Sequence record: MH355584.1
DNA: 64,000 nt
From: Escherichia phage vB_EcoM_JB75
Direction: 5' to 3' (one strand)
Part shown: one piece after another, positions 1 through 64,000 of the stretch
Position numbering within the stretch: the first letter of the stretch is position 1
How the letters are laid out: each line of letters starts with the position of its first letter
The notes under the pieces: model-generated
What the model saw: only the letters and a program-made list of their open reading frames with translations
Told to the model about the DNA's origin: nothing
Database searches by the model: none
Position numbers and translations under genes: made by a program

Positions 1-117
1 CGTATTATCATAAATGGTAAATATGCTTTAAGAATTATTTGTTATTATTAACTCATACCGCACTGATTAATACCCTCTATCATTAGGGGTTCTTGTTAGA
101 GAGCCTTTGTTAATAAT

Positions 118-190
118 TGGGAATTAGCCAAGTTGGTAAGGCATAGCACTTTGACTGCTAGATGCAAAGGTTCGAGTCCTTTATTCCCAG
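118..190 (+). tRNA. tRNA-Gln (anticodon UUG)
   Basis: Cloverleaf: 7-bp acceptor stem TGGGAAT/ATTCCCA, anticodon loop CUUUGAC, T-loop GGTTCGAGTCC; no encoded CCA. Confidence 0.85.
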
Positions 191-191
191 C

Positions 192-278
192 GCGAGAATG
201 GTCAAATTGGTAAAGGCACAGCACTTAAAATGCTGCGGAATGATTTCCTTGTGGGTTCGAGTCCCACTTCTCGCACCA
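192..278 (+). tRNA. tRNA-Leu (anticodon UAA), long variable arm
   Basis: Acceptor GCGAGAA/TTCTCGC, anticodon stem CAGCA/TGCTG with loop CUUAAAA, encoded CCA. Confidence 0.85.
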
Positions 279-283
279 AATTT

Positions 284-357
<74 letters not shown>

Positions 358-367
358 ATTTAATTTA

Positions 368-441
368 CTCCGTGTAGCTCAGTTTGGTAGAGCGTCTGCT
401 TTGGGAGCAGAATGTCGTAGGTTCAAATCCTGCCACGGAGA
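368..441 (+). tRNA. tRNA-Pro (anticodon UGG)
   Basis: Acceptor CTCCGTG/CACGGAG, anticodon loop UUUGGGA, T-loop GGTTCAAATCC; no encoded CCA. Confidence 0.85.
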
Positions 442-443
442 CT

Positions 444-533
444 GGAGGCGTGGCAGAGTGGTTTAATGCACCGGTCTTGAAAACCGGCAGTCGCTCCGGC
501 GACTCATAGGTTCAAATCCTATCGCCTCCGCCA
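444..533 (+). tRNA. tRNA-Ser (anticodon UGA), long variable arm
   Basis: Acceptor GGAGGCG/CGCCTCC, anticodon stem CCGGT/ACCGG with loop CUUGAAA, encoded CCA. Confidence 0.85.
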
Positions 534-538
534 GTTTT

Positions 539-614
539 GCTGATTTAGCTCAGTAGGTAGAGCACCTCACTTGTAATGAGGACGTCGGCGGTTCGATTCC
601 GTCAATCAGCACCA
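539..614 (+). tRNA. tRNA-Thr (anticodon UGU)
   Basis: Acceptor GCTGATT/AATCAGC, anticodon loop CUUGUAA, T-loop GGTTCGATTCC, encoded CCA. Confidence 0.85.
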
Positions 615-615
615 A

Positions 616-690
616 GGCCCTGTAGCTGGAAGGTTCAAGCAAGCGACTCATAATCGCCAGATGGTGGTTCAATTCCACCCAGGGCCACCA
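616..690 (+). tRNA. tRNA with CAU anticodon (Ile2-type AUA reader by analogy to T4 tRNA-Ile; Met not excluded)
   Basis: Acceptor GGCCCTG/CAGGGCC, anticodon loop CUCAUAA, encoded CCA; identity of CAU tRNAs cannot be decided from sequence alone. Confidence 0.75.
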
Positions 691-703
691 AATTAAGAAT
701 TAA

Positions 704-790
704 GGGGAGTTATCCCGTAGAGGTAGCGGTGTGGACTGTAAATCCATTGTCATTGCGACTCGGGTGGTTCGACTCCATCACTCCCCACCA
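704..790 (+). tRNA. tRNA-Tyr (anticodon GUA), long variable arm
   Basis: Acceptor GGGGAGT/ACTCCCC, anticodon loop CUGUAAA, T-loop GGTTCGACTCC, encoded CCA. Confidence 0.75.
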
Positions 791-794
791 ATTT

Positions 795-869
795 GGATGT
801 GTAGCTCAGTGGTAGAGCAGTTGACTGTTAATCAATTGGTCCATGGTTCGAATCCATGCATGTCCGCCA
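795..869 (+). tRNA. tRNA-Asn (anticodon GUU)
   Basis: Acceptor GGATGTG/CATGTCC (two G-U pairs), D-arm TAGCTCAGTGGTAGAGCA, anticodon loop CUGUUAA, encoded CCA. Confidence 0.75.
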
Positions 870-873
870 AATA

Positions 874-949
874 CGAGGCATAGCTCAGAAGGAAGAGCAA
901 GGACCTTCTAAGTCCTGGGTCGTAGGTTCGATCCCTACTGCCTCGACCA
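874..949 (+). tRNA. tRNA-Arg (anticodon UCU)
   Basis: Acceptor CGAGGCA/TGCCTCG, anticodon stem AGGAC/GTCCT with loop CUUCUAA, encoded CCA. Confidence 0.85.
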
Positions 950-1054
950 GACAAGAAGCCGGGTCGCTACCGGCAAGTCGTCGGACTGATGTTCCCTGTT
1001 TAAGGACTGGTATTAATAAATCTTTATGTTTTGTTAATGTCCCCTTATATCACA

Positions 1055-1216
1055 GCAGAAACGGCGCACCGAATTATCGATTCGAGGAAATATCTTTGCC
1101 GTAAGCCGAGTAGCGTTTTTGACGGAACGTTCGGATATGGTCGAGATATGGCCTTTTAAAAATATTGAGTAGCGTCAACTGCTTAATAACCGGGTTCGAA
1201 TCCCGGCGTTTCGTAC
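1055..1216 (+). ncRNA. Putative small stable RNA with tRNA-like T-arm (compare T4 species 1/2 RNAs downstream of the tRNA cluster)
   Basis: Non-coding stretch after tRNA-Arg with CCGGGTTCGAATCCCGG T-arm-like hairpin at about 1190-1208 and partially paired ends; boundaries approximate. Confidence 0.25.
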
Positions 1217-1262
1217 AAACACTTGCCTTAGCAGGTGGAACCCCGACAAGGTTGCCGCAAGG

Positions 1263-1296
1263 CTTAGCCCCGACCGAAAGGTTGGGGCTTTTTAGT
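1263..1296 (+). repeat. 34-bp direct repeat copy 1 (contains terminator hairpin)
   Basis: CTTAGCCCCGACCGAAAGGTTGGGGCTTTTTAGT, identical to 1818-1851. Confidence 0.9.
1266..1295 (+). terminator. Rho-independent terminator
   Basis: GC-rich stem AGCCCCGACC / GGTTGGGGCT, GAAA loop, T-run. Confidence 0.7.
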
Positions 1297-1303
1297 ATAA
1301 ATA
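1296..1303 (+). promoter_or_regulatory. T4-type late promoter TATAAATA
   Basis: Exact TATAAATA 37 nt upstream of the Ip-type gene start (1340). Confidence 0.5.
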
Positions 1304-1339
1304 AGTATATTAAAACCCCGAATTAAAACAGGAAATAAG

Positions 1340-1813
1340 ATGAAATCATATGCTCAATTTTTAAATGAAGCGGTGTTAAATGAAGCATCTAGCACCGAAA
1401 TTCAAGCTGTCGCAAAAGCAGCCATTGCAGCGGGTAAATATTCCTATAAAGATGCTTCTGACGAATCACGATTCCAATTTGCTCGCGACATGAAAGCAGA
1501 AGGATTTACGGGAAATGCAGTTAGTATGGCCTGGAAAAGTCTAGTTGCTACTGGCGCTGCTTTTGCAAAGGCTTCGGGTAAACCTGCTCCTAAAGCAGAT
1601 CCTAAAGCGGCACAAGAAAAAAATATCGTTAAAGGAATTATCGCTAAATATGAAGCTATCCTTAAAGAGCTTTTAGTAATCAAAACCGAAGGCCAAAAGT
1701 TAGCCCGTGCTTATAGTTTCAAAGATAATCCACATGTTCACTCTCTTGAGTATGTTGAAGACATCCAAAAAATTATTAAAGACCGCATTTGGTCTGCTAA
1801 ACAAATCAAATGA
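1340..1813 (+). CDS. Internal protein (Ip-type), N-terminal capsid-targeting sequence
   Basis: 157 aa; N-terminus MKSYAQFLNEA resembles the T4 IPI/II/III targeting sequence MKTYQEFIAE cut by the prohead protease; RBS AGGAAA. Confidence 0.7.
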   Translation: MKSYAQFLNEAVLNEASSTEIQAVAKAAIAAGKYSYKDASDESRFQFARDMKAEGFTGNAVSMAWKSLVATGAAFAKASGKPAPKADPKAAQEKNIVKGIIAKYEAILKELLVIKTEGQKLARAYSFKDNPHVHSLEYVEDIQKIIKDRIWSAKQIK

Positions 1814-1817
1814 CATT

Positions 1818-1851
1818 CTTAGCCCCGACCGAAAGGTTGGGGCTTTTTAGT
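1818..1851 (+). repeat. 34-bp direct repeat copy 2 (contains terminator hairpin)
   Basis: Perfect copy of 1263-1296. Confidence 0.9.
1821..1850 (+). terminator. Rho-independent terminator
   Basis: Same hairpin plus T-run as at 1266-1295. Confidence 0.7.
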
Positions 1852-1938
1852 TTGAATCACATAGAGAATGCTGCTACGGATAGTAACAAAGTAATAAATA
1901 ATTAATAACCAACCGATAAATTATTTCAAGGATTTTAA

Positions 1939-2502
1939 ATGAAAACCTATGCCGAATTTTTAACCGAAGCAGCAAAATTACCATCTGAAGCAGATCTTAC
2001 TAAAGTATTCTTCCAATTGGACCCAAAAGACCGCGGCGATTTTCTTAAGTGGAAAGCTAAAGCTATTGAAATGTACAACATCGATAATAGTTCTTTTACA
2101 ATGAGTCAAGAAAATAAATTCAATAAAGCATTTTTCAAAATTTCTAAGAAATTGGCATCTGGCGCTCAGGTTCCTAAATCTGTGTTAGCTACTCCTGAAC
2201 GCGCACCTGTTAAAATTTCTAAGAATATGTTCGACACTAAAAAATACGTTAATGCTTTGAATAAAGCTCTTGATGCATTGGATGATGCAAAGAAGGCAGC
2301 CCGCGATCTTCAAGACGTGTACACCGATTTTGACCGCAAAACTAAAGGTTCTATTTCAAATAGCGAACGCAATAGTGTAAGTGTTTATTCTGATAGCCTT
2401 GATGTTCTTGGCGATGCGTATACTGAAATTAAAAATCGTATTAACACTGCATCTAAGCTAAAAGCTGCTGCAGAAGCTATAATAACTAAACTAGGTAAAT
2501 AA
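1939..2502 (+). CDS. Internal protein (Ip-type), N-terminal capsid-targeting sequence
   Basis: 187 aa; N-terminus MKTYAEFLTEAA; lysine-rich. Confidence 0.7.
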   Translation: MKTYAEFLTEAAKLPSEADLTKVFFQLDPKDRGDFLKWKAKAIEMYNIDNSSFTMSQENKFNKAFFKISKKLASGAQVPKSVLATPERAPVKISKNMFDTKKYVNALNKALDALDDAKKAARDLQDVYTDFDRKTKGSISNSERNSVSVYSDSLDVLGDAYTEIKNRINTASKLKAAAEAIITKLGK

Positions 2503-2510
2503 TTTTAAAT

Positions 2511-2535
2511 CCCTATCTAAATGATAGGGCTTTTT
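2511..2535 (+). terminator. Rho-independent terminator
   Basis: Stem CCCTATC / GATAGGG followed by T-run. Confidence 0.6.
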
Positions 2536-2627
2536 GGTATCTAGGCCTTTCTGGACCTCTCTAGGCATCATTTAGTTTATACCCTTTATAATATATTATC
2601 CTATCCTTTAATTGCCCATCCCTGCCC

Positions 2628-2734
2628 TAGAATTCCCTAAAAATTTTTTCACAAAACTGTTTACATCTCTGTTCTTCCATGGTACTATACAACTATCAAC
2701 TACTGATACAGAAAACAACTTGGAGAATGAAATG
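2628..2734 (+). repeat. Promoter/5'UTR cassette copy A (near-identical to 45532-45631)
   Basis: About 100 nt shared, including early promoter, leader and RBS GGAGAATGAAATG. Confidence 0.85.
2659..2688 (+). promoter_or_regulatory. T4-type early promoter (sigma70-like)
   Basis: -35 GTTTAC, 18-bp spacer, -10 TACTAT, upstream A/T tract. Confidence 0.7.
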
Positions 2735-2995
2735 GATAATTACGGCGAACTGTTCAACTTCTTTATGAAATGCGTTTCAGAAGATTTCGGTCGTACAGTG
2801 AATGATATTAAAGTTATCGGTCCTGAACATCCGATGTTTGAAACTTACGCAGTAATGGGTAATGAAGACGGTCAGTGGTATACTGTAAAGGTTGTGATTA
2901 ACATGTTCACTGCTGAAAGTTATGTTAAACTGTCTTCTAAAGTTTACCATGATAACGACGAAATCGCTGAAGAATATTTCAATAATATGAAATAA
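2732..2995 (+). CDS. Hypothetical protein (87 aa)
   Basis: ORF-track frame 2612..2995 trimmed to the ATG after RBS GGAGA; the upstream part of the track ORF is the promoter. Confidence 0.55.
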   Translation: MDNYGELFNFFMKCVSEDFGRTVNDIKVIGPEHPMFETYAVMGNEDGQWYTVKVVINMFTAESYVKLSSKVYHDNDEIAEEYFNNMK

Positions 2996-3051
2996 GTTTA
3001 CATAGGTTCATGATTGAGATATTATGAGCCTATACAAATGAGGAAAACATT

Positions 3052-3387
3052 ATGAAACGTAACTTTAGTAAAGCTTTTTGTAATAGAAATAATTATCCTG
3101 AAGAGCTTTTTGAATCTAAGGACTTTAAAGAGTTTAACGAACGTTCTCAAAACATGCCTGTACAATGGGTGTTAGATTATGCCAAACGTATCTTTGAAGG
3201 CGTGCGGGATATTTGTCCTGATGATGAAGCTCCTTATTTTAAAAAGGCTTGGGAACTCGCCAACCAAGCATATATCAATGCTTTAGAATCTTCTAAAGGT
3301 ACTGACGATGATTTTATTTTATTGGCTATCAATGATGCCGTTATCGAGGCCATTGACGTCTTTATCGATGAGCTAGACGAAGAATAA
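3052..3387 (+). CDS. Hypothetical acidic protein (111 aa)
   Basis: ORF with RBS GAGGAAA; acidic C-terminus. Confidence 0.55.
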   Translation: MKRNFSKAFCNRNNYPEELFESKDFKEFNERSQNMPVQWVLDYAKRIFEGVRDICPDDEAPYFKKAWELANQAYINALESSKGTDDDFILLAINDAVIEAIDVFIDELDEE

Positions 3388-3443
3388 GTTTACAATCTAT
3401 TAAAACGTGATATTATCTAATTATACCAACCTAAGGAAATACT

Positions 3444-4037
3444 ATGAACACACTGAAGAAAATTGTTGAGTTTATTCGCACTAAACTTGGTTCTGCTATG
3501 GCTAAAAATCTATCTGTTGAAGAACAGTATACTGCTGCAGCAGCAAAACTGCTTGATAAAATTAAAGACCTAAAAACTGCTTCTGTTAAATCTATTAATG
3601 AAGAAAAACGTATTCGTGAACTTATTGTTGAAAAGAATAAGCAGGCCGAATCAAAAGAGCGTGAAATTCGCAAGCTTCTTTCTGAAGGTCAAGATGTAAC
3701 AATGCATGCTAAACTCGGTTTACTATATCGTCGAACAGCTGAGCAGTTGACTACTAAGGCTGACGGTTATGCTGAAATGCGAATTGAAATCGCCAAGAAA
3801 GTAGTTGAGTTAGATGATGCTCGTCAAGAACTTGCAGTTAAATTGGAATATATCCGTGAAACTCGTGCGGCAAATGCCCTTGGAATTAGTACTGCCGATG
3901 ATGTAGTTGAAATTGCAGCACTGACTAAGGTTGATATTGAAGATACCCTTGCTCGAGTTGAAACCTTTAATGGTAATATTTCTGGGGTTGAAACTACCTC
4001 TGCCGATGTTCAGGAATACATTAATTCTCTGAAATAA
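3444..4037 (+). CDS. Hypothetical alpha-helical coiled-coil protein (197 aa)
   Basis: Heptad-like charged helical sequence throughout; loosely PspA/IM30-like in composition. Confidence 0.6.
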
Positions 4038-4078
4038 TGATAAGGGGTTTCGGCCCCTTATACTTGGAGTAAATAGGA

Positions 4079-4693
4079 ATGAAAATGAAAATGCAAAGTG
4101 ATTTCAATTCAATGTTTGAAGAGTTCCAAAGACAGGTTGATGTTCCAGACCAATTACTAAATGCTCTTAAACGCATGGCAGAAGGACGTAATTACTATTG
4201 GGGGTCTTCATATGAAACTGATGAAAGCCTTTCCGGAAGATTTTCTAGAGGTAAAAAGTCTTTAATACGTCCTGGAATACTCATTAACAGTATTGAATCA
4301 ATTCATTCATTGACATGCGATTTTGATGTTGAATTTACTGATTTCATTTCTCCTGAATGGACGGTATGTTATTTAAACGACGATTTTGATTATCTCGGTG
4401 TTTATAGTTTAAGTGACGCATGGTTTAAACGTAATTTACAAAAGTCAAATTTATTCTATATTGATACTACAGTAAAATTTCAGGGAAAGAAATATTTCTT
4501 TACTCTTATAGTTGATTCTGAAACGAAGCATGAAAATAAACGTATTCTTAGTAAAAGAAATATCTTGAATATTGTTGATGATCTTTTTGATAAATTAGTG
4601 GAAAATCCTAATTTTGAAAGTGATTTATTACTAGAAAAATTTGTTAAGGAATGTAGAGAATATGTCAAAACCATCACTATACCTTCCAAGTAA
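4079..4693 (+). CDS. Hypothetical protein (204 aa)
   Basis: ORF with RBS GGAG; C-terminus KFVKECREYVK resembles the C-terminal motif of the three following ORFs. Confidence 0.6.
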   Translation: MKMKMQSDFNSMFEEFQRQVDVPDQLLNALKRMAEGRNYYWGSSYETDESLSGRFSRGKKSLIRPGILINSIESIHSLTCDFDVEFTDFISPEWTVCYLNDDFDYLGVYSLSDAWFKRNLQKSNLFYIDTTVKFQGKKYFFTLIVDSETKHENKRILSKRNILNIVDDLFDKLVENPNFESDLLLEKFVKECREYVKTITIPSK

Positions 4694-5054
4694 ACCGTTG
4701 AAGTATGAATTAAAGCGTCAGATAATTTCTACTGATGTGTTAATAGGTCCTGTTATACTCATATCATTTGTAATTCTATTGATTATTGGAGGTGTTTTAG
4801 ATGTTATGACTGATATTGATTCTGGCGAAATACTTGTGTTAATGCTAATTCTTCCATTAATAGTTCCACTTTTATTAGTACCCGTAAATTGGGTAGGATA
4901 CTGGTATCAAGGAAGGCATTATCGTAAACGCGTACGTGATTGGAAAGCACAGTGTAAAAAGATTAAAAAGGAACATCAGCTTAAACTTGCTGCGCATGAA
5001 TTTGATGAAATTATGAAATTTGTTAAGGAATCACGATGCAAAAGCCAAAACTAA
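4662..5054 (+). CDS. Small membrane protein, tandem paralog 1
   Basis: Two hydrophobic helices; C-terminal FVKESRCK motif; start chosen at internal ATG, uncertain. Confidence 0.5.
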   Translation: MSKPSLYLPSKPLKYELKRQIISTDVLIGPVILISFVILLIIGGVLDVMTDIDSGEILVLMLILPLIVPLLLVPVNWVGYWYQGRHYRKRVRDWKAQCKKIKKEHQLKLAAHEFDEIMKFVKESRCKSQN

Positions 5055-5398
5055 ATAAAGTCAAATATTCGTTTCCAGAGGCACTATTAATTCTTGCCGT
5101 ATCAGCATTTGCAGCTCTTGCAGGTAGTCTTATTGGATTGTTAATTGATTGTTTTATTTTAAACATCGACGGCACAGTAATTATAACAGAGGTTTGGAGT
5201 GAACTTCGTTTTACTATAGCGATTTCATTATTTTCATTCTTTGGTACCATGTTATATTTTCATTATGATAATTTTAAAATAAATTGGCAAAGAAAAAAGG
5301 ATTACAAAATACAATTAAAAGAATATAATAGCTACATGTCTTATATTGAAAATGAGTCAATGAAAGAGTTTGTGAGTGATTGTAGGAAAATTAAATGA
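5036..5398 (+). CDS. Small membrane protein, tandem paralog 2
   Basis: 120 aa; hydrophobic helices; C-terminal EFVSDCRKIK. Confidence 0.55.
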   Translation: MQKPKLNKVKYSFPEALLILAVSAFAALAGSLIGLLIDCFILNIDGTVIITEVWSELRFTIAISLFSFFGTMLYFHYDNFKINWQRKKDYKIQLKEYNSYMSYIENESMKEFVSDCRKIK

Positions 5399-5513
5399 TT
5401 TTAAAAACTCGCTGGTATGATTTAGATGATGGGGATGATGGCATTTCAGTTGATAGAGTTGACTGGAATGGTTGTTCCGAAGATATGAAAATTTGTTGAT
5501 TAGGGAGTTTAGA

Positions 5514-5878
5514 ATGGGATATCAAGCAGCTAAGCCATTTACTGTAACAGATGATAAGTTCGTATGTATTCAAAACGGTCGCGCTAAGTTAACGAATGCT
5601 GATTGGTTCACAGATAAGAAGGTTCTTCTGTGGTATATCATTAGTCTTCCTATATCATCGTTCGTATTTTACTTTTTTATAAAAAATCCAATGGACAGAA
5701 TAGGAGATTGGGTTCTTTTAACTATACTTGTTAATATTTTTACAGCAGCAGTATTATCAGGAATATGGCGTATGTTCATTGAAATGCCATGGCGTTTACG
5801 CAGACAACAAAAGATTTTTGATGAAAAGAAATATACTCAAAATTTAAATAACTTTATCACTGAATGCAGGAAATTAAA

Positions 5879-5882
<4 letters not shown>
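5514..5882 (+). CDS. Small membrane protein, tandem paralog 3
   Basis: Start at ATG after RBS GGGAG; hydrophobic helices; C-terminal NFITECRKLK. Confidence 0.55.
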
Positions 5883-6851
<969 letters not shown>

Positions 6852-6855
6852 AGTT

Positions 6856-6885
6856 GTTTACTTTCTCCTAGAATTGTGATAGTAT
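6856..6885 (+). promoter_or_regulatory. T4-type early promoter
   Basis: -35 GTTTAC, 18-bp spacer, -10 TAGTAT. Confidence 0.65.
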
Positions 6886-6939
6886 ATTCACAGTTGCTTG
6901 AAGAGACAAATTACTAATTAAAATATTTAAAGGAAACAT

Positions 6940-7413
6940 ATGAAAACATATCAAGAATTTATCACTGAAGCAGCTATTAATTCTCAAATTATTGCTGAAT
7001 CTTTTACTGATCTTTTGAAATTTAAAAAAGGTCAAAAAATTACTGCTGTATTGGATGATGGTACAGAAGTTGAGATGGATGTACAGGGATATAATTATGC
7101 AGTAGATGGAAAACTGTATAATAAATCTCATGCTAAATTTGATTCATTTGACGACTTTGTTAATACAGTTGAAGATGAAAAAACTCGTCGATCCATTGCA
7201 ACTGGTGATGCTAAGGTTCTTATGGCACATGGTCATGAACGCATTCGCGCTAAACAGAATAAAATGGGTGAAGATAATTTTGCATTAGTTGGTTATCAAT
7301 CTGGTAAACAAACTTATGGCTATCAACGTACTGCTACAATGTATAATAAAAATGGTAAAATTGCCTTTGTAAATAGTAAAGGTTCTATTCAGTACGTTAA
7401 ATCGTTCAAATAA
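6940..7413 (+). CDS. Internal protein (Ip-type), N-terminal capsid-targeting sequence
   Basis: 157 aa; N-terminus MKTYQEFITEAA; sits where T4 has ipIII, downstream of e. Confidence 0.7.
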   Translation: MKTYQEFITEAAINSQIIAESFTDLLKFKKGQKITAVLDDGTEVEMDVQGYNYAVDGKLYNKSHAKFDSFDDFVNTVEDEKTRRSIATGDAKVLMAHGHERIRAKQNKMGEDNFALVGYQSGKQTYGYQRTATMYNKNGKIAFVNSKGSIQYVKSFK

Positions 7414-7566
7414 GCAAATAAGAAATATGGGAACAAACTGGACCTCATGATTCTATGAGGGATTCCCGCCAACCTGTAATAAGGTCGAGCCTGAGTGCGG
7501 TAATGGGTAAATACAGAAATGGACAATTCATGCGCCATGGAATGGCCCAAATTTAGAGAGAATAAA

Positions 7567-8106
7567 ATGAGAACATTTTTAACTGGTCCTTATCTATCCC
7601 TGATGAATGCTTTTACACACCATTCTGATGCTAGAGTAGAAGAAATTTGTAAAAACGATTATATCCCACCATTTGAAGACTTACTTAAACAGTATTGCAC
7701 ACTTCGACTAGATGGTGGACGTCAATCCGGTAAATCAATTGCTGTGACTAACTTCGCTGCTAATTGGTTGTATGATGGCGGAACAGTTATTGTTCTTTCT
7801 AATACTTCAGCTTACGCTAAAATTTCTGCAAATAACATTAAAAAGGAATTTTCGCGTTATTCTAATGATGATATACGTTTTCGTTTATTTACTGATTCTG
7901 TGCGCAGTTTTATTGGTAATAAAGGAAGCAAGTTCAGAGGTTTATCGCTTTCACGAATTTTGTATATAATTGATGAGCCTGTTAAATCTCCTGATATGGA
8001 TAAAATTTACGATATTCATATTGAAACTGTGCAACACTGCTGCAATAGTAAATGTTGCATTGGTGGTATTACTCGTCCACAGTTTTTCGTAATCGGAATG
8101 CAATGA
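7567..8106 (+). CDS. Hypothetical P-loop protein
   Basis: Walker A-like GGRQSGKS; start ambiguous (ATGs at 7519, 7537, 7567). Confidence 0.5.
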   Translation: MRTFLTGPYLSLMNAFTHHSDARVEEICKNDYIPPFEDLLKQYCTLRLDGGRQSGKSIAVTNFAANWLYDGGTVIVLSNTSAYAKISANNIKKEFSRYSNDDIRFRLFTDSVRSFIGNKGSKFRGLSLSRILYIIDEPVKSPDMDKIYDIHIETVQHCCNSKCCIGGITRPQFFVIGMQ

Positions 8107-8432
8107 TGACAGACACTCAGCTTTTCGAATATCTTTATTTTTCGCCAAAAACTATTAAAAATAAATTGGTGAATCATTTTGAAATTTTAGCAAATAATAA
8201 CATTTTGAGCGAATTTTATCCCAAGCAATACAAATTACAAAAAGGTGTATTCAAAGGATGCAGAGTTTTGTGCACTGCTCCTAATGCAAGATTAATGAAT
8301 AAAATTCCGTATTTTACCATGGAATTTATTGATGGACCTTTTAAAGGATTAATTACGCAAAGTTTAATGGCATATGATTCTGAGCCGTTTTTAATTAAAG
8401 AACAATCTTGGATAAATTTATTTTCTAATTGA
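8103..8432 (+). CDS. Hypothetical protein (109 aa)
   Basis: ATG overlaps upstream stop codon. Confidence 0.5.
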
Positions 8433-8439
8433 GGTTTAT

Positions 8440-8802
8440 ATGAAAGCATATCAAATTCTTGAAGGCACACACAAAGGCACTATTTATTTTGAAGATGGTA
8501 TTCAAGCACGAATTATCGTTTCTAAAACCTTTAAAGAGGACTCTTTTGTAGACCCAGAAATTTTCTATGGTTTGCATGCCCGTGAAATTGAAATTGAGCA
8601 ACAGCCTACAGTTAAAATTGAAGGTGGTCAACACCTGAACGTTAACGTTCTGCGTCGTGAAACTCTGGAAGATGCAGTTAAGCATCCGGAAAAATATCCG
8701 CAGCTGACCATCCGTGTATCCGGTTATGCAGTTCGCTTTAACTCTCTGACTCCGGAACAGCAGCGCGACGTTATCGCTCGTACCTTTACCGAGAGTTTGT
8801 AA
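8440..8802 (+). CDS. Autonomous glycyl-radical cofactor, GrcA/YfiD-like
   Basis: C-terminal ~58 aa ([60 protein letters not shown]) match recalled E. coli GrcA, including the glycyl-radical motif RVSGY. Confidence 0.85.
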
Positions 8803-9023
8803 TGGCAAAGATAATTATTGAAGGTTCTGAAGATGTGCTAAATGCTTTCGCCGAGTGGTTTAGTAATTCAGGCGAACAGCAATTTAATGAAGCCTGGAAT
8901 ATGGGTGATATTGATGGAATTTATCCTACGACAGAAATTTCTGTTCAGGGATATGGCATTCATGAACCTATTCGTTTAGTTGAATACGATTTATGCACTG
9001 GTGAGGAAGTCAAATATGATTGA
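8802..9023 (+). CDS. Hypothetical protein (73 aa)
   Basis: ATG overlapping upstream stop (TAATG). Confidence 0.5.
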   Translation: MAKIIIEGSEDVLNAFAEWFSNSGEQQFNEAWNMGDIDGIYPTTEISVQGYGIHEPIRLVEYDLCTGEEVKYD

Positions 9024-9282
9024 AGATATTAAGGGTTATAAACCACATACCGACGAAAAAATCGGTAAAGTAAATGCTATTAAAGACGCTGAAGTTCGTT
9101 TAGGACTTATCTTTGATGCTTTATATGATGAATTCTGGGAAGCGTGGGACGATTGCGAAGACTTTGAACTCGCGAAGAATTATGCTGAAAGCCTCGATCA
9201 GTTAGCTATTGCTAAAACGAAACTCAAAGAAGCCAGTATGTGGGCTTGTCGTGCTGTGTTCCAACCAGAGGAAAAATACTAA
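9016..9282 (+). CDS. Hypothetical protein (88 aa)
   Basis: ATG after RBS GAGGA; acidic and aromatic-rich. Confidence 0.5.
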
Positions 9283-9560
9283 TGGCTCAATTAAGCGCAG
9301 GGTTTGGTTATGAGTATTATACTGCCCCTCGTCGTGTGTCTGCTGCTCCTAAGAAAATTCAAAGTCTTGATGACTTCCAGGAAGTAGTCCGTAACGCTTT
9401 CCAGGACTATGCACGGTATCTTAAAGAAGATTCACAGGACTGTCTCGAAGAAGATGAAATTGCTTACTATACGCAGCGTCTTGAACAGCTCAAAAATCTA
9501 CATGAGGTTCGTGCAGAAGTTTCAAAGTCTATGAATAAATTGATTAGATTTAAAGAATAA
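9282..9560 (+). CDS. Hypothetical protein (92 aa)
   Basis: ATG overlapping upstream stop; helical C-terminus. Confidence 0.5.
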
Positions 9561-9562
9561 CT

Positions 9563-9592
9563 GTTTACTTTTCCTCTTGACTGTGGTATAAT
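9563..9592 (+). promoter_or_regulatory. T4-type early promoter
   Basis: -35 GTTTAC, 18-bp spacer ending TGTGG, -10 TATAAT. Confidence 0.75.
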
Positions 9593-9619
9593 TTTTCTAT
9601 CAGTTAAGAGGAGAACAAC

Positions 9620-10081
9620 ATGACTATCAATACAGAAGTTTTTATCCGTCGAAATAAGCTTCGTCGTCACTTTGAGTCGGAGTTTCGTCAAATTAACAAT
9701 GAGATTCGTGAGGCATCAAAAGCAGCAGGAGTCTCATCGTTTCATCTAAAATATTCTCAACATCTTCTTGATCGTGCAATTCAACGGGAGATTGATGAGA
9801 CATATGTTTTTGAATTATTCCATAAAATAAAAGACCATGTTTTAGAAGTTAATGAATTCCTGAGTATGCCTCCGCGTCCTGACATTGACGAGGATTTTAT
9901 TGATGGGGTTGAATATCGTCCTGGACGTTTAGAAATCACAGATGGAAATCTTTGGCTTGGATTTACGGTTTGTAAGCCTAATGAGAAGTTCAAAAACCCG
10001 TCACTTCAATGCAGGATGGCAATTATCAACAGTCGTCGTTTACCAGGAAAGGCTTCTAAAGCAGTAATTAAAACTCAATGA
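9620..10081 (+). CDS. regB: Site-specific endoribonuclease RegB
   Basis: 153 aa, matches recalled T4 RegB sequence and position. Confidence 0.85.
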   Translation: MTINTEVFIRRNKLRRHFESEFRQINNEIREASKAAGVSSFHLKYSQHLLDRAIQREIDETYVFELFHKIKDHVLEVNEFLSMPPRPDIDEDFIDGVEYRPGRLEITDGNLWLGFTVCKPNEKFKNPSLQCRMAIINSRRLPGKASKAVIKTQ

Positions 10082-10088
10082 GGTAAGC

Positions 10089-10634
10089 ATGAGAAAAGCA
10101 CTACTCGCTGGTCTATTGGCCATTTCAATGATGGCACATAGCTCCGAGCATACTTTCAGTAATGTCCAACTCGATAACATGCGTTACGCGTATCAATTCG
10201 GGGAACAATTTTCTAAGGATGGAAAATATAAAACACACAAAAATATCCACAAGAGCGGATTAGGTCATATAATGGCTGCTATTTTATGGCAAGAAAGCTC
10301 TGGCGGAGTTAATTTAAAATCTAAACCAAAGCATCACGCTTATGGAATGTTCCAAAATTATTTGCCTACTATGCGAGCAAGAGTTAAGGAACTTGGTTAT
10401 AATATGACCGATGCTGAAATAAAAAGAATGTTGAATAAACGATCCAATTCAGCTTCCTGGGCGTACATTGAACTTTCTTATTGGTTAAATATACATAAGG
10501 GCGATATAAGAAAAGCAATATCATCTTATAATTCGGGATGGAATGTTAAAGCAGGTTCTAAATATGCTTCTGAAGTCCTAGAAAAGGCTAATTACCTTAA
10601 AAATAATAAACTTTTGGAAATAGTAAATGACTAA
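10089..10634 (+). CDS. Secreted lytic-transglycosylase-like protein
   Basis: N-terminal signal peptide; SLT-like motifs WQESSGG and AYGMFQ. Confidence 0.65.
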   Translation: MRKALLAGLLAISMMAHSSEHTFSNVQLDNMRYAYQFGEQFSKDGKYKTHKNIHKSGLGHIMAAILWQESSGGVNLKSKPKHHAYGMFQNYLPTMRARVKELGYNMTDAEIKRMLNKRSNSASWAYIELSYWLNIHKGDIRKAISSYNSGWNVKAGSKYASEVLEKANYLKNNKLLEIVND

Positions 10635-10974
10635 AATTTTGGTTTTATGTATAGGATTAATTTCATTTTCTGCTTCTGCGTCAGCAGATACATCATATAC
10701 TGAAATTAGAGAATATGTAAATCGCACTGCGGCAGATTATTGTGGGAAAAATAAAGCATGCCAAGCTGAATTTGCGCAGAAATTAATATATGCATATAAA
10801 GACGGAGAAAGAGATAAATCAAGCAGATACAAAAACGATACATTATTAAAACGATATGCTAAAAAGTGGAATACCTTAGAATGTTCAGTTGCGGAGGAGA
10901 AAGATAAAGCCGCTTGTCATTCAATGGTTGACCGTTTGGTAGATTCTTATAATCGAGGATTGAGTACTAGATGA
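10627..10974 (+). CDS. vs: Secreted small protein at the position of T4 vs
   Basis: 115 aa with signal peptide; size and position between regB and tk match T4 vs; sequence identity not verified. Confidence 0.5.
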   Translation: MTKILVLCIGLISFSASASADTSYTEIREYVNRTAADYCGKNKACQAEFAQKLIYAYKDGERDKSSRYKNDTLLKRYAKKWNTLECSVAEEKDKAACHSMVDRLVDSYNRGLSTR

Positions 10975-11438
10975 TTGTAAAATATATCAAGGGCGATATT
11001 GTCGCCCTTTTCGCTGAAGGTAAAAATATTGCGCATGGATGCAATTGTTTTCATACTATGGGTTCAGGCGTAGCGGGTCAATTAACCAAAGCTTTCCCTA
11101 AAATTTTGGAAGCTGATAAATTACAGACTGAATGGGGTGATGTAACTAAACTCGGTTCTTACTCAGTCTATGAAAAATACTTTAGGACTCATAAAGCGTA
11201 TTGCTTCAACCTTTATACTCAATTTCAACCAGGGCCAAATTTTGAGTATTCCGCTTTAATGAATTGTATGTTAGAATTAAATGAGTTTGGTGAAAATAAA
11301 CTGATTAAACCTACAATCTATATGCCTAGGATTGGTGCAGGCATAGGTAAAGGGAACTGGGATATTATTGAGGGGATTTTAGATACATATTCCTCTAAAT
11401 TAGAAATTGTGATTGTTGATTGGGAACCGTTATTATGA
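10971..11438 (+). CDS. Macro-domain protein (ADP-ribose binding / hydrolase fold)
   Basis: N-terminal GDIV...AHGCNCFHTMGSGVAGQL pattern typical of macro domains; glycine-rich loop IGAGIGKG. Confidence 0.65.
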   Translation: MIVKYIKGDIVALFAEGKNIAHGCNCFHTMGSGVAGQLTKAFPKILEADKLQTEWGDVTKLGSYSVYEKYFRTHKAYCFNLYTQFQPGPNFEYSALMNCMLELNEFGENKLIKPTIYMPRIGAGIGKGNWDIIEGILDTYSSKLEIVIVDWEPLL

Positions 11439-11647
11439 ATATACATTATCCACATCCATATGACCCAAAGAATAAGGCAGTAATTATTCGTCAATGGGAA
11501 CGCATTTGCCGTACTAAATGTCCAATTAATAGTCCGCATGATGTAGATAAAGACTACATTGGAACATTCGTTGAATATACCTTTATTGATAAGAAAGGTC
11601 GTAAACAGCATGTAGAAGAATACTGCTTAAAGGTTACATGGTTATGA
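11435..11647 (+). CDS. Hypothetical protein (70 aa)
   Basis: ATG overlaps upstream stop (ATGA). Confidence 0.45.
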   Translation: MNIHYPHPYDPKNKAVIIRQWERICRTKCPINSPHDVDKDYIGTFVEYTFIDKKGRKQHVEEYCLKVTWL

Positions 11648-11850
11648 GCCAAACTAGTATTCTTAAAAATGCCCATTGTGAAAGGTGTAAATGGCCAGTT
11701 GTTTTTGCTTTATGCAACGATGAAATGGCTTGTGATTTCGATTATTGGTGCTATTGTTCTAATAAAGGATGCATCAATCATAAAGGTGAAGGATTTTATT
11801 CGGGATTTTATCCTTATCCAGATTTCGTTAAAGAAGGTAAACCGAAATGA
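11638..11850 (+). CDS. Hypothetical Cys-rich protein
   Basis: 70 aa with 8 Cys (CxxC pairs), possible zinc binding. Confidence 0.5.
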   Translation: MVMSQTSILKNAHCERCKWPVVFALCNDEMACDFDYWCYCSNKGCINHKGEGFYSGFYPYPDFVKEGKPK

Positions 11851-12020
11851 ATAGTTTTGAGTTACAGTATGAAGTGTTACGTGAGCTTGATAATTTAATT
11901 GAACTCGCTGTCAATAAAGGTTTTGCCATTGGAATCGGTCAAAAAGATACTGGTCATTTAACTATGGAAATATTTAAGCAAAAGCGAATTATTTTAAAAC
12001 TCCTGGAAATTAATATATGA
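11847..12020 (+). CDS. Hypothetical small protein (57 aa)
   Basis: ATG overlaps upstream stop; fills an otherwise uncovered gap; not in ORF track (<60 aa). Confidence 0.35.
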   Translation: MNSFELQYEVLRELDNLIELAVNKGFAIGIGQKDTGHLTMEIFKQKRIILKLLEINI

Positions 12021-12202
12021 GTCTGAGTAAAGAACAAAAAGATAAATTGTTTGAGCTTATCCATGAACTTCTAGATGAGCATACAGAAGCAAACACCTTT
12101 TATGATGAATACGGCCCGTTATCTCCCGAACAGCAGGAAGAATTTGCTGATCGGTTTGATAAGAAAGAAAATGAATTAATAGCTTATGTGAATACGCTTT
12201 AA
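12017..12202 (+). CDS. Hypothetical acidic protein (61 aa)
   Basis: ATG overlaps upstream stop. Confidence 0.5.
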   Translation: MSLSKEQKDKLFELIHELLDEHTEANTFYDEYGPLSPEQQEEFADRFDKKENELIAYVNTL

Positions 12203-12211
12203 GAAGGTGAT

Positions 12212-12793
12212 ATGGCGAGTTTAATTTTTACTTATGCAGCAATGAATGCTGGAAAATCTGCTTCTCTTTTGACTGCCGCACATAATTATAAAGAACGTGG
12301 AATGAGTGTATTAGTTCTTAAACCCGCTATTGATACTCGCGATTCTGTCTGTGAAGTTGTTTCTCGCATTGGAATTAAACAGGAAGCGAATATTATTACA
12401 GATGATATGGATATTTTCGAGTTCTATAAATGGGCTGAAGCACAAAAAGATATTCATTGCGTATTTGTAGATGAAGCCCAGTTTTTAAAAACTGAACAGG
12501 TGCATCAATTAAGTCGAATTGTTGATACATATAATGTTCCTGTTATGGCTTATGGATTAAGGACTGATTTCGCTGGAAAATTGTTTGAAGGTTCTAAAGA
12601 ACTTTTAGCGATTGCAGATAAACTTATTGAACTAAAGGCGGTTTGTCATTGCGGTAAAAAAGCGATTATGACAGCTCGATTAACGGAAGATGGAACACCA
12701 GTTAAAGAAGGTAATCAAATCTGTATTGGTGATGAAATTTATGTTTCTTTGTGTAGAAAACATTGGAATGAATTAACTAAAAAGCTCGGTTAG
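12212..12793 (+). CDS. tk: Thymidine kinase
   Basis: 193 aa; P-loop GKSASLL; Zn-ribbon Cys pairs; matches T4 Tk. Confidence 0.95.
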   Translation: MASLIFTYAAMNAGKSASLLTAAHNYKERGMSVLVLKPAIDTRDSVCEVVSRIGIKQEANIITDDMDIFEFYKWAEAQKDIHCVFVDEAQFLKTEQVHQLSRIVDTYNVPVMAYGLRTDFAGKLFEGSKELLAIADKLIELKAVCHCGKKAIMTARLTEDGTPVKEGNQICIGDEIYVSLCRKHWNELTKKLG

Positions 12794-12802
12794 TGCAAAA
12801 GT

Positions 12803-12810
12803 TATAAATA
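12803..12810 (+). promoter_or_regulatory. T4-type late promoter TATAAATA
   Basis: Exact TATAAATA upstream of ORF 12836 and rI. Confidence 0.45.
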
Positions 12811-12835
12811 GGTTTATCTAACTAAAGGGGTATAT

Positions 12836-13048
12836 ATGCTACAATTAACTGAAAAGCAACTTCGCAATCTTACTGTTCTTCAATTAGATGAAATTCGTAG
12901 GGAAGTTGGAAATATCATTTCAGCTTTGCGTCGAGAAGTATCACTCAACCAATCTCCGGCAGACTATACTAGATTGCGAAATTTTGAAAAATACCTTGAT
13001 AAAGTTAAGGCCGTGCATCGGCATAAAGTAAATACAGGACAAAAATGA
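12836..13048 (+). CDS. Hypothetical protein (70 aa)
   Basis: RBS AAGGGG; basic helical protein. Confidence 0.5.
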
Positions 13049-13060
13049 TAGGAGGCCTTT

Positions 13061-13354
13061 ATGGCCTTAAAAGCAACGGCACTATTTGCCATGCTAGGAT
13101 TAGCGTTTGCTTTATCTCCACCAATTGAAGCGAATGTCGATCCTCATTTTGATAAATTTATGGAATCTGGTATTAGACACGTTTATATGCTTTTTGAAAA
13201 TAAAAGCGTAGAATCATCTGAACAGTTCTATAGTTTTATGCGAACGACTTATAAAAATGACCCGTGCTCTTCCGATTTTGAATGTATAGAGCGAGGCGCG
13301 GAGATGGCACAATCATACGCTAGAATTATGAACATTAAATTGGAGACTGAATGA
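13061..13354 (+). CDS. rI: Lysis-inhibition regulator rI (antiholin)
   Basis: 97 aa with signal-anchor; matches recalled T4 RI (MALKATALFAMLGL...). Confidence 0.8.
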   Translation: MALKATALFAMLGLAFALSPPIEANVDPHFDKFMESGIRHVYMLFENKSVESSEQFYSFMRTTYKNDPCSSDFECIERGAEMAQSYARIMNIKLETE

Positions 13355-13737
13355 AATTCAGCGACTTTTCACAAAGTGGAAAACCTTCAAAGGCAGATGA
13401 ATACTTAGGTTTATTAATGGCTGCACAAGCTTATTTTCATTCTGCGCATTTTGAAACTAAAAGTTATGCTAGACACAAAGCATACGATTTTATTTTCTCT
13501 GAGTTGCCAGATCTGATTGATAAATTTGGTGAGCAATATTTGGGGTATTCTGGTAGAAAATACACGCCTTCTATTCCAGATGCCAGTAAACTTCCTACCG
13601 ACACAATTAAAATGATTGATCGCATACTAGACCAATCTAACAGCATTTATAAAGAAATGCCTCCAGCCATTCAAAGCACGATAGATGATATTACTGGAAT
13701 GTTTTACCAGAGTAAGTATCTTCTTTCCCTCGAATAA
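13351..13737 (+). CDS. Hypothetical protein (128 aa)
   Basis: ATG overlaps rI stop; followed by terminator. Confidence 0.55.
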
Positions 13738-13741
13738 CATT

Positions 13742-13765
13742 AGTCTCCTTCGGGAGACTTTTTTC
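13742..13765 (+). terminator. Rho-independent terminator (UUCG tetraloop)
   Basis: AGTCTCC-TTCG-GGAGACT plus T6. Confidence 0.7.
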
Positions 13766-13774
13766 ATTTTGCCG

Positions 13775-13804
13775 GTTTACTTTCCGTTTGAGCTGTGGTA
13801 CTAT
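13775..13804 (+). promoter_or_regulatory. T4-type early promoter
   Basis: -35 GTTTAC, 18-bp spacer, -10 TACTAT. Confidence 0.7.
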
Positions 13805-13832
13805 ACAACTATCGGATAAAGAGGAGAACATC

Positions 13833-14021
13833 ATGAAAATTGAAGCACTTAATCAAGAAGGAAATATCTACGTCATCATTAATGGTGATTTTTTCGTCGA
13901 CATGGATGAAGTTACTAGTGAAGAACTTGTAGAACTTCTTAAGAAACGTTATGATATGTGTGATGAAGCTGCAACTCATATGGCGTGTGCAATATTCTCT
14001 CTTTCATATGTGGTGGAATAA
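13833..14021 (+). CDS. Hypothetical acidic protein (62 aa)
   Basis: ATG after RBS AGAGGAG. Confidence 0.5.
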
Positions 14022-14224
14022 TGACTAGAATTGAACAAGCAGATAAAATTAAAGAATTGGTAGCTTTAATTCGCAAAGCAGATGAGGAACTTAGTGACTT
14101 TGCTTGGTTTTCGGCAGGCATTGCAAATAAAGGTATTGAAAAATTTGAAGCTAAAGTTGATAATGCTTTAGAAGCGTTAGATATGTTTCTTGATGAAATT
14201 ATCGATCATAATACGAGAGTGTAA
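14021..14224 (+). CDS. Hypothetical protein (67 aa)
   Basis: ATG overlaps upstream stop. Confidence 0.5.
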   Translation: MTRIEQADKIKELVALIRKADEELSDFAWFSAGIANKGIEKFEAKVDNALEALDMFLDEIIDHNTRV

Positions 14225-14226
14225 GT

Positions 14227-14421
14227 ATGCTAACACGCGAACAGTTTGAAAAAATCATTAAATTAGCACGTGATATTGAAATAGATTCATATCAATTAGC
14301 AGTTGAGCATTGTGAAGGATATTCATACGATGGTATAGAAGCAGCTAAAAAGGATTTGGATAAATCTAAAGCTAAGTTAGTTCAATATCTTGAAATGATT
14401 AGGTGGAATAATGAAAACTGA
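14227..14421 (+). CDS. Hypothetical protein (64 aa)
   Basis: ATG after RBS; helical. Confidence 0.5.
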   Translation: MLTREQFEKIIKLARDIEIDSYQLAVEHCEGYSYDGIEAAKKDLDKSKAKLVQYLEMIRWNNEN

Positions 14422-14584
14422 AAAGCAGATGTTTTTAATGAAGCTAATTGAAGAATATGCTAATGCAGTTTCTGACTATGAATGTTCTTCTCGTGAAAGA
14501 GGTACAGCTTTCGCTAAAGAAGAATTGAAAATCATGGTTGATGCTCATACAAAGCTTCAGAATTTTATTGAAAACGTCATTTAA
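14411..14584 (+). CDS. Hypothetical small protein (57 aa)
   Basis: ATG after GGAATAATG; not in ORF track (<60 aa). Confidence 0.35.
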   Translation: MKTEKQMFLMKLIEEYANAVSDYECSSRERGTAFAKEELKIMVDAHTKLQNFIENVI

Positions 14585-14586
14585 TG

Positions 14587-14616
14587 GTTTACAAGTTGGC
14601 AAGGTTATGGTATAGT
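14587..14616 (+). promoter_or_regulatory. T4-type early promoter
   Basis: -35 GTTTAC, 18-bp spacer, -10 TATAGT; imperfect inverted repeat flanks the -10. Confidence 0.65.
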
Positions 14617-14751
14617 AATCTTGTCAACTGCCAAGGAGAAGAGAATGAAAATTTTGTTTGTTGTGTATGTGATGATTCAATATAATTACCCAATGTTTAC
14701 TTATAATCTAGTGAACAACATTATTGATATTATTCAAAGGAGTATGTAATT

Positions 14752-15309
14752 GTGAGTGAGTCGAAGAGAATCAATATGAAACGATTAGTATTAGAAGTTA
14801 GTCCGCTTTTTGGTGAATTGGCTATAGAAAAAGTAAATAACATGTATCGTTTGACACAAGAAGACGATATGCTGTATTTTACGCCTAGTGAAATCATTCA
14901 TTTAACCCAAATTGAATATCCTTATACTGATAAAATAGTAAGCATCAATGATGAGCACAAAATTCATTTTTATTCTTCATGCCCAGGATTTAATATTAAA
15001 AGTGAGTCAATGTGTTTATCAGTTATTCATTGGGATAGTTTTATAGCTAAGATTAAATATTTTTATTATTCTAATGAAAGAAAACATAGTTTAAAATGGC
15101 TCAAAAATTGCAATGCTATTATTACTAACGATTGCAATCAGAATGATGAAACTCTTTTAAATGTATCAAAATGTTATGAAGAGGGAGATGTCTTAACTAT
15201 TCGTCAAATTGATGATTTTCGATCACATATTGTCACATTTACCAAAGACGAAGCTATTGCGCTAAAGACTTATCTTGATTCTGTCATTCCAACTATGATT
15301 TCAAAGTGA
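14752..15309 (+). CDS. Hypothetical protein, tandem paralog A
   Basis: GTG start 9 nt after AAGGAG (alternative ATG at 14776); C-terminal motif shared with next ORF. Confidence 0.55.
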   Translation: MSESKRINMKRLVLEVSPLFGELAIEKVNNMYRLTQEDDMLYFTPSEIIHLTQIEYPYTDKIVSINDEHKIHFYSSCPGFNIKSESMCLSVIHWDSFIAKIKYFYYSNERKHSLKWLKNCNAIITNDCNQNDETLLNVSKCYEEGDVLTIRQIDDFRSHIVTFTKDEAIALKTYLDSVIPTMISK

Positions 15310-15315
15310 GGAAAT

Positions 15316-15837
15316 ATGTTTATTTCAAGTGAAAGTGGTTTAATTCGTGTTGAATTTAAAAATGACATCTTCCTTATTCAAGGAGATGATATTATTAAAA
15401 TGAGTTATGACGAAATCAAGAAAATTTGTCATGCTCTTGAAATCCGTGGAAAAGTAAATGCTACTATCGATATAGGTGATTTATGGGTGACACTTTATGA
15501 AGTATCCGAAGGATTTAACATTGAAGATGAAAACAACATCTTAGCTATTGATAAAAGAAGTGATTTGTTTGATGTGTTAAAAGTTTATGAACAGTCAAAC
15601 GGTGGAAGAAAAGCTGCATTGATTTATCAAAAACCACATTCATGTGGAACTGCTTCAATCGTTTCAAATATTGAAGATGAAACTGATACTTATATGTGTG
15701 TTTTAAAAGCTGGTGGTGACCGTCATCCGGATTTTATTTCTATTCGTCAAAACAATGGAGAAATTTCATTATCAAAATCAGAAGCTGAAGCTATGATTAA
15801 GTATTTAACAACTGTTACACCTTCAATGAAAGGATAA
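15316..15837 (+). CDS. Hypothetical protein, tandem paralog B
   Basis: 173 aa; C-terminus EAEAMIKYLTTVTPSM parallels EAIALKTYLDSVIPTM of paralog A. Confidence 0.55.
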   Translation: MFISSESGLIRVEFKNDIFLIQGDDIIKMSYDEIKKICHALEIRGKVNATIDIGDLWVTLYEVSEGFNIEDENNILAIDKRSDLFDVLKVYEQSNGGRKAALIYQKPHSCGTASIVSNIEDETDTYMCVLKAGGDRHPDFISIRQNNGEISLSKSEAEAMIKYLTTVTPSMKG

Positions 15838-15839
15838 TT

Positions 15840-16301
15840 ATGATTATTAATGAAAGCTCTTGGCATTATAAATTATTCAAAATGTTTAACGACGAATGGA
15901 AACGACCTAAGACACTGTGTGCGTATTTTTGGTCTATTGTTATTCCTACATTTTTTGTTTCTTTTTTCGGATGTACTATACTCGCAGGTCTAACTATTAT
16001 CTGCGCAGAAATCATGCAGAAATGGCTTATTTTCGGTAGTTTATGGACTCTTATTCCATCAGCATTTATACTTGCTATTTTGCTTGTTTTACTTATTATT
16101 GGTTCATTTGTTATTCCTGCACAACTACATGAAAAATATAAAGATTATAAATGGAAAAAGGATTATGCTTTACATGTAGAAAATATTGATAGGGCGTATA
16201 AAGGTTTACCTCCTATTCAACCCAAGAAATCTATTATCGTCGAATTTTTAAAAGCGCGTAAAGCTAAAGTATGTCCTGTTATTGAATATAAGGCTGAATG
16301 A
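15840..16301 (+). CDS. Integral membrane protein (153 aa)
   Basis: 3-4 predicted transmembrane helices. Confidence 0.55.
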   Translation: MIINESSWHYKLFKMFNDEWKRPKTLCAYFWSIVIPTFFVSFFGCTILAGLTIICAEIMQKWLIFGSLWTLIPSAFILAILLVLLIIGSFVIPAQLHEKYKDYKWKKDYALHVENIDRAYKGLPPIQPKKSIIVEFLKARKAKVCPVIEYKAE

Positions 16302-17311
16302 TGAAAACAGTAATGAAAAGCTATTTTGGTAGTCATCTTTATGGAACTTCTACTCCAGAATCTGATGTAGATTTTAAAGAAATCTTTGTTCCTCCTGCTC
16401 GTGATATTCTTATCGGAAATGTTAAAGAGCATATGAGTAAAAACACTAACAACACATCATCTAAAAACACTAAAGATGATATTGACCACGAATTGTATAG
16501 TCTTAAATATTTCTTTAAATTAGCAGCAGATGGTGAAACTGTAGCGTTAGATATGCTTCACACTCCACCTGAGTTAGTGGTTAAATCTGATTTGCCTGAT
16601 GTGTGGAAGTTTATTCAAGACAACCGTTCTCGTTTTTATACGACTAACATGAAATCCTATTTAGGATATGTCCGTAAGCAAGCTTCTAAATACGGCGTTA
16701 AGGGTTCTCGTTTGGCTGCATTACGCGATGTATTGAAAGTAGTTAATCAAATCCCTGAGCAATGGGTTGATTACCAAGAAGATGGTTCTATTAAGCAACG
16801 TCGCACTAAAGTTGAAGATATTAAGCATCGTCTTCCAGAAAACGAGTTCTGTGAATGGGTGTTCCATAATCATGAGAAAACAGGCCCACAAACGTTCTAC
16901 ACTGTGTTGGGTCGTAAATATCAGACAACACTTTCTCTTATTGAGCTTAAGCAGTCTTTGAATAAACTTGATGCCGAATACGGTGAACGCGCTCGTAAGG
17001 CTGAAGCGAATGAGGGCATTGACTGGAAAGCTTTGAGTCATGCTTGTCGTGGTGGACTCCAACTATTGGAAATTTACAAAACTGGTGACTTAGTCTATCC
17101 ACTTCAAGACGCTCCATTTATTCTCGACGTGAAGTTGGGTAAACATCCATTTAAAACTGTTCAAGAGTTTTTGGAAGATGTGGTCGATCAAGTAGAAGCA
17201 GCATCTACTGAAGCTTCTAAGAACGGTATGCAGCAAAAAGTAGACATGGGTTTCTGGGATGACTTCCTTGAGAAGGTCTATCTCGAAAACCATCGAAGTT
17301 ATTATAAATGA
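16298..17311 (+). CDS. Nucleotidyltransferase-fold protein (Pol-beta superfamily minimal NTase motif)
   Basis: N-terminal GS-x9-SDVDF matches the hG[GS]x9-13Dh[DE]h NTase signature; 337 aa with helical C-terminal domain. Confidence 0.6.
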   Translation: MMKTVMKSYFGSHLYGTSTPESDVDFKEIFVPPARDILIGNVKEHMSKNTNNTSSKNTKDDIDHELYSLKYFFKLAADGETVALDMLHTPPELVVKSDLPDVWKFIQDNRSRFYTTNMKSYLGYVRKQASKYGVKGSRLAALRDVLKVVNQIPEQWVDYQEDGSIKQRRTKVEDIKHRLPENEFCEWVFHNHEKTGPQTFYTVLGRKYQTTLSLIELKQSLNKLDAEYGERARKAEANEGIDWKALSHACRGGLQLLEIYKTGDLVYPLQDAPFILDVKLGKHPFKTVQEFLEDVVDQVEAASTEASKNGMQQKVDMGFWDDFLEKVYLENHRSYYK

Positions 17312-17313
17312 TA

Positions 17314-17337
17314 GGGAGCCTTCGGGCTCCCTTTTTT
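17314..17337 (+). terminator. Rho-independent terminator (UUCG tetraloop)
   Basis: GGGAGCC-TTCG-GGCTCCC plus T6. Confidence 0.75.
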
Positions 17338-17361
17338 ATTTAAAAATTTTTTCACAAAATT

Positions 17362-17391
17362 GTTTACAAGCATAAAGCTTTATGGTACTAT
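17362..17391 (+). promoter_or_regulatory. T4-type early promoter
   Basis: -35 GTTTAC, 18-bp spacer, -10 TACTAT; diverged copy of the cassette at 2628. Confidence 0.7.
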
Positions 17392-17428
17392 ACAACTATC
17401 AAAACAAACACTTAAACGGAAAAACAAA

Positions 17429-17578
17429 ATGAAAATTACACCAATTGAAGTAAAAAAGTTGATTGACACAGAAGAAATTTCAGAGTGTTTTGAAAGTTTC
17501 TTAGAAGATGCAACTGAAGATAATGCAGTTTATCTCGCTCAGAAAATTATCGAAACTTATTTGGAGAAGAATCAATGA
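17429..17578 (+). CDS. Hypothetical small protein (49 aa)
   Basis: ATG downstream of promoter; the track ORF 17360 start lies inside the promoter. Confidence 0.4.
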   Translation: MKITPIEVKKLIDTEEISECFESFLEDATEDNAVYLAQKIIETYLEKNQ

Positions 17579-17838
17579 CAGTTTACGTAGATGTTTTAAT
17601 GAATCATGGATGGAAACTTCGCGGTCATCCAACTAAAAATTGTCATATGTTCACTGATGGAGATATTGAAGAGCTTCATGAAATGGCAGAAGCAATAGGA
17701 ATGAAACGTTTTTGGTTTCAAGATAAACGCATTAAACATTATGACTTACACGCTCGCCGACGCCAAAAAGCTGTAGAACTTGGAGCTGTAGAAGTATCTC
17801 GCCGTGAAGCGGTAAAAATTTGGCGAACGTTAAAATAA
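17575..17838 (+). CDS. Hypothetical protein (87 aa)
   Basis: ATG overlaps upstream stop. Confidence 0.5.
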   Translation: MTVYVDVLMNHGWKLRGHPTKNCHMFTDGDIEELHEMAEAIGMKRFWFQDKRIKHYDLHARRRQKAVELGAVEVSRREAVKIWRTLK

Positions 17839-17841
17839 ATT

Positions 17842-17871
17842 GTTTACAGAAGGGTAGTAGTGTGATACTAT
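17842..17871 (+). promoter_or_regulatory. T4-type early promoter
   Basis: -35 GTTTAC, 18-bp spacer, -10 TACTAT; inverted repeat AGGGTAGTAGT/ACTATTACCCT spans the -10. Confidence 0.65.
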
Positions 17872-17907
17872 TACCCTATCAAAACAAATGTGAGATTGGA
17901 GAATAAA

Positions 17908-18876
17908 ATGAAAACTGTAACTATCAATAAGGGTATCTACTTCGGTAAAGAAATCTCTGGAACTTTTGAGCTCTTAGGTGAATGGTTCCCAGATAATGCT
18001 CCGGTAGATGCACAAGGAGATGGTAAAGTTTTTGTTGAAATTGACGGTAAGCGTCGCGGTGTTTGGGTTTACAAATCAGACATTTCATATGATGGTGTAA
18101 AAGTTGAAGAAGTTAAAGAATCATATGAAGATATGAAAACCCGCATTAATAAAAGATTTAATGTTATGGGAATGATGACGAATGGTATTATTAACGGAAA
18201 CATTCGTTCATTAATTATCTCGGGAGCAGCAGGTATTGGTAAAACGTATTCTTTAGATAAAGCTTTAAATAAAGCAAATGATATTGGATACATTGAATAT
18301 AAAAGCATTAACGGTAAAATCTCTGGTATCGGTCTTTATGAACAGCTCTGGAATAATCGTGAAGAGAATTCTGTCCTTTTGATTGATGATGTGGATGTTT
18401 TCTCTGATATGGACATTCTTAATCTTCTGAAAGCTGCTCTGGACACTGGAGAGACCCGTAAAGTCTGCTGGAGCACTGCATCTTCTTACTTAGAAGAAAA
18501 AGGCATTGAGCGTGAGTTTGAATTTAAAGGAACGATTGTTTTTATCACAAACGTTGATATTGACCGCGAATTAGACCGTGGTACTAAACTTGCTCCACAT
18601 TTACAAGCATTAGTGTCCCGCTCAGTTTATTTAGATTTGGGTGTTCACACTAATGAAGAAATTATGGTCAGGGTTGAAGATGTTATTCTTTCAACCGACA
18701 TGATGCAAAAGCGCGGTCTTTCTGATGAAGAAACTTATAAAGCATTATCATGGATGAAAGTTAATGTTAATCGTTTACGCAATGTTTCACTGCGTACTGC
18801 TCTTTATCTTGCTGACTTTATTATGACCGACAAAAACGGTTGGGAAGAAATCGCTGAGGTTACTCTTCTGAAATAA
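17908..18876 (+). CDS. AAA+ family ATPase
   Basis: Walker A GAAGIGKT, Walker B LLIDDVD; 322 aa. Confidence 0.7.
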   Translation: MKTVTINKGIYFGKEISGTFELLGEWFPDNAPVDAQGDGKVFVEIDGKRRGVWVYKSDISYDGVKVEEVKESYEDMKTRINKRFNVMGMMTNGIINGNIRSLIISGAAGIGKTYSLDKALNKANDIGYIEYKSINGKISGIGLYEQLWNNREENSVLLIDDVDVFSDMDILNLLKAALDTGETRKVCWSTASSYLEEKGIEREFEFKGTIVFITNVDIDRELDRGTKLAPHLQALVSRSVYLDLGVHTNEEIMVRVEDVILSTDMMQKRGLSDEETYKALSWMKVNVNRLRNVSLRTALYLADFIMTDKNGWEEIAEVTLLK

Positions 18877-18975
18877 ATTCATAAGAGGACTTCTATGACA
18901 AAAAGGCAGTTCAGAAATAGATTATATGGACTGCCATTAAAAAGATGACTAGAATTAAACTGGTGAATGGAGGTA

Positions 18976-19281
18976 ATGATGTTATACTCAAAGGCTCGTG
19001 AAATTTACGAAACTAAAATTAAAGAAGCAGTATTTAAGTTCGCAACGACAATGCGATGGACAAATGACTGGGAGTATTCAAAAAATCATAAGAAGCCCAT
19101 GGTGACAAGAAAGGCTCATATGTTAGTGTTAATAGACCGTGAGCAGATTAAAGCCCGAGAAGCCCTCCAGAATCATAAAAAGGCTGCCTTTGAATGGTTT
19201 ATGGATAACACTGCTCCTGAGACTAAGAAAGCGGTAAGCGCATGGTTCAGTGGAAAAAATTGTGAAAGAAGTTTCTTTTAG
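18976..19281 (+). CDS. Hypothetical protein (~101 aa)
   Basis: RBS GGAGG; start ambiguous among ATGs at 18967, 18976, 18979. Confidence 0.45.
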   Translation: MMLYSKAREIYETKIKEAVFKFATTMRWTNDWEYSKNHKKPMVTRKAHMLVLIDREQIKAREALQNHKKAAFEWFMDNTAPETKKAVSAWFSGKNCERSFF

Positions 19282-19283
19282 TG

Positions 19284-19313
19284 GTTTACAAGACTGTTCC
19301 TCTGTGGTACTAT
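19284..19313 (+). promoter_or_regulatory. T4-type early promoter
   Basis: -35 GTTTAC, 18-bp spacer, -10 TACTAT. Confidence 0.7.
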
Positions 19314-19340
19314 ACAACTATCAACTACGGAGGAACAAAA

Positions 19341-19868
19341 ATGAATGCTAAAGATATTTTCAACTTGGTAAACTACAATGATGGTAAATTTAAATCTGAA
19401 GCTCAAAGCAAGTTCTTTAATGATGTCTCAATCGGTGGTGAAATCACGGTTGATGGAGGACAAATTTACAAATCCCGTTGGAATTGGATCGTTATTATTG
19501 ATGAGATTGGTATTGTAGAAATTTACAAGAATACGAATAAAAATCGTACATTACACTGGTCTCGTGATACTAACGAACAGTACAAAAAGGATAAAGCATC
19601 TAAATTATCTCGTGTAACTCAAGAAGATATTGAGTTCATCAAGAAAGATATTTTGATGTATGATAACTTAATTGCTGAAGAGCAAGCTGTTATTGATAAA
19701 TTTGATGAGATTAAAGCTTCTCGTGAAATTCCTGATTTTATGAAAGAATCAGTAAATGAACGATACACTCTCATTTCAGAGCGTATTGAAACTTACAAAA
19801 AGCAAAGAGCTGAACGCCAGAATACTCTTCGGAAGTTTGAAGAACGGTTAAAGACGGTACTCGCATAA
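19341..19868 (+). CDS. Hypothetical protein (175 aa)
   Basis: ATG after RBS GGAGGAA; helical C-terminus. Confidence 0.55.
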   Translation: MNAKDIFNLVNYNDGKFKSEAQSKFFNDVSIGGEITVDGGQIYKSRWNWIVIIDEIGIVEIYKNTNKNRTLHWSRDTNEQYKKDKASKLSRVTQEDIEFIKKDILMYDNLIAEEQAVIDKFDEIKASREIPDFMKESVNERYTLISERIETYKKQRAERQNTLRKFEERLKTVLA

Positions 19869-19923
19869 CCGCTTTATACCAAGGATGGTATAATGGTTCT
19901 AAGCCCTTTTAATTGAGATTATT

Positions 19924-20328
19924 ATGAAACAGTTGATAATTAAAAGATTGAATTTATTGATATGTTGTTTATGTGTAGTAGTTGCATATGGTTATTATGC
20001 AATTAATGATTATATGCATTATAAAGATTATGATGTTACTGTAGTTAATACCCTTACAGGAACTCAAGGAAAGGGGTCTAGTTTATCGTTTATTGCCGTA
20101 TATGAACTCAAAGACGGTTATAGATTTAGTGAATATATTTCACCAGAGATGTATTCATCAATAGAAAAAGGCGATAATATTACTGTAAGTTTACGTCCTT
20201 TCGACGTAAAACAGACATTGTTTGATAATATTGTTTGGTTCTTTGGAATGGTATTAGTTCAATCTGTATGCGGTGCTTATATAGTCTTTTCCATCATATT
20301 CTGTGTATTTAGTAAAATTGAAAATTGA
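19924..20328 (+). CDS. Membrane protein (134 aa)
   Basis: N- and C-terminal hydrophobic helices. Confidence 0.55.
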   Translation: MKQLIIKRLNLLICCLCVVVAYGYYAINDYMHYKDYDVTVVNTLTGTQGKGSSLSFIAVYELKDGYRFSEYISPEMYSSIEKGDNITVSLRPFDVKQTLFDNIVWFFGMVLVQSVCGAYIVFSIIFCVFSKIEN

Positions 20329-20339
20329 GTGAGGAAAAT

Positions 20340-21230
20340 ATGTCAGTAGTAATTAATAATGTCAATGCAGTAATTAAATCTTTAGTTAATAAAAAAATGA
20401 TGAATGAATGGACTGTACTTCGTCGTGGAGAGCCAGATAAATTTTTTCATAGATTTAACCCAACTTTGGATTTGAATGTTATTGACAGAGATGTTCATGC
20501 CAAAATTTTAGATAAATTTAAAGTTGATATTGGATTTGGATTAGAAAAACATTTACAGCGAACAAACGGGTCTGGAATGAGTTTATCTAATCGCATCATG
20601 AAAGCCCTTAATAAAATTGGAGCGTTGTCTCGTATTAACGCGAGTGAAATCCTTCGCAATTATAATAAAGGATATGACCTTTATGGTCGACTAATGCCGA
20701 AATTATCATTTGACCAAATGATTGCGGATTTGTGGGAAAATCAACGACGATTATTAGCATTAGGCGCTCGATTAGCTAAAGGTCTAGATAAACAAATGAT
20801 TTTTAAGACCAATAATACAGAAGACCTTAAATGCTTTAAATTTAGTACTCGTGGAGATGATTATTACATCAGAGCTCACTCTACAGATTATGTCAATATG
20901 GGGCATCATCTCTGTTTAGCTTTTGAAGTTTTAAAAGAAGCTGGAACATTAGAATATTCATCTGGTGCTAAATGTCCGATTGGTTCAAGTTGTATTTTAA
21001 TTTATCGCCCGGATGAATCCAGTTCATCTAAATTACCTACAAAACCTGTACCAGTTCGCAGTAATGAAAAACATTCTGAACAAATTGCTTATTTTAATAA
21101 GCAGATTGAAGAGCTAAATATTTCTATTCAGCAATATGATGATGAAATTTTCAGACTATCTGGATTGAGTAGTAAAGCTAAATCTGAGCGTGAAAAATTA
21201 ATTAAAATCGTTGATTTACTTAAATCTTAA
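20340..21230 (+). CDS. Coiled-coil-tailed paralog family member 1
   Basis: 296 aa; variable N-domain, K-P-x-P linker, ~45-aa C-terminal amphipathic helix. Confidence 0.6.
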   Translation: MSVVINNVNAVIKSLVNKKMMNEWTVLRRGEPDKFFHRFNPTLDLNVIDRDVHAKILDKFKVDIGFGLEKHLQRTNGSGMSLSNRIMKALNKIGALSRINASEILRNYNKGYDLYGRLMPKLSFDQMIADLWENQRRLLALGARLAKGLDKQMIFKTNNTEDLKCFKFSTRGDDYYIRAHSTDYVNMGHHLCLAFEVLKEAGTLEYSSGAKCPIGSSCILIYRPDESSSSKLPTKPVPVRSNEKHSEQIAYFNKQIEELNISIQQYDDEIFRLSGLSSKAKSEREKLIKIVDLLKS

Positions 21231-21238
21231 GGAACACC

Positions 21239-22267
21239 ATGAAAACTCGTTCTCAAATTGAAGATATGGTTCGTAATGCCAGCTATACTCGTGATGTTAT
21301 GACATTTTTGTGTGAAAATAATTTAGACCCTGATAAAGTTAATCGTGTTATTCATCACTTTAAGTATACGAATAGCAGTGAATGGGTGCGTAATTTTAGT
21401 AAAGCAGGGTATATTACACAAATGACTGCTCGTGAACAGCTCACCGATTTCTGTAAAACTATTGATTATAAAAATCCTTTGATTGTTCAAGGCGTTGGTC
21501 AAAGTAAGGTCGATTTATCATCTGGATTTTTCAATCCAAATCATTATCGAATTGAATGGAGATTTATTGCTCTGTTCCGTAGACAATTAAAGCAAATTTT
21601 GTCGACGGCTAGTCGATTAAAAGGTTCTGACATTAACTTAAAGAACCTGAAATTTGATGGTTATACTCTTCAGATGGAAGTAAGACCGTTAAAAGAAAAT
21701 AATAGAACTGCACGAATTAGCTTTAAGCCTAATACTAAAAATTCTCTTTCAATTTGTGAATGTCTTAAATCACAGCTGACAGAAGCATTTAAGTATATGG
21801 ATGTTGTTGCTGCTGTTCAATCTAAGATTTTACCTCGTTTTGAGCGAAATTGGGAACATACAACAACATATGAACTTGATATGATCGTTTCATTTAAATA
21901 TGAATTTTTGAGAAAGGATGAAATTGTTCAAGAGAAAAAGCAGGAAGTGCAAGATACCTTAAATTTAAATTTATCCAATTACTTATCAAACGATCCTAAA
22001 TGTTGGATGTACAGTTCAAGTAACATAGATGCATGTAAACTTAATAAAGTGAGTTTTCTTCCTACTGAAAATTCAAATTTTAAACCTGTAGAAAAATGGC
22101 ACGCTGATGCGATTGAAAAGTCTCTTAAGGCAGTAGATGATGAACTCGTTAAAGCGACCAATGAAATGCTAGAAGCTGAAAAGGCGTTAGAACAAGCTCA
22201 GTCAAGGGTTCAAAATCTGGCAAAGCAACGTTCTAAACTGAACAATGCACTAAATGCACTGAACTAG
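21239..22267 (+). CDS. Coiled-coil-tailed paralog family member 2
   Basis: 342 aa; same architecture, C-terminal helix ...LEAEKALEQAQSRVQNLAKQRSKLNNALNALN. Confidence 0.6.
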   Translation: MKTRSQIEDMVRNASYTRDVMTFLCENNLDPDKVNRVIHHFKYTNSSEWVRNFSKAGYITQMTAREQLTDFCKTIDYKNPLIVQGVGQSKVDLSSGFFNPNHYRIEWRFIALFRRQLKQILSTASRLKGSDINLKNLKFDGYTLQMEVRPLKENNRTARISFKPNTKNSLSICECLKSQLTEAFKYMDVVAAVQSKILPRFERNWEHTTTYELDMIVSFKYEFLRKDEIVQEKKQEVQDTLNLNLSNYLSNDPKCWMYSSSNIDACKLNKVSFLPTENSNFKPVEKWHADAIEKSLKAVDDELVKATNEMLEAEKALEQAQSRVQNLAKQRSKLNNALNALN

Positions 22268-22296
22268 TTTACTTTGCCACAAGGATGTGGTATAAT
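22267..22296 (+). promoter_or_regulatory. T4-type early promoter
   Basis: -35 GTTTAC, 18-bp spacer ending TGTGG, -10 TATAAT. Confidence 0.7.
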
Positions 22297-22324
22297 GTTT
22301 TTACTTTCTACTGAGGAGATTATT

Positions 22325-23326
22325 ATGACTCGTAACGAATATATCAAATCATTCAATAGCGTTATTGATGATAAAGCTATACCGATGTTTGGCCAAAATA
22401 GCGTTCTTTCTATTATCAATCAATGGCTCAATAGTGTTGATGCAAGTATTGTTTCTTCTACTAAATTTATTCATGAAATTCGTAAAATTTCTAGCCGTGT
22501 AGATAAAGATGTTATCAAGAAAACCTTTAAAGAGTCTCGTCTTCTTTCATATTTGGTTAATCGGGATATTCTTGGTAATTTTGGGAAAGAAATTAAACGA
22601 ACTAAAGATGTAGTAGGATACAATTGGTTCGGTGATGTTAATTCTTATCATCTTAATATTAAAGAAGACCCTGAGAATATTTTTACTCGTCGTTGGATCA
22701 GTAATTTCAGACTTTTTAAGAAACAAATTCTAAAATCAGCTTCTAAATTATGTTATGGCGATTATCGTCAAATTCATCCTTTGGCTTCTGATATGATTAT
22801 CATAAAAGAATATGAACTTGATAAAAATAAAGTATCTATTTTTGTGAATTATGGATTTTTTACACCAGAAACTAACCAAAAGAATATTAATAAATTTTTC
22901 TCAATTGCTAGCACTATAACTCGTCAATTAGAGACCGCATTACTTTGTATGGAAACAGTAGAAAATATTCATACATATCCTTTTAAGAATATATGCGGTT
23001 GGGAAGGATATAAACTCGTAATTAGCCTTCGTGAAGTGAAATGTGCTTATTCACCTACTGATAAAGAAATTTACCAACAAAAATGTGATGAAATTGTGAA
23101 TACTCCTAAAGAAGAAACTACCCTTGAGGAACTAATGGAATGTCTTGATGATTCACCTGAACCGATAGAAATTCGTCCAGAAGTTATTGCACTAGAAAAA
23201 GCTTATAAAGAAGTTCTAGAAATTTCTAATAAAGCGCAGAAAGAATATGAGCAGGCTAAAAGGATTTGGGAAGAATCTGTTAATCGTCTTGATCGTCTGG
23301 AACAAGCTTTACAGTTAATTAAGTAA
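22325..23326 (+). CDS. Coiled-coil-tailed paralog family member 3
   Basis: 333 aa; start at ATG after RBS GAGGAG downstream of promoter. Confidence 0.6.
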   Translation: MTRNEYIKSFNSVIDDKAIPMFGQNSVLSIINQWLNSVDASIVSSTKFIHEIRKISSRVDKDVIKKTFKESRLLSYLVNRDILGNFGKEIKRTKDVVGYNWFGDVNSYHLNIKEDPENIFTRRWISNFRLFKKQILKSASKLCYGDYRQIHPLASDMIIIKEYELDKNKVSIFVNYGFFTPETNQKNINKFFSIASTITRQLETALLCMETVENIHTYPFKNICGWEGYKLVISLREVKCAYSPTDKEIYQQKCDEIVNTPKEETTLEELMECLDDSPEPIEIRPEVIALEKAYKEVLEISNKAQKEYEQAKRIWEESVNRLDRLEQALQLIK

Positions 23327-23378
23327 TTTAAAGCCAAGGATGGCTCGGAGTATAAATCATTAACCAAGTGAGAAGAAC

Positions 23379-24305
23379 ATGAAAACTCGTAAACATTATA
23401 TTGATTATTTTGACAGTCTTATTACTAAACATCGTAATTATCAGATAGGACACAGAGCAGTAATCAATAATATTCTTCGTGATTTTTTAGACTATATTGG
23501 ATGGGAAAACCATATTTGTAAAGATACACAAAATGCGTATTCACATTCTCTTGGTTCTTTGCTCGAGTGGTTCAAACGTTCCCGATTACTATCTTCTGTG
23601 ATAGCTGTTAATAATGTTAAAAAATTTATGTATCCAAGCTACATTGAGACTAATGTATCAAATGCTAGTGTTGTTACATTTAATATTATTAACGACGTGA
23701 AAAGAACTTATTTAGAAGAATGGTTTTCTAAAGATAGTAAAGAAAAATTTGCTAGTGAATTTTCACACGAATTCAATAATAACGTGAATATGCTTTTTAA
23801 GCATTCTCGTAGACTGTTTTGTCATGGTGATAACCGTACTATTAATGTGAATGTAAAAGACTGGGTTACGGCTAAATTCACTCCATCGTCCCAGAATGGG
23901 CAATTTGAATTGTCAATTATCATTTGTGCTCCGCACGAGATATATAAAAATCTTCCGTATATGAAACCACGCGAAGCTAATAAACACAATGAAACTATTA
24001 GTTCTTTGGCTTATAATTTACGCGTGTTATTATCTGATATGGATGTAGTCAAATCCTTTGATGATAATACGAATTATGGTCTTTCGCTGTTTGAAACTAA
24101 ATTTGTTATTAAATTAAAGGACCCTAGTGAATTTAAACCTACCCCAAAATCCAATCATGGAAATGATACTATGAAAGAAGAACGCGAATATCTCAGTGCC
24201 CGTTTGATTGAAGTTGAAAAACAGATTGAAGAGCATACTAAAGTTCTTAAGGCTTTAACCGCCAAAGCAAATGGTTTACGTAATGCTATTGAGGTATTGA
24301 AATGA
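23379..24305 (+). CDS. Coiled-coil-tailed paralog family member 4
   Basis: 308 aa; begins MKTR like member 2; C-terminal helix. Confidence 0.6.
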   Translation: MKTRKHYIDYFDSLITKHRNYQIGHRAVINNILRDFLDYIGWENHICKDTQNAYSHSLGSLLEWFKRSRLLSSVIAVNNVKKFMYPSYIETNVSNASVVTFNIINDVKRTYLEEWFSKDSKEKFASEFSHEFNNNVNMLFKHSRRLFCHGDNRTINVNVKDWVTAKFTPSSQNGQFELSIIICAPHEIYKNLPYMKPREANKHNETISSLAYNLRVLLSDMDVVKSFDDNTNYGLSLFETKFVIKLKDPSEFKPTPKSNHGNDTMKEEREYLSARLIEVEKQIEEHTKVLKALTAKANGLRNAIEVLK

Positions 24306-24691
24306 AAAAGCGTTTATTAGAAGACATTGCAGCTTCAAGTAATTCCAGTTTAATTAAAATTATTATGGCTGGTGAGGAAGATGATATGGAAATGCGTGGA
24401 AAGATTCACGGCTGCGACGATTTAGATTTTAAACCTCCAGCATGGGATGCTATTATGGCTATGGTTGAACGACGTGAAAGAGCTTCTAAAAACGTTCCTA
24501 ATTGCCCTGAATGCGGTACTGAACAAGTTCAATTGATTAACTGGCGTAAACCAGAGCTTGAATATAAATGCCGTCAATGTAAACATAAATTCAGTAAGCA
24601 TGCTCCGGAAATGGTTAAATTGCCTGACTCTACTGAGTTCTTTAAAGAACTTGTGAGTGTTCAACCAATGCCTAATAATATTTTGGATTAA
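24302..24691 (+). CDS. Hypothetical zinc-ribbon protein
   Basis: CPECG...CRQC four-Cys motif. Confidence 0.55.
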
Positions 24692-24693
24692 AA

Positions 24694-24936
24694 ATGACCA
24701 AGCGTAAAGAATATATGGAGGCTGCTGAAAAGGCAGTCCGTGAATTAGCAATAGCTTATTATAATGAACATGGTAAATTTCCTGATAGATACAGCGTGCT
24801 TAAATCTGCTTTAACTCGTTCATATAAAAATATGCTATCAGAAGTAAGTGATATTATATACAAACATAAAGAACAAACGGGCCAAAGTCTTGATTACGAC
24901 GAGACTTTTAAACAAGTACTAGGAATTAAGGAATAA
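24694..24936 (+). CDS. Hypothetical protein (80 aa)
   Basis: ORF immediately upstream of nrdC. Confidence 0.5.
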
Positions 24937-24937
24937 T

Positions 24938-25201
24938 ATGTTTAAAGTATATGGTTATGATAGCAACATTCATAAATGTGTGTATTGCGATAATGCAAAA
25001 CGTCTTTTGACCGTGAAGAAACAGCCGTTTGAATTTATCAACATTATGCCGGAAAAAGGTGTTTTTGATGATGAGAAAATTGCTGAGCTTCTGACTAAAC
25101 TAGGTCGTGATACTCAAATCGGCTTGACAATGCCCCAGGTATTTGCTCCTGATGGAAGTCATATTGGTGGATTTGACCAACTGCGAGAATATTTTAAATG
25201 A
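24938..25201 (+). CDS. nrdC: Glutaredoxin/thioredoxin NrdC
   Basis: 87 aa; CVYC active site; matches recalled T4 NrdC. Confidence 0.9.
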   Translation: MFKVYGYDSNIHKCVYCDNAKRLLTVKKQPFEFINIMPEKGVFDDEKIAELLTKLGRDTQIGLTMPQVFAPDGSHIGGFDQLREYFK

Positions 25202-25413
25202 TGCTCGAAGGAACTGACTATATTCATGATTACCGCGGAAGCGCGGTATATGTAGGTGATGAAGTTGCAGTTTATTATGGGTATGGAACTTTGATGACAG
25301 CCAAGGTTATTCAAATTAAAAATAATCGTGCTAAACTCGAAGTTTATTATTCTAATGGTGAAAAGTCTATTTCTAAGTGGAAATACGGCGATTGTATGGT
25401 TAAATTGGGGTAA
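25198..25413 (+). CDS. Hypothetical protein (71 aa)
   Basis: ATG overlaps nrdC stop. Confidence 0.5.
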   Translation: MMLEGTDYIHDYRGSAVYVGDEVAVYYGYGTLMTAKVIQIKNNRAKLEVYYSNGEKSISKWKYGDCMVKLG

Positions 25414-25415
25414 AT

Positions 25416-25586
25416 ATGATTTACGATATTAATGTATCAAGAACTCCGTCAATGGTTACTATTCCAGCCGAAGAACTAGATCGTCTTCAGAAAATTGAAG
25501 AGCTTCTTTGGGAAATTGAATCTGATTTGCCATCAGGATTAGAATCCTGGATTGATTATGAAGAACTTAATAAGCTTCGGGGTTAA
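25416..25586 (+). CDS. Hypothetical small protein (56 aa)
   Basis: ATG 2 nt after upstream stop; not in ORF track (<60 aa). Confidence 0.35.
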   Translation: MIYDINVSRTPSMVTIPAEELDRLQKIEELLWEIESDLPSGLESWIDYEELNKLRG

Positions 25587-25708
25587 ACCTTGGTGGGCGG
25601 CTAGATGGGAAACTGTAGAGCCAGAGCCGGAAGAACCGGTTTACACTGATGAAGAAACAGTATATAATGAACCAACGATAAATGACTTAATTGATATGGA
25701 GATGGGAC

Positions 25709-26194
25709 ATGATTACAGTAGATAAGTGGTTTAGAATTAATCGTGTTGATACAGGGCTATGTAATTACTGGCCGGAACTTAGTGCAGGTACTGTCTTTAA
25801 AGTTCGTGAACTTGCAAAAGAATGTGAAGATGATATAGAACCTGATACTGGAATTATTGAAATTGAACTTTCCGACGGAAAGATTATTAACATCTATGAT
25901 AAGCCAATTACATACTGGTGTTTGTGGAATACTGAATCCGTTGAAAATGGCGAAATTGAAGAAGTTGTAGAGAGAACTAGCCAAGATGTTCAGAAGCCTA
26001 AAGCCGCTTTTCAAGGTGAACGTATTTCATACGCATTAGCTAAATTAGCTGCGCAAGAAAATAATGATGGCTATGAAGGTAACCTGATGCAAGCTGCCGC
26101 AGAGTACATTGAATGGCTTGAAACTCAAATTTCTTTTTCTGACCAAAAGATTCGGCAATATAAGCGATTGCATCAAATGTTTTACAATACTTGA
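25709..26194 (+). CDS. pin: Protease inhibitor Pin-like protein
   Basis: 161 aa; position between nrdC and gene 49 and size match T4 pin; sequence not verified. Confidence 0.6.
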   Translation: MITVDKWFRINRVDTGLCNYWPELSAGTVFKVRELAKECEDDIEPDTGIIEIELSDGKIINIYDKPITYWCLWNTESVENGEIEEVVERTSQDVQKPKAAFQGERISYALAKLAAQENNDGYEGNLMQAAAEYIEWLETQISFSDQKIRQYKRLHQMFYNT

Positions 26195-26195
26195 A
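26149..26195 (+). repeat. Direct repeat copy a (3' end of pin)
   Basis: About 46 nt, ~90% identical to 26362-26408. Confidence 0.7.
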
Positions 26196-26230
26196 AAAAC
26201 TCAAAATTCTTTTTCTGACAGGACATTTTA

Positions 26231-26407
26231 ATGAAAACCGAATTGGTTTATACTGAAAAGTTAAATGGCGGTAAGGTTTGGAAACTTTTTATTAAAGGAC
26301 ATTCTACGGACCCTCATATGACCACTTGCGTAGGAACCTATTCTCGTCCTACTAAAAAGATGATTCGACAGTATAAACGATTGCATCGAATGTTTTACAA
26401 TACTTAA
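26231..26407 (+). CDS. Hypothetical small protein whose C-terminus duplicates the Pin C-terminus
   Basis: 58 aa; last 16 aa KKMIRQYKRLHRMFYNT versus Pin QKIRQYKRLHQMFYNT; followed by terminator-like hairpin. Confidence 0.4.
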   Translation: MKTELVYTEKLNGGKVWKLFIKGHSTDPHMTTCVGTYSRPTKKMIRQYKRLHRMFYNT

Positions 26408-26408
26408 A
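26362..26408 (+). repeat. Direct repeat copy b
   Basis: Imperfect copy of 26149-26195. Confidence 0.7.
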
Positions 26409-26449
26409 AATAATAAATACCCTTATCTATTTAAGGTAAGGGTTTTATT

Positions 26450-26923
26450 ATGTTATTGACTGGCAAATTATACAAAGAAGAAAAACAGAAATTTTATAAT
26501 GCACAAAACGGTAAATGCTTAATTTGCCAACGAGAACTAAATCCTGATGTTCAAGCTAATCACCTCGACCATGACCATGAATTAAATGGACCAAAAGCAG
26601 GAAAGATACGTGGATTGCTTTGTAATCTCTGCAATGCCGCAGAAGGTCAAATGAAGCATAAATTTAATCGTTCTGGCTTAAAGGGACAAGGTGTTGATTA
26701 TCTTGAATGGTTAGAAAATTTACTTACTTATTTAAAATCCGATTACACCCAAAATAATATTCACCCTAACTTTGTTGGAGATAAATCAAAGGAATTTTCT
26801 CGTTTAGGAAAAGAGGAAATGATGGCCGAGATGCTTCAAAGAGGATTTGAATATAATGAATCTGACACCAAAACACAGTTAATAGCTTCATTTAAGAAGC
26901 AGCTTAGAAAGAGTTTAAAATGA
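26450..26923 (+). CDS. 49: Endonuclease VII (Holliday junction resolvase)
   Basis: 157 aa; near-identical to recalled T4 gp49 (MLLTGKLYKEEKQKFY...). Confidence 0.95.
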   Translation: MLLTGKLYKEEKQKFYNAQNGKCLICQRELNPDVQANHLDHDHELNGPKAGKIRGLLCNLCNAAEGQMKHKFNRSGLKGQGVDYLEWLENLLTYLKSDYTQNNIHPNFVGDKSKEFSRLGKEEMMAEMLQRGFEYNESDTKTQLIASFKKQLRKSLK

Positions 26924-27457
26924 CAATTGAAAAAGAAATTGAAGGATTGATTCATAAAACTAATAAAGACCTTTTAAACGAGAATGCTAATAAAGATTCT
27001 CGTGTTTTTCCAACTCAACGGGACCTTATGGCTGGTATTGTGTCTAAACACATTGCCAAAAATATGGTCCCGTCTTTTATTATGAAAGCGCATGAAAGCG
27101 GAATTATTCATTTCCATGATATTGATTATTCCCCTGCTCTTCCATTTACTAATTGCTGTTTAGTAGATTTAAAAGGAATGCTTGAGAACGGATTTAAGCT
27201 TGGTAATGCACAGATTGAAACTCCTAAATCAATTGGCGTTGCTACTGCAATTATGGCACAAATTACTGCACAGGTTGCTTCTCACCAATACGGCGGAACT
27301 ACATTTGCTAATGTCGATAAAGTACTTTCTCCTTATGTTAAACGCACCTACGCAAAACATATTGAGGATGCAGAAAAATGGCAAATCGCTGATGCGTTGA
27401 ATTATGCTCAATCTAAAACAGAAAAAGACGTATACGATGCATTCCAAGCTTATGAGT
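26920..27457 (+). CDS. nrdD: Anaerobic ribonucleotide reductase NrdD, exon 1
   Basis: N-terminal NrdD sequence; frame interrupted by group I intron; 3' boundary inferred. Confidence 0.8.
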
Positions 27458-28490
27458 TAATTTAATTCAGGCTCATGTAAAACCGGTCTAAACGGGGAAC
27501 CTCTCTAGTAGACAATCCCGTGCTAAATGTTCTTTTGAACTAAATGCCTAACGACTAACCGTGATGAATGTAGCGGTGTAGAATAGAAGCTAATGCTATT
27601 CGAAACGGCCGGCATCGAAAGATGAAGATATAGTCTAATCTGCATGGCGACATGCAGCAGTCATCTTGTATAAATAAGATTATCTTATGAATACGAGGTG
27701 AAACAATGAAATGGATAAAAAGACGTTGTACTAAAATAAAAGATAAAGACGCATTTACATACTTAGTTAAGTTTTCTAATGGCGACATTTATATCGGTTA
27801 TAAAAAATTTAGAACAATTAAAAACAAGCCCACAAACTGGAAAACTTACACAACGTCATCTAAGTATATAAATGAACGCTTAAAAACTGATACACCTACT
27901 AAATGGATAATTTTAAAAACATTTGATAGTTATAAAGATGCATTAAAACATGAAGAAGAGGTCATACGTAAGTATTTTTATAGCAAAAAATGTTTAAATA
28001 AATCCATAGGCGGTAAAAAGTTTTATAAGCATCCGGATACTGAAGAACATATTCAAAAATTAAGAGATGCTCATAAGGGTAAAGTGTTATCCGAATCTCA
28101 TAAAAACAATATAAAATCTTCTGTAGCTGAATATTATGCTAAAAACGGAAGATCTAAGGAACATGTGCAAAATAATATCAATAGTCGAAAAAGTAAAAAA
28201 CAAGTATCGATAAAGCTTAAAAATAAAACTTTTAGAAGTTTTAAAAAAGCAGCGGAATATTTAAATTGCACTGAAAGTGAAGTCGAAACTCATCCTCTTG
28301 TTTTGAGTATTAAGACTACTATTCATAAAGTTCCTGAATATGTGGTTGTTGACGGTATTAAGTATACGTCTTATATAGAAGCAGCTAAAGCGCTAAATTT
28401 TCATCCTAGCACTATAAAAGAACGTTGCATATCTATGGACTATCCAAATTTTGTTGTTTCATATAAACGGGCATGAATTTGCGACTCATG
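27458..28490 (+). mobile_element. Group I intron in nrdD carrying a homing endonuclease ORF
   Basis: Boundaries inferred: if the intron is 1033 nt as recalled for T4, this is the only placement with U before the 5' splice site and terminal G that restores the frame. Confidence 0.6.
27706..28476 (+). CDS. Intron-encoded homing endonuclease, I-TevII-like
   Basis: 256-aa basic ORF entirely inside the nrdD interruption, as for T4 I-TevII. Confidence 0.8.
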   Translation: MKWIKRRCTKIKDKDAFTYLVKFSNGDIYIGYKKFRTIKNKPTNWKTYTTSSKYINERLKTDTPTKWIILKTFDSYKDALKHEEEVIRKYFYSKKCLNKSIGGKKFYKHPDTEEHIQKLRDAHKGKVLSESHKNNIKSSVAEYYAKNGRSKEHVQNNINSRKSKKQVSIKLKNKTFRSFKKAAEYLNCTESEVETHPLVLSIKTTIHKVPEYVVVDGIKYTSYIEAAKALNFHPSTIKERCISMDYPNFVVSYKRA

Positions 28491-29782
28491 CTGAATATAA
28501 TGATGAAGTAAATACACTTTTCAGCTCTAATGGACAAACGCCTTTTGTAACAATTACATTTGGTACGGGAACTGACTGGACTGAACGAATGATTCAGAAA
28601 GCAATTCTGAAAAATCGTATTAAAGGTCTTGGTCGTGATGGGATAACTCCTATTTTCCCTAAGCTTGTTATGTTTGTTGAAGAAGGTGTTAATCTTTATA
28701 AAGACGATCCGAACTATGATATTAAGCAGCTTGCTCTAGAGTGCGCAAGCAAAAGAATGTATCCTGATATTATTTCAGCTAAGAACAATAAAGCTATCAC
28801 CGGCTCATCTATTCCTGTTTCTCCAATGGGTTGCCGCAGTTTCTTGAGTGTGTGGAAAGATTCAACCGGTAATGAAATTCTTGATGGACGTAATAATCTT
28901 GGTGTTGTAACACTGAATCTTCCTCGTATCGCATTAGATTCTTATATTGGAACACAGTTCAATGAACAGAAATTTATCGAATTGTTCAATGAGCGAATGG
29001 ATTTATGTTTTGAAGCTTTGATGTGTAGAATTAGTTCCTTAAAAGGAGTTAAAGCTACTGTTGCTCCTATTCTTTATCAAGAAGGTGCATTCGGGGTTCG
29101 TCTTAAACCTGATGACGATATAATTGAGTTATTTAAAAACGGCAGAAGTTCAGTGTCTTTAGGATACATTGGTATTCACGAATTGAATATTCTTGTCGGT
29201 CGTGATATTGGACGAGAAATTTTAACTAAAATGAATGCTCATCTTAAACAGTGGACTGAAAGAACCGGATTTGCTTTTAGTTTATATTCGACTCCTGCTG
29301 AAAACCTTTGTTATCGCTTCTGTAAACTTGATACAGAAAAATATGGAAGTGTAAAAGATGTTACCGATAAAGGCTGGTACACTAACAGTTTCCATGTTTC
29401 AGTAGAAGAAAATATTACTCCGTTTGAAAAGATTTCTCGTGAAGCGCCATATCATTTCATTGCGACAGGTGGTCACATTTCTTATGTTGAACTTCCTGAT
29501 ATGAAAAATAACTTGAAAGGTCTTGAGGCCGTATGGGATTATGCTGCACAACATTTAGATTATTTTGGTGTTAACATGCCGGTAGATAAATGTTTTACAT
29601 GCGGAAGTACCCATGAAATGACTCCTACTGAAAACGGATTTGTTTGTTCTATTTGTGGAGAAACTGATCCTAAAAAGATGAATACCATAAGAAGAACGTG
29701 TGGTTATTTGGGAAATCCTAACGAACGCGGATTTAATCTCGGTAAAAATAAAGAAATCATGCATAGGGTTAAACACCAATGA
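28491..29782 (+). CDS. nrdD: Anaerobic ribonucleotide reductase NrdD, exon 2
   Basis: C-terminal glycyl-radical domain (RTCGYLG) and Zn-ribbon CxxC...CxxC; 5' boundary inferred. Confidence 0.8.
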
Positions 29783-30249
29783 ATTATGATAGATTTTATC
29801 CTTGCGATTTTGTGAATGGCCCTGGTTGCAGGGTCGTTCTTTTCGTTACAGGTTGTTTGCATAAATGCGAAGGGTGTTATAATAAATCAACATGGAATGC
29901 TAGAAATGGTATTCCATTCACTGGTGAAACACTAGAACAATTAATTGAATGTTTGAATAATGATTATATAGAAGGATTAACTATAACTGGAGGAGACCCT
30001 CTCTATCCTGATAATCGAGATGTTATTCATTGCATCGTTCAAACAGTAAAAAATCTTTATCCCAATAAAAGCATTTGGTTGTGGACAGGATATAAGTTTG
30101 AAGATATTAAACAACTAGAAATGCTTAAATATGTTGATGTTATTATTGATGGGAAGTATGAGAAAAATCTTCCGACTAAAAAGCTATGGAGAGGATCAGA
30201 TAATCAGCGGCTTTGGTCAAATACCGATGGGGTGTGGAAACATGATTAA
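29779..30249 (+). CDS. nrdG: Anaerobic RNR activating enzyme NrdG (radical SAM)
   Basis: 156 aa; CxxxCxxC cluster (CLHKCEGC). Confidence 0.9.
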   Translation: MNYDRFYPCDFVNGPGCRVVLFVTGCLHKCEGCYNKSTWNARNGIPFTGETLEQLIECLNNDYIEGLTITGGDPLYPDNRDVIHCIVQTVKNLYPNKSIWLWTGYKFEDIKQLEMLKYVDVIIDGKYEKNLPTKKLWRGSDNQRLWSNTDGVWKHD

Positions 30250-30364
30250 ATTGAATTACATTATGGATACTATAAATGATATGATTTTTCATTTTGGTCC
30301 AGAATTTTATTCGCAGTATAGTTTAGTGCTTATCAATGCTTGGTTAATTAATTAAGGGTAAAAT

Positions 30365-30580
30365 ATGTATAAATTTCGTAAAGGTTTAGCTGATTTTCTT
30401 ACAACTGTAACATTCTTTCTGTTTATGGCAGTTGGAGCTATTTTCCTTATTCCTTTTATTGCTATATTTTTCGTGATTAGTTTGATTTCTCCAGAAAAGG
30501 GCTTATCTTCTAGTGAGTTCAATGAGCGTCTGGATAAAATTACTAACAAGCTGAATTCTGTTCTTGATAAAAAGGCTTAA
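30365..30580 (+). CDS. Small membrane protein (71 aa)
   Basis: Central transmembrane segment. Confidence 0.5.
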   Translation: MYKFRKGLADFLTTVTFFLFMAVGAIFLIPFIAIFFVISLISPEKGLSSSEFNERLDKITNKLNSVLDKKA

Positions 30581-30582
30581 TT

Positions 30583-30894
30583 ATGATTAGTTTTGAGCGG
30601 TATGTGGTAGAGAGTTGGAAGGGTTTTGACATGTTCGGTAATGACTATTATTTTTACGAATGTAGTCTAAATCCTAGTTTTTGGGCTGGACGTGAACGAG
30701 ATCTCGAAGAAATTAATGCTCGTGCCGAATTGTTAGGTGAACTGCCTACGGTTTATTTTACCTTTGATGCGTCTGGATTTGTTATCCAGGTTTATTTTCC
30801 TGAAGAAAACTCTGGTGAGGATTCTGTTAATCCTCCTTATTGGGCTTACCAAGGAATTATTTCTCGTGGAACAAAACTCGAACTTAAAGAATAA
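30583..30894 (+). CDS. Hypothetical protein (103 aa)
   Basis: ATG 2 nt after upstream stop. Confidence 0.5.
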   Translation: MISFERYVVESWKGFDMFGNDYYFYECSLNPSFWAGRERDLEEINARAELLGELPTVYFTFDASGFVIQVYFPEENSGEDSVNPPYWAYQGIISRGTKLELKE

Positions 30895-31189
30895 GATTGA
30901 AGTCTATGGAATTCCAGATGAAGTAGGTCGTTGTCCTGGATGTCAATCAGTTACAAAACTTCTAAAGGAGCTCAATGCTCCTTTTACTTTCTATAAAGTT
31001 CTTACAAATAACGGTAAGATTGAGTATGATCGTCCACTGATTGTATCTCTTGCTAAACGCGCTGGATTCACATCTCTTAACATTCGTTATCCAGTCATTT
31101 TCATTAATGATTCTAGACAAAAGAACATTAAACACTTCAAAGAAACTCTCATTTCACTTGGATATGATAGAGATATCATAGAAGACTAA
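30866..31189 (+). CDS. Glutaredoxin-like protein (NrdH-like)
   Basis: CPGC active-site motif; no in-frame ATG, likely GTG start at 30866 (10 nt after AAGGA) overlapping the upstream ORF. Confidence 0.55.
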   Translation: MEQNSNLKNKIEVYGIPDEVGRCPGCQSVTKLLKELNAPFTFYKVLTNNGKIEYDRPLIVSLAKRAGFTSLNIRYPVIFINDSRQKNIKHFKETLISLGYDRDIIED

Positions 31190-31192
31190 GAC

Positions 31193-31215
31193 AGGCCCTC
31201 TGGGCCTTTCTTTCT
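31193..31215 (+). terminator. Terminator-like hairpin
   Basis: AGGCCC-TCTG-GGCCT followed by T-rich run. Confidence 0.5.
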
Positions 31216-31287
31216 CACATTCTGTATATTACCATTCTAAGCTATCGTTCCTTTCTTATCATTCCCTAAAATAATTTTCACAAAGTT

Positions 31288-31317
31288 GTTTACAAGAAGT
31301 TCAAACTGTGGTATTAT
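31288..31317 (+). promoter_or_regulatory. T4-type early promoter
   Basis: -35 GTTTAC, 18-bp spacer, -10 TATTAT. Confidence 0.65.
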
Positions 31318-31347
31318 TAACATATGAATTACCTTTGAGGATTTGAT

Positions 31348-31530
31348 ATGGTTATGATTGATAAAGAAATTAAAAAGGGACAGTATTATCTTATTAATGG
31401 TAATGCTGTTCGCGTTACTTACGTAAATGGTTATGATGTTTATTATCTTATACTTAAGTTACATAAACACATGATTTGCGATCGTGCTGCATTTAGTTCA
31501 GTTGCTAAGGAAATTAAACTCCATGGGTAA
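31348..31530 (+). CDS. Hypothetical protein (60 aa)
   Basis: ATG after RBS GAGGA. Confidence 0.45.
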   Translation: MVMIDKEIKKGQYYLINGNAVRVTYVNGYDVYYLILKLHKHMICDRAAFSSVAKEIKLHG

Positions 31531-31816
31531 AACGTATCGTCGTAAAGACTTGAAAGTTCGTGATTATGACTATTTCGGAAAGCGTAAAGCTCCTGATGGT
31601 GTAAGTCATAAAGATATGGTTGAAAACATTTTTCGCTCAGATAAATGGCGTAGAATGAAAGGTATTGATTCAGAAGTTAAAGATGAGTTAAATCGTCAAT
31701 TACGCGGTGAAGTAAGAAAGTTGAAAAAATCAGTTTACATTGACGATGATTTTGATTATAATACTTCTCAACGAGTTGCTAAACGTAAATCAAACGAGTG
31801 TTATCGTTATAGCTGA
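31523..31816 (+). CDS. Hypothetical basic protein (97 aa)
   Basis: ATG overlapping upstream ORF end. Confidence 0.5.
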   Translation: MGKTYRRKDLKVRDYDYFGKRKAPDGVSHKDMVENIFRSDKWRRMKGIDSEVKDELNRQLRGEVRKLKKSVYIDDDFDYNTSQRVAKRKSNECYRYS

Positions 31817-31823
31817 GGAAAAT

Positions 31824-31955
31824 ATGAATATCAAACGAATGCTTTTTAAGCAGGGGTTATATACTTTAAATGTTACTCCAAAAGGCGATACAACTAAGTG
31901 GTCAGTAAATGACTGGATTAAATTTATTGATGAAAATGGCAATTGGGAAATTTAA
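31824..31955 (+). CDS. Hypothetical small protein (43 aa)
   Basis: ATG after RBS GAGGAAAA. Confidence 0.4.
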   Translation: MNIKRMLFKQGLYTLNVTPKGDTTKWSVNDWIKFIDENGNWEI

Positions 31956-32156
31956 ATGAATCCTGAATCTAAATTATCGCAGCGAATTGCTGAAGAACGC
32001 GCCAAATTTTTCCAGAACATGAAACACAATGGTATTGAGGATGAAGTTTTTCTAAATTGGTTCTGGAATAATAAGTATGCAGCATGTGAAGGAGCTTTGT
32101 CATTGTCAGTCGCAATGATGTACGAAGGCTGGAAGGGTGCCAAAAAGTTTAGCTAA
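31956..32156 (+). CDS. Hypothetical protein (66 aa)
   Basis: ATG directly after upstream stop. Confidence 0.5.
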   Translation: MNPESKLSQRIAEERAKFFQNMKHNGIEDEVFLNWFWNNKYAACEGALSLSVAMMYEGWKGAKKFS

Positions 32157-32174
32157 GGGCTTCGGCCCTTTTTG
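32155..32174 (+). terminator. Rho-independent terminator (UUCG tetraloop)
   Basis: AAGGGC-TTCG-GCCCTT plus T-run. Confidence 0.65.
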
Positions 32175-32208
32175 GATAATAAAATTTTAACGTAATTGAG
32201 GATAATGT

Positions 32209-32535
32209 ATGACTATTCAAATTAAAAACGTCATTAATTCTTACGCATATGATAAAGTAGTTTCTTTGCTAGAAAAAGGCGATATTGTAACTCCTCAAAT
32301 TTTGGATAAATGGGAAAAAGAGCTTCATCAGACGATGAAACAGAATGATCAGAAGATTGGACGCAATACTGTCCGTGAATTGTTGGTTCAATATATCTTG
32401 TCAGAATTTGATGTTAAAGCTTTTGGTGTAGAATCTAAAGCTTATCAAAAGCATGAAATTTCCGATAAAACTATTCGTCGCATGAAAAATCAACGCAAGA
32501 AAAAATTTGCAGACCTGAAAATTACTAAGGTATAA
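32209..32535 (+). CDS. Hypothetical protein (108 aa)
   Basis: ATG after RBS GAGGA. Confidence 0.55.
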   Translation: MTIQIKNVINSYAYDKVVSLLEKGDIVTPQILDKWEKELHQTMKQNDQKIGRNTVRELLVQYILSEFDVKAFGVESKAYQKHEISDKTIRRMKNQRKKKFADLKITKV

Positions 32536-32537
32536 TT

Positions 32538-32753
32538 ATGAACGAAGCTCTTATTAACGATTTACGTCTTGCTGGGTATGAAGTAAATACAAATGGCATT
32601 GGTTTAACTCAAATTGAAGGAAACGGATTCATCCTTGAGTATGAATTTAGCCAATGGTGGTTATATGCTAATTATGGCGAATTGATTGAATATGTTGATC
32701 AATTTGATTCACTAGATGCAGCTCTTGAAGCGGCTAAGTTGATGAATGTATGA
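32538..32753 (+). CDS. Hypothetical protein (71 aa)
   Basis: ATG 2 nt after upstream stop. Confidence 0.5.
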   Translation: MNEALINDLRLAGYEVNTNGIGLTQIEGNGFILEYEFSQWWLYANYGELIEYVDQFDSLDAALEAAKLMNV

Positions 32754-33019
32754 AATTTATTAATATTTCTATTACTATTGAAAATTATGGCATTTTCTAT
32801 GTTGACCAATACATGAAAATTTCATTTTTCCCAAATAAGACTGGTGTTGGATATTGGGAAAGCCATGTTTCTGAATTAAATGAAAGTGAATATGTTAGTA
32901 CACATGAAAAGTTTTTAGACTTTTTATATCATGCTGATTTAACTAGTCATTACATAGATATTCATGAATTTAAAAAGATGATGGAAAAAGTGTTCCAAGC
33001 ATACTGTTTACTTAGATAA
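32750..33019 (+). CDS. Hypothetical protein (89 aa)
   Basis: ATG overlaps upstream stop. Confidence 0.5.
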   Translation: MKFINISITIENYGIFYVDQYMKISFFPNKTGVGYWESHVSELNESEYVSTHEKFLDFLYHADLTSHYIDIHEFKKMMEKVFQAYCLLR

Positions 33020-33097
33020 CTGATATCCTCTATGCTTTAAGATAGATCTTCAAATATTATGATATAATAGATCTATGAATTGAGCTAAGAGGTGAAA

Positions 33098-33655
33098 ATG
33101 TCAGAAACTAAGCCTAAATATAATTACGTAAACAATAAAGAGCTTTTACAAGCTATTATTGATTGGAAAACAGAATTAGCAAATAATAAAGACCCAAATA
33201 AAGTAGTTCGTCAGAATGATACTATCGGATTAGCCATTATGCTTATTGCAGAAGGCTTATCTAAACGTTTCAACTTTTCAGGATACACCCAGTCTTGGAA
33301 ACAAGAAATGATTGCAGATGGTATAGAAGCTTCTATTAAGGGGCTTCACAATTTTGATGAAACGAAATATAAAAACCCGCATGCATATATAACTCAAGCT
33401 TGTTTTAATGCATTCGTCCAACGTATTAAAAAAGAACGTAAGGAAGTTGCAAAGAAATACAGTTACTTCGTTCACAATGTCTATGACAGCCGTGACGACG
33501 ATATGGTTGCGTTAGTAGATGAAACTTTTATTCAAGACATCTACGATAAAATGACGCATTACGAAGAATCAACCTATAGAACACCGGGGGCTGAAAAGAA
33601 AAGTGTTGTAGACGATTCTCCTAGTTTGGATTTTTTATATGAGGCTAACGATTAA
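33098..33655 (+). CDS. 55: Late-transcription sigma factor gp55
   Basis: 185 aa beginning [17 protein letters not shown], matches recalled T4 gp55. Confidence 0.95.
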
Positions 33656-33857
33656 CCTCTCCGGATTCTTGGAAGAAATACCTGAAGTTGAAGCTATTCC
33701 CTATTTACTTAAAATGTATCTCAGGGAAGTTTTAGCTCTTGACATTGATATTGATCCAGAAAATCCGTATGATACCGCTTTTAAATCTAATGGTGTAGAA
33801 TTAAATTACAGGTATCATTTAACAGATGATGATTTTTATTTTATATTAGAGAAATAA
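33639..33857 (+). CDS. Hypothetical protein (72 aa)
   Basis: ORF overlapping the gene 55 end. Confidence 0.45.
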
Positions 33858-33858
33858 T

Positions 33859-34176
33859 ATGACTGATAAACCCGAAATTAATGATGAAGTGGAAAAGCTT
33901 ATTTCTTCTATTGAAGAAAAGAACCGTCTTGAAGCAGAAAGAAAAGCAAATAAGTTATTGTCTAAAAACAAACGCGAACTGAATCGTCTTTATAAGCACG
34001 CTCAGATCGCAGCTGAAAACAATAATTTTGCTCAATACGAATATGCTATCAAGAAAAGTCGGGATATTCTGAAACAGCCATATAACGATGAACTCATCAG
34101 TATTCTTTGGAAGACTACTAGGTCGCAGATTGAGGATATGATTGATGCTTACACACGTAAAATTCAAGCGTCTTAA
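33859..34176 (+). CDS. Hypothetical protein (105 aa)
   Basis: ATG 1 nt after upstream stop. Confidence 0.5.
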   Translation: MTDKPEINDEVEKLISSIEEKNRLEAERKANKLLSKNKRELNRLYKHAQIAAENNNFAQYEYAIKKSRDILKQPYNDELISILWKTTRSQIEDMIDAYTRKIQAS

Positions 34177-34348
34177 AATTAATGCAGGATTTACTGAATC
34201 TTTGAATGGTCATCTTTGTGTGAAAATTTCTGAAAAAGAATACCATGATAGTTCAATTAAAGAAGTTAATCCTCCTATTGTAAGAGCAGACCCCAATATG
34301 AAAGTGTGGGTTGATTCTTATCAAGTCAAAAAATGGTGGCAGTTATGA
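34145..34348 (+). CDS. Hypothetical protein (67 aa)
   Basis: Overlaps upstream ORF; start uncertain. Confidence 0.4.
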   Translation: MLTHVKFKRLKINAGFTESLNGHLCVKISEKEYHDSSIKEVNPPIVRADPNMKVWVDSYQVKKWWQL

Positions 34349-34524
34349 AAGATGAACACCAGACTTCTGAAATAGATTATAATAAAATTCGTTCCTCTCA
34401 AGAGGAAATGATGAGACGCTTTAAAGAGTCTCATGATAAAGCTAAAGCAGAAGGAACTATAAAATATAAGCGCATAAAATTTAAAAGTTCTAACGAGCCT
34501 CTGTATGGCGTATTATGTGGATAG
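34345..34524 (+). CDS. Hypothetical protein (59 aa)
   Basis: ATG overlaps upstream stop (ATGA). Confidence 0.4.
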   Translation: MKDEHQTSEIDYNKIRSSQEEMMRRFKESHDKAKAEGTIKYKRIKFKSSNEPLYGVLCG

Positions 34525-34590
34525 GAGCTTCGGCTCCTATATTGCTTTATAAATTTTTGGTAAAATAAACCAAAACAAAGAGGATATTAA

Positions 34591-35793
34591 ATGAAAGTAT
34601 GTATTTTTATGGCTCGAGGTCTTGAAGGTTGTGGTGTAACAAAATTCTCACTCGAGCAACGTGATTGGTTTATTAAAAATGGTCATGAAGTAACTTTGGT
34701 TTATGCTAAAGATAAATCATTTACTCGTAATTGCGCGCATGATTATAAATCATTTTCAATTCCGGTTTTATTGGCAAAAGAATATGATAAAACACTTAAG
34801 CTGGTAAATGATTGTGATATTCTAATTATTAATTCAGTTCCTGCTACTTCGGTTGAAGAAGACACTATTAATAACTATAAAAAAATTATTGATAACATTA
34901 AACCTTCTGTTCGTGTTGTAGTTTATCAACATGACCATTCTTCTCTTTCTTTGCGTCGAAATTTGGGATTAGAAGAAACTGTTCGTCGAGCTGATGTTAT
35001 TTTTAGCCATTCTGATAATGGTGATTTTAATAAAGTTCTGATGAAAGAATGGTATCCAGAAACAGTTTCTCTGTTTGATGATATTGAAGAAGCGCCGACT
35101 GTATATAACTTTCAGCCTCCTATGGATATTGCGAAGGTTCGGTCAACCTACTGGAAAGATGTTTCTGAAATTAACATGAATATCAACCGTTGGATTGGTC
35201 GTACGACTACATGGAAAGGTTTTTATCAGATGTTTGATTTTCATGAAAAGCATCTTAAACCTGCAGGACTAAGTACTATTATGGAAGGTCTGGAACGTTC
35301 TCCAGCGTTCATTCCTATTAAAGAAAAAGGAATTCCATACGAGTATTATCGTCTTCATCAAGTAGACCAAATTAAAATTGCTCCTAATTTGCCAACGCAA
35401 ATTCTTGACCGTTATGTAAATAGCGAAATGCTTGAACGCATGAGTAAATCCGGATTTGGTTATCAGTTGAGTAAGTTGGATAAAAAATATCTGCAACGTT
35501 CTTTAGAATATACTCATCTCGAGCTTGGTGCATGTGGAACAATTCCGGTATTTTGGAAATCTACTGGCGAAAATTTAAAATTCCGTGTTGATAATACTCC
35601 TTTGACCTCGCATGATAGCGGTATCATTTGGTTTGATGAAAATGATATGGAATCAACGTTTGAACGTATTAAAGAACTGTCATCTGACCGAGCTCTTTAT
35701 GACCGTGAGCGAGAAAAAGCATATGAATTTTTGTATCAGCATCAAGATTCAAGCTTCTGCTTTAAAGAACAGTTTGACATTATTACAAAATAA
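34591..35793 (+). CDS. agt: DNA alpha-glucosyltransferase
   Basis: 400 aa, near-identical to recalled T4 alpha-gt (…CIFMARGLEGCGVTKFSLEQRDWFIKNGHEV…). Confidence 0.95.
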   Translation: MKVCIFMARGLEGCGVTKFSLEQRDWFIKNGHEVTLVYAKDKSFTRNCAHDYKSFSIPVLLAKEYDKTLKLVNDCDILIINSVPATSVEEDTINNYKKIIDNIKPSVRVVVYQHDHSSLSLRRNLGLEETVRRADVIFSHSDNGDFNKVLMKEWYPETVSLFDDIEEAPTVYNFQPPMDIAKVRSTYWKDVSEINMNINRWIGRTTTWKGFYQMFDFHEKHLKPAGLSTIMEGLERSPAFIPIKEKGIPYEYYRLHQVDQIKIAPNLPTQILDRYVNSEMLERMSKSGFGYQLSKLDKKYLQRSLEYTHLELGACGTIPVFWKSTGENLKFRVDNTPLTSHDSGIIWFDENDMESTFERIKELSSDRALYDREREKAYEFLYQHQDSSFCFKEQFDIITK

Positions 35794-35832
35794 AGGGCTT
35801 CGGCCCTTTAGCTTTATACGGAGTTTGATATA

Positions 35833-35973
35833 ATGATATTTCTTGGATATGTGATACTTTTTCTTGCATTTTATCTATTCACTAGAGCATGCTGGATTGG
35901 TTTCTTTAGCACACCAGATGGGTTTATTTCAATAATTTTATTTTGCATTTCAATGACGGTTCTTGATATATGA
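35833..35973 (+). CDS. Small hydrophobic protein (46 aa)
   Basis: Two hydrophobic segments; not in ORF track (<60 aa). Confidence 0.35.
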   Translation: MIFLGYVILFLAFYLFTRACWIGFFSTPDGFISIILFCISMTVLDI

Positions 35974-36989
35974 AAATTTTAAATTTAGGTGATTGGCATT
36001 TAGGCGTTAAAGCTGATGATGAGTGGATTCGCGGTATTCAAATTGATGGAATTAAGCAAGCGATAGAATATTCTAAGAAAAATGGAATTACTGTATGGAT
36101 TCAATATGGTGATATTTTTGATGTGCGAAAAGCAATCACGCATAAAACTATGGAGTTTGCCCGTGAAATAGTTCAAATGCTTGATGGTGCTGGAATCACA
36201 TTACATACTATTGTAGGAAATCACGATCTCCACTATAAAAATGTAATGCATCCAAATGCCTCTACTGAGCTTTTGGCTAAATATCCTAATGTTAAAGTAT
36301 ATGATAAGCCTACTACAGTAGATTTTGACGGATGTTTAATTGATTTAATTCCTTGGATGTGTGAAGAAAATACTGGTGAAATTCTTGAGCATATCAAAAC
36401 TTCATCTGCTTCTTTTTGTGTTGGTCACTGGGAACTGAATGGATTTTATTTTTATAAAGGAATGAAATCTCATGGTCTTGAACCTGATTTCCTTAAGACT
36501 TATAAAGAAGTGTGGTCTGGTCACTTCCATACTATTTCTGAGGCTGCTAACGTCAGATATATTGGGACACCATGGACACTAACAGCAGGTGACGAGAATG
36601 ACCCTCGTGGGTTCTGGATGTTTGATACAGAAACAGAACGAATGGAATTTATTCCAAATAATACTACCTGGCATCGTAGAATTCATTATCCATTTAAAGG
36701 AAAAATTGACTATAAAGATTTTACAAATCTATCAGTACGTGTTATAGTAACTGAAGTAGACAAAAATCTGACGAAGTTCGAATCTGAACTAGAGAAAGTT
36801 GTGCATTCATTACGAGTTGTGTCAAAGATTGATAACTCTGTCGAGTCAGATGACAGTGAAGAAGTTGAAGTTCAATCGCTTCAGACATTGATGGAAGAAT
36901 ACATTAATGCAATTCCAGACATCACCGATTCTGACCGTGAAGCACTTATTCAATATGCAAATCAGCTATATGTAGAGGCAACACAATGA
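35970..36989 (+). CDS. 47: Recombination nuclease subunit gp47 (Mre11-like)
   Basis: 339 aa; phosphoesterase motifs GDWH, GNHD, GHFH. Confidence 0.95.
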   Translation: MKILNLGDWHLGVKADDEWIRGIQIDGIKQAIEYSKKNGITVWIQYGDIFDVRKAITHKTMEFAREIVQMLDGAGITLHTIVGNHDLHYKNVMHPNASTELLAKYPNVKVYDKPTTVDFDGCLIDLIPWMCEENTGEILEHIKTSSASFCVGHWELNGFYFYKGMKSHGLEPDFLKTYKEVWSGHFHTISEAANVRYIGTPWTLTAGDENDPRGFWMFDTETERMEFIPNNTTWHRRIHYPFKGKIDYKDFTNLSVRVIVTEVDKNLTKFESELEKVVHSLRVVSKIDNSVESDDSEEVEVQSLQTLMEEYINAIPDITDSDREALIQYANQLYVEATQ

Positions 36990-37249
36990 CTTTTGATGAA
37001 TTTAAAAATGTTATGATGAGTCAGCATTTTGAATGCGAAGTAAAAGATGATATTGGGCATAAAGAAATTATTGAATATTGGTTTGAACCGCTAGAGGTTG
37101 AAGATAATTGTATTAAAAAGGTTACGGTCTGCACTGACTGGGCTGTATCCTTTAACTTCAACATTTTAGATAATGACACACCTAAATCATTACGAGATAT
37201 GGCCGTATCTTGTATTAAGGATGCATACTGTGAAGTTTTCGACATTTGA
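36986..37249 (+). CDS. Hypothetical protein (87 aa)
   Basis: ATG overlaps gene 47 stop. Confidence 0.55.
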   Translation: MTFDEFKNVMMSQHFECEVKDDIGHKEIIEYWFEPLEVEDNCIKKVTVCTDWAVSFNFNILDNDTPKSLRDMAVSCIKDAYCEVFDI

Positions 37250-37436
37250 CATTAATGATGAATTCATAGCAAACATTGATTATACCGAAGAAGATTCTAG
37301 ATATGTTGGAATAATTTATATTACATCAAAAACAGCACAAGGCGTTGTTTGCATGGCTGAATTTGATGAATACTTTTTAGATTATGATGATATGATAGAA
37401 TGGTCTAAAAGATACATTAAAAGGAATCTTTTGTGA
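37221..37436 (+). CDS. Hypothetical protein (71 aa)
   Basis: ATG after RBS AAGGA, overlaps upstream ORF end. Confidence 0.45.
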   Translation: MHTVKFSTFDINDEFIANIDYTEEDSRYVGIIYITSKTAQGVVCMAEFDEYFLDYDDMIEWSKRYIKRNLL

Positions 37437-39115
37437 AGAATTTTAAACTAAACCGAGTTAGGTATCAAAATATAATGTCAGTAGGTGGAAATCCTATTGA
37501 CATTCAATTAGATAAGGTTCAAAAAACTCTTATTACTGGACGAAATGGCGGTGGTAAGTCTACTATGTTAGAAGCCATCACATTTGGGCTTTTTGGCAAG
37601 CCATTTCGTGATGTAAAGAAAGGCCAATTAATAAACAGCACAAATAAGAAAGAACTTTTAGTTGAACTGTGGATGGAATATGATGAGAAAAAGTACTATA
37701 TCAAAAGAGGACAAAAACCGAACGTTTTTGAAATCACCGTTAACGGTACACGTCTTAATGAATCTGCCAGCAGTAAAGATTTCCAAGCAGAATTTGAACA
37801 GCTTATCGGAATGTCATATGCCAGTTTCAAGCAGATTGTTGTCCTTGGTACAGCAGGGTATACCCCTTTCATGGGTTTGTCGACCCCTGCGCGAAGAAAG
37901 CTTGTGGAAGACCTGCTTGAGGTAGGAACATTAGCTGAAATGGATAAGCTTAATAAAGCACTAATACGTGAATTAAATTCACAAAACCAAGTGCTTGACG
38001 TTAAAAAAGATAGTATTATCCAACAAATTAAAATATATAATGATAACGTTGAACGCCAGAAAAAATTAACGGGTGACAATCTTACTCGTCTGCAAAATAT
38101 GTATGATGATTTGGCAAAAGAAGCTAGAACGCTAAAATCGGAAATAGAAGAAGCTAATGAAAGATTAGTTAATATTGTTTTAGATGAAGACCCGACTGAT
38201 GCATTTAATAAAATCGGTCAAGAAGCAGTTTTAATTAAATCAAAAATTGACTCGTATAATAAAGTCATTAATATGTATCACGAAGGTGGATTATGTCCAA
38301 CCTGTTTGTCACAATTGAGTTCCGGTGATAAAGTTGTTTCTAAAATTAAAGATAAAGTTTCTGAATGTACGCATTCGTTTGAACAGCTTTCAACACATCA
38401 TGATAATTTAAAAGTTCTTGTTGATGAATACCGAGATAATATTAAAACCCAACAGTCGTTGGCAAATGATATTCGCAATAAAAAGCAATCTCTGATCGCA
38501 GCAGTAGATAAAGCTAAAAAGGTTAAAGCGGCTATAGAAAAAGCATCTTCTGAGTTTATTGACCATGCTGATGAAATAGCACTGCTTCAAGAAGAACTTG
38601 ATAAAATTGTTAAGACAAAAACTAATTTAGTAATGGAAAAATACCACCGAGGAATTTTGACTGATATGCTCAAAGATTCTGGTATTAAAGGTGCTATTAT
38701 TAAAAAGTACATTCCATTATTTAATAAGCAGATTAACCATTATCTTAAAATAATGGAAGCGGATTATGTGTTTACATTAGATGAAGAATTTAATGAGACA
38801 ATTAAATCCCGTGGTCGCGAAGATTTTAGTTATGCTTCATTCAGTCAAGGTGAAAAAGCACGAATTGATATTGCTCTTTTATTTACTTGGCGTGATATTG
38901 CTGAAAAAGTTTCAGGTGTTAAAATAAACACGTTAATTCTTGACGAAGTTTTTGATTCAGCGACCGACGTTGAAGGTGTAAAAGCTATTTCAACTATTTT
39001 AGATAGTTTAAAAAATACTAACGTTTTTGTTATTTCACATAGAGACCATGACCCGCAAGCATACGGTCAGCATCTTCAAATGAAGAAAGTTGGTCGATTT
39101 ACTGTAATGGTTTAA
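37433..39115 (+). CDS. 46: Recombination ATPase gp46 (Rad50/SbcC-like)
   Basis: 560 aa; Walker A GRNGGGKST; zinc hook CPTC; GTG start overlapping upstream stop. Confidence 0.95.
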   Translation: MKNFKLNRVRYQNIMSVGGNPIDIQLDKVQKTLITGRNGGGKSTMLEAITFGLFGKPFRDVKKGQLINSTNKKELLVELWMEYDEKKYYIKRGQKPNVFEITVNGTRLNESASSKDFQAEFEQLIGMSYASFKQIVVLGTAGYTPFMGLSTPARRKLVEDLLEVGTLAEMDKLNKALIRELNSQNQVLDVKKDSIIQQIKIYNDNVERQKKLTGDNLTRLQNMYDDLAKEARTLKSEIEEANERLVNIVLDEDPTDAFNKIGQEAVLIKSKIDSYNKVINMYHEGGLCPTCLSQLSSGDKVVSKIKDKVSECTHSFEQLSTHHDNLKVLVDEYRDNIKTQQSLANDIRNKKQSLIAAVDKAKKVKAAIEKASSEFIDHADEIALLQEELDKIVKTKTNLVMEKYHRGILTDMLKDSGIKGAIIKKYIPLFNKQINHYLKIMEADYVFTLDEEFNETIKSRGREDFSYASFSQGEKARIDIALLFTWRDIAEKVSGVKINTLILDEVFDSATDVEGVKAISTILDSLKNTNVFVISHRDHDPQAYGQHLQMKKVGRFTVMV

Positions 39116-39170
39116 TTTATAAGAGATTATGCTTTAATTTATTAGAGTATAATCTCTATGGAGGAAAAAC

Positions 39171-39359
39171 ATGGAATATTCAACCGGACAGCATCTATTA
39201 ACTATTCCTGAAATAAAACGATATATTCTGAGAAATAATTTTTCTAATGAAGAGCATATAGTTACTGAATCTATGCTTAGGAATGCATTTAAAGCAGAAT
39301 ATACAAAAATAATGTCCAATAGAAATGAAGCTTGGACTGTTACTGATTATTATGACTAA
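39171..39359 (+). CDS. Hypothetical protein (62 aa)
   Basis: ATG after RBS GGAGGAAAA. Confidence 0.5.
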   Translation: MEYSTGQHLLTIPEIKRYILRNNFSNEEHIVTESMLRNAFKAEYTKIMSNRNEAWTVTDYYD

Positions 39360-39368
39360 AGGTGTATT

Positions 39369-39758
39369 ATGACTAAAATTACTGTGAATTATACTGTTGA
39401 TGTAAAAGATATTCAGCCAAAACACGTGCGTTCTGAATCAAATCCACAAAACCAAAATAAAATTCGTCGAGCATGGGTTTTGTCTCTTTCTGATAACGCA
39501 ATGGAAGTTATTCAGAACAAAATTAAATCTGCACCTGCTCGTCATGCGTATTATGAAGCTATCGATCGTGAAGTAAGTAATAAATGGATTGAACTAATGC
39601 GCAAACATACTACAGAATCCCTAAACGCCGGTGCTAAATTTATTATGACTTCATGTGGTGAACGTCTTGAAGATGATTATTGCGGTAATGCAGATGAACG
39701 TCTAATTGTTGCTGCTCAAATTGTTGCGGAAACAATTGCGGCTGATTTTAATCGTTAA
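39369..39758 (+). CDS. rpbA: RNA polymerase binding protein RpbA
   Basis: 129 aa immediately upstream of gene 45, as T4 rpbA. Confidence 0.75.
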
Positions 39759-39784
39759 TTGCTTTATTAAATTAGTTATAAAAT
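39758..39784 (+). promoter_or_regulatory. Putative MotA-dependent middle promoter for gene 45
   Basis: MotA-box-like TTGCTTTA about 12 nt upstream of -10 TATAAA/TAAAAT. Confidence 0.45.
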
Positions 39785-39813
39785 TAAATCTCATTTGAAT
39801 TGAAGGAAATTAC

Positions 39814-40500
39814 ATGAAACTGTCTAAAGATACTACTGCTCTGCTTAAAAATTTCGCTACTATTAACTCTGGCATTATGCTTAAATCCGGTCAATTTATT
39901 ATGACTCGCGCAGTTAATGGTACAACTTACGCGGAAGCAAATATTTCTGACGTTATTGATTTTGATGTAGCAATTTACGATTTGAACGGTTTTCTCGGTA
40001 TTCTGTCGCTAGTTAATGATGATGCAGAAATTTCCCAGTCAGAAGATGGAAATATTAAAATTGCTGATGCCCGTTCAACAATTTTTTGGCCAGCAGCCGA
40101 TCCGAGTACAGTAGTTGCTCCTAATAAACCAATTCCATTCCCGGTAGCATCTGTTGTTACCGAAATTAAAGCTGAAGACCTTCAACAGTTGTTGCGTGTA
40201 TCTCGCGGTCTGCAGATTGATACAATTGCTATCACAGTAAAAGAAGGTAAAATCGTAATTAACGGTTTTAATAAAGTAGAAGATTCTGCTTTGACTCGTG
40301 TTAAATATTCTTTGACTCTTGGTGATTATGATGGTGAAAACACATTTAATTTCATTATCAATATGGCAAATATGAAAATGCAACCAGGAAATTATAAACT
40401 TCTGCTTTGGGCAAAAGGTAAACAAGGCGCTGCTAAATTTGAAGGTGAACATGCGAATTATGTAGTAGCTCTTGAAGCTGATTCTACCCATGATTTTTAA
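39814..40500 (+). CDS. 45: Sliding clamp gp45
   Basis: 228 aa, matches recalled T4 gp45. Confidence 0.97.
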   Translation: MKLSKDTTALLKNFATINSGIMLKSGQFIMTRAVNGTTYAEANISDVIDFDVAIYDLNGFLGILSLVNDDAEISQSEDGNIKIADARSTIFWPAADPSTVVAPNKPIPFPVASVVTEIKAEDLQQLLRVSRGLQIDTIAITVKEGKIVINGFNKVEDSALTRVKYSLTLGDYDGENTFNFIINMANMKMQPGNYKLLLWAKGKQGAAKFEGEHANYVVALEADSTHDF

Positions 40501-40551
40501 TAGAGGGCTTCGGCCCTTTATAATTTACACTAAAACTTGAATGAGGAAATT

Positions 40552-41511
40552 ATGATTACCGTAAATGAAAAAGAACACATTCTTGAACAGAAATATCGTC
40601 CATCTACTATCGATGAATGTATTCTTCCCGCCTTTGATAAAGAAACCTTTAAATCTATTACAAGTAAAGGTAAGATTCCACATATTATTCTTCATTCTCC
40701 TTCTCCAGGAACAGGTAAAACAACTGTAGCAAAAGCATTGTGTCATGATGTAAATGCTGATATGATGTTTGTGAATGGTTCAGATTGTAAAATTGATTTC
40801 GTTCGTGGTCCTTTGACTAATTTTGCCAGCGCCGCTTCATTTGATGGTCGTCAAAAAGTAATCGTTATTGATGAATTTGACCGTTCAGGTTTAGCAGAAT
40901 CTCAGCGACATCTTCGTTCCTTTATGGAAGCTTATAGTTCAAACTGTAGTATTATTATTACTGCTAACAATATTGATGGTATTATTAAACCACTTCAGTC
41001 ACGCTGCCGAGTTATTACGTTCGGTCAACCGACCGATGAAGATAAAATTGAAATGATGAAGCAGATGATTCGTCGATTGACTGAAATCTGTAAGCATGAA
41101 GGAATTGCTATAGCTGATATGAAAGTTGTAGCAGCTTTGGTTAAAAAGAATTTTCCTGATTTTCGTAAAACTATTGGCGAGCTCGATAGTTATTCATCTA
41201 AAGGTGTTTTGGATGCTGGTATTTTATCACTGGTTACTAACGATCGTGGTGCTATTGATGATGTTCTTGAGTCTCTCAAAAATAAAGATGTTAAACAACT
41301 CAGAGCTTTAGCACCAAAATATGCAGCTGATTATTCGTGGTTCGTTGGTAAACTTGCCGAAGAAATCTATTCACGTGTAACTCCGCAGAGTATTATTCGT
41401 ATGTACGAAATTGTAGGCGAAAATAATCAGTATCATGGTATTGCAGCTAATACTGAATTGCATTTAGCTTATCTTTTCATTCAATTAGCATGCGAAATGC
41501 AGTGGAAGTGA
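40552..41511 (+). CDS. 44: Clamp loader large subunit gp44
   Basis: 319 aa from ATG (MITVNEKEH) after GAGGAA; Walker A GTGKTT. Confidence 0.97.
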
Positions 41512-41512
41512 T

Positions 41513-42076
41513 ATGAGCTTATTTGAAGATGATATTCAATTAAACGAGCATCAAGTTGCTTGGTATTCAAAAGATTGGACAGCTGTCCAATCCGCTGCTG
41601 ATTCTTTTAAAGAAAAAGCTGAAAATGAATTTTTTGAAATAATTGGAGCTATTAATAATAAAACTAAATGCTCTATTGCTCAAAAAGATTATTCAAAATT
41701 CATGGTTGAAAATGCATTATCACAATTTCCAGAGTGCATGCCAGCTGTATATGCTATGAATTTAATCGGTTCTGGATTAAGTGATGAAGCTCATTTTAAT
41801 TATCTAATGGCTGCAGTTCCTCGTGGTAAAAGATATGGTAAATGGGCAAAACTGGTTGAAGATTCCACCGAAGTATTGATTATTAAGTTACTTGCTAAGC
41901 GGTATCAAGTTAATACAAATGATGCAATTAACTATAAATCAATTCTTACTAAAAATGGAAAACTTCCTTTAGTATTAAAAGAACTAAAAGGTTTAGTCAC
42001 GGATGATTTTTTGAAAGAAGTGACTAAGAACGTAAAAGAACAGAAACAACTCAAAAAACTAGCATTGGAATGGTAA
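41513..42076 (+). CDS. 62: Clamp loader small subunit gp62
   Basis: 187 aa directly after gene 44. Confidence 0.9.
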
Positions 42077-42077
42077 A

Positions 42078-42446
42078 ATGATTGAAATTACTCTTAAAAA
42101 ACCTGAAGATTTTCTGAAAGTAAAAGAAACTTTGACTCGTATGGGAATTGCTAATAATAAAGATAAAGTTCTGTATCAGTCCTGTCATATTCTTCAGAAA
42201 AAAGGACTATACTATATCGTTCATTTTAAAGAAATGCTTCGTATGGATGGTCGCCAGGTTGAAATGACAGAAGAAGATGAAGTTCGTCGTGATTCGATTG
42301 CATGGCTATTAGAAGATTGGGGACTGATTGAAATCGTTCCTGGTCAAAGAACTTTTATGAAAGATTTAACTAATAACTTCCGAGTTATTTCTTTTAAACA
42401 AAAACATGAATGGAAACTCGTTCCTAAATATACGATTGGTAATTAA
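42078..42446 (+). CDS. regA: Translational repressor RegA
   Basis: 122 aa directly after gene 62. Confidence 0.9.
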   Translation: MIEITLKKPEDFLKVKETLTRMGIANNKDKVLYQSCHILQKKGLYYIVHFKEMLRMDGRQVEMTEEDEVRRDSIAWLLEDWGLIEIVPGQRTFMKDLTNNFRVISFKQKHEWKLVPKYTIGN

Positions 42447-42447
42447 T

Positions 42448-42615
42448 ATGACTGCTATAACTCCGCAAGAATACATGGCGTCTCTTAAAGAAAAATATAA
42501 TCTTTCTGCAACAGAAACACTTTTCGATTTACCAGAAAACCTTCAACTAAAATTTCAGGTAGAATTTCAAAAAATTAGTTCACCCAGAACAAAAACACTT
42601 TACTGCAGTCGTTAA
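42448..42615 (+). CDS. Hypothetical small protein (55 aa)
   Basis: ATG 2 nt after regA stop. Confidence 0.45.
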   Translation: MTAITPQEYMASLKEKYNLSATETLFDLPENLQLKFQVEFQKISSPRTKTLYCSR

Positions 42616-42673
42616 GTCAATTAATGCAGATGGATTGACAATTTTCACCCGACAAATAGTACTAATTTAAGCA

Positions 42674-42693
42674 AGGGGCTTCGGCCCCTTATT
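42674..42693 (+). terminator. UUCG-tetraloop hairpin (attenuator or processing site upstream of gene 43)
   Basis: AGGGGC-TTCG-GCCCCT, weak T-run. Confidence 0.45.
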
Positions 42694-42748
42694 TGGAGTA
42701 TAATATATCAAGAGCCTAATAACTCGGGCTATAAACTAAGGAATATCT

Positions 42749-45445
42749 ATGAAAGAATTTTATATCTCTATCGAAACAGTCGGAAATAACATTGTTGAAC
42801 GTTATATTGATGAAAATGGAAAGGAACGTACTCGCGAAGTAGAATATCTTCCAACTATGTTTAGACATTGTAAGGAAGAGTCAAAGTACAAAGACATCTA
42901 TGGTAAAAATTGCGCTCCTCAAAAATTTCCATCAATGAAAGATGCTCGAGATTGGATGAAGCGAATGGAAGACATCGGTCTCGAAGCTCTTGGTATGAAC
43001 GATTTTAAACTCGCTTATATCAGTGATACGTATGGTTCAGAAATTGTTTATGACCGAAAATTTGTTCGTGTAGCTAACTGTGACATTGAGGTTACTGGTG
43101 ATAAATTTCCTGATCCAATGAAAGCTGAATATGAAATTGATGCTATCACTCATTATGATTCAATTGATGATCGTTTTTATGTTTTCGACCTTTTGAATTC
43201 AATGTACGGTTCAGTATCAAAATGGGATGCAAAGTTAGCTGCTAAGCTTGACTGTGAAGGTGGTGATGAAGTTCCTCAAGAAATTCTTGACCGAGTAATT
43301 TATATGCCATTCGATAATGAGCGTGATATGCTCATGGAATATATCAATCTCTGGGAACAGAAACGACCTGCTATTTTTACTGGTTGGAATATTGAGGGAT
43401 TTGACGTTCCGTATATCATGAATCGTGTTAAAATGGTTCTCGGTGAACGTAGTATGAAACGCTTCTCTCCAATCGGTCGAGTAAAATCTAAACTAATTCA
43501 AAATATGTACGGTAGCAAAGAAATTTATTCTATTGATGGCGTATCTATTCTTGATTATTTAGATTTGTACAAGAAATTCGCTTTTACTAATTTGCCGTCA
43601 TTCTCTTTGGAATCAGTTGCTCAACATGAAACCAAAAAAGGTAAATTACCGTATGATGGTCCTATTAATAAACTTCGTGAGACTAATCATCAACGATACA
43701 TTAGTTATAACATCATTGACGTAGAATCAGTTCAAGCAATTGATAAAATTCGCGGGTTTATCGATCTAGTTTTAAGTATGTCTTATTATGCTAAAATGCC
43801 TTTTTCTGGTGTAATGAGTCCTATTAAAACTTGGGATGCTATTATTTTTAACTCATTGAAAGGTGAACATAAGGTTATTCCTCAACAGGGTTCGCACGTT
43901 AAACAGAGTTTTCCGGGTGCATTCGTATTTGAACCTAAACCAATTGCTCGTCGATATATTATGAGTTTTGACTTGACGTCTCTGTATCCGAGCATTATTC
44001 GTCAGGTTAACATTAGTCCTGAGACTATTCGTGGTCAGTTTAAAGTTCATCCAATTCATGAATATATTGCAGGAACAGCTCCTAAACCGAGTGATGAATA
44101 TTCTTGTTCTCCGAATGGATGGATGTATGATAAGCATCAAGAAGGTATCATTCCAAAGGAAATCGCTAAAGTATTTTTCCAGCGTAAAGACTGGAAAAAG
44201 AAAATGTTCGCTGAAGAAATGAATGCCGAAGCTATTAAAAAGATTATTATGAAAGGCGCAGGGTCTTGTTCAACTAAACCAGAAGTTGAACGATATGTTA
44301 AGTTCAGTGATGATTTCTTAAATGAACTGTCGAATTATACTGAATCTGTTCTCAATAGTCTGATTGAGGAATGTGAAAAAGCTGCTACACTTGCTAATAC
44401 AAATCAGCTGAACCGTAAAATTCTTATTAACAGTCTTTATGGTGCTCTTGGTAATATTCATTTCCGTTACTATGATTTGCGAAATGCTACTGCTATCACA
44501 ATTTTCGGCCAAGTTGGTATTCAGTGGATTGCTCGTAAAATTAATGAGTATCTGAATAAAGTATGTGGAACTAATGGCGAAGATTTCATCGCAGCAGGTG
44601 ATACTGATTCGGTATATGTTTGTGTAGATAAAGTTATTGAAAAAGTTGGTCTTGACCGATTCAAAGAGCAGAACGATTTGGTTGAATTTATGAATCAGTT
44701 CGGTAAGAAAAAGATGGAACCTATGATTGATGTTGCATATCGTGAGTTATGTGATTATATGAATAACCGCGAGCATCTGATGCATATGGACCGTGAAGCT
44801 ATTTCTTGCCCTCCACTTGGTTCAAAGGGTATTGGTGGATTTTGGAAAGCGAAAAAGCGTTATGCTCTGAACGTTTATGATATGGAAGATAAACGATTTG
44901 CTGAACCGCATCTAAAAATCATGGGTATGGAAACTCAGCAGAGTTCAACGCCTAAAGCGGTCCAAGAAGCTCTCGAAGAAAGTATTCGTCGTATTCTTCA
45001 AGAAGGTGAAGAGTCTGTCCAAGAATACTACAAGAACTTCGAGAAAGAATATCGTCAACTTGACTATAAAGTTATTGCTGAAGTAAAAACTGCGAACGAT
45101 ATAGCGAAATATGATGATAAAGGTTGGCCAGGATTTAAATGCCCGTTCCATATTCGCGGTGTGCTAACTTATCGTCGAGCTGTTAGCGGTTTAGGTGTAG
45201 CTCCAATTTTGGATGGAAATAAAGTAATGGTTCTTCCATTGCGTGAAGGAAATCCATTTGGTGACAAATGCATTGCTTGGCCGTCGGGTACAGAACTTCC
45301 AAAAGAAATTCGTTCTGACGTACTGTCTTGGATTGACTACTCAACTTTGTTCCAAAAATCGTTTGTTAAACCGCTTGCGGGCATGTGTGAATCGGCTGGT
45401 ATGGACTATGAAGAAAAAGCTTCGTTAGACTTCCTGTTTGGCTGA
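42749..45445 (+). CDS. 43: DNA polymerase gp43 (family B)
   Basis: 898 aa; exonuclease and polymerase motifs (YGDTDS); matches T4 gp43 length. Confidence 0.98.
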   Translation: MKEFYISIETVGNNIVERYIDENGKERTREVEYLPTMFRHCKEESKYKDIYGKNCAPQKFPSMKDARDWMKRMEDIGLEALGMNDFKLAYISDTYGSEIVYDRKFVRVANCDIEVTGDKFPDPMKAEYEIDAITHYDSIDDRFYVFDLLNSMYGSVSKWDAKLAAKLDCEGGDEVPQEILDRVIYMPFDNERDMLMEYINLWEQKRPAIFTGWNIEGFDVPYIMNRVKMVLGERSMKRFSPIGRVKSKLIQNMYGSKEIYSIDGVSILDYLDLYKKFAFTNLPSFSLESVAQHETKKGKLPYDGPINKLRETNHQRYISYNIIDVESVQAIDKIRGFIDLVLSMSYYAKMPFSGVMSPIKTWDAIIFNSLKGEHKVIPQQGSHVKQSFPGAFVFEPKPIARRYIMSFDLTSLYPSIIRQVNISPETIRGQFKVHPIHEYIAGTAPKPSDEYSCSPNGWMYDKHQEGIIPKEIAKVFFQRKDWKKKMFAEEMNAEAIKKIIMKGAGSCSTKPEVERYVKFSDDFLNELSNYTESVLNSLIEECEKAATLANTNQLNRKILINSLYGALGNIHFRYYDLRNATAITIFGQVGIQWIARKINEYLNKVCGTNGEDFIAAGDTDSVYVCVDKVIEKVGLDRFKEQNDLVEFMNQFGKKKMEPMIDVAYRELCDYMNNREHLMHMDREAISCPPLGSKGIGGFWKAKKRYALNVYDMEDKRFAEPHLKIMGMETQQSSTPKAVQEALEESIRRILQEGEESVQEYYKNFEKEYRQLDYKVIAEVKTANDIAKYDDKGWPGFKCPFHIRGVLTYRRAVSGLGVAPILDGNKVMVLPLREGNPFGDKCIAWPSGTELPKEIRSDVLSWIDYSTLFQKSFVKPLAGMCESAGMDYEEKASLDFLFG

Positions 45446-45458
45446 TAGAATAAATCTA

Positions 45459-45479
45459 GGGACCTCCGGGTCCCTTTTT
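45459..45479 (+). terminator. Rho-independent terminator
   Basis: GGGACC-TCCG-GGTCCC plus T5. Confidence 0.75.
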
Positions 45480-45531
45480 CATACAAGTAATATAAATCTA
45501 TACTTATGAAAAACAGATGATTCTGGACATT

Positions 45532-45631
45532 TAGAATTCCCTAAAAAATTTTCACAAAACTGTTTACATCTCTGTTCTTCCATGGTACTATACAACTATC
45601 AACTACTGATACGGATTTGGAGAATGAAATG
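45532..45631 (+). repeat. Promoter/5'UTR cassette copy B (near-identical to 2628-2734)
   Basis: First ~80 nt differ from copy A by about 2 changes; shared RBS/ATG context. Confidence 0.85.
45562..45591 (+). promoter_or_regulatory. T4-type early promoter
   Basis: -35 GTTTAC, 18-bp spacer, -10 TACTAT. Confidence 0.7.
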
Positions 45632-45865
45632 AAAATTGTTATGGGATGCTTAGCAGTTTGTTTAGTTGCATTAGCAGCAGTTCCATTTGTTAGTGTTGAA
45701 AATGATACTCAACCTGTGATTGAATCTAGCACCGTTATTCACACTAATGGTAAAATATCAGTTAAAATTGATGATAATCTTCATGTGAATACAAATGGAT
45801 CTTTAGGTGTGCAAATGGGTAATACCTGCATAAGCACTACTGGAGTAATTACTACTTGCATTTGA
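45629..45865 (+). CDS. Small secreted/membrane protein (78 aa)
   Basis: N-terminal hydrophobic signal-like segment; start at ATG after cassette RBS. Confidence 0.5.
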   Translation: MKIVMGCLAVCLVALAAVPFVSVENDTQPVIESSTVIHTNGKISVKIDDNLHVNTNGSLGVQMGNTCISTTGVITTCI

Positions 45866-45875
45866 GGAAATTATT

Positions 45876-46256
45876 ATGAAAATCGCTATTTTGGTTATTG
45901 CATTAGGTCTTACTGGTTGTGTAGCTCAAGGACCGGTAGTAAATCAGTCTGATGTAGGAAAAATTGTAAACTGTTCAAGCAAATTTTATAATCCTAATGT
46001 CAAGTGTTATAAAGAAGCTCCAAAGCAAACAGTCGAACAAATGCAGGCGAATTTTGACGAAGCTATTCGTCCAGATGAATCTGCTCAAGCATATCGTAAT
46101 TCTGATGTAATTACACACGAAGAAAAAATTGAAAACTACTGCGCCGAAATTTGGGCTAATTGGGCTAATAATTACCAATGGCGTACTGGTAAAAATGCTC
46201 CGATGGAGTATGTAGTGAATTCTTATAATTCATGTGTAAAAAATTTGACTAAGTGA
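45876..46256 (+). CDS. Putative lipoprotein (126 aa)
   Basis: Signal peptide with lipobox LTGC; RBS GAGGAAA. Confidence 0.6.
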   Translation: MKIAILVIALGLTGCVAQGPVVNQSDVGKIVNCSSKFYNPNVKCYKEAPKQTVEQMQANFDEAIRPDESAQAYRNSDVITHEEKIENYCAEIWANWANNYQWRTGKNAPMEYVVNSYNSCVKNLTK

Positions 46257-46263
46257 GGAAAAC

Positions 46264-46515
46264 ATGGAAACTTTAGTAGCAGGTTCAATTTTTATGGTTT
46301 TAGTTTCAGGTGTGTTGGCTATTATTATATACATGCTTCCATGGTTTATTGCTTTGATGCGTGGGTCAAAATCGACAGTAGGAATCTTTTTCACATCTTT
46401 ACTGTTTAACTGGTCAATTATTGGTTGGTTTATTACATTTATTTGGTCAATTGCGGGTGAAACTAAAAAGTCTGCACAACCAAATCAGGTAATTATCATC
46501 AGAGAGAAGGAATGA
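46264..46515 (+). CDS. imm: Immunity (superinfection exclusion) membrane protein Imm
   Basis: 83 aa, two TM helices; position between 43 and 42 as T4 imm. Confidence 0.8.
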   Translation: METLVAGSIFMVLVSGVLAIIIYMLPWFIALMRGSKSTVGIFFTSLLFNWSIIGWFITFIWSIAGETKKSAQPNQVIIIREKE

Positions 46516-46661
46516 AAAGCAAAATTATAGCAGTGTTGCTTTTAATCTTGATGATTATAATAAGTATATACTATAGTGTAACGGTTCCTCTTATGATTCC
46601 AACTATTATTTTAGGTTGGAGTTTATTACTGTTACAAGTTAAATATGAATGTATCAATTGA
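46512..46661 (+). CDS. Small hydrophobic protein (49 aa)
   Basis: ATG overlaps imm stop; not in ORF track (<60 aa). Confidence 0.4.
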   Translation: MKSKIIAVLLLILMIIISIYYSVTVPLMIPTIILGWSLLLLQVKYECIN

Positions 46662-46668
46662 GGTTTAA

Positions 46669-47409
46669 ATGATTAGTGACTCTATGACAGTTGAAGAAAT
46701 CCGTCTTCATTTGGGGCTTGCATTAAAAGAAAAAGATTTCGTAGTTGATAAAACTGGTGTTAAAACTATTGAAATTATTGGCGCATCATTTGTAGCAGAT
46801 GAACCGTTTATTTTTGGCGCTCTTAATGATGAATACATTCAGCGTGAACTTGAATGGTATAAATCTAAGAGTTTGTTTGTTAAAGATATTCCAGGTGAAA
46901 CACCAAAGATTTGGCAGCAGGTAGCATCTTCTAAAGGCGAAATTAACTCGAATTATGGTTGGGCTATTTGGTCAGAAGATAACTATGCCCAGTATGATAT
47001 GTGTTTAGCTGAACTTGGTCAAAATCCTGATTCTCGACGTGGTATCATGATTTATACTCGTCCATCTATGCAGTTTGACTACAATAAAGATGGTATGTCA
47101 GATTTCATGTGTACTAATACAGTACAGTACTTGATTCGTGATAAGAAAGTCAATGCGGTAGTAAGCATGCGCTCAAATGACGTGGTCTTCGGATTCCGTA
47201 ATGATTATGCATGGCAAAAATACGTATTAGATAAATTAGTATCTGATTTGAATGCAGGCGATTCAACTCGTCAGTATAAAGCAGGTTCTATTATATGGAA
47301 TGTTGGAAGTCTTCATGTATATTCTCGTCATTTTTATTTGGTTGATCATTGGTGGAATACTGGCGAAACTCATATTGTGAAAAAAGACTATAAAGGTGAG
47401 TGGAAATGA
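46669..47409 (+). CDS. 42: dCMP hydroxymethylase gp42
   Basis: 246 aa, near-identical to recalled T4 gp42. Confidence 0.97.
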   Translation: MISDSMTVEEIRLHLGLALKEKDFVVDKTGVKTIEIIGASFVADEPFIFGALNDEYIQRELEWYKSKSLFVKDIPGETPKIWQQVASSKGEINSNYGWAIWSEDNYAQYDMCLAELGQNPDSRRGIMIYTRPSMQFDYNKDGMSDFMCTNTVQYLIRDKKVNAVVSMRSNDVVFGFRNDYAWQKYVLDKLVSDLNAGDSTRQYKAGSIIWNVGSLHVYSRHFYLVDHWWNTGETHIVKKDYKGEWK

Positions 47410-48248
47410 TTCAATTCGTAATTCCAAGTTATCAACGTGTCGGGGCAGTTTCTGCCCTTGATATGTTTCCGACTGATTATGAACCGCATATTATAGTGCG
47501 TGAACACGAAGAAAAAGCTTATTATGATGCCTATGGGTCTAGAGCTAAAATTATAACTATTCCTGATGATGTAAACGGAATTGCCGGTACTCGTAAAGCA
47601 ATTACTGATATGTATGCAGGTCAACGAATCTGGATGATTGACGATGATACTACTATTCGTATGAGTTCAATACGAAAGAGAGACGATAAACGGCGCGTAG
47701 ATAAAATTAATCAATTAACTCGTGAACAGTTCTATGAATTGATTCAATACGTTGAGGATGCCATGGATTGCGGGTATTATCATGGTCATGCTCGTCTACC
47801 AATTTTTAAAATTACTTCATCTTGGGGTAATTATCGTGAAAACTCATATGGATTCACGAATACATGGTATGACCTCGGAAAACTTACGACAGAACAAATT
47901 GGGTATGGAAAAATTGATTTGTGCGAAGATATGTATGCATTTCTCAATTTAATTAATCAAGGTTATCCGCATTTGGCCTTGTTCAAATATCTGGTTGTAT
48001 CTGGAAAAGCACAAGCTCCTGGCGGGTGCAGTTCAATTCGTAGTAATTCTAAACATAATAGAGCGCTTGAGCAAATCAATAGAGAGTTTCCAGAGCAAGC
48101 TCGTTGGAAAACTTCTAATATTGAAAAACGAAAATCGTTGGGTGAAGAAGATGAGCCATTAAAGGTTCTTCGCATGTGTGTTTCGCGTAAAGAAAAATCA
48201 GAAGCATTTCATAAGTTTAATGCTATTCATCCAATAGCAGTTGATTAA
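47406..48248 (+). CDS. GT-A fold glycosyltransferase in the beta-gt locus
   Basis: 280 aa; DXD-like WMIDDDT; differs in length and sequence from recalled T4 beta-gt (351 aa). Confidence 0.65.
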   Translation: MIQFVIPSYQRVGAVSALDMFPTDYEPHIIVREHEEKAYYDAYGSRAKIITIPDDVNGIAGTRKAITDMYAGQRIWMIDDDTTIRMSSIRKRDDKRRVDKINQLTREQFYELIQYVEDAMDCGYYHGHARLPIFKITSSWGNYRENSYGFTNTWYDLGKLTTEQIGYGKIDLCEDMYAFLNLINQGYPHLALFKYLVVSGKAQAPGGCSSIRSNSKHNRALEQINREFPEQARWKTSNIEKRKSLGEEDEPLKVLRMCVSRKEKSEAFHKFNAIHPIAVD

Positions 48249-48325
48249 TGCCTAAATTTATTGTGTTATAATTACTTTATCTTTAACCAGTGAGGAAAAT
48301 ATAATGATGCCTATGGAAAAAATGA

Positions 48326-49507
48326 ATGTCTATTGCAGATTTAAAATCCCGTTTGATTAAAGCTTCCACTTCTAAAATGACTGCTGAACTGACTACATCT
48401 AAATTCTTTAATGAAAAGGATGTAATCCGTACAAAAATCCCAATGCTTAATATTGCTATTTCTGGTGCGATTGATGGCGGTATGCAGTCTGGTTTAACTA
48501 TTTTCGCAGGGCCTTCTAAACACTTTAAATCAAATATGTCTTTGACTATGGTTGCGGCATATTTAAACAAATATCCTGACGCGGTTTGTCTATTCTATGA
48601 TAGTGAATTTGGTATTACTCCAGCTTATTTGCGATCCATGGGAGTTGACCCGGAACGAGTAATTCATACGCCAATTCAGTCAGTTGAACAGCTGAAAATT
48701 GATATGGTGAACCAGCTTGAAGCTATTGAGCGTGGTGAAAAGGTTATTGTATTCATCGACTCAATTGGTAATATGGCTTCTAAGAAAGAAACGGAAGATG
48801 CCTTGAATGAAAAATCTGTGGCAGATATGACTCGTGCTAAATCACTGAAGTCATTATTCCGTATTGTTACTCCTTATTTTAGCATTAAAAATATTCCATG
48901 TGTTGCGGTTAACCATACAATTGAAACCATTGAAATGTTTAGTAAAACCGTGATGACAGGTGGTACAGGCGTAATGTATTCGGCTGATACTGTATTCATT
49001 ATCGGTAAGCGTCAGATTAAAGATGGTTCTGATCTTCAGGGGTATCAATTTGTTCTAAATGTAGAAAAATCTCGTACCGTTAAAGAAAAAAGTAAATTCT
49101 TTATTGATGTTAAATTTGACGGTGGTATCGATCCTTATTCTGGATTGTTAGATATGGCTCTAGAATTAGGATTTGTAGTAAAACCTAAAAATGGTTGGTA
49201 TGCTCGTGAATTTCTTGACGAAGAAACTGGCGAGATGATTCGCGAAGAAAAATCTTGGCGTGCAAAAGATACCAACTGCACTACATTCTGGGGTCCTTTA
49301 TTTAAGCATCAACCATTCCGAGATGCTATTAAACGTGCTTATCAGTTAGGTGCTATTGATAGTAATGAAATTGTTGAAGCTGAAGTTGATGAATTGATTA
49401 ACTCAAAGGTTGAAAAATTTAAATCTCCAGAAAGTAAAAGTAAATCAGCTGCTGATTTAGAAACTGACCTCGAACAGTTAAGTGATATGGAAGAATTTAA
49501 TGAATAA
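48326..49507 (+). CDS. uvsX: Recombinase UvsX (RecA-like)
   Basis: 393 aa, near-identical to recalled T4 UvsX; Walker A GPSKHFKS. Confidence 0.97.
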   Translation: MSIADLKSRLIKASTSKMTAELTTSKFFNEKDVIRTKIPMLNIAISGAIDGGMQSGLTIFAGPSKHFKSNMSLTMVAAYLNKYPDAVCLFYDSEFGITPAYLRSMGVDPERVIHTPIQSVEQLKIDMVNQLEAIERGEKVIVFIDSIGNMASKKETEDALNEKSVADMTRAKSLKSLFRIVTPYFSIKNIPCVAVNHTIETIEMFSKTVMTGGTGVMYSADTVFIIGKRQIKDGSDLQGYQFVLNVEKSRTVKEKSKFFIDVKFDGGIDPYSGLLDMALELGFVVKPKNGWYAREFLDEETGEMIREEKSWRAKDTNCTTFWGPLFKHQPFRDAIKRAYQLGAIDSNEIVEAEVDELINSKVEKFKSPESKSKSAADLETDLEQLSDMEEFNE

Positions 49508-49844
49508 AGATGATTTAGATTTAGATCTAGAAATTATCGATGAATCCCCCTCTTCGGAGGGGGAAGAAGAAAGAAAAGAACGTCTTTTTAATGAGTCTCT
49601 TAAGATAATTAAATCCGCTATGGAAAATGTTATCCAGGAGATTGTCATTAAACTAGAAGATGGTTCTACACATATAGTGTATGTAACTAAACTGGATTGG
49701 GTTGATGGAAAGGTTGTAATGGACTTTGCTGTTCTTGACCAAGAAAGAAAAGCTGAGTTAGCTCCTCATGTAGAAAAATGTATTACAATGCAACTGCAAG
49801 ATGCATTCAATAAAAGGTCAAAGAAAAAGTTTAAATTCTTTTAA
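49500..49844 (+). CDS. 40: Head assembly protein gp40
   Basis: 114 aa between uvsX and 41 as T4 gene 40; start overlaps uvsX end. Confidence 0.7.
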   Translation: MNKDDLDLDLEIIDESPSSEGEEERKERLFNESLKIIKSAMENVIQEIVIKLEDGSTHIVYVTKLDWVDGKVVMDFAVLDQERKAELAPHVEKCITMQLQDAFNKRSKKKFKFF

Positions 49845-49853
49845 GGAGTAAGT

Positions 49854-51281
49854 GTGGTAGAAATTATTCTTTCTCATCTCATATTTGATCAAGCTTATTT
49901 TTCAAAAGTTTGGCCATATATGGATTCAGAATATTTTGAAAGTGGTCCAGCTAAAAATACATTCAAATTAATTAAATCTCATGTTAATGAGTATCATAGC
50001 GTTCCATCTATTAATGCGTTAAATGTTGCATTAGAAAATAGTTCATTTACTGAAACAGAATATTCTGGTGTAAAAACACTTATTTCAAAACTGGCTGATT
50101 CTCCGGAAGACCACAGTTGGTTAATAAAAGAAACAGAAAAATATGTTCAGCAAAGGGCGATGTTTAATGCTACGTCTAAAATAATCGAAATTCAAACTAA
50201 TGCTGAGCTTCCTCCGGAAAAACGAAATAAGAAAATGCCAGATGTAGGTGCTATTCCTGACATCATGCGCCAAGCATTATCAATTTCATTTGATAGTTAC
50301 GTTGGTCATGATTGGATGGATGACTACGAAGCACGTTGGCTATCTTATATGAATAAAGCTCGTAAGGTTCCATTTAGACTCAAAATTCTAAATAAAATTA
50401 CTAAAGGTGGAGCTGAAACTGGAACACTGAACGTTTTAATGGCTGGCGTTAACGTTGGTAAGTCATTAGGTCTGTGTTCATTGGCAGCAGATTATTTGCA
50501 GCTCGGACATAATGTTCTTTATATCTCCATGGAAATGGCAGAAGAAGTCTGTGCTAAGCGTATTGATGCTAATATGCTTGATGTTTCTCTTGATGACATT
50601 GATGATGGACATATTTCTTACGCTGAGTATAAAGGAAAAATGGAAAAATGGCGTGAGAAATCTACTCTCGGTCGTTTAATCGTTAAACAATATCCTACTG
50701 GTGGGGCAGATGCTAACACATTCAGGTCTCTCTTGAATGAATTGAAGCTCAAAAAGAATTTTGTTCCAACAATCATTATTGTCGACTATCTGGGTATTTG
50801 TAAATCTTGTCGCATCAGAGTTTATTCAGAAAATAGTTACACAACTGTTAAAGCTATTGCAGAGGAATTGCGTGCTCTTGCTGTTGAAACAGAAACTGTT
50901 CTTTGGACTGCAGCACAGGTTGGTAAACAAGCTTGGGACTCTTCCGATGTTAACATGAGCGATATTGCAGAATCTGCCGGTCTTCCAGCAACAGCTGATT
51001 TTATGCTTGCGGTCATTGAAACCGAGGAGCTAGCAGCTGCTGAACAACAACTCATTAAGCAAATCAAATCACGATATGGTGATAAGAATAAGTGGAATAA
51101 GTTTTTGATGGGTGTTCAAAAAGGAAACCAAAAATGGGTAGAAATTGAACAAGATTCTACTCCAACTGAAGTGAACGAAGTAGCAGGTTCACAGCAAATT
51201 CAGGCTGAACAGAATCGCTATCAAAGAAACGAATCCGCTCGAGCTCAGTTAGATGCTTTGGCAAATGAATTAAAATTTTAG
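49854..51281 (+). CDS. 41: Replicative helicase gp41 (DnaB-like)
   Basis: 475 aa; GTG start 6 nt after AAGGAG; Walker A GVNVGKS; near-identical to recalled T4 gp41. Confidence 0.97.
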   Translation: MVEIILSHLIFDQAYFSKVWPYMDSEYFESGPAKNTFKLIKSHVNEYHSVPSINALNVALENSSFTETEYSGVKTLISKLADSPEDHSWLIKETEKYVQQRAMFNATSKIIEIQTNAELPPEKRNKKMPDVGAIPDIMRQALSISFDSYVGHDWMDDYEARWLSYMNKARKVPFRLKILNKITKGGAETGTLNVLMAGVNVGKSLGLCSLAADYLQLGHNVLYISMEMAEEVCAKRIDANMLDVSLDDIDDGHISYAEYKGKMEKWREKSTLGRLIVKQYPTGGADANTFRSLLNELKLKKNFVPTIIIVDYLGICKSCRIRVYSENSYTTVKAIAEELRALAVETETVLWTAAQVGKQAWDSSDVNMSDIAESAGLPATADFMLAVIETEELAAAEQQLIKQIKSRYGDKNKWNKFLMGVQKGNQKWVEIEQDSTPTEVNEVAGSQQIQAEQNRYQRNESARAQLDALANELKF

Positions 51282-51311
51282 TTTACAAGCTGACAAGACT
51301 ATGGTATAGTA
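51282..51311 (+). promoter_or_regulatory. T4-type early promoter
   Basis: -35 GTTTAC, 18-bp spacer, -10 TATAGT; perfect 8-bp inverted repeat ACAAGACT/AGTCTTGT flanks it. Confidence 0.65.
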
Positions 51312-51339
51312 GTCTTGTTGGTTAAATGAGGAGATTGTT

Positions 51340-51522
51340 ATGGAATTGGTAAAGGTAGTTTTTATGGGGTGGTTTAAGAACGAAAGCATGTTTACTAAAG
51401 AGATCACAATGATGAAAGATGACGTTCAATGGGCTACTACTCAATATGCTGAAGTTAATAAAGCACTAGTTAAAGCTTTCATTGATGACAAGAAGGTATG
51501 TGAAGTGGATTGCCGAGGATAA
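51340..51522 (+). CDS. dmd: Dmd-like protein
   Basis: 60 aa, first ORF after gene 41; size and position match T4 dmd (61.5); sequence not verified. Confidence 0.55.
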   Translation: MELVKVVFMGWFKNESMFTKEITMMKDDVQWATTQYAEVNKALVKAFIDDKKVCEVDCRG

Positions 51523-51523
51523 T

Positions 51524-51781
51524 ATGCATATCGTTTTATTTAAACCTACTCCGTATAATGTCAGGAAAAATACTCAATTCAAAGCACTTATTGCAGATAC
51601 GTGGGAATTAGTATTAGATATTCCGGCAGAAGAAAGCCCTCCATTTGGTCGAGTGGAATTTATTAAGTTTGCTGTGCGCCCTACAAAGCGACAGATTCGT
51701 CAATGCAAAAGATACTTTCGTAAAATCGCCAAGTTAGAGAAACAGTTTGTAACATGTGATTATGCAGAAGTTTTAAAATAA
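51524..51781 (+). CDS. Hypothetical basic protein (85 aa; T4 61.4 position)
   Basis: ATG after RBS GAGGA, 2 nt after upstream stop. Confidence 0.5.
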   Translation: MHIVLFKPTPYNVRKNTQFKALIADTWELVLDIPAEESPPFGRVEFIKFAVRPTKRQIRQCKRYFRKIAKLEKQFVTCDYAEVLK

Positions 51782-51783
51782 CT

Positions 51784-51813
51784 GTTTACTTTTATTGGAA
51801 ATTGAGATACTAT
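51784..51813 (+). promoter_or_regulatory. T4-type early promoter
   Basis: -35 GTTTAC, 18-bp spacer, -10 TACTAT. Confidence 0.65.
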
Positions 51814-51841
51814 ATAAACATAAACTACTGAGGAGATTATC

Positions 51842-52135
51842 ATGAAAAAATTTATCTTTGCTGCAATTTTTGCTTTATCTTCTTGCGCTGCTCAGCCTGC
51901 TATGGCGGGTTATGACAAAGATTTGTGCGAATGGTCTATGACTGCAGATCAGACTGAAGTTGAAATTCAAATTGAAGCGGATATTATGAATATCGTTGAA
52001 CGTGATCGTCCTGAAATGAAAGCTGAAGTGCAAAAACAACTTAAATCTGGTGGTGTAATGCAGTATAATTATGTTCTGTATTGCGATAAAAACTTTAATA
52101 ATAAAAATATCATCGCTGAAGTGGTAGGTGAGTAA
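51842..52135 (+). CDS. sp: Spackle-like periplasmic protein
   Basis: 97 aa with signal peptide MKKFIFAAIFALSSCAA; size and position match T4 sp (61.3). Confidence 0.6.
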   Translation: MKKFIFAAIFALSSCAAQPAMAGYDKDLCEWSMTADQTEVEIQIEADIMNIVERDRPEMKAEVQKQLKSGGVMQYNYVLYCDKNFNNKNIIAEVVGE

Positions 52136-52147
52136 TTAGAGGTTAGT

Positions 52148-52504
52148 ATGTATAGTTCTGAATTTTCATATTTAAAAATGGAAAAAATTTCATACGATTT
52201 TATAGATGAAAAGGTTTATTACAGTTTCCATGAACCACGTTTTAATAGTGAGGTTGGGTTTATTGTAGTAAAAGACAATTTTATTTTAAAAATATATTCA
52301 GCATTAAAGGATTTTCATTACGAAAATATTAACCTAAAATTTAATAAAGAAAACGTTCGTAATTGCGCAGTAACAATTACAGGAAATAAAGGTACATGTG
52401 TTATGCTATCTGATGAAATTAATGATTTGCTAAATGATGCAGAAAATATTACTGCGCCATCTATTGATGACCAAATTTTTAATGCTTTTATGAATAGAGG
52501 TTAA
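52148..52504 (+). CDS. Hypothetical protein (118 aa; T4 61.2 position)
   Basis: ATG after RBS AGAGG. Confidence 0.55.
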   Translation: MYSSEFSYLKMEKISYDFIDEKVYYSFHEPRFNSEVGFIVVKDNFILKIYSALKDFHYENINLKFNKENVRNCAVTITGNKGTCVMLSDEINDLLNDAENITAPSIDDQIFNAFMNRG

Positions 52505-52505
52505 T

Positions 52506-52670
52506 ATGAAAACATATAAAGAATTTATTAAAGAAGATATGGTCGCTGGAGATTCAGGTGGTAATCCTGAAAATATCTCTACTGGAACAACGTCAGGTGC
52601 TGTAGTAAATAAAGGTCCTGAACAGATTCCTAAAAAGAAAAAAGAGGAATCTAAAGAAAAAGAAGAGTAA
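52506..52670 (+). CDS. Small protein with capsid-targeting-like N-terminus (54 aa; T4 61.1 position)
   Basis: N-terminus MKTYKEFIKE resembles the Ip targeting sequence; rest is Gly/Ser/Lys-rich low complexity; RBS AGAGG. Confidence 0.5.
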   Translation: MKTYKEFIKEDMVAGDSGGNPENISTGTTSGAVVNKGPEQIPKKKKEESKEKEE

Positions 52671-52672
52671 AA

Positions 52673-53701
52673 ATGTCATCAATACCTTGGATTGATAATG
52701 AGTTTGCGTATCGTGCATTAGCTCATTTACCTAAATTCACACAAGTAAATAATAGTTCAACTTTTAAATTGCGGTTTAGATGCCCTGTTTGTGGAGATTC
52801 AAAAACCGACCAGAATAAAGCTCGTGGATGGTATTATGGTGATAATAATGAAGGAAATATTCATTGTTATAACTGTAACTATCATGCACCAATCGGAATA
52901 TATCTAAAGGAGTTTGAACCTGATTTATATCGTGAGTATATCTTTGAAATAAGAAAAGAAAAAGGTAAAAGTCGTCCAGTAGAAAAACCTAAAGAACTTC
53001 CTAAACAACCTGAGAAGAAAATAATTAAATCTCTTCCGTCATGCGTTAGATTAGATAAACTGGCGGAAGACCATCCAATTATAAAATACGTAAAAGCTCG
53101 TTGTATTCCAAAGGATAAATGGAAATATCTTTGGTTTACAACTGAATGGCCTAAATTAGTTAATAGCATAGCACCGGGAACATACAAAAAGGAAATTTCT
53201 GAGCCTCGTCTTGTTATTCCAATTTATAATGCTAATGGAAAAGCTGAGTCTTTTCAAGGACGTGCATTAAAGAAAGATGCTCCTCAAAAATATATCACCA
53301 TTAAAGCTTATCCTGAGGCAACAAAAATCTATGGAGTCGAACGAGTTAAAGATGGTGATGTATATGTTCTAGAAGGACCTATAGATTCGCTTTTTATTGA
53401 AAATGGTATAGCTATTACGGGTGGTCAATTAGACCTAGAAGTTGTTCCATTTAAAGATAGACGCGTGTGGGTTTTAGATAATGAACCTCGTCATCCTGAC
53501 ACTATTAAGCGAATGACTAAATTAGTTGATGCAGGAGAAAGGGTTATGTTTTGGGATAAATCTCCCTGGAAATCAAAAGATGTTAATGATATGATTAGAA
53601 AGGAAGGTGCAACCCCTGAACAAATTATGGAATATATGAAAAATAATATTGCCCAGGGGTTAATGGCTAAAATGCGGTTATCTAAATATGCCAAGATTTA
53701 A
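52673..53701 (+). CDS. 61: DNA primase gp61
   Basis: 342 aa; N-terminal zinc ribbon CPVCGDS...CYNC; near-identical to recalled T4 gp61. Confidence 0.97.
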   Translation: MSSIPWIDNEFAYRALAHLPKFTQVNNSSTFKLRFRCPVCGDSKTDQNKARGWYYGDNNEGNIHCYNCNYHAPIGIYLKEFEPDLYREYIFEIRKEKGKSRPVEKPKELPKQPEKKIIKSLPSCVRLDKLAEDHPIIKYVKARCIPKDKWKYLWFTTEWPKLVNSIAPGTYKKEISEPRLVIPIYNANGKAESFQGRALKKDAPQKYITIKAYPEATKIYGVERVKDGDVYVLEGPIDSLFIENGIAITGGQLDLEVVPFKDRRVWVLDNEPRHPDTIKRMTKLVDAGERVMFWDKSPWKSKDVNDMIRKEGATPEQIMEYMKNNIAQGLMAKMRLSKYAKI

Positions 53702-53898
53702 ATTAACCCAACTAAAGCAAATGCTAGATCTACGAATGTATCAAGAGTAACTACTGGAATATTAACACCATGCGCAATTGCAATTGGTGATAAAATAAAG
53801 TTCCAGAGTAAAATTCCTACCATAGCAGAAATAGTAAAAGCTATACGTTTTTTATTACCTTTTATGGCATTAACAAGTGCCATTAATTTTTGTGCCAT
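53698..53898 (-). CDS. Small membrane protein on the minus strand (66 aa)
   Basis: Strong SD AAGGAGGA 3 nt before ATG; two hydrophobic helices; convergent with gene 61, stop codons overlap; no + strand ORF covers this interval. Confidence 0.55.
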   Translation of the reverse strand: MAQKLMALVNAIKGNKKRIAFTISAMVGILLWNFILSPIAIAHGVNIPVVTLDTFVDLAFALVGLI

Positions 53899-53942
53899 AT
53901 GTCCTCCTTTAAATTAATATTTATCACAAATTTCATAAATTT

Positions 53943-53972
53943 GTTTACTTTCTCAGCTTGTTATGGTATTAT
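53943..53972 (+). promoter_or_regulatory. T4-type early promoter
   Basis: -35 GTTTAC, 18-bp spacer, -10 TATTAT; drives ORF 53998. Confidence 0.65.
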
Positions 53973-53997
53973 AAAATAAATTGCTGAGGATGATATA

Positions 53998-55337
<1,340 letters not shown>

Positions 55338-55397
55338 TTGCTTACATACTCAAATGATATAATTATTTAACTTATTGATGAATTGAAAGGAAAAATA

Positions 55398-55916
55398 ATG
55401 GCTTACTTTAACGAATGTAGTCAACTGATCGAAGGCGCTGATAAAGCTCAAAATGAATATTGGGATATTCTCGGTGATGAAAAAGACCCGCTGCAGGTAA
55501 TGCTTGACATGCAGAAATCTCTGCAGATTCGTTTAGCTAAAGATAAACCTGAATATAACCGTCATCCTGATGATTTGGCTACTGCAGGTGAAGTTGTTGA
55601 TTGGCTGCGTAATCAGAAAGATTATATTGATGATGAATTCCGCGAACTTCTGACTTCTCTTGGTGGTATGAGCAATGGTGAAAAAGATGCATCTGCTGTA
55701 TGGAAGCCTTGGAAAGCTCAACATGGTGAACGACGTGAAACTCTGATTACTGATTTGTCTCCACAAGACCAGTTGGAAATTAAATTCGAAATGATTGATA
55801 TTCTTCATTTCGTTCTGAACATGTTCCAAGGCCTCGGTCTTACGGCTGAAGAAATCTTTAAACTTTATTATCTGAAAAATGCTGAAAATTTCGCTCGTCA
55901 AGACCGAGGTTATTAA
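55398..55916 (+). CDS. 56: dCTP pyrophosphatase gp56
   Basis: Starts MAYFNECSQLIEG; position between dam and soc. Confidence 0.9.
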   Translation: MAYFNECSQLIEGADKAQNEYWDILGDEKDPLQVMLDMQKSLQIRLAKDKPEYNRHPDDLATAGEVVDWLRNQKDYIDDEFRELLTSLGGMSNGEKDASAVWKPWKAQHGERRETLITDLSPQDQLEIKFEMIDILHFVLNMFQGLGLTAEEIFKLYYLKNAENFARQDRGY

Positions 55917-55946
55917 CAGCTCGTCTTAAAAGCCGCGAGAATTTAT

Positions 55947-55954
55947 TATAAATA
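55947..55954 (+). promoter_or_regulatory. T4-type late promoter TATAAATA (soc)
   Basis: Exact TATAAATA 31 nt upstream of the soc start. Confidence 0.6.
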
Positions 55955-55984
55955 ATCATGTAATTTAAATAAAAGGAGAATTAC

Positions 55985-56230
55985 ATGGCTAGTACTCGCG
56001 GTTATGTTAATATCAAAACATTTGAGCAGAAATTAGATGGAAATAAGAAAATTGAAGGAAAGGAAATTTCAGTAGCTTTCCCTCTTTATTCTGACGTTCA
56101 CAAAATTTCTGGTGCTCATTACCAGACGTTCCCTTCAGAAAAAGCAGCATATACTACTGTATATGAAGAAAATCAGCGTACTGAATGGATTGCTGCAAAC
56201 GAAGATTTGTGGAAAGTAACTGGTGGTTAA
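55985..56230 (+). CDS. soc: Small outer capsid protein Soc
   Basis: 81 aa beginning MASTRGYVNIKTFEQKLDG, matches recalled T4 Soc. Confidence 0.9.
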   Translation: MASTRGYVNIKTFEQKLDGNKKIEGKEISVAFPLYSDVHKISGAHYQTFPSEKAAYTTVYEENQRTEWIAANEDLWKVTGG

Positions 56231-56238
56231 TAATTCAA

Positions 56239-56262
56239 GGACTCCTTCGGGAGTCCTTTTTT
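56239..56262 (+). terminator. Rho-independent terminator (UUCG tetraloop)
   Basis: GGACTCC-TTCG-GGAGTCC plus T6. Confidence 0.75.
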
Positions 56263-56272
56263 CATTTAAATG

Positions 56273-56302
56273 GTTTACTTTCCAAAATGAGTATGGTATA
56301 AT
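56273..56302 (+). promoter_or_regulatory. T4-type early promoter
   Basis: -35 GTTTAC, 18-bp spacer, -10 TATAAT. Confidence 0.7.
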
Positions 56303-56328
56303 AGAATTATCTTATAGAGGAGAGCGCT

Positions 56329-56535
56329 ATGTTAAATCGTTGGATTAAACCGAATGAAGATTTAGATATTATCATTTCACGACACGTAATGAAGAAATAT
56401 GAACTACAACCATGGTCTACAGAAGTTGTTGTGCATTCATTTATGATGTACGCAGATGGTTCTGTCGAATTTAATGCAGAAATTCGATATGATTATGGTG
56501 AGAAGCAAGTCGAATTCAAGAAAGGCTTTTTGTAA
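56329..56535 (+). CDS. Hypothetical protein (68 aa)
   Basis: ATG after RBS AGAGGAGAG. Confidence 0.5.
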   Translation: MLNRWIKPNEDLDIIISRHVMKKYELQPWSTEVVVHSFMMYADGSVEFNAEIRYDYGEKQVEFKKGFL

Positions 56536-56876
56536 TGTTTATCTTTAATTGGTTTAAAAGTTTCTTTACAGATTTTTTCTCTACAACTCCCGGAGAAGGT
56601 GTAGTTCCTATTTCAAATGACTACCTTCCTTTAACTGTAGTTGAGTATGTTTATATGGGAGATGGAACAGTAGAAGCAGTTACTATGACTTATGAAGAAG
56701 CCCAAGAATATTATAAAAATCCTTGGCGCTGGTCAACACCTACTACATCATCTAATGCACAGAAAACACAGTCTAGTTCTGATTCATATGATACAAATGT
56801 TCCTGTTCACGTATGGGCAGGTGATTCATGTGGAAGTTCTTGTGATTCTAGTTGTTCATCTACATCTTGTGATTGA
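56535..56876 (+). CDS. Hypothetical protein with Cys/Ser-rich C-terminus
   Basis: 113 aa; N-terminal hydrophobic segment; tail [18 protein letters not shown]. Confidence 0.5.
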
Positions 56877-56884
56877 GGAAAATT

Positions 56885-57370
56885 ATGGAAGCAATTTTGT
56901 TTGAAATGTTTATCAATAGTATTAGTATGGCGTTTGTCAAGGATGTTCCAATTACCGTAGCAGTAATGATTGATAAAAGATATGACAATAACATGTATCT
57001 AGTAGAAGATTTTATTTCAATGCCAATTCCAGAAGATGTTGAAATAAAACTTAAAAAGATCGGAATTATTGAAACTGTACAAAATTCTCCATTTATGGCA
57101 ATTCAAGCATTTACTAAATCTAACTATATTGATGTTAGTGAAGCATATTATAATAATAAACCGTTATCCTTCTATTCATATGATTCAATATATGATTGGA
57201 AAATAGATAAAGGAAATAAATTTATAATTACGGACGAAAGTGCGCTATCATATTTTATTACCTCTTTATGGAATAAGTTAAATCCAAATTTACTAAAAAT
57301 TCATAAATTTGACGATGCTCCTACTATTGTTTTAGGTAAAATAAATGAAAGCTCCCAAGAAGATTCTTGA
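56885..57370 (+). CDS. Hypothetical protein (161 aa)
   Basis: ATG after RBS GAGGAAAA. Confidence 0.5.
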
Positions 57371-57548
57371 ATGGTTCAATAGACCAAACTCAATGTATAT
57401 TGATGATGGCTGGGTTGAACAAGCAAATAAAGAAATGCAGAACGAATCGGAAGAATGGATGAAATCAATGATTAGTGCTGAGAAAGAAAAGAAATTAGAA
57501 CGCTCAGCGCTTAAATTGATGAGAGACATCTATGGGGATAAATCGTGA
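57345..57548 (+). CDS. Hypothetical protein (67 aa)
   Basis: Overlaps upstream ORF end; weak RBS. Confidence 0.4.
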
Positions 57549-57556
57549 ACAAAGAT

Positions 57557-57709
57557 ATGACGCTGGAAGAGGCTAAAGCTAAAGCAAATGAAGCACTGGA
57601 TTTGCTTCTTAAAATTGGCAGTAAAATGATGGAAGAAAATGAGAAATATATCCAGGAAAACAAAATTCCCGATGGTCCATTAGTAGGCAAAAGGAAATCA
57701 CATGATTGA
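57557..57709 (+). CDS. Hypothetical small protein (50 aa)
   Basis: Fills gap; alternative GTG start at 57545; not in ORF track. Confidence 0.3.
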
Positions 57710-58172
57710 AGTAGCAAAACATTATTCAGTAGAATTCATGTCTAAAGAAGGTAAATCAGTAAATACTCTTGGTAAAAAATGCTCATTAATTATTCCTTTA
57801 GCAGAAAATCCGGATTTTTTAATTAAAGATATAAAAGAAAGAAAATATCCAGAAAATGTTATTCTAATTATAAAGCATACTGAAGATATTTTGCAGAATA
57901 CTGATTCACCGTTTTCTTCTTCTGAAGCTTTAACTATTAAAGGCTATAAAAGAGCTCATGAATATGGTCTTTTTGACCTGTTTGAAGATGATAAAGTTAA
58001 ATTAGCGAGTCAACCTTCGAAAAGTAAAACATTCATTATTGAAGATATTAAAGATATAAATGCATTTGTTAAGATGGTCTGGGCTCATTTTGACGTTGGA
58101 CTACGCTGGAGAATGTCCGAAGAAGAAAGAAAGATTATTGAAGCTAATCGTCAATTTGGTTTTTATCGCTAG
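57702..58172 (+). CDS. Hypothetical protein (156 aa)
   Basis: ATG overlaps upstream stop. Confidence 0.55.
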
Positions 58173-58180
58173 GAATTAAT

Positions 58181-58363
58181 ATGGATTTATTTGAGATGTT
58201 AGAAGATAATCATTCTACGAATAACCAGAATGATTCTAGTGATTATAAGAAAGAGTACCGTATAGTATTACAGAATTATGGAATTGAAGCCCCAGATGCT
58301 CTTCTAGAAGAACTAGCTTCATACCATCTTGACCCTCCGCCTTGGGCTCCCTGGGCAAAATAA
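58181..58363 (+). CDS. Hypothetical acidic protein (60 aa)
   Basis: ORF from track. Confidence 0.45.
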   Translation: MDLFEMLEDNHSTNNQNDSSDYKKEYRIVLQNYGIEAPDALLEELASYHLDPPPWAPWAK

Positions 58364-58374
58364 TTCAAAAAGTT

Positions 58375-58404
58375 GTTTACTTTCCTTTCTAACGATGATA
58401 TGAT
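58375..58404 (+). promoter_or_regulatory. T4-type early promoter
   Basis: -35 GTTTAC, 18-bp spacer, -10 TATGAT. Confidence 0.6.
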
Positions 58405-58430
58405 AGCTTCTGAAGTATACGGAGGCTATC

Positions 58431-59054
58431 ATGATTATTAATCTTGCAGATGTTGAACAGTTATCTATAAAAGCTGAAAGCGTTGATTTTCAACATGATA
58501 TGTATAAAAAGGTCTGTGAAAAATTTACTGACTTTGAACAATCAGTTCTTTGGCAATGTATGGAAGCCAAAAAGAATGAAGCTCTTCATCGGCAGTTGAA
58601 TAAAATCATTAAAAAGCATTTAACTGAATCACCTTATCAGTTATATCGTGGTATATCAAAATCGACAAAAGAACTCATTAAAGATTTACAAGTTGGAGAA
58701 GTGTTTTCAACGAATAGGGTAGATTCATTTACTACTAGTTTGCACACAGCATGTGGTTTTTCTTATGTTGAGTATTTCACTGAAATAATATTTCGCTTAA
58801 AAACTGATAAAGCTTTTAATTATTCTGACCATATCAGCGATATTATACTTTCTTCTCCTAATACTGAGTTTAAGTACACGTATGAAGATACTGATGGGCT
58901 AGATTCAGAGCGTACTGATAACTTAATGATGATTGTGCGTGAACAAGAATGGATGATTCCAATTGGAAAGTATAGAATAACTTCTATTTCAAAAGAAAAA
59001 TTACACGATTCATTTGGAACATTTAAAGTTTATGATATTGAGGTAGTTGAATGA
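58431..59054 (+). CDS. modB: ADP-ribosyltransferase, ModB-like
   Basis: 207 aa; ART fold motifs (YRG, S-T-x, catalytic EQEWMIP); size matches T4 ModB. Confidence 0.75.
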   Translation: MIINLADVEQLSIKAESVDFQHDMYKKVCEKFTDFEQSVLWQCMEAKKNEALHRQLNKIIKKHLTESPYQLYRGISKSTKELIKDLQVGEVFSTNRVDSFTTSLHTACGFSYVEYFTEIIFRLKTDKAFNYSDHISDIILSSPNTEFKYTYEDTDGLDSERTDNLMMIVREQEWMIPIGKYRITSISKEKLHDSFGTFKVYDIEVVE

Positions 59055-59653
59055 AATACTCAGTAATGCAACTAAAAGATTTTAAAATAAAATCAATGGA
59101 TGCATCGGTGCGTGCTTCTATTCGTGAAGAATTACTTTCTGAAGGGTTTAATTTATCTGAAATTGAACTTTTAATTCATTGTATTACTAATAAACCAGAT
59201 GACCATACTTGGTTAAATGAAATAATCAAATCTCGTTTGGAACCAAACGATAAACCTCTTTGGAGAGGTGTTCCAGCTGAGACTAAGCAAGTATTAAATC
59301 AAGGAATTGATATTATTACATTTGATAAAGTCGTATCAGCTTCATATGATAAAAATATAGCTCTACATTTTGCTTCCGGTTTAGAGTATAACACACAAGT
59401 TATTTTTGAATTCAAAGCTCCTATGGTATTCAATTTCCAGGAGTATGCTATAAAAGCTCTACGTTGTAAAGAATACAATCCAAACTTTAAGTTTCCGGAT
59501 AGCCATCGTTATCGTAATATGGAATTAGTTTCAGATGAACAAGAAGTAATGATACCAGCTGGAAGTGTATTTAGAATTGCAGATAGATATGAGTACAAAA
59601 AGTATTCAACATACACTATCTATACTCTTGATTTTGAAGGATTTAATCTATAA
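59051..59653 (+). CDS. modA: ADP-ribosyltransferase, ModA-like
   Basis: 200 aa; paralog of previous (WRG, S-x-S, EQEVMIP). Confidence 0.75.
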   Translation: MKYSVMQLKDFKIKSMDASVRASIREELLSEGFNLSEIELLIHCITNKPDDHTWLNEIIKSRLEPNDKPLWRGVPAETKQVLNQGIDIITFDKVVSASYDKNIALHFASGLEYNTQVIFEFKAPMVFNFQEYAIKALRCKEYNPNFKFPDSHRYRNMELVSDEQEVMIPAGSVFRIADRYEYKKYSTYTIYTLDFEGFNL

Positions 59654-59709
59654 TGGAAGGACTTAGATTCATTATACCATGAAAGTTTTAAAGCATTTTT
59701 ACATAAAGT

Positions 59710-59739
59710 TGTTTACAAGTTAAGGTAAAAATGTTATAG
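59710..59739 (+). promoter_or_regulatory. T4-type early promoter
   Basis: -35 GTTTAC, 18-bp spacer, -10 TATAGT. Confidence 0.65.
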
Positions 59740-59776
59740 TATAAGTAGTTAACCGTCCGTAAGATGTGAGAAAAAT

Positions 59777-60523
59777 ATGAAGCTGTCTAATAACCAAATT
59801 CGTAAAATTAAACGTCGTCTAGAGCATACTCAGGCATCTGCAAAAAGACGTTCTAAAGATTTTAACTTAGACTTCAATTATATTAAGAATATTTTAGAAC
59901 AAAAAGTTTGTGCCTATTCAGGAGAACCTTTTGATAATCGTATTGAAGGAGAGAAATTATCATTAGAACGTTTTGATAATAACGTTGGATACATTAAAGG
60001 GAATGTTATTGCAGTAAAGAAAAAGTATAATACATTTCGTTCTGATTATACTTTAGAGGAGTTGATTGAAAAGCGTGATTTATTTGCTTTGCGAATTGGT
60101 CGTTCATCTGCGAAAAAAGTTCATAAACTAAATTTAGATGAAAAGAAATGGGCTAAAATCAAAAAGACTTATAATCAAATTAAAGCTATACAGAAAAAAC
60201 GTGAAAACCGAATTGAACACATTTCTCAGCTTTCTAAATCAAAACAGACCTCTGACATTAAGCTAAGGATTATAGCACTTAAAGCTCGTATTGATGGTTC
60301 TCACATAGCAGAAGGCGCTGAAGTTGTTAAATTGAACGTTCTTCTTAAAGGCTCGGATTGGAAAATTGTGAAAAAGTTGTCAGAGGCAGAAATGCAATAT
60401 GATATGTGTGATAAAATTATTCAAGGTGTAGAGCGGTATCAAAACTTGTCTTTTATTGATAAACTTAAACTGAAAAGAGGATATCCGCTAAATTGTTCAA
60501 TTTTTAAACTTATCCGAGGATAA
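59777..60523 (+). CDS. srd: Srd-like protein
   Basis: 248-aa basic protein at the T4 srd position between modA and dda. Confidence 0.5.
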   Translation: MKLSNNQIRKIKRRLEHTQASAKRRSKDFNLDFNYIKNILEQKVCAYSGEPFDNRIEGEKLSLERFDNNVGYIKGNVIAVKKKYNTFRSDYTLEELIEKRDLFALRIGRSSAKKVHKLNLDEKKWAKIKKTYNQIKAIQKKRENRIEHISQLSKSKQTSDIKLRIIALKARIDGSHIAEGAEVVKLNVLLKGSDWKIVKKLSEAEMQYDMCDKIIQGVERYQNLSFIDKLKLKRGYPLNCSIFKLIRG

Positions 60524-60524
60524 T

Positions 60525-60836
60525 ATGGTTTATGTATATGCGATAGTTTACCGAGACAAAGACGGATTTACGGCGCCAGTTCCGCTTGATGAACATCGTC
60601 CTGCTGTATTTTTTGAATGGAATATTGCTGATAAAGTATTTACTACTCTTAAAGAGCAGTATCGATTAGCTTTAGGTAAGGGAATTCCAAGATTAGTTGA
60701 GACTCCACGCAAGTTTTGGTTTAATAAAATAGAAGTTAAACATGTTAAGCCTGACGTAGACACACAAAGATTATATCAGCGAATTTTAGATACTGGGCGT
60801 ATTGTTAGTATACCAATTGCAGGGAATTTACGATGA
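60525..60836 (+). CDS. Hypothetical protein (103 aa)
   Basis: ATG 2 nt after upstream stop. Confidence 0.5.
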   Translation: MVYVYAIVYRDKDGFTAPVPLDEHRPAVFFEWNIADKVFTTLKEQYRLALGKGIPRLVETPRKFWFNKIEVKHVKPDVDTQRLYQRILDTGRIVSIPIAGNLR

Positions 60837-62152
60837 CATTTGATGATTTGACCGAAGGCCAGAAAAATGCCTTTAACATCGTTATGAGGGCTATTAAAGA
60901 AAAGAAACATCATGTAACTATTAATGGACCTGCTGGTACTGGTAAGACTACTCTTACTAAGTTCATCATTGAAGCTTTAATATCAACAGGCGAAACTGGT
61001 ATCATTTTGGCAGCTCCTACACATGCAGCTAAAAAGATTCTTTCAAAACTGTCGGGGAAAGAAGCGAGTACTATTCACAGTATTCTTAAAATTAACCCAG
61101 TTACGTATGAAGAAAACGTTCTTTTTGAACAGAAGGAAGTACCAGATTTAGCTAAATGCAGGGTATTAATCTGCGACGAAGTGTCAATGTATGATAGAAA
61201 GCTATTTAAAATTCTGCTTTCAACTATTCCACCTTGGTGTACTATAATTGGAATAGGTGATAATAAGCAAATTAGACCTGTTGATCCAGGAGAAAATACT
61301 GCTTATATCAGTCCATTCTTTACACACAAAGATTTTTATCAGTGTGAACTTACTGAAGTTAAACGCAGTAATGCTCCTATTATTGATGTAGCTACTGACG
61401 TTCGTAACGGTAAGTGGATTTATGATAAAGTTGTTGACGGGCATGGAGTACGTGGATTTACTGGTGATACCGCTTTACGCGATTTTATGGTAAATTATTT
61501 TTCAATCGTCAAATCTCTAGATGATTTGTTTGAAAATCGCGTAATGGCATTTACGAATAAATCTGTTGACAAGTTAAATAGCATTATTCGTAAAAAGATT
61601 TTTGAAACTGATAAAGATTTTATTGTCGGTGAAATTATTGTAATGCAGGAACCATTAATTAAAACATATAAAATTGATGGAAAGCCTGTGTCAGAAATTA
61701 TTTTTAATAACGGACAATTAGTTCGTATCATAGAAGCAGAGTATACATCAACGTTTGTTAAAGCTCGTGGTGTTTCTGGAGAATATTTAATTCGTCATTG
61801 GGATTTAACAGTAGAAACTTACGGCGATGATGAATATTATCGTGAAAAGATTAAAATAATTTCATCTGATGAAGAGCTATATAAGTTTAATTTATTTTTA
61901 GGTAAAACGGCAGAAACTTATAAAAATTGGAACAAAGGCGGAAAAGCTCCGTGGAGTGATTTTTGGGATGCTAAATCACAGTTCAGTAAAGTGAAAGCAC
62001 TTCCTGCATCAACATTCCATAAAGCGCAAGGTATGTCTGTAGACCGTGCTTTCATTTATACGCCTTGTATTCATTATGCAGATGCTGAATTAGCTCAACA
62101 ACTTCTTTATGTTGGTGTTACCCGTGGTCGTTATGATGTGTTTTATGTGTGA
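60833..62152 (+). CDS. dda: DNA helicase Dda (SF1B)
   Basis: 439 aa; Walker A GPAGTGKT; near-identical to recalled T4 Dda. Confidence 0.97.
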   Translation: MTFDDLTEGQKNAFNIVMRAIKEKKHHVTINGPAGTGKTTLTKFIIEALISTGETGIILAAPTHAAKKILSKLSGKEASTIHSILKINPVTYEENVLFEQKEVPDLAKCRVLICDEVSMYDRKLFKILLSTIPPWCTIIGIGDNKQIRPVDPGENTAYISPFFTHKDFYQCELTEVKRSNAPIIDVATDVRNGKWIYDKVVDGHGVRGFTGDTALRDFMVNYFSIVKSLDDLFENRVMAFTNKSVDKLNSIIRKKIFETDKDFIVGEIIVMQEPLIKTYKIDGKPVSEIIFNNGQLVRIIEAEYTSTFVKARGVSGEYLIRHWDLTVETYGDDEYYREKIKIISSDEELYKFNLFLGKTAETYKNWNKGGKAPWSDFWDAKSQFSKVKALPASTFHKAQGMSVDRAFIYTPCIHYADAELAQQLLYVGVTRGRYDVFYV

Positions 62153-62158
62153 GGATAT

Positions 62159-62419
62159 ATGATTAACATCAATTCAAAATATTTAAATCGTCTAATAGAT
62201 GGTATAAGGAAGCATACTAATAAGCAAGACAATCTTAATGTTATGGTAACAGGAGCTGAGCTCCTTCATAAGCTTTATCTTATAAGTGATACTATATTAG
62301 CAATTAAACGAATTGAAAAACAATCATATCACAGTAATACAGATACGGTAATTACACTAGATGAAAGTGTCTGTAAATTACTAATTAAATTTGAGGAAGC
62401 TATTCGTGGAAATAACTAA
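62159..62419 (+). CDS. Hypothetical protein (86 aa)
   Basis: ORF from track. Confidence 0.5.
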   Translation: MININSKYLNRLIDGIRKHTNKQDNLNVMVTGAELLHKLYLISDTILAIKRIEKQSYHSNTDTVITLDESVCKLLIKFEEAIRGNN

Positions 62420-62651
62420 AGATCAGTTTTATCTTCTTCAAGATAAAGTAAGCGAAATTTATGAAATAGCTTATAGCAAAAATCGTGAAACTGTAAAAAT
62501 TGAATCTGGTAAGTTAATGCTTCAATTGGAAGAAATTGAACGAGATTTGATTGCGTTAGAATTCTTTTGTGGTGAAGTTAAAACTGTTACAATCAGTGAT
62601 TATGTTTTAGGCGAAATTAGCTATCTTTATAAGGCGATTATTAATGATTGA
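62406..62651 (+). CDS. Hypothetical protein (81 aa)
   Basis: GTG start 6 nt after GAGGAAG; C-terminal half resembles next ORF. Confidence 0.45.
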   Translation: MEITKDQFYLLQDKVSEIYEIAYSKNRETVKIESGKLMLQLEEIERDLIALEFFCGEVKTVTISDYVLGEISYLYKAIIND

Positions 62652-62886
62652 ATTAAGTTGGTACCAGTTTAAATCTCTTATGACAAATGTTAAAGCTGTC
62701 ATTAAAGAAAATCCAGGTCCTAATAATGTTACTATTCGCGAAAAAGCTTCAAAGATAGTATACAGTCTTGAAGAGATACAAAAAGATATTGAATCTATGG
62801 CAAAATTTATTGATGAACCTATTAATAAAGTTTATATTCAAGATTATACTGTAGGCCAAATTCGCGATCTAGCGAGGAAAATTTAA
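62644..62886 (+). CDS. Hypothetical protein (80 aa)
   Basis: Shares ...TV(T)I.DYT.GEI... pattern with previous ORF. Confidence 0.5.
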   Translation: MIELSWYQFKSLMTNVKAVIKENPGPNNVTIREKASKIVYSLEEIQKDIESMAKFIDEPINKVYIQDYTVGQIRDLARKI

Positions 62887-63569
62887 TGTTTGATTTTATT
62901 ATAGATTTTGAAACAATGGGAAGCGGTGAAAAAGCAGCTGTTATTGATTTGGCTGTAATTGCTTTTGACCCTAATCCGGAAGTCGTTGAAACGTTTGATG
63001 AATTAGTTTCACGTGGCATTAAAATCAAATTTGATTTAAAAAGCCAAAAAGGACATCGTCTTTTTACTAAAAGCACTATTGAATGGTGGAAAAATCAATC
63101 ACCTGAAGCTAGAAAAAATATTGCACCATCAGATGAAGATGTAAGCACTATTGACGGTATTGCAAAATTTAATGATTACATCAATGCACATAATATCGAT
63201 CCTTGGAAATCTCAAGGCTGGTGCCGTGGAATGTCGTTTGATTTTCCAATTTTAGTCGATCTTATTCGTGATATTCAACGTTTTAATGGTGTTTCTGAGA
63301 ATGAGCTTGACACATTTAAGTTAGAACCATGTAAATTCTGGAATCAGCGTGATATTCGTACCAGAATTGAAGCACTTCTGCTTGTTCGTGATATGACCAC
63401 ATGCCCTCTTCCAAAGGGAACTTTAGATGGATTCGTTGCGCATGATTCTATTCATGACTGTGCGAAAGATATTCTGATGATGAAGTATGCTTTGCGATAT
63501 GCTATGGGTCTTGAAGATGCTCCATCAGAGGAAGATTGCGATCCTCTATCTCTTCCAACAAAACGATAA
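62886..63569 (+). CDS. dexA: Exonuclease A (DexA, DEDD 3'-5' exonuclease)
   Basis: 227 aa; near-identical to recalled T4 DexA; DFETMG motif. Confidence 0.95.
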   Translation: MFDFIIDFETMGSGEKAAVIDLAVIAFDPNPEVVETFDELVSRGIKIKFDLKSQKGHRLFTKSTIEWWKNQSPEARKNIAPSDEDVSTIDGIAKFNDYINAHNIDPWKSQGWCRGMSFDFPILVDLIRDIQRFNGVSENELDTFKLEPCKFWNQRDIRTRIEALLLVRDMTTCPLPKGTLDGFVAHDSIHDCAKDILMMKYALRYAMGLEDAPSEEDCDPLSLPTKR

Positions 63570-63575
63570 AAAGTT

Positions 63576-63605
63576 GTTTACTTCCTCGGTTAGTTGTGGT
63601 ATTAT
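63576..63605 (+). promoter_or_regulatory. T4-type early promoter
   Basis: -35 GTTTAC, 18-bp spacer ending TGTGG, -10 TATTAT. Confidence 0.65.
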
Positions 63606-63632
63606 AACACCATAGCTACTGAGGATAATAAA

Positions 63633-64000
63633 ATGAAAATTTATCGTGTTGAATCATCGTTTAGTATTCTTGATTATGAAGATGCTATAACAATACGTCG
63701 AAATCTTTGTGTTCAAATAACGCCGTACAGGAGTATAATAGATTCATGGAGCGAAGAGTGGCTATTACACGTAGGTTATGACAGACCTAATTTTATGCAT
63801 CATAGCGATAATAATAATAAAAGAATTCCTTTACCACACGAAGATAAACTATTAGTTAAAAACGCTAATATAGTAATTAATACTAAGTTCAAGAAAGATT
63901 ATGTTGGAGTAGAATATCATATTCCAGGATGGTTTATAGGTCTTTATCATTTTGCTTTCGCTAGTGAATATGATATGATGAGATGGTTCACACGAGAAGA
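63633..64000 (+). CDS. motB: MotB-position protein, 5' partial (runs off window end)
   Basis: ATG after RBS GAGGATAA; open frame to window end; T4 has motB after dexA. Confidence 0.55.
   Translation, partial: MKIYRVESSFSILDYEDAITIRRNLCVQITPYRSIIDSWSEEWLLHVGYDRPNFMHHSDNNNKRIPLPHEDKLLVKNANIVINTKFKKDYVGVEYHIPGWFIGLYHFAFASEYDMMRWFTRE

What the first reader, a model, noticed from the sequence alone, without database searches (positions are those of the whole stretch)
10089..11438. Secreted lytic-transglycosylase-like protein and a macro-domain protein between regB and tk
ORF 10089 has a signal peptide plus SLT-like motifs (WQESSGG, AYGMFQ), suggesting a periplasmic peptidoglycan-cleaving enzyme distinct from lysozyme e. 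ORF 10971 has a macro-domain signature, a fold that binds or hydrolyses ADP-ribose. In a phage that encodes ADP-ribosyltransferases (modA/modB here) and infects hosts with ADP-ribosylating or NAD-based defences, a macro domain is a plausible ADP-ribose-signal eraser or anti-defence factor.
Basis: partly seen in the sequence, partly recalled or inferred. Interest (0 to 1): 0.45.

Follow-up and report, generated by a model that had tools for sequence, protein, structure and literature searches.

The report
Known T4 genes vs.1 and tk.4

Summary
The window is a T4-like phage (Tequatrovirus). ORF 10089-10634 and ORF 10971-11438 are 100% identical in protein sequence to T4 Vs.1 and Tk.4.

**Tk.4.** It is a stand-alone ALC1-like macro domain (pLDDT 95.7; nearest structures BT1257, TARG1, Poa1p, DarG). 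A 2025 preprint names it AdfM: deleting tk.4 sensitises T4 to DarTG2.

**What I add.** Tk.4 has an invariant Gln84 where DarG and TARG1 have the catalytic Lys. This matches SCO6735, which cleaves thymidine-linked ADP-ribose and needs that Gln.

Both domain assignments were published in 2006. This is already known and of low interest. One unexplained side observation remains: vs.1-vs is a conserved pair of predicted exported proteins.

The parts
9564..9592 (+). Sigma-70-type promoter-like site (TTTACT, 17-nt spacer, TATAAT, with TG before the -10) just upstream of regB. It is the likely early promoter for the regB-vs.1-vs-tk.4-tk.3 run.
   Evidence: the best-scoring site on the + strand (10 of 12). 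No +-strand terminator-like site lies between it and tk. The total number of sites in the region is no higher than in shuffles, so this is only suggestive.
9620..10081 (+). regB, the site-specific endoribonuclease. It is context only and marks the upstream boundary.
   Evidence: Pfam REGB_T4 E 5.9e-69. It is 99.3% identical to T4 RegB.
10089..10142 (+). Predicted Sec signal peptide of Vs.1 (residues 1-18, MRKALLAGLLAISMMAHS, with cleavage predicted after A-H-S).
   Evidence: The n-region is MRK, the hydrophobic core has a Kyte-Doolittle score of 2.40, and small residues sit at -3 and -1. The same architecture, with a drifting sequence, is present in 36 of 37 relatives, and 35 have K/R before the core. 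The Tk.4 family control has a median score of 1.04. AlphaFold confidence is low for residues 1-20. No dedicated signal-peptide predictor was available.
10089..10634 (+). vs.1: an exported, divergent GH23/SLT-type lytic-transglycosylase-like protein (181 aa).
10627..10974 (+). vs ('valyl-tRNA synthetase modifier', 115 aa). It lies between the two ORFs of the finding and overlaps both. It also has a signal-peptide-like N-terminus.
   Evidence: 100% identical to T4 Vs. phrog_1256 E 1.7e-39. Gene overlaps are shown. The N-terminus is MTKILVLCIGLISFSASASA|DT, and four Cys in the mature part are kept in distant homologues that again follow vs.1.
10971..11438 (+). tk.4 (= adfM): a stand-alone ALC1-like macro domain (155 aa) and anti-DarTG2 factor.
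   Evidence: 100% identical to T4 Tk.4. Pfam Macro 27.7 bits against a cutoff of 22. AF2 pLDDT 95.7. Foldseek probability 1.0 to TARG1, Poa1p, BT1257 and DarG. Profile against PDB sequences: BT1257 9e-18. Knock-out phenotype.

Best explanation
This is the regB-to-tk stretch of a T4-type phage. It is a tightly packed run of genes, probably transcribed early, in which neighbouring reading frames overlap or sit a few bases apart.

The first gene, vs.1, encodes a small protein that is most likely exported by the Sec pathway and released into the periplasm after signal-peptide cleavage. Its mature part has the goose-lysozyme/SLT (GH23) fold with a single conserved catalytic glutamate (E69). It most likely cuts the glycan strands of host murein as a lytic transglycosylase. 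The gene is dispensable, so its role is auxiliary remodelling or weakening of the wall rather than being the main lysis enzyme. Fold and motifs are shown here; export, activity and role are inferred.

The second gene, tk.4, encodes a cytoplasmic stand-alone macro domain, published as AdfM. It protects phage DNA from the host DarTG2 toxin-antitoxin defence, most likely by hydrolysing ADP-ribose from thymidines that DarT2 has modified on single-stranded DNA. It does this with the glutamine-type active site known from Streptomyces SCO6735, not the lysine-type site of DarG and TARG1. The fold, residues and knock-out phenotype are shown; the chemistry is inferred for the T4 protein.

The two proteins are neighbours, not partners.
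For: **Identity.** The proteins are 100% identical to T4 Vs.1, Vs and Tk.4, the gene order matches NC_000866, and 477 phage records cover at least 80% of the region.

**Tk.4.** The Macro match is above cutoff, and 61 of 65 relatives hit it. The AF2 model has pLDDT 95.7. Foldseek finds TARG1, Poa1p, BT1257 and DarG at probability 1.0 and TM about 0.7-0.8. In the profile alignment the invariant Q84 falls on TARG1 K84 and on the Gln of BT1257.

**Literature.** SCO6735 has Gln85 at that position; Q85A and Q85E are dead, and the enzyme removes thymidine-linked ADP-ribose and rescues cells from DarT (PMC9411070). DarG K80 is equivalent to TARG1 K84 (PMC5179494). tk.4 was the single significant hit of a T4 transposon screen on a DarTG2 host, and a clean knock-out is sensitised. 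T4 lacking adfN stays DarTG2-resistant (PMC11825919). A phiKZ macrodomain, also named AdfM, removes DarT2-made ADP-ribose in vitro (PMC13309987).

**Dispensability.** In the same screen vs.1 had 46 of 52 TA sites disrupted and tk.4 had 45 of 46; both were called non-essential.
Against: **Vs.1.** The sequence evidence is thin. The Pfam score is only 4 bits above cutoff, no PDB sequence matches significantly even with a family profile (best E 0.45), and Foldseek E-values are weak (0.007). No enzyme assay or localisation experiment for Vs.1 turned up in the literature I could search. It is established T4 knowledge that mutants lacking lysozyme e fail to lyse, so Vs.1 cannot be a sufficient lysis enzyme.

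**Tk.4.** The anti-DarTG2 result comes from a preprint. No biochemistry on the T4 protein was found. It lacks both TARG1 catalytic residues (K84 becomes Q, D125 becomes G). Catalytically dead SCO6735 also inhibits DarT by binding, so hydrolysis and sequestration are not separated for Tk.4.
Confidence: 0.8

Rival explanations
1. Tk.4 erases the phage's own ADP-ribosylation marks, meaning the Alt/ModA/ModB modification of RNA polymerase alpha, S1, EF-Tu and similar targets, or ModB RNAylation. On this view it tunes host takeover rather than countering a defence.
For: modA and modB are in the same window. Macro domains are general ADP-ribose erasers (PMC9503650). An arginine-specific macrodomain, MavL, is listed among the search results (PMC10951314).
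Against: Alt, ModA and ModB make N-glycosidic arginine linkages (established knowledge). The ALC1-like relatives of Tk.4 act on ester-linked or nucleic-acid-linked ADP-ribose. Tk.4 groups with BT1257, TARG1, DarG and SCO6735. tk.4 insertions show no fitness cost on hosts without DarTG2 (log2FC -0.07 in LB against M9 and -0.19 in the reference against the rnlA-deletion library), yet tk.4 is the single significant hit with DarTG2.
Confidence: 0.07
2. Tk.4 is a small-molecule enzyme, as the old annotation 'A1pp phosphatase' implies. It would dephosphorylate ADP-ribose-1''-phosphate or deacetylate O-acetyl-ADP-ribose, and the DNA-repair effect would be secondary.
For: RefSeq calls it a phosphatase with an A1pp motif, and PHROG 335 is labelled phosphatase. 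Yeast Poa1p, a true ADP-ribose-1''-phosphatase, is among the closest structures.
Against: The annotation derives from a 2006-era domain name. The only phenotype found is DarTG2-specific. The closest biochemically characterised Gln-type relative, SCO6735, cleaves thymidine-linked ADP-ribose on DNA efficiently.
Confidence: 0.08
3. Tk.4 neutralises DarT2 mainly by binding and blocking the toxin, not by removing ADP-ribose from DNA.
For: Catalytically dead SCO6735 Q85A inhibits DarT in vitro more strongly than dead DarG or TARG1. No catalytic test of the T4 protein was found.
Against: The active-site residues N25, Q84 and the G122-x-G124 loop are invariant across 65 diverse relatives from phages of many hosts. 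That fits conserved chemistry better than recognition of one toxin. The phiKZ AdfM is catalytically active on DarT2-modified DNA. The isolated TaqDarG macrodomain K80A did not inhibit DarT.
Confidence: 0.1
4. Vs.1 is not an active enzyme. It would be a peptidoglycan-binding or regulatory periplasmic protein that acts as one half of a conserved exported Vs.1-Vs module, for example by controlling host lytic transglycosylases or the timing of lysis.
For: vs directly follows vs.1, with overlapping frames, in T4 and in relatives with only 40-53% identity. Both products have signal-peptide-like N-termini. Insertions in both genes are about 10-fold under-represented after competition compared with neighbouring genes, and both drop further in minimal medium (vs log2FC -2.19, q below 0.05; vs.1 log2FC -0.87, p 0.0055, q 0.155). 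The antiholin rI and lysozyme e lie nearby in distant relatives.
Against: The catalytic Glu and all three lytic transglycosylase motifs are invariant, which argues for retained activity. The shared fitness pattern can be explained by polarity of vs.1 insertions on the overlapping downstream vs. Vs is classically described as binding cytoplasmic valyl-tRNA synthetase.
Confidence: 0.15

Closest known systems
Phage T4 Vs.1 (NP_049725) and Tk.4/AdfM (NP_049723)
   Same: Identical protein sequences, and the same gene order regB-vs.1-vs-tk.4-tk.3.
   Different: Nothing within these genes differs. The window departs from T4 only downstream, in the tk.3-tk interval.
Streptomyces coelicolor SCO6735 (PDB 5E3B) and Bacteroides BT1257 (PDB 2FG1/2AFC): stand-alone ALC1-like macrodomains with Gln at the catalytic position
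   Same: All are single-domain macro proteins with a Gln where DarG and TARG1 have Lys. BT1257 is the best PDB sequence match (9e-18), and SCO6735 matches at 1.9e-13. SCO6735 cleaves thymidine-linked ADP-ribose and counteracts DarT.
   Different: Identity to BT1257 is only about 25%. These are cellular, not viral, proteins. I could not check whether the long lysine-rich mobile loop described for SCO6735 has an equivalent in Tk.4.
DarG antitoxin of DarTG2 (PDB 5M31/5M3E/5M3I, 7OMU) and human TARG1 (4J5R)
   Same: The same ALC1-like macro fold (probability 1.0, TM 0.7-0.8). The functional outcome is also the same, namely protection from DarT2.
   Different: Tk.4 has Q84 in place of the catalytic Lys (K80 or K84) and G in place of TARG1 D125. 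It has no C-terminal DarT-binding domain. It scores 30.3 bits against a 250-bit cutoff for the NCBIfam DarG equivalog, and there is no adjacent darT.
phiKZ gp104 AdfM, the chimallivirus macrodomain
   Same: It is a phage-encoded orphan macrodomain that counters DarTG2, and its in-vitro removal of DarT2-made ADP-ribose has been shown.
   Different: It is imported into the phage nucleus. Its sequence relationship to Tk.4 was not tested here.
Family-1 lytic transglycosylases of GH23: E. coli Slt70, MltC and MltE; P. aeruginosa Slt, MltF and MltD; and the specialised small enzyme EtgA of type III secretion
   Different: Identity is only 15-20%, and no significant sequence match to any solved enzyme was found. 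Vs.1 has no lipobox, no LysM domain and no superhelical accessory domain. It is phage-encoded and probably made early, and it has no known partner machine.
Virion-borne phage lytic transglycosylases such as T7 gp16 and the phi6 P5 lysin, and phage endolysins
   Same: Related GH23-like folds appear lower in the hit lists.
   Different: Vs.1 carries its own Sec signal peptide and is not known as a virion protein or as the lysis enzyme. T4 uses gp5 for entry and lysozyme e for lysis; e is at window 6357-6851.

Membership tests
Macro domain (Pfam PF01661) | Profile match above the curated cutoff, seen across the family | tested here: met
   27.7 bits against a cutoff of 22, covering 112 of 118 profile positions. 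61 of 65 relatives match.
Macro domain (Pfam PF01661) | Three-layer alpha/beta/alpha fold with a mixed six-stranded sheet | tested here: met
   The AF2 model has pLDDT 95.7 and pTM 0.91, with alternating strands and helices. 139 PDB matches have E below 0.001, and the top 17 are natural macro domains; the next few include designed hydrolases deposited under the OSH55 name.
Macro domain (Pfam PF01661) | ADP-ribose-binding loops (Asn after strand 2, Gly-rich loop, P-x-I-G-x-G loop) | tested here: met
   N25, G33, A35, P119, I121, G122 and G124 are invariant in 65 sequences. Ligand binding itself was not tested.
DarG antitoxin (NCBIfam NF048014 equivalog) | Full-length match above the curated cutoff, with the macro domain plus the C-terminal DarT-binding domain | tested here: not met
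   30.3 bits against a 250-bit cutoff. Only profile positions 2-146 of 338 are matched, and the protein is only 155 aa long.
DarG antitoxin (NCBIfam NF048014 equivalog) | Catalytic lysine (TaqDarG K80, equivalent to TARG1 K84) | tested here: not met
   The invariant Q84 aligns with TARG1 K84. The equivalence of K80 and K84 comes from PMC5179494.
DarG antitoxin (NCBIfam NF048014 equivalog) | Encoded next to a darT toxin gene | tested here: not met
   The neighbours are vs and tk.3.
Gln-type ALC1-like macrodomains (SCO6735/BT1257 type) | Glutamine at the position of the DarG/TARG1 catalytic lysine; stand-alone domain | tested here: met
   Q84 is invariant. It aligns with the Gln of BT1257, which the structure-based alignment in PMC9411070 places with SCO6735 Gln85.
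Gln-type ALC1-like macrodomains (SCO6735/BT1257 type) | Hydrolysis of thymidine-linked ADP-ribose on single-stranded DNA | not testable with these tools
   This is inferred from the knock-out phenotype on DarTG2 hosts and from SCO6735 and phiKZ AdfM biochemistry.
SLT / GH23 family-1 lytic transglycosylase (Pfam PF01464) | Profile match above the curated cutoff | tested here: met
   25.1 bits against a cutoff of 21.3, so it passes narrowly. 34 of 37 relatives match, with a best E of 1.3e-7.
SLT / GH23 family-1 lytic transglycosylase (Pfam PF01464) | Lysozyme-like, mostly helical fold | tested here: met
SLT / GH23 family-1 lytic transglycosylase (Pfam PF01464) | Catalytic Glu in an E-S motif, plus the G-L-M-Q-like and A-Y-N-x-G-like motifs | tested here: met
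   E69 is invariant and S70 nearly so. G86, F88 and Q89 are invariant, as are Y147, N148 and G150, in 37 sequences down to 41% identity. There is no invariant Asp. The motif definitions are from established knowledge of family-1 lytic transglycosylases.
SLT / GH23 family-1 lytic transglycosylase (Pfam PF01464) | Cleavage of the MurNAc-GlcNAc bond with formation of 1,6-anhydro-MurNAc | not testable with these tools
   No assay for Vs.1 was found in the searchable literature.
Sec-exported soluble periplasmic protein | N-terminal positive n-region, a hydrophobic h-region of 10-15 residues, small residues at -3 and -1, and no lipobox Cys | tested here: met
   The N-terminus reads MRK / ALLAGLLAISMMA / AHS|S. 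The same architecture is found in 36 of 37 relatives, and the sequence varies while hydrophobicity is kept. This was judged by hydropathy and by eye only, not with a trained predictor. Export was not shown experimentally.

The most novel reading that the evidence does not exclude
vs.1 and the overlapping downstream gene vs form a conserved two-gene module whose products are both exported. One would be a periplasmic lytic transglycosylase and the other a small disulfide-bonded periplasmic protein. If so, the protein known for fifty years as the 'valyl-tRNA synthetase modifier' would have its real site of action in the cell envelope. The medium-dependent fitness defect of vs mutants would then reflect wall remodelling or lysis control in slow-growing cells rather than translation.
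Probability: 0.15. Interest if true: 0.55.

Novelty: already known. Interest (0 to 1): 0.15.

Why it matters
As a discovery it matters little.

Two points are still useful. First, Tk.4/AdfM has been described as DarG-like, but it carries the glutamine-type active site of SCO6735 and BT1257. Mutational and mechanistic work should therefore target Q84 and N25 rather than a lysine. It also suggests that the phage protein descends from stand-alone cellular macrodomains and not from a DarG antitoxin.

Second, Vs.1 remains one of the conserved T4-family genes with a confident enzymatic prediction and no known role. Its conserved pairing with vs, which also looks exported, gives a concrete and cheap experiment.

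Tried and rejected
- **Sequence searches of Vs.1 against solved structures.** Both the single sequence and the 37-sequence profile found nothing significant. Only the Pfam model and structure comparison detect the family.
- **NCBIfam.** It has no model for Vs.1 or Vs. It gives only a far sub-threshold DarG match for Tk.4, so I rejected filing Tk.4 as a DarG.
- **Vs as a paralogue of the antiholin RI.** I considered this because both are small exported proteins with a C-x5-C motif. BLASTP finds nothing (E 0.49), and Vs has no PDB relative. I dropped the idea.
- **MotA-box middle promoter search.** It gave 20 matches against 15.4 expected, and none lies on the + strand near these genes, so it was uninformative.
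- **Literature searches for work on vs.1.** They returned only the 2006 comparative-genomics paper. The T4 genome review (PMC150520) is not held.
- **Active-site geometry.** I could not obtain residue-level alignments to SCO6735 or DarG, or model coordinates. The Q84 equivalence therefore rests on the TARG1 and BT1257 alignments plus the published structure-based alignment.
- **Wasted search.** One tblastn with T4 lysozyme against the phage collection was unnecessary, because the ORF list already showed e in the window.
Full report
**What is there**

The window is a T4-type phage read in the opposite orientation to the T4 reference. A megablast of 9600-12800 finds 738 phage records, nearly all Escherichia, Shigella or Yersinia T-even phages, and the best are 99.2% identical.

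Their products are 100% identical to T4 Vs.1 and Tk.4 (T4 annotation). regB (9620-10081) and tk (12212-12793) flank the region as claimed.

It sits between the two ORFs and overlaps both of them. The start of vs precedes the vs.1 stop by a few bases, and the vs/tk.4 and tk.4/tk.3 junctions are ATGA overlaps.

A good sigma-70-type site with an extended -10 lies at 9564-9592, just before regB. No +-strand terminator-like site follows before tk. The genes are therefore probably co-transcribed early, but the scan is no richer in sites than shuffled sequence, so this is only suggestive.

modB and modA are at 58431-59653, and lysozyme e is at 6357-6851.

**Vs.1**

- **Signal peptide.** The N-terminus MRK-ALLAGLLAISMMA-AHS|S has the charge, hydrophobic core and small -3/-1 residues of a Sec signal peptide, and it has no lipobox cysteine.
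  - In 37 relatives down to 41% identity this segment changes in sequence but keeps its hydrophobicity. The median 10-residue Kyte-Doolittle maximum is 2.42, against 1.04 in the Tk.4 family used as a control.
  - 35 of the 37 have a K or R before the core. The one outlier looks like a truncated gene call.
- **Sequence evidence for the domain.** The mature part matches Pfam SLT just above the curated cutoff (25.1 against 21.3 bits), and 34 of 37 relatives match too.
- **Conserved motifs.** The invariant columns are exactly those expected of a family-1 lytic transglycosylase: E69 followed by S70, G86-x-F88-Q89, and Y147-N148-x-G150, plus Y159.
  - E69 and E128 are the only invariant acidic residues, and no Asp is invariant. 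This fits a single-glutamate transglycosylase better than a goose-type lysozyme.
- **Divergence.** Sequence searches against solved structures find nothing significant, even with the family profile, so the protein is very divergent.
- **Structural evidence.** The AlphaFold model is confident (pLDDT 89.3, low only in the signal peptide and at the C-terminal tip).
  - Foldseek is weaker (E 0.007) but lists the same family.

The prediction of an exported SLT-like enzyme therefore stands.

What it does for the phage is not known. The only literature I could find is the 2006 comparative paper. That paper already reported the marginal SLT match in all six T4-like genomes examined and cited an earlier PSI-BLAST match to lysozyme (PMC1524935).

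In the HIDEN-SEQ transposon screen, vs.1 is non-essential, with 46 of 52 TA sites disrupted.

**Tk.4**

- **Sequence evidence.** The protein matches Pfam Macro above cutoff (27.7 against 22 bits), and 61 of 65 relatives do too.
- **Structural evidence.** The model is excellent (pLDDT 95.7, pTM 0.91).
- **Closest relatives by structure.** The nearest structures are all ALC1-like macrodomains: TARG1, yeast Poa1p, Bacteroides BT1257 and DarG from Thermus, Mycobacterium and Thermosipho. All have probability 1.0 and TM about 0.7-0.8.
- **Closest relatives by profile-to-sequence search.** The order is BT1257 (9e-18), TARG1 (4e-15), Poa1p (1e-14), Mtb DarG (1.7e-13) and SCO6735 (1.9e-13).

The old annotation 'phosphatase, A1pp motif' is simply the former name of the macro domain.

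- In the HIDEN-SEQ preprint, tk.4 was the single significant hit when a T4 transposon library was grown on a DarTG2 host.
- A clean deletion was sensitised, and the gene was renamed adfM.
- This fits the earlier finding that T4 lacking its NADAR factor AdfN is still DarTG2-resistant.
- A 2026 paper shows in vitro that a phiKZ macrodomain, also called AdfM, removes DarT2-made ADP-ribose.

**What I add on Tk.4**

The preprint describes Tk.4 as DarG-like, but a defining catalytic feature of DarG is absent.
- Across 65 relatives the motif N-L-Y-T-Q is conserved, with Y82 and Q84 invariant.
- In the profile alignment Q84 falls on TARG1 K84 ('LITK') and on a Gln of BT1257 ('MIGQ'). TARG1 D125 corresponds to a Gly.
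- DarG K80 is the equivalent of TARG1 K84 and is essential for activity (PMC5179494).
- SCO6735 has Gln85 at this position. Q85A and Q85E abolish activity, the enzyme cleaves thymidine-linked ADP-ribose efficiently, and it rescues cells from DarT. Its authors propose a water-mediated mechanism (PMC9411070).

Tk.4 therefore belongs with the glutamine-type stand-alone macrodomains. It is not a DarG: the NCBIfam DarG equivalog scores 30.3 bits against a 250-bit cutoff, and only the macro part matches.

It works like a DarG macrodomain but probably uses different chemistry. One caveat is that dead SCO6735 also blocks DarT by binding, so hydrolysis and sequestration are not yet separated for the T4 protein.

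**Are the two proteins linked?**

I found no evidence that they are. One is predicted to be periplasmic and to act on murein. The other has no export signal and acts on DNA-linked ADP-ribose. tk.4 insertions have no cost without DarTG2.

**A side observation**

The gene that does look linked to vs.1 is vs.
- In a metagenomic relative with only 40% identity (L003) and in one with 53% identity (L004), the vs.1 homologue is again followed immediately by a vs homologue (PF26829). The antiholin gene rI, and in L004 lysozyme e, lie close by.
- A second contig carrying the same 40%-identity protein (L002) has an rI homologue downstream instead and no called vs homologue.
- T4 Vs begins MTKILVLCIGLISFSASASA|DT, a textbook signal peptide. 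Its mature part has two cysteine pairs. The distant homologues keep both features.
- In the HIDEN-SEQ competition data, insertions in vs and in vs.1 have mean counts of 26.6 and 22.6 in LB. Their neighbours regB, tk.4 and vs.3 have 179-652.
- Both drop further in minimal medium: vs has log2FC -2.19 (q below 0.05), and vs.1 has log2FC -0.87 (p 0.0055, q 0.155).
- Polarity of vs.1 insertions on the overlapping vs could explain the shared pattern.

A predicted exported, disulfide-bonded protein is nevertheless an odd fit for a factor said to bind cytoplasmic valyl-tRNA synthetase. I found nothing about this in the literature I could search and no similarity between Vs and RI.

**Verdict**

Both proteins are identical to annotated T4 proteins, the domain assignments were published by 2006, and the anti-defence role of the macro domain was shown in 2025. 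Interest is low. The residual value lies in the Gln-type active site of Tk.4 and in the unexplained vs.1-vs pairing.

Noticed in passing
window 10627-10974 (vs); L003 5520-5849; L004 5552-5863: The 'valyl-tRNA synthetase modifier' Vs has a textbook signal-peptide-like N-terminus (MTKILVLCIGLISFSASASA|DT) and two Cys pairs in the mature part. Both features are kept in distant homologues. That is odd for a protein said to bind a cytoplasmic enzyme. No similarity to RI or to any solved structure was found.
   Followed up: partly
window 10089-10974; L003 5001-5849; L004 5001-5863; L002 5001-6106: vs.1 followed directly by vs is a conserved gene pair in relatives with 40-53% identity (L003, L004). 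The antiholin rI (PF24205), and in L004 lysozyme e (PF00959), lie close by. Contig L002 carries the same vs.1 protein as L003 but has an rI homologue downstream and no called vs homologue. In published transposon data, insertions in both genes are about 10-fold under-represented compared with neighbouring genes and fall further in minimal medium. Polarity of vs.1 insertions on vs has not been excluded.
   Followed up: partly
window 11638-12202: The interval between tk.3 and tk differs from T4. Two ORFs absent from T4 are present: 11638-11850 (70 aa, Cys/His-rich, zinc-finger-like) and 11847-12020 (57 aa). The tk.2-like ORF (12017-12202) is only 54% identical in protein sequence (69% in DNA), and tk.1 is missing. 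The flanks are 98-100% identical to T4.
   Followed up: partly
homologues listed (P0008, P0038): Some public records name Vs.1 homologues 'endoribonuclease' or 'site-specific RNA endonuclease'. This is evidently an annotation slip carried over from the neighbouring regB gene.
   Followed up: no
window 10989-11009 (- strand): A strong terminator-like hairpin (8 pairs, 5 of them G-C, followed by a T-rich tail) lies on the minus strand inside the start of tk.4. It is antisense to the direction of all the genes here, and its meaning is unknown.
   Followed up: no

Follow-up and report, generated by a model that had tools for sequence, protein, structure and literature searches.

The window analysed here, a stretch of 64,000 nucleotides from Escherichia phage vB_EcoM_JB75 (MH355584.1), contains a block of four consecutive open reading frames (ORFs), each of which starts with ATG and has a GAGG/AGGA ribosome-binding site upstream (Table 1). 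An earlier note on this DNA had listed the four ORFs at positions and sizes that agree with the ORF coordinates, and the correspondence to nrdC.3-nrdC.6 of T4 that it had suggested from their sizes is confirmed by a gene order collinear with T4 nrdC.6, nrdC.5, nrdC.4, and nrdC.3 (AF158101). Judged by gene order and sequence, the block is the nrdC.6-nrdC.5-nrdC.4-nrdC.3 segment of a T4-type phage (Tequatrovirus), and the same region (20340-24305) is 99.7% identical in Escherichia phage Shinka. An HMM search over all window ORFs returned no further family members. The neighbouring nrdC.8 product also carries an amphipathic C-terminal helix, but no homology to the family was found and it was dropped as a possible relative.

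Table 1. Genes, putative regulatory elements, and protein segments of the nrdC.6-nrdC.3 block (positions in the window)
Feature	Position	Strand	Remarks
nrdC.6 orthologue	20340..21230	+	296 aa; PHROG 2257; most diverged family member
nrdC.6 heptad helix region, residues 245-296	21072..21227	+	heptads and AF2 model
nrdC.5 orthologue	21239..22267	+	342 aa; DUF7235/PF23882; 93.3% identity to T4 NrdC.5
nrdC.5 heptad helix, residues 287-342	22097..22264	+	eight unbroken heptads; AF2 model
Putative T4-early-type promoter, GTTTAC-N17-TGGTATAAT	22267..22296	+	nrdC.5/nrdC.4 gap; consensus match only
Small hairpin	22275-22292		nrdC.5/nrdC.4 gap, within the putative early-type promoter
nrdC.4 orthologue	22325..23326	+	333 aa; PHROG 1435
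nrdC.4 heptad helix, residues 288-333	23186..23323	+	heptad periodicity
nrdC.3 orthologue	23379..24305	+	308 aa; PHROG 1435; clear paralog of nrdC.4
Variable cassette inside nrdC.3	23466..24268	+	sharply bounded; comparison with phage Ozark
nrdC.3 heptad helix, residues 267-308	24177..24302	+	heptad periodicity

The four proteins and their orthologues are contained in DUF7235 (PF23882), PF26897, and PF26899 in Pfam and in PHROGs 2351, 1435, and 2257. Both databases keep them as three separate families without an assigned function, whereas we treat them here as a single superfamily built on one architecture. The nrdC.5 ORF matches PF23882 over its full length (400.9 bits, E 5.6e-120, model positions 1-307 of 307; gathering cut-off 30 bits), whereas nrdC.3, nrdC.4, and nrdC.6 stay below that cut-off, the tail of nrdC.3 giving the sole match (E 0.22). 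Full-length profile matches were obtained to PHROG 1435 for nrdC.4 (E 5.6e-168) and nrdC.3 (E 6.4e-101) and to PHROG 2257 for nrdC.6 (E 1.9e-151). PF26899 is a precomputed annotation on homologues that are 96-98% identical to nrdC.6; PF26897 is likewise annotated on relatives of nrdC.4/nrdC.3, and its model gave no match in a Pfam scan of the window proteins. A literature search under the Pfam and DUF names returned no papers. Three database families of unknown function may be mergeable into one superfamily.

The earlier note had read the four ORFs as tandem paralogs and had proposed pairwise and profile alignment as the check. Pairwise BLASTP sees almost nothing (best E 0.002, mostly E >0.1, with nrdC.6 unlinked), and profiles are therefore needed to detect the paralogy. 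Profile-profile alignment with hhalign connects nrdC.4 to nrdC.3 (97%, E 3.5e-11, 251 columns) and nrdC.5 to nrdC.3 plus nrdC.4 (94%, E 1.6e-7, 228 columns); among these three proteins, the similarity of the heads is collinear and the whole length can be aligned. A family alignment of 22 sequences contains invariant columns, including M1, T3, R4, F71, L334, and A337; T3, R4, and V190 are at least nearly invariant. What homology can be detected is concentrated in the head, where it covers two conserved helix pairs and a beta-beta-alpha-beta-beta unit containing the MDVV position. The MKTR start and the MDVV motif that had been noticed in the second and fourth ORFs are indeed present and fall in aligned, conserved columns. 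The view that the N-terminal domains are unrelated has to be abandoned for nrdC.3, nrdC.4, and nrdC.5, as the profile comparisons and the family alignment reveal them to be homologous. By these comparisons, the three are divergent versions of a single protein restricted to phages.

nrdC.6 is more distant. HMMER profiles of nrdC.3, nrdC.4, and nrdC.5 miss it, and its hhalign alignment to the other three (76%, E 2.2e-5, score 44.3) covers 105 of about 300 columns. Control scores were 19-21 for reversed profiles, 13-19 for unrelated families, and at most 30.7 for block-shuffled ones, and the aligned columns fall on those two helix pairs, in unchanged order. The idea that the resemblance within the block is purely compositional, i.e., that AT-rich genes for Lys/Glu-rich helical proteins of like size are neighbours by chance, would fit the high BLASTP E values but can safely be dismissed for nrdC.3, nrdC.4, and nrdC.5, whose profile similarity is highly significant and collinear, exceeds composition, and comes with invariant columns across 22 sequences, while the scores of unrelated families from the neighbourhood do not rise above noise.

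For the four proteins we propose a common plan that starts with a variable N-terminal helical segment and two conserved helix pairs and continues with the beta-beta-alpha-beta-beta unit, a flexible, proline-containing linker, and a C-terminal heptad helix of 42-56 residues. The order of secondary-structure elements is identical in the AF2 models of nrdC.6 (pLDDT 76.9) and nrdC.5 (low confidence, pLDDT 60.5). The linker before the C-terminal helix is modelled with low confidence in both and is probably disordered. A K-P-x-P linker had been reported for all four proteins; the exact motif occurs in nrdC.6 (KPVP) and nrdC.3 (KPTP) only, and nrdC.5 and nrdC.4 carry the variants KPVE and SPEP/RPEV, respectively. 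No PDB chain with structural similarity to the head was found, and the head has no recognisable fold; the PDB sequence matches are weak ones to trimeric coiled coils (E >0.03). Both models share a Foldseek target, a 326-aa protein of Klebsiella phage Mineola (E 1e-3 with the nrdC.6 model, 1.8e-6 with that of nrdC.5). Mineola_080 is the sole ORF of 326 aa at the syntenic Mineola locus and aligns with the nrdC.3/4/5 family in hhalign (E 1.2e-9), and the Foldseek target thus very probably belongs to that family by sequence.

These models bear on whether nrdC.6 could have arrived at its similar layout by convergence, without being related to the others, which would leave a three-member family. Such an origin would explain why BLAST and HMMER find no link to the other three, why the hhalign probability stops at 76% over about a third of the columns, and why PHROGs and Pfam list the nrdC.6 family apart. 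We consider it improbable, however, given an hhalign score well above all three kinds of control, helix pairs that correspond and keep their order, the full element order common to both AF2 models, and the structural matches of the nrdC.6 model to syntenic full-length proteins, including the Mineola member of the nrdC.3/4/5 family. Profile-profile and structural arguments together make nrdC.6 a probable, more distant member of the same family, and the tandem paralogy claimed for all four can probably be retained on that footing.

The C-terminal amphipathic helix, which had been noticed in all four proteins, is supported by one continuous heptad register in each tail, with hydrophobic residues at 12 of 15 (nrdC.6), 15 of 16 (nrdC.5), 11 of 13 (nrdC.4), and 10 of 12 (nrdC.3) a/d positions. 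When each tail was compared with 5000 composition-preserving shuffles, the observed periodicity was reached by 4/5000 for nrdC.6, 0/5000 for nrdC.5, 54/5000 for nrdC.4, and 2/5000 for nrdC.3, so that the coiled-coil check also speaks for heptads in all four. The AF2 models contain a single helix at residues 286-341 in nrdC.5 and two helices (246-272 and 278-295) separated by a break at SGLSS in nrdC.6, with pLDDT of about 77-88 for these tail helices. The tail was nevertheless not found to be constant, as the earlier note had it. Tail-only profiles of one paralog against another gave no similarity above heptad-preserving shuffles, and the idea of a constant tail was therefore dropped; each paralog has a tail sequence of its own.

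In every orthologue group, conservation is higher in the tail than in the head. Across genera, the nrdC.6 tail is 58-67% identical compared with 28-45% for the head, and pN is lower in the tail than in the head at equal or higher pS, which is saturated. This conservation reflects selection on the protein. It could be due to partner binding instead of self-association, the tail being a docking helix that tethers each head to a common host protein or phage scaffold, as in the common-scaffold idea of the earlier note. The stronger purifying selection on the tail than on the head would suit such a role, as would polar tail residues that are nearly invariant in the nrdC.6 family (IQQxDDEIxRLxGL) beyond the needs of a generic coiled coil. 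The four paralog tails, however, are alike only in their heptad pattern, so a common partner would need to recognise four different sequences, and unbroken heptads over six to eight turns are typical of self-associating coiled coils. A docking function is therefore unlikely, and we favour tails by which each paralog would associate with itself.

Inside nrdC.3, the cassette DNA shares 53-79% identity with phage Ozark between flanks of 92-100%, and across 657 phage records the nrdC.3 alleles are bimodal, falling into two classes; as these alignments show, nrdC.3 has undergone cassette exchange. Natural fusions and deletions of the array occur among the genera examined, with one recognised family member in Jiaodavirus and two to four in the others (two in Acj61), and Manna gene 094 is a natural head/tail chimera that combines an NrdC.5 head with an nrdC.4 tail. 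The bounded cassette and chimeras of this kind show that the head is exchangeable. A further apparent head swap (P0072/L019), seemingly combining a foreign head with an nrdC.5 tail, was given no weight, since it lies on an 803-bp metagenome contig without a match in phage genomes and may be an assembly chimera.

Exhaustive HMMER searches of 1.84 billion proteins returned only 18 cluster representatives; they were more informative than a word-index homologue search with the superfamily alignment, which found few distant members. By these searches, the family is tiny and confined to T4-like phages (Straboviridae). Acj61p120/p121, KP179 gp156, and Mineola_080 lie, like the window block, between nrdC and nrdC.10. 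Pectobacterium PM2 and Erwinia Cronus proteins were also among the Foldseek targets, and all of these proteins are 300-375 aa long with full-length structural matches. Klebsiella KP179 gp156 and Mineola_080 keep the MDVV position and match the family in sequence, whereas the Acinetobacter members (Acj61) are linked through predicted structure, their single-sequence hhalign comparisons with the family profiles being not significant.

The family had been supposed to be conserved but uncharacterised, which does not wholly hold. When supplied from a plasmid, T4 nrdC.5 restores plating of a deletion mutant on MG1655 with dsr1 (Srikant, Guegler & Laub 2022, eLife, PMC9391042). Dsr1 is a SIR2 NADase, and the same study demonstrated genetically that T4 nrdC.5 counteracts it (PMC9391042). 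The major capsid protein of the phage triggers Dsr1 via a TPR sensor that is common to Avs7 and other effectors (PMC12803255). With the same locus and neighbours and a full-length DUF7235 match, the nrdC.5 ORF in the window is an orthologue of T4 NrdC.5, although the anti-Dsr1 evidence belongs to the T4 allele and the copy in the window is known by its sequence. The literature searched, including PMC9391042, contained nothing relating nrdC.5 to nrdC.3, nrdC.4, or nrdC.6. Two neighbouring genes also act against defence systems: gp49.2 inhibits OLD (PMC13096335) and nrdC.1 inhibits Septu (bioRxiv 10.1101/2025.11.20.689424). In T4 transposon mapping, all four nrdC.3-nrdC.6 genes are non-essential on laboratory E. 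coli (K-12), and HIDEN-SEQ gave no significant fitness effect for them in the comparison examined.

Since nrdC.5 disarms Dsr1, its three paralogs are good candidates for counter-defence, and we infer an anti-defence role for nrdC.3, nrdC.4, and nrdC.6 as well. Our best reading, to which we assign a probability of roughly 0.6, is that the array encodes paralogous counter-defence proteins that are expressed early, are dispensable, and self-associate through paralog-specific tails. Placement of the early-type promoter suggests that the proteins would be made early in infection. The heads would differ in the host immune sensor, or in the variant of one, that each binds and blocks, and the proposal that different members have different targets is plausible in this respect. 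For nrdC.5, the target would be Dsr1, whose TPR sensor is otherwise fired late by the major capsid protein. Self-association of each protein through its own tail may raise the avidity for oligomeric defence proteins and keep the paralogs unmixed. A head that diverges faster than the tail, the nrdC.3 cassette, and a varying copy number look like signatures of an arms race.

It is also conceivable, but rather unlikely, that nrdC.5 alone serves counter-defence and the other genes, related by descent, have another role in host takeover such as binding of nucleic acids or host proteins. The heads are basic to neutral (pI 6.9-9.5), which makes a nucleic-acid-related role possible, and the basic heads of nrdC.6, nrdC.5, and nrdC.3 (pI 9.1-9.5) favour it; a net charge of 0 to +11 and a pI of 6.9-9.4 do not fit the strongly acidic surface of a DNA mimic of the Ocr/Arn type. 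Divergence of the paralogs at the limit of sequence detection and the absence of a phenotype for nrdC.3, nrdC.4, and nrdC.6 from the reports found point the same way. Against this stand a block in which three neighbours (nrdC.5, gp49.2, and nrdC.1) are already anti-defence genes, the dispensability of all four genes on K-12, and cassette exchange and variable copy number, which are typical of arms-race genes.

The array of counter-defence paralogs may, more tentatively, be seen as a modular platform, in which a fast-evolving head, exchangeable through recombination, would be tuned to capsid-sensing TPR sensors of the Dsr1/Avs7 type or to other immune sensors while a paralog-specific tail homo-oligomerises; we regard this extension as possible but doubtful. 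If true, a phage would carry up to four pre-emptive early blockers of late-protein sensing. Head and tail conservation together with the nrdC.3 cassette indicate the part that probably carries specificity.

The array is a useful lead but no new type of system; its genes were annotated long ago. Like gp49.2 and nrdC.1, it belongs to the block of early accessory genes lying between nrdC.11 and gene 49 and is dispensable and found in T4-like phages only, whereas those two proteins are small, single-copy, unrelated in sequence, and without a coiled-coil tail. DSAD1, a protein of SPbeta-group phage, reportedly binds the sensor region of DSR2 directly. By analogy, NrdC.5 might work through direct sensor binding, too, although host, phage group, and target (DSR2) differ and no relation in sequence or fold emerged from the searches made here. 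Like NrdC.5, DSAD1 neutralises a defence-associated sirtuin NADase (PMC10981675, PMC11087589). Phage counter-defence proteins have so far been found singly, and NrdC.5 now sits in an array of four paralogs, so that T4, the most thoroughly studied phage, offers three further candidates that can be tested cheaply.

The window is a genome segment of a Tequatrovirus (T4-like). Over the 4.7 kb surrounding the array, it shares 99.7% identity with Escherichia phage Shinka and 90-99% with about 490 other T4-type phages. The four ORFs lie on the T4 early-gene strand, which is the + strand of the window. They had been likened to T4 nrdC.3-nrdC.6, which is correct: they are T4 orthologues with T4 neighbours, namely nrdC.7-nrdC.11 upstream and nrdC.2, nrdC.1, nrdC, gene 49, and nrdD downstream. 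The nrdC.2 position (window 24302-24691) holds a 129-aa ORF that carries a zinc-ribbon-like motif, CPEC...CRQC. The T4 annotation gives nrdC.2 a length of 104 aa, and the long form is also present in phage Ozark. Upstream of nrdC.3 lies a small hairpin and, after it, a TATAAAT motif that resembles a late promoter (window ~23345-23358). Many GenBank phage records label all nrdC.x genes as "thioredoxin", a name that appears to have spread from the adjoining nrdC gene. In a Pfam scan, the four proteins matched no thioredoxin or glutaredoxin family, and the AlphaFold2 models of nrdC.6 and nrdC.5 do not look thioredoxin-like.

Table. Features of the nrdC.6-nrdC.3 array in the window.
Feature	Position	Strand	Length or remark
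nrdC.6 orthologue	20340-21230	+	296 aa
nrdC.5 orthologue	21239-22267	+	342 aa
T4-early-type promoter, GTTTAC-N17-TGGTATAAT, with embedded hairpin	22267-22296		nrdC.5/nrdC.4 gap, upstream of nrdC.4
nrdC.4 orthologue	22325-23326	+	333 aa
nrdC.3 orthologue	23379-24305	+	308 aa
Divergent cassette inside nrdC.3	23466-24268		53-79% DNA identity to Ozark

Pairwise BLASTP is nearly blind to the relationship among the four proteins (best pair nrdC.4 and nrdC.3, E 0.002). PHROGs places nrdC.4 and nrdC.3 in one family and nrdC.5 and nrdC.6 each in separate ones, and the Pfam scan recognizes nrdC.5 alone (as DUF7235). Family alignments were therefore built from the same locus in Tequatro-, Mosig-, Dhaka-, and Gaprivervirus phages. 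Profile-profile comparison joins nrdC.4 to nrdC.3 (97%, E 3.5e-11, 251 columns) and nrdC.5 to the merged nrdC.3 and nrdC.4 profile (94%, E 1.6e-7), the latter over 228 collinear columns that span from the FKxSRLLS...F motif to the tail. In a 22-sequence alignment of these three families, M1, T3, R4, F71, L334, and A337 are invariant and the V of the MDVV motif is nearly invariant. This places MKTR and MDVV, both noticed earlier in nrdC.5 and nrdC.3, at homologous positions. With deeper profiles, nrdC.6 aligns to the other three over 105 columns that take in two conserved helix pairs (76%, E 2.2e-5). Its score of 44.3 compares with 19-21 for reversed profiles, 13-19 for three unrelated neighbouring families, and a maximum of 30.7 for block shuffles (n=40). 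No connection of nrdC.6 to the other three was found with HMMER profiles. By these sequence comparisons, nrdC.6 is probably a more distant relative of nrdC.3, nrdC.4, and nrdC.5. Four tandem paralogs, as proposed in the earlier note, are supported; the picture of variable heads on a constant tail is not, as the heads of nrdC.3, nrdC.4, and nrdC.5 are homologous and that of nrdC.6 probably is too. Set against the databases and the searchable literature, the grouping of the four proteins in one superfamily appears to be novel. The neighbouring nrdC.8 (window 19344-19868, 175 aa), which also carries a long C-terminal amphipathic helix, showed no homology to the four by profile comparison.

The AlphaFold2 model of nrdC.6 (pLDDT 76.9) has helices as far as residue 147; a beta-beta-alpha-beta-beta unit (167-222) and a low-confidence linker (227-242) come next, and two helices (246-272 and 278-295) make up the C terminus. 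The weaker nrdC.5 model (pLDDT 60.5) has the same order of elements: the first helices reach residue 128, the beta-beta-alpha-beta-beta unit spans 145-218, and a long linker of low confidence (220-284) leads to a single helix (286-341). In a Foldseek search of predicted viral structures, full-length matches to the nrdC.6 model were uncharacterized proteins of 300-370 aa from other T4-like phages (Pectobacterium PM2; Acinetobacter Acj9, Acj61, and fHyAci03; Enterobacter IME523; Klebsiella Mineola; Serratia PS2). The nrdC.5 model had matches in Erwinia Cronus, Mineola, and Yersinia fHe-Yen9-01. One 326-aa Mineola protein was matched by both models. The sole ORF of that size in the syntenic Mineola locus, Mineola_080 (L022:7446-8426), adjoins an nrdC.2-like gene and belongs to the nrdC.3/4/5 family by sequence (hhalign 96%, E 1.2e-9, with the Klebsiella seed left out of the profile). 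The two Acj61 matches are the adjacent genes p120 and p121 (L020:40451-42471). Distant T4-like phages carry family members at this same site between nrdC and nrdC.10, namely p120/p121, Mineola_080, and gp156 of Klebsiella phage KP179 (L021:5001-5975); both Klebsiella proteins keep the MDVV motif.

The predicted amphipathic C-terminal helix was borne out in each ORF: a single heptad register is held for 42-56 residues with 10/12 to 15/16 hydrophobic a/d positions, and the observed periodicity score was reached by only 0-54 of 5000 composition-preserving shuffles. A constant tail was not. Tail-only profile comparisons between paralogs showed no excess over heptad-preserving column shuffles, which rules out a constant module; what the four share is the heptad pattern and a short L..A(L/I)..LK ending. 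Among the orthologues of each protein, by contrast, tail conservation exceeds head conservation (identity 58-67% vs 28-45% for nrdC.6, 78-88% vs 54-57% for nrdC.3, 59-63% vs 44-49% for nrdC.4, and 27-45% vs 23-28% for nrdC.5). Tails and heads are equally saturated in synonymous differences, but tails have only about half as many non-synonymous ones, so the constraint acts on the protein rather than on DNA signals that overlap it. The linker contains prolines in all four, and the exact K-P-x-P motif ascribed to it occurs in nrdC.6 and nrdC.3 only. In the nrdC.6 tail (window ~21111), the T4 reference AF158101 is 1 nt shorter (GAGCTAAATATT to GAGCT-GATATT), a frameshift that yields a 275-aa protein without the coiled-coil tail; another T4 annotation lists the gene as 891 bp. 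The missing base is due either to strain variation or to an error in old sequencing.

The family has very few members: when 1.84 billion cluster representatives were searched exhaustively with HMMER, 18 proteins reached E <= 1e-3. Matches in a phage genome collection come from T4-like phages of enterobacteria, and structural relatives occur in Acinetobacter phages. Four copies are present at the locus in Tequatrovirus, three in Gaprivervirus, Dhakavirus, and some Mosigvirus, two in others and in Acj61, and one recognized member in Jiaodavirus. Gene 094 of Salmonella phage Manna (L012:5215-6252) is a natural chimera of nrdC.6 codons 1 to ~269 and the nrdC.4 linker and tail, joined at a shared DEI/21-bp overlap, with nrdC.5 and the nrdC.4 head deleted. 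An nrdC.5::nrdC.3 fusion was found in assemblies (protein P0056, nrdC.5 middle and nrdC.3 C-terminal half). Compared with Ozark, the window DNA is 92-100% identical across the region except for the sharply bounded cassette inside nrdC.3; the first ~30 and last ~12 codons of the gene fall in bins of 100% identity. Distinct nrdC.3 allele classes exist among 657 phage records. A further rearrangement is an 83-aa internal tandem duplication in nrdC.6 of Shigella phage Sf25 (P0073, 378 aa). In an 803-bp metagenome contig (L019, protein P0072), an unrelated 479-bp 5' segment is in frame with the last ~55 nrdC.5 codons, followed by the nrdC.4 start. This segment, which contains an IYAF...LKIGDT motif, had no match in phage genomes, and the fusion may have arisen by insertion or by chimeric assembly.

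The most likely reading of the array is that its genes encode counter-defence proteins made early in infection. The family had been called uncharacterized, but one member already has a known function: neither ECOR17 nor MG1655 with the dsr1 gene of ECOR17 supports plating of a T4 deletion mutant, and expression of T4 nrdC.5 restores plating (Srikant, Guegler and Laub 2022, PMC9391042). The anti-Dsr1 role may be transferred to the window nrdC.5 on the strength of 93% identity to the T4 allele. In the same T4-type block, gp49.2 inhibits OLD (PMC13096335) and nrdC.1 inhibits Septu (bioRxiv 10.1101/2025.11.20.689424). All four genes were scored non-essential in E. coli K-12 by T4 transposon mapping (supplement). 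No functional mention of nrdC.3, nrdC.4, or nrdC.6, and no paper relating the four, was found in the searchable literature. Homology, genomic context, dispensability, and arms-race-like variation suggest that these three would target other defences; against the databases and that literature, naming them as candidates for counter-defence likewise appears to be novel. The heads of three of the four proteins are basic, a charge that excludes a DNA-mimic mode and would be compatible with a nucleic-acid-related role. The heptad pattern, together with paralog-specific but orthologue-conserved tail sequences, suggests that the tail may drive paralog-specific self-association.

Dsr1 is a NADase with a SIR2 domain. 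According to a 2026 preprint (PMC12803255), the major capsid protein of the phage triggers its TPR sensor, which Dsr1 has in common with Avs7 and with proteins carrying other effectors. Given its early timing and by analogy with DSAD1 and DSR2, NrdC.5 would bind the Dsr1 sensor before the capsid protein appears.

Follow-up and report, generated by a model that had tools for sequence, protein, structure and literature searches.

The PinA protein of bacteriophage T4 is an inhibitor of the host Lon protease, as stated in those passages of PMC8835725 that cite Skorupski 1988 and Hilliard 1998. T4-type phages are also known for PeSL-mediated modular shuffling, with an accessory gene lying between short direct repeats (Arbiol et al. 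2010, PMC2839356; Comeau et al. 2014, PMC4122927), and less than 50 bp of homology is needed by the T4 recombination machinery (PMC2839356, PMC4122927). Neither of these two papers mentions pin. The small gene analyzed here, referred to as ORF58, resembles the DUF7279/PHROG 3272/T4 gp61.4 group in size class, in an RPTK-x-IRQ-x-KR strand-helix motif and in the host phage group, while gp61.4 is encoded at the dmd-sp locus with 85 aa and ORF58 at the pin-49 locus with 58 aa. A literature search on DUF7279 returned no papers.

The window, i.e. the whole stretch of 64,000 nucleotides from Escherichia phage vB_EcoM_JB75 (MH355584.1), contains the nrdC - 49.x - pin - 49 - nrdD block of a T4-like phage of the genus Tequatrovirus. 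A 1-kb query round the locus matched 700 phage records, with 99.7% identity to Escherichia phage vB_EcoM-fFiEco06. The window pin is similar to T4 pin, sharing 94.5% DNA identity over the Pin body (25709-26143) and the same 161-aa long form. Its best start is 25709, the upstream position 25691 in the ORF listing being just the first in-frame TTG. The features of the locus are as follows.

25709..26194, + strand: pin, in its long and putatively chimeric 161-aa form, starting MITVDKW... as in T4
25709-26143, + strand: pin codons 1-145, up to GAC at 26141-26143 (...EWLETQISFSD), the Pin/Inhibitor_I24 part
26144-26191, + strand: pin codons 146-161 (QKIRQYKRLHQMFYNT), followed by the TGA stop; the putative captured DUF7279 tail
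26121..26143, + strand: repeat A, the native 3' end of the Pin-domain coding sequence (AAACTCAAATTTCTTTTTCTGAC), from repeat comparison
26149..26195, + strand: repeat B, the tail-coding segment apparently fused to pin, from repeat comparison
26190..26199, + strand: novel joint CTTGAAAAAA between the long-pin end and the relic, from comparison with RB51/T6-type and SP1-type sequences
26197..26231, + strand: relic of a short-pin allele 3' end, A' plus AGGACATTTTAA, which would read (K)TQNSFSDRTF* and is identical to the SP1 short-pin end
26231..26407, + strand: ORF58, a DUF7279 gene of 58 aa with ATG start, from Pfam, PHROG, homologs, dN/dS and AF2
26362..26408, + strand: repeat B', the native tail-coding end of ORF58, from repeat comparison
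26410..26451, + strand: late-promoter-like AATAAATA (26412-26419) overlapping a hairpin (core 26419-26443), from RNA folding and a terminator-like match
26450..26923, + strand: gene 49 (endonuclease VII), the downstream neighbour

A first-pass annotation of this DNA, made from the letters alone, had described a repeat of about 46 nt with about five mismatches, a 23-nt unit found both in pin and after its stop, and a 58-aa ORF at 26231-26407 between the copies. These descriptions were borne out: the ORF exists with an ATG start, B and B' are identical at 42 of 47 positions (5 mismatches), a pair that the repeat search extended to 63 nt at 83%, and A and A' are identical at 22 of 23 positions with a start-to-start spacing of 76 nt, the A/A' homology beginning upstream of repeat A at CTTGAA (26115). 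Both pairs are far beyond chance, as 200 dinucleotide-type shuffles of 25600-26600 gave at most 31 matches for the best ungapped 47-mer and at most 19 for the best 23-mer. At the protein level, ORF58 ends with KKMIRQYKRLHRMFYNT and Pin with QKIRQYKRLHQMFYNT. The exact B-A' junction (26174-26226) was recovered at full length in 112 independent phage records, which rules out an assembly artefact. This 53-nt megablast query separated the window-type and short-pin arrangements, which were merged by a 101-nt junction query through joining of BLAST pieces.

ORF58 has long been annotated as a hypothetical gene and belongs to a Pfam DUF. Its product matched DUF7279 (PF23945) with 62.7 bits (gathering cutoff 24.5) and an E value of 3e-17, residues 7-56 aligning with positions 1-53 of the 53-position profile and the tail falling within the match, and it matched phrog_3272 with an E value of 3e-34. 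In total, 369 phage records with full-length homologs were uncovered by tblastn, including KIT03, JEP6, HMD-9 and SP1 in Tequatrovirus, IME08 and QL01 (the latter without annotated pin) in Dhakavirus, VR26 in Gaprivervirus, NBG1 and the pin-less AV114 and SHSML-52-1 in Mosigvirus, and the pin-less UTK0003 in Gelderlandvirus. Across these five genera the homologs are 57-61 aa long and all of them carry RPTK-x-(I/L)R-x-x-KR-x-(H/N)R-x-F at the C-terminus. Pairwise dN/dS was 0.08-0.20. By these comparisons, ORF58 is an old conserved phage gene under purifying selection, present in at least five Tevenvirinae genera including pin-less genomes. A second DUF7279 member was revealed in the window at 51524-51781 by running the family HMM against the six-frame translation; it is the gp61.4 homolog located between dmd and sp (E 2e-20 against Pfam DUF7279). 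It shares the RPTK..IRQ.KR motif with ORF58 at another locus, and T4 gp61.4 and ORF58 are paralogs. When 1.84 billion representative proteins were searched with the profile, nine matches were obtained; five of these are small proteins of 29-61 aa that seem to belong to the same family, at full length or in part, and the other four, long multi-stretch matches, look spurious. The DUF7279 family appears confined to T4-like phages.

The AF2 models were built on shallow alignments of 10 sequences (ORF58) and 14 sequences, and for ORF58 gave strands at residues 2-9, 15-22 and 31-37 and a helix at 42-56, with a mean pLDDT of 82. The "tail" is the helix of this predicted three-strand-plus-helix fold, so it is native to DUF7279. 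The C-terminal basic helix is RPTKKMIRQYKRLHRMFY, in a protein that is very basic overall (12 K+R versus 3 D+E, pI 10.1). Fold searches gave no functional lead for ORF58, no nuclease or recombinase domain was detected in it by Pfam and PHROG profiles, and the ORF listing held no other ORF inside the 213-nt segment.

The window Pin matched Inhibitor_I24 (PF10465) with 160.8 bits (cutoff 27) over residues 4-141 of 161, and residues 147-161 matched phrog_3272, the ORF58 family, at positions 44-58. The DUF7279 family HMM recognized the tail in T4 Pin as well as in the window Pin. The AF2 model of the window's long Pin shows the tail just extending the last helix, with pLDDT below 50. Pins of 161 aa occur in Tequatrovirus only and are all at least 90% identical, and tail-less Pins of 148 aa and 136-144 aa are common. 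The 148-aa Tequatrovirus Pins end with ...ETQ(I/N/K)SFSDRAF* and the Mosigvirus Pins with ...YLERRLS*. Pins at 40-50% identity also carry no tail, ending ...FS(D/S)xxF* or ...YLERRLS*; the ones from distant T4-like contigs (40-44% identity) end with ...FSSKSF*, ...FSDRGF* or ...FNAKSF*. In the distant contigs an unrelated ORF or gene 49 lies directly 3' of pin, and they hold neither a DUF7279 gene nor a tail. The 16-aa tail is not part of the conserved Pin domain, being absent from the short Tequatrovirus, Mosigvirus, Dhakavirus and distant Pins. Since the distant Pins and the Pin profile lack the tail, the short Pin is probably ancestral and the tail foreign to Pin.

The Pin family domain thus ends at ...FSD, and the 161-aa PinA of T4 would be a derived chimera, its last 16 residues being a captured DUF7279 helix. 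The tail of the small ORF had been read in the first-pass annotation as Pin-derived. The polarity appears to be the opposite, as the Pin profile stops before the tail and both the 148-aa and the distant Pins are tail-less: the tail would have moved from the small gene to Pin, and the chimera would be Pin, including the textbook T4 PinA, rather than ORF58. The captured 16-residue helix of PinA was not found in the literature search and is a modestly new point. Repeat B itself is an ORF58-tail allele that comes nearest to the ORF58 tail of HMD-9 type, from which it departs by non-synonymous changes. In a small sample of five ORF58 tails (four distinct alleles) and five Pin tails, the Tequatrovirus ORF58 tails differ only synonymously (CGA/CGG, CAA/CAG, AAA/AAG, TAA/TGA) with the peptide KMIRQYKRLHRMFYNT invariant, and each difference among the Pin tails changes an amino acid (R to Q in two cases, M to K, H to N). 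This pattern is consistent with a helix constrained in ORF58 and relaxed as an appendage on Pin.

Three architectures were found in Tequatrovirus. The short pin plus ORF58 type is represented by KIT03, JEP6, HMD-9 and SP1 and comprises about 70 records, counted as those with ORF58 DNA 90-95% identical to the window and annotated as overlapping pin. Its pin ends with GAC CGA GCG TTT TAA (...FSDRAF*), the stop overlapping the ORF58 ATG as TAATG. A programmed -1 frameshift at TTTTAATG giving a Pin-ORF58 fusion in short-pin phages was considered and rejected, as there is no proper slippery heptamer and the TAATG overlap is ordinary T4 translational coupling. The T4 type (T4, T2, T6, RB27 and RB51; about 252 records) lacks ORF58, the gene-49 hairpin coming immediately after the long pin. 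The sequence of T4 and T2 equals that of KIT03 minus exactly 137 nt, from GACCGA| to |ATGATT, a removal that joins ...FSDR to MIRQYKRLH.MFYNT in frame. The fusion junctions RM (T4, T2), QM and QK (window, T6, RB51) are single-nucleotide neighbours, differing by CGA/CAA and ATG/AAG, so one fusion event would be sufficient.

The window type, found in 112 records, consists of a long pin (QK or QM), the joint CTTGAAAAAA, the 35-nt relic and an intact ORF58. Up to and including the pin stop, this architecture matches the long pin of RB51/T6 type; RB51, T6 and RB27 carry a QK long pin without ORF58. The relic and the ORF58 start are identical to the functional short-pin end of SP1 (...ETQNSFSDRTF*), the ORF58 protein is identical to that of SP1, and the relic is now outside the translated pin. 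The joint is composed of long-pin ...ACTTGAAAA and short-pin ...(CTTGA)AACTC. A QM sub-variant of this type has A = A' (23/23 nt) and an SP1-like pin 3' haplotype. The RM junction, which matches KIT03 on both sides, was absent from all 110 full-length window-type matches and seen only in T4-type genomes. The window-type junction in its 112 records points to a single event. As T-even genomes are highly mosaic, the flanking haplotypes do not single out a parent, the pin body being 94-96% identical to several candidates.

The ancestral arrangement would be a short pin (...FSDRAF*) overlapping ORF58 by TAATG, which persists in the short-pin Tequatrovirus records and in Dhakavirus. An old ORF58, a Pin tail captured by deletion, a later join and repeats that remain active make up the explanation that, taken as a whole, very probably accounts for the locus. 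By sequence comparison, a 137-nt deletion would have taken out codons 1-43 of ORF58 together with the short-pin stop, fusing pin in frame to the ORF58 helix to yield the 161-aa long Pin of T4, T2 and T6 with loss of ORF58. A long-pin genome and an SP1-type genome with short pin and ORF58 would subsequently have been joined in an unequal, essentially non-homologous manner at ...CTTGAAA(A)/(A)AACTC..., giving the long pin, the 35-nt short-pin relic and an intact ORF58. ORF58 would thereby have been restored with the chimeric pin kept, probably in one event. The direct repeats so created are substrates for phage homologous recombination, as natural variants show: B x B' recombination deletes 213 nt with loss of ORF58. 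Recombination between A and A' would take out 76 nt and give back an SP1-like short pin, so that SP1 could be either an A x A' product or a parent. This order of events, deletion first and then the join of a long-pin with an SP1-like genome, is the route we favour by a modest margin over even chances.

The other readings of the locus differ in where the tail began or in the order of events. That duplication or insertion at the pin 3' end produced a new small ORF, chimeric and with a tail copied from Pin, is a natural impression from the window alone, where the tail is seen twice with the ORF between the repeats, and T4 does have a single copy and no ORF. Single-copy architectures do exist among the related phages, as the first-pass annotation had anticipated. 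Its idea of a scar holds as far as the repeats are rearrangement scars at the pin 3' end; the small gene is not new, as a DUF7279 member spread over five genera with dN/dS of 0.08-0.20. A Pin-to-ORF transfer is contradicted by the distribution of DUF7279, since ORF58 is a full-length member that occurs in at least five genera, pin-less genomes included, and is under purifying selection, since gp61.4 has the same helix at another locus, and since the Pin profile and distant Pins lack the tail; we regard it as extremely improbable. De novo or chimeric gene birth was rejected likewise, with homologs in 369 phage records across genera and the paralog gp61.4. Hardly more credible is a long ancestral Pin that was split by a mobile 137-nt cassette, leaving the Pin C-terminus on the incoming ORF and making the short pin plus ORF58 the derived state. 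T4 and KIT03 are formally symmetric for insertion and deletion, and the pin-49 slot does take other cassettes (VR26_078, L017 ORF94). However, the 43 "inserted" codons alone would not make the predicted DUF7279 fold, the helix lies within the family profile, helix-bearing DUF7279 genes occur without pin in QL01, AV114, SHSML-52-1 and UTK0003 as well as in gp61.4, distant T4-likes have short Pins of 40% identity that end ...F*, and there is no endonuclease or other mobility gene at the site.

The same polarity could also have been realized by another route, in which [A-ORF58-B'] was tandemly duplicated in a short-pin genome, the 137-nt deletion took place in the first copy and T4-type phages arose via B x B'. 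The QM sub-variant, with its perfect A/A' identity and SP1-like pin 3' haplotype, fits such a duplication, and B x B' deletion products exist. Yet A equals A' where B and B' have 5-6 mismatches in 47 positions, B matches the HMD-9-type ORF58 allele rather than the resident B', and the RM junction with its KIT03 match on both sides is confined to the T4 type (0/110 window-type records), which leaves duplication first an unlikely course, well behind the deletion followed by a join.

The repeats left by that join have been used in nature. In the Yersinia phage fPS-65, the long-pin tail is of B type at the first three diagnostic sites and of B' type at the last two (CAT CGA ... TAA), with the hairpin directly after. 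In PST, another Yersinia phage, the tail after the QK junction carries the B' variant at all five sites, one of them the TAA stop that is elsewhere specific to window-type ORF58. Both match the B x B' deletion product that was predicted, i.e. tail mosaics with ORF58 lost, so the repeat mediates natural loss of ORF58. For PST the crossover would lie in only 6 shared nt at the left end of the repeat, and gene conversion or an independent history is possible.

Similar events were observed in Mosigvirus, where NBG1 has the order DUF7279a - pin - DUF7279b. In the pin-less AV114 and SHSML-52-1 the DUF7279a body is joined to the DUF7279b tail end, the switch lying inside the shared CATCGT(A/G)ACTTTTATA, an arrangement equal to a crossover within the two NBG1 tail sequences. 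On one metagenomic contig (L021) a Mosigvirus pin is fused in frame to the last nine DUF7279b codons at an ACGTTT microhomology, with gene 49 directly after; this fusion appears independent of the Tequatrovirus one. The protein P0037 is a DUF7279a-Pin read-through, which could be a sequencing error. The helix-coding segment, situated beside the gene-49 promoter and hairpin, thus seems to recur as a recombination joint.

The rearrangement is ordinary T-even recombination and modular shuffling, with no new kind of biology. Like PeSL shuffling, it concerns an accessory gene in a hyperplastic region that is gained or lost via flanking short direct repeats, the right one adjoining a promoter and stem-loop. 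Unlike in PeSL shuffling, the repeats here are coding sequence (the C-terminal helix and the pin 3' end) instead of intergenic early-promoter/stem-loop elements, and one outcome is an in-frame fusion. A PeSL cassette with an intergenic sigma70-type early promoter and a stem-loop on both sides was rejected, as the stem-loop is on the right side only and comes with a late-type motif, and the left repeat, situated inside or at the end of the pin coding sequence, has neither promoter nor stem-loop. A homing endonuclease or another autonomous mobile insertion was also dismissed, no endonuclease, transposase or integrase gene being present in or beside the segment.

The PinA used in Lon-inhibition biochemistry would then be a natural fusion whose last 16 residues come from a neighbour gene and are apparently under relaxed constraint. 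Natural Pins of 136-148 aa would define the real inhibitor domain and may be useful for construct design and Pin-Lon structural work. The locus also offers a traceable natural example in T-even phages of accessory-gene loss, protein fusion and gene regain via very short coding homologies with all intermediates extant, and a "hypothetical protein" of more than 100 genomes is now tied to the gp61.4/DUF7279 family. Pin and DUF7279 are linked in four genera, mostly as adjacent genes, with TAATG or TGATG stop/start overlaps in Tequatrovirus and Dhakavirus. Together with the two independent in-frame Pin-helix fusions (Tequatrovirus and Mosigvirus contig L021) and the one P0037 fusion, this linkage hints at a Rosetta-stone type link. 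That Pin and ORF58 form a functional pair, with the DUF7279 C-terminal basic helix as a portable functional module, is nevertheless a speculative idea that we consider rather unlikely. If true, the captured helix would play a part in the engagement of Lon or some other target by T4 PinA, with ORF58 and gp61.4 working in the same pathway of host takeover.

The promoter/hairpin element was kept in all loci compared, and it is intact in, and forms the right-hand boundary of, every rearrangement seen. A late promoter and a hairpin sequestering the ribosome-binding site upstream of T4 gene 49 were reportedly described by Barth et al. in 1988 (a reference of PMC2988022), and the promoter and hairpin of gene 49 in the window represent this known T4 arrangement. 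The hairpin at 26419-26443 and AATAAATA have the same position and sequence as in T4; here they make up a fixed right-hand boundary outside the rearrangement. The motif AATAAATA, 4 nt downstream of the ORF58 stop, shares 7 of 8 positions with the T4 late-promoter consensus TATAAATA. The extended stem of the hairpin (26410-26451) has a predicted energy of -18.1 kcal/mol (z -4.8) and contains the gene 49 ribosome-binding site; analogous cases of such sequestration are known (PMC2988022). No Rfam RNA family was detected in the region, and a MotA box or middle promoter inside repeat A (GGCTTGA) was rejected, as no correctly spaced -10 element accompanies it. The relic supplies a Shine-Dalgarno AGGA (26220-26223) 7 nt before the ORF58 ATG, together with the old TAATG stop/start overlap. 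As the pin stop is 36 nt upstream of ORF58 in the window, ORF58 would no longer be translationally coupled to pin, and most likely it is expressed as an early accessory protein from its own AGGA ribosome-binding site, its expression being judged from conservation.

Besides ORF58, the 58-aa DUF7279 gene between pin and gene 49, the window carries a gp61.4 homolog that was assigned to DUF7279 by Pfam (E 2e-20) and has the strand-helix motif FAVRPTKRQIRQCKRYFRK in common with ORF58. The window therefore holds two DUF7279 paralogs, together with the fragment on Pin. The gp61.4 homolog and its neighbours are as follows:

51340-51522, dmd, left neighbour
51524-51781, + strand, gp61.4 homolog
51842-52135, sp, right neighbour

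In Mosigvirus, two DUF7279 paralogs flank pin, one on each side (NBG1 locus L006, 306-1080). Comparison of L006 with loci L009 and L007 revealed that the Mosigvirus relatives lacking pin match the product of a crossover within both tail-coding sequences, the crossover sequence in the DUF7279 tails being CATCGT(A/G)ACTTTTATA. An independent event is found in the metagenomic, Mosigvirus-like contig L021 (1201-1626), where a Mosigvirus pin and the final 9 codons of the DUF7279 gene that lies 3' of it are joined in-frame at an ACGTTT microhomology, resulting in a Pin that ends in ...YLERRFHRDFYNVY followed by the stop codon. Separate from this fusion, the 191-aa protein P0037 is a read-through of DUF7279a into Pin. 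One or two contigs support the fusion and the read-through each (proteins P0037 and P0038).

Further small cassettes can also occupy the interval from pin to the gene-49 hairpin. A hydrophobic ORF of ~30 aa lies 3' of the DUF7279 gene in Dhakavirus IME08 (L003, ~878-1000), and VR26 (L016, 336-605) and a distant contig (L017, 1946-2230) have in common an ORF of 89-94 aa, located 3' of pin and before the gene that follows.

Two features were recorded upstream of pin:

25198-25586, + strand, 71-aa and 56-aa ORFs between nrdC and 49.1
25640-25668, + strand, candidate near-consensus sigma70-type promoter (TTTACA-17-TATAAT, 11/12)

The candidate promoter, which lies ~40 nt 5' of the pin start, could be the early promoter for pin and ORF58. 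In related contigs the 71-aa ORF is a DUF7205 member, and the 56-aa ORF is labelled 'antitoxin' in RefSeq relatives, whereas the corresponding T4 interval holds 49.3 and 49.2. This difference apparently corresponds to the 49.2/49.3 exchange that was noted for phage PST (PMC4122927).

Two further regions were annotated:

118-946, + strand, cluster of ten tRNA genes (Rfam)
26920-28476, + strand, nrdD region with an interrupted reading frame, then a 256-aa ORF

The nrdD frame ends at 27465 after 181 codons, and the 256-aa ORF (27706-28476) follows 3' of the stop, at the position occupied by the intron-encoded I-TevII in T4. The nrdD group I intron presumably accounts for the interruption, although Rfam returned no group I intron at the gathering threshold within 26920-28476. 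T4 is usually described as having eight tRNA genes, and one of the ten Rfam matches in the window (706-785) scored 30.2 bits, barely over the threshold of 29.

Follow-up and report, generated by a model that had tools for sequence, protein, structure and literature searches.

Imm.1, a predicted lipoprotein encoded next to imm in the T-even early operon, is a candidate partner of the superinfection immunity protein Imm

Between the DNA polymerase gene 43 and the superinfection immunity gene imm, the genome of Escherichia phage vB_EcoM_JB75 (MH355584.1) carries two small ORFs for predicted exported proteins, the second with a lipobox, behind a promoter that recurs elsewhere in the genome. The arrangement raises the question of whether a mobile promoter cassette has brought an exclusion factor to the imm locus, perhaps a receptor-masking lipoprotein, as a preliminary description of this DNA suggested, or whether the locus belongs to the regular T-even gene set. 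The whole stretch of DNA analysed, 64 kb in length, is referred to here as the window. All of the features that the preliminary description listed are present, and none of them is unusual. The features of the locus, together with the second copy of the cassette, are as follows:

2628..2733, + strand: cassette copy A, upstream of an 87-aa ORF (phrog_2678) and just past paralogous ORFs of 157 and 187 aa (phrog_2280)
42749..45445, + strand: gene 43 (DNA polymerase, 898 aa), the upstream neighbour
45458..45480, + strand: terminator-like hairpin 13 bases past gene 43, the stem-loop part (stem-loop 45458-45475) of a PeSL-type element
45532..45630, + strand: cassette copy B, comprising an A/T-rich upstream region, early promoter, leader, SD and start codon
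45629..45865, + strand: ORF78 (78 aa, phrog_4189), predicted to be an exported or membrane-anchored accessory protein, which T4 lacks
45876..46256, + strand: imm.1 orthologue (126 aa, DUF5481; PF17578, phrog_1754), with the lipobox LTGC encoded at 45909-45920
46264..46515, + strand: imm, superinfection immunity membrane protein (PF14373, E 8e-16; phrog_1039)
46512..46661, + strand: ORF49 (49 aa, phrog_3610), with two hydrophobic segments and an ATGA overlap with the imm stop
46669..47409, + strand: gene 42 (dCMP hydroxymethylase, 246 aa), the downstream neighbour

The window is from a Tequatrovirus. A 1.3-kb stretch of the locus matches 517 phage records, nearly all of them Tequatrovirus, and 497 phage records carry it at a coverage of at least 80%, the best matches being 99.5% identical; the locus is thus not special to the JB75 genome. 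Genes 43 and 42 are annotated as such in T4 and relatives. ORF78 is separated from imm.1 by 10 nt and imm.1 from imm by 7 nt, while imm and ORF49 overlap by 4 nt and gene 42 follows. The three genes tested are all under purifying selection, with dN/dS values of 0.18-0.57 for ORF78, 0.02-0.15 for imm.1 and 0-0.03 for imm, and imm of the window is 98.8% identical to imm of the T4 record KJ477684.1. The locus is a standard T-even early operon downstream of gene 43 and an ordinary feature of Tequatrovirus. Its sequence features are already known, the genes occurring in T4 or in hundreds of relatives and the families standing in Pfam or PHROGs as 'unknown function'.

The repeat on which the word cassette was based is genuine: copy B (45532-45630) matches copy A (2628-2733) with 97.6% identity over 82 nt and 90.6% over 106 nt (E 1e-35). 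A promoter scan of copy B identified a -35 element TTTACA (45563-45568), a 17-nt spacer and an extended -10 element TG-TACTAT (45586-45591), and the leader ends in the SD GGAG (45619-45622), 6 nt before the ORF78 ATG at 45629. The promoter pattern has 17 matches within the 64-kb window, every one on the + strand. T4 has the same promoter sequence at the same site, upstream of imm.1. Copy B is closer to copy A than to the T4 orthologue at some positions and the reverse at others, a mixed similarity that hints at patchy exchange between copies. The hairpin at 45458-45475 consists of a 7-bp stem with five G-C pairs and a 4-nt loop, followed by a T-run. A terminator scan of the region returned three such sites against 0.5 in shuffled sequences, and the hairpin past gene 43 is annotated as a terminator in phages e11/2 and DalCa and conserved in T4.

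Composite terminator/early-promoter cassettes, named PeSL, are known from T4-like phages (Arbiol 2010, PMC2839356; Comeau 2014, PMC4122927), and those of the PST/T4 pair have the consensus TTTACW-N17-TAYWAT and are linked to indels between close relatives (PMC4122927). The element downstream of gene 43 contains, in order, the hairpin at 45458-45475, TTTACA-N17-TACTAT, GGAG and ATG; its cassette is repeated in the genome and adjoins an indel at its 3' edge, namely ORF78, which is present here and not in T4. It is therefore like the published cassettes in its stem-loop upstream of an early promoter, its SD and start-codon end, its several copies per genome and its position next to an indel. It differs in that a single cassette borders ORF78 while an 8-nt microhomology forms the other border, so the simple two-PeSL mini-circle model is not directly applicable. 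At the same locus, Shigella phage CT01 carries a scar in which a full cassette is followed by 96 nt from the start of imm.1, then a fragment from inside ORF78, half a cassette and a complete imm.1; the duplicated half-cassette is indirect evidence for excision or integration through mini-circles. Transcription would restart after gene 43 from the sigma-70-type early promoter behind the terminator hairpin, and the transcript would span the small envelope-protein genes ORF78, imm.1, imm and ORF49 before continuing into gene 42.

The gene order in T4 is gene 43, imm.1, imm, gene 42. The preliminary description was right to give T4 a single ORF between gene 43 and imm; that ORF is the lipoprotein gene imm.1 itself. 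Comparison of the 43-imm interval across relatives, which had been put forward as a check, showed that what truly sets the window apart from T4 here is ORF78. In T4, the intergenic region can be aligned with the window from the terminator to the SD, by way of promoter and leader, and on through the first eight bases, ATGAAAAT, after which imm.1 comes at once. The indel thus comprises ORF78 only, and each of the two start codons at its borders carries the short repeat ATGAAAAT(T/C)G(T/C)TAT, with the SD in front, as an SD-ATGAAAAT microhomology. With the same gene and the same promoter already in place in T4, the lipoprotein is a resident T4 gene and was not brought in by the cassette, contrary to the earlier idea of a lipoprotein delivered by a mobile promoter. 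The cassette, which is of the published type, accounts for the variability of ORF78 but not for the lipoprotein being there.

ORF78, an accessory gene that T4 lacks, is common. It is present in 325 phage records (tblastn), about half of the 656 that bear Imm.1. In the more distant relatives L006 and L008, the gap between gene 43 and the DUF5481 gene is only about 180 nt and lacks ORF78, so ORF78 was probably gained within Tequatrovirus. It evolves faster than its neighbours, with dS of up to 0.42, and has no Pfam or NCBIfam match, belonging to phrog_4189 (labelled function unknown). The protein begins with MK, about 14 hydrophobic residues and A-L-A, a hydrophobic stretch that agrees with its initial description as signal-bearing and resembles either a signal peptide or a signal anchor. 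In variants the hydrophobic segment is lengthened by 7-residue expansions (CLVALAA), one of which creates 'LAAC' and has earned the UniRef label 'Lipoprotein'. The remaining 55 or so residues contain three TNG/TTG-centred repeats and a C-terminal Cys-x6-Cys pair, which is consistent with a periplasmic location. ORF78 would thus be an additional accessory protein facing the periplasm.

The gene order at the locus, with a protein bearing an N-terminal hydrophobic anchor followed by a lipobox protein, is like that of separated two-component spanins. If ORF78 were anchored in the inner membrane and Imm.1 were an outer-membrane lipoprotein, the two could form a spanin-like pair bridging both membranes. 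We consider this highly improbable. T4, L006 and L008 have Imm.1 without ORF78, which is found in only 325 of the 656 Imm.1-bearing records, and the genes are driven by an early promoter with no lysis cassette. The periplasmic part of ORF78, at about 55 residues, looks beta-rich by sequence rather than coiled-coil, and T4 is already supplied with spanins, pseT.3 and pseT.2. The spanin reading was rejected on the early promoter, the short and non-helical-looking ORF78, and the absence of ORF78 from T4, L006 and L008.

The 126-aa protein encoded downstream of ORF78 is 98% identical to T4 Imm.1 (NP_049661) and matches PF17578 (DUF5481) over residues 22-124 with 235 bits, against a gathering cut-off of 27 (E 9e-71). 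Its gene resembles T4 imm.1 in its position directly upstream of imm, its early promoter and its leader. It differs in encoding the lipobox LTGC where T4 has LAGC, in a product one residue longer, and in being preceded by ORF78. Lipoboxes were identified with a self-coded rule in the style of PROSITE PS51257, which requires a positively charged n-region, a hydrophobic h-region and the motif [LVI][ASTVI][GAS]C, its Cys falling between residues 15 and 35. The N-terminus of the protein (MK-IAILVIALG-LTGC, Cys15) passes this rule, so that the lipobox named in the preliminary description stands as a predicted site. The only other + strand ORFs in the 64-kb window that satisfy it are those for Spackle and one membrane protein. 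The Spackle of the window matches with LSSC, yet Spackle is reported to be a soluble protein with a 75-aa mature form, and a lipobox match is consequently not proof of lipidation.

Four DUF5481 clades, at 32-42% identity, have kept the lipobox Cys: Tequatrovirus (LTGC/LAGC), Mosigvirus (LTGC, 33-36%), P0005 (LVGC) and P0007 (TTGC). Clades P0004 and P0008 have an ordinary signal peptide without the lipobox Cys, suggesting that a lipid anchor is usual but dispensable and that periplasmic export is the constant trait. Escherichia coli lipoproteins with a residue other than Asp at position +2 are sorted to the outer membrane. None of the lipobox-bearing DUF5481 homologues compared has Asp at +2, and an outer-membrane localisation is accordingly predicted for Imm.1. 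Two motifs, YNP-x-x-K-x-Y and Y-R-x-S, and two cysteines, Cys89 and Cys120, are invariant in DUF5481. AlphaFold gave a poor model of Imm.1 from the single sequence (pLDDT 56). With a 7-sequence alignment it gave a model of pLDDT 66 in which only a C-terminal helical hairpin is confident (residues 81-125, pLDDT about 90); this hairpin holds both conserved cysteines, and the preceding region is of low confidence. Lipidation, outer-membrane sorting and a disulfide are thus predictions from sequence. Imm.1 would be an early, exported, outer-membrane-anchored periplasmic protein in which a tether of about 35 residues, taken from the low-confidence part of the model, would hold a small helical domain in the periplasm, probably with a disulfide between Cys89 and Cys120.

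The family is tiny. A first search found three DUF5481 clusters and a later one eight among 5.8 billion proteins, with six representatives among 1.84 billion, so there is no distant annotated relative from which a function could be borrowed. A Foldseek search of the PDB with the partly confident model (pLDDT 66) returned nothing below E 1.7, and one of BFVD returned the family itself only. Sequence searches gave nothing in the PDB with a profile, nothing meaningful in NCBIfam and only the protein's own family in Pfam. No account of Imm.1 or DUF5481 function was found in the main texts of the literature, and Abedon's review of lysis inhibition does not include imm.1.

Receptor masking was the role first suggested for the lipoprotein. 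In the manner of T5 Llp and Cor, Imm.1 would bind the periplasmic face of an outer-membrane receptor and stop adsorption of further phage, as well as that of progeny to debris. Like Llp and Cor, Imm.1 is encoded by a lytic phage, small, made early and equipped with a Cys pair, and it is a predicted lipoprotein of the outer membrane; Llp is presented as a small lipoprotein of the receptor-masking kind in PMC9586334 and bioRxiv 10.64898/2026.03.26.714494. The conservation of Imm.1 argues against such a role: the protein is 96.8% identical in T2 and 98% in T4, and 498 of 501 Tequatrovirus records show an identity of 95% or more, while phages from Yersinia, Hafnia and Shigella hosts likewise fall at 96.8-98%. 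T2, T4 and other Tequatrovirus phages differ in their receptors and adhesins, and a receptor-masking protein that is near-identical in T2 and T4 regardless is unlikely. Further, the gene adjoins imm and not an adhesin or receptor-binding-protein gene, and Imm.1 stays constant despite differing receptor specificity. In the Pfam, PDB-sequence and Foldseek searches (model pLDDT 66), Imm.1 resembled no solved protein, nor Llp or Cor, in sequence or fold. We therefore regard receptor masking by Imm.1 as improbable.

What does distinguish imm.1 is the company it keeps. A DUF5481 gene lies directly upstream of an Imm_superinfect gene in every clade in which it was found, comprising five divergent clades in three genome contexts:

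Gene 43, DUF5481, imm, gene 42: T4, the window, L006 and L008
frd.3, DUF5481, imm, ORF49: L005
dmd, one ORF, DUF5481, imm, spackle, between genes 41 and 61: Mosigvirus

Counts of records bearing Imm.1 and Imm are 501 and 501 at the Tequatrovirus level and 155 and 156 at the Mosigvirus level. A lipobox protein of 147-176 aa also flanks imm in five further genera. It is encoded upstream in Gelderlandvirus S16 (LAGC), Jiaodavirus Nispero (LTGC) and Muldoonvirus PS2 (LTGC), and downstream in Gaprivervirus SP18 and Dhakavirus IME08 (LSGC). These lipoproteins share with DUF5481 the pattern x-x-G-x-VV-x-x-S-x-VGK after the lipobox Cys, a Y-x-R motif and two C-terminal cysteines. With signal peptides included, hmmsearch of DUF5481 matched three of them at E 1.5e-6 to 2e-4. 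A mature-only profile gave E 0.15-4.6, though they were the top-ranked non-members, and hhalign gave 88% probability over the first 30 columns only. They may be homologues of DUF5481, the statistical support from these comparisons being weak.

An IMG/VR sample of 80 loci encoding Imm relatives extends the association. Of its 21 contigs of at least 100 kb, which are T4-like, 19 carry a lipobox ORF on the same strand as imm and no more than 700 nt from it, and the remaining flanks of these contigs, about 257 kb, contain only nine lipobox ORFs. Among the 59 shorter contigs, 11 have a lipobox ORF near imm, several of these being fragments of T4-like genomes. Outside Straboviridae, imm homologues occur without a lipoprotein; in a Guernseyvirinae phage, imm stands alone among tail genes. 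The imm-lipoprotein loci are not independent of one another since they share ancestry, and much of the linkage may reflect synteny passed down by descent and not selection. Nonetheless, the imm.1-imm pair has stayed adjacent through at least three rearrangements, namely relocation beside spackle in Mosigvirus, the L005 context, and a swap of order in Dhakavirus and Gaprivervirus.

The main alternative, possible if on balance unlikely, is that Imm.1 and ORF78 serve the envelope in a way that has nothing to do with Imm, such as stabilising the outer membrane or peptidoglycan, lysis timing or lysis inhibition, or countering an envelope-based host defence. Their adjacency to imm would then follow from ancestral gene order and from the fact that all of them must be made very early and exported. 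The absence of fold or sequence relatives of Imm.1 in our searches is compatible with such a job, as are the Imm homologues without a lipoprotein outside Straboviridae and the relation by descent of most loci that have the pair. The same holds for the neutral effect of a T4 imm.1 knock-down in the laboratory. In the CRISPRi-ART data, the one functional result found, imm.1 is scored 'Not Fit' and listed as a 'hypothetical predicted membrane protein' (PMC11879866 supplement), which speaks against an essential role in an assay that does not measure superinfection. Against an unrelated job stand the persistence of the imm.1-imm pair through at least three rearrangements and the almost one-to-one co-occurrence of Imm and Imm.1 in two genera.

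Our tentatively preferred explanation is that the locus is a T-even early operon in which Imm.1 would act with Imm, the functional link being drawn from conserved gene linkage only. Part of the original suggestion that the lipoprotein is an exclusion factor thereby survives: linkage to imm across genera and rearrangements favours a general tie to superinfection immunity, while masking is unlikely and delivery by the cassette is not supported. Imm.1, together with the inner-membrane protein Imm, and with ORF49 and Spackle where present, would render the envelope after infection resistant to DNA delivery by later T-even virions. The target of Imm.1 would be a feature that the T-evens all share, for instance the tail tip, the tube or a site where outer and inner membranes meet, and no particular receptor. 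Lu and Henning are said to have found in 1989 that imm on a plasmid, alone, excludes T4, in which case Imm.1 is not strictly required and would be an accessory at most. We know of no resolution, since the work of the 1970s-1990s, of the mechanism by which Imm blocks DNA entry. A 2019 review likewise considers the action of Imm less easily understood than that of Spackle.

T4 Spackle (gp61.3), the periplasmic inhibitor of the gp5 tail lysozyme, offers a parallel. Like Imm.1 as predicted, it is early, exported, small and helical with a disulfide, and in Mosigvirus its gene directly adjoins the pair of imm.1-like gene and imm. It differs from Imm.1 in being soluble after cleavage by signal peptidase I. 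Spackle and Imm.1 have no detectable sequence similarity (E 7), and no Spackle structure is among the Foldseek PDB matches listed. A broader proposal, which we advance as doubtful, is that Imm.1-type lipoproteins are the missing outer-membrane partner of Imm, forming with it, and in some lineages with ORF49 and periplasmic Spackle, a trans-envelope superinfection-immunity module conserved in Tevenvirinae. Within this module, a conserved portion of the incoming tail tip or tube, or a membrane meeting site, would be what the lipoprotein recognises. If true, such recognition would explain how Imm, a membrane protein of 83 residues, stops DNA transfer. The module is a new hypothesis from comparative evidence and a modest lead. 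Its strong conservation, early expression and adjacency to imm through rearrangements make Imm.1 a reasonable candidate partner of Imm, cheap and specific to test in T4.

Several annotations of the locus and its surroundings can be improved. ORF49 also stands downstream of imm in Gaprivervirus, some Dhakavirus and locus L005. T4 has an intact copy that differs by one substitution and lies inside an unannotated 153-nt 'gap' of NC_000866; a conserved gene is thus missing from the T4 reference annotation, which this finding corrects. Imm.1 is named "immunity" in many records and "iduronate sulfatase" in the T4 RefSeq entry NC_000866. Finally, a neighbouring protein of 282 aa belongs to the beta-glucosyl-HMC-alpha-glucosyltransferase family, indicating DNA glucosylation of the T2/T6 type and not of the T4 type.

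Copy B of the PeSL-type early-promoter cassette (45532-45630), which lies between gene 43 and the 78-aa ORF78, shows a mixed set of variants when aligned with copy A (2628-2733) and with T4 (alignment A1). Because copy B carries, like copy A and unlike the T4 ortholog, a TCT in the promoter spacer and TAGAATT upstream, while its leader agrees with T4 instead of copy A, the alignment suggests patchy exchange between cassette copies. The promoter pattern TTTAC[AT]-N16-18-TA[CT][AT]AT has 17 matches on the plus strand of the whole window and none on its minus strand, and the leader TGGTACTATACAACTATCAAC is common to several of the copies.

A recombination scar is found at the imm.1 locus of a Shigella phage:

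1209-2046 of locus L004 (Shigella phage CT01): recombination scar

In this scar a complete promoter cassette is followed by the initial 96 nt of imm.1 and then by an internal piece of ORF78; after these come a cassette's 3' half and, finally, a whole imm.1. The CT01 record annotates this stretch as two odd fusion ORFs. ORF78 is itself variable. Its homologs (P0013, P0019, P0020 and 826-1083 of locus L018) have a hydrophobic N-terminus with variable seven-residue expansions in which CLVALAA is repeated, one expanded variant thereby acquiring 'LAAC' and bearing the UniRef label 'Lipoprotein'. In some records ORF78 is reduced to its C-terminal 49-60 residues.

Mosigvirus has a different arrangement, with an imm.1-like gene, imm and spackle placed between genes 41 and 61, apart from gene 43. 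All three exclusion-related envelope genes make up a single cluster. The PROSITE-style lipobox rule also matches Spackle, both in the window (LSSC, Cys15) and in Mosigvirus (AVSC).

2495-3530 of locus L003 (Escherichia phage AlbertHofmann, Mosigvirus): contiguous imm.1-like gene, imm and spackle
51842-52135 of the window: Spackle, phrog_1586

Mature Spackle is described in the literature as a soluble protein of 75 aa from which the signal has been cleaved. The lipobox match is either a false positive or a sign that Spackle processing is worth re-examining.

In the T4 RefSeq record (NC_000866), imm.1 (T4p046) is named 'iduronate sulfatase', and in many other phage records its ortholog is labelled 'immunity' or 'immunity protein'; both labels are annotation noise. 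In supplementary file 15 of a T4 CRISPRi-ART study (PMC11879866), imm is scored 'Fit' (1.40, p 0.02), whereas imm.1 is scored 'Not Fit'. This result may reflect polarity on ORF49 and gene 42, which lie downstream.

ORF49 overlaps the imm stop codon (ATGA), and T4 has an uninterrupted counterpart that carries one substitution.

46512-46661 of the window: ORF49, 49-aa hydrophobic protein, phrog_3610
26227-26376 of NC_000866 (4228-4377 of locus L001, minus strand): T4 counterpart of ORF49

In NC_000866 it falls inside a gap without annotation. Homologs share the C-terminal pattern ..MIPT.I.GW...LQ.(K/R)(Y/F)EC(I/F)N and lie 3' of imm in Gaprivervirus, part of Dhakavirus and a further compared locus (L005). 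Among the genera compared, Mosig-, Gelderland-, Jiaoda- and Muldoonvirus lack such homologs.

A putative DNA glucosylation gene also sets the window apart from T4:

47400-48248 of the window: 282-aa TET-associated-glycosyltransferase-family protein, phrog_842 (beta-glucosyl-HMC-alpha-glucosyltransferase)

At the corresponding position T4 encodes beta-glucosyltransferase and segA. This difference suggests that DNA glucosylation in this phage is of the T2/T6 type.
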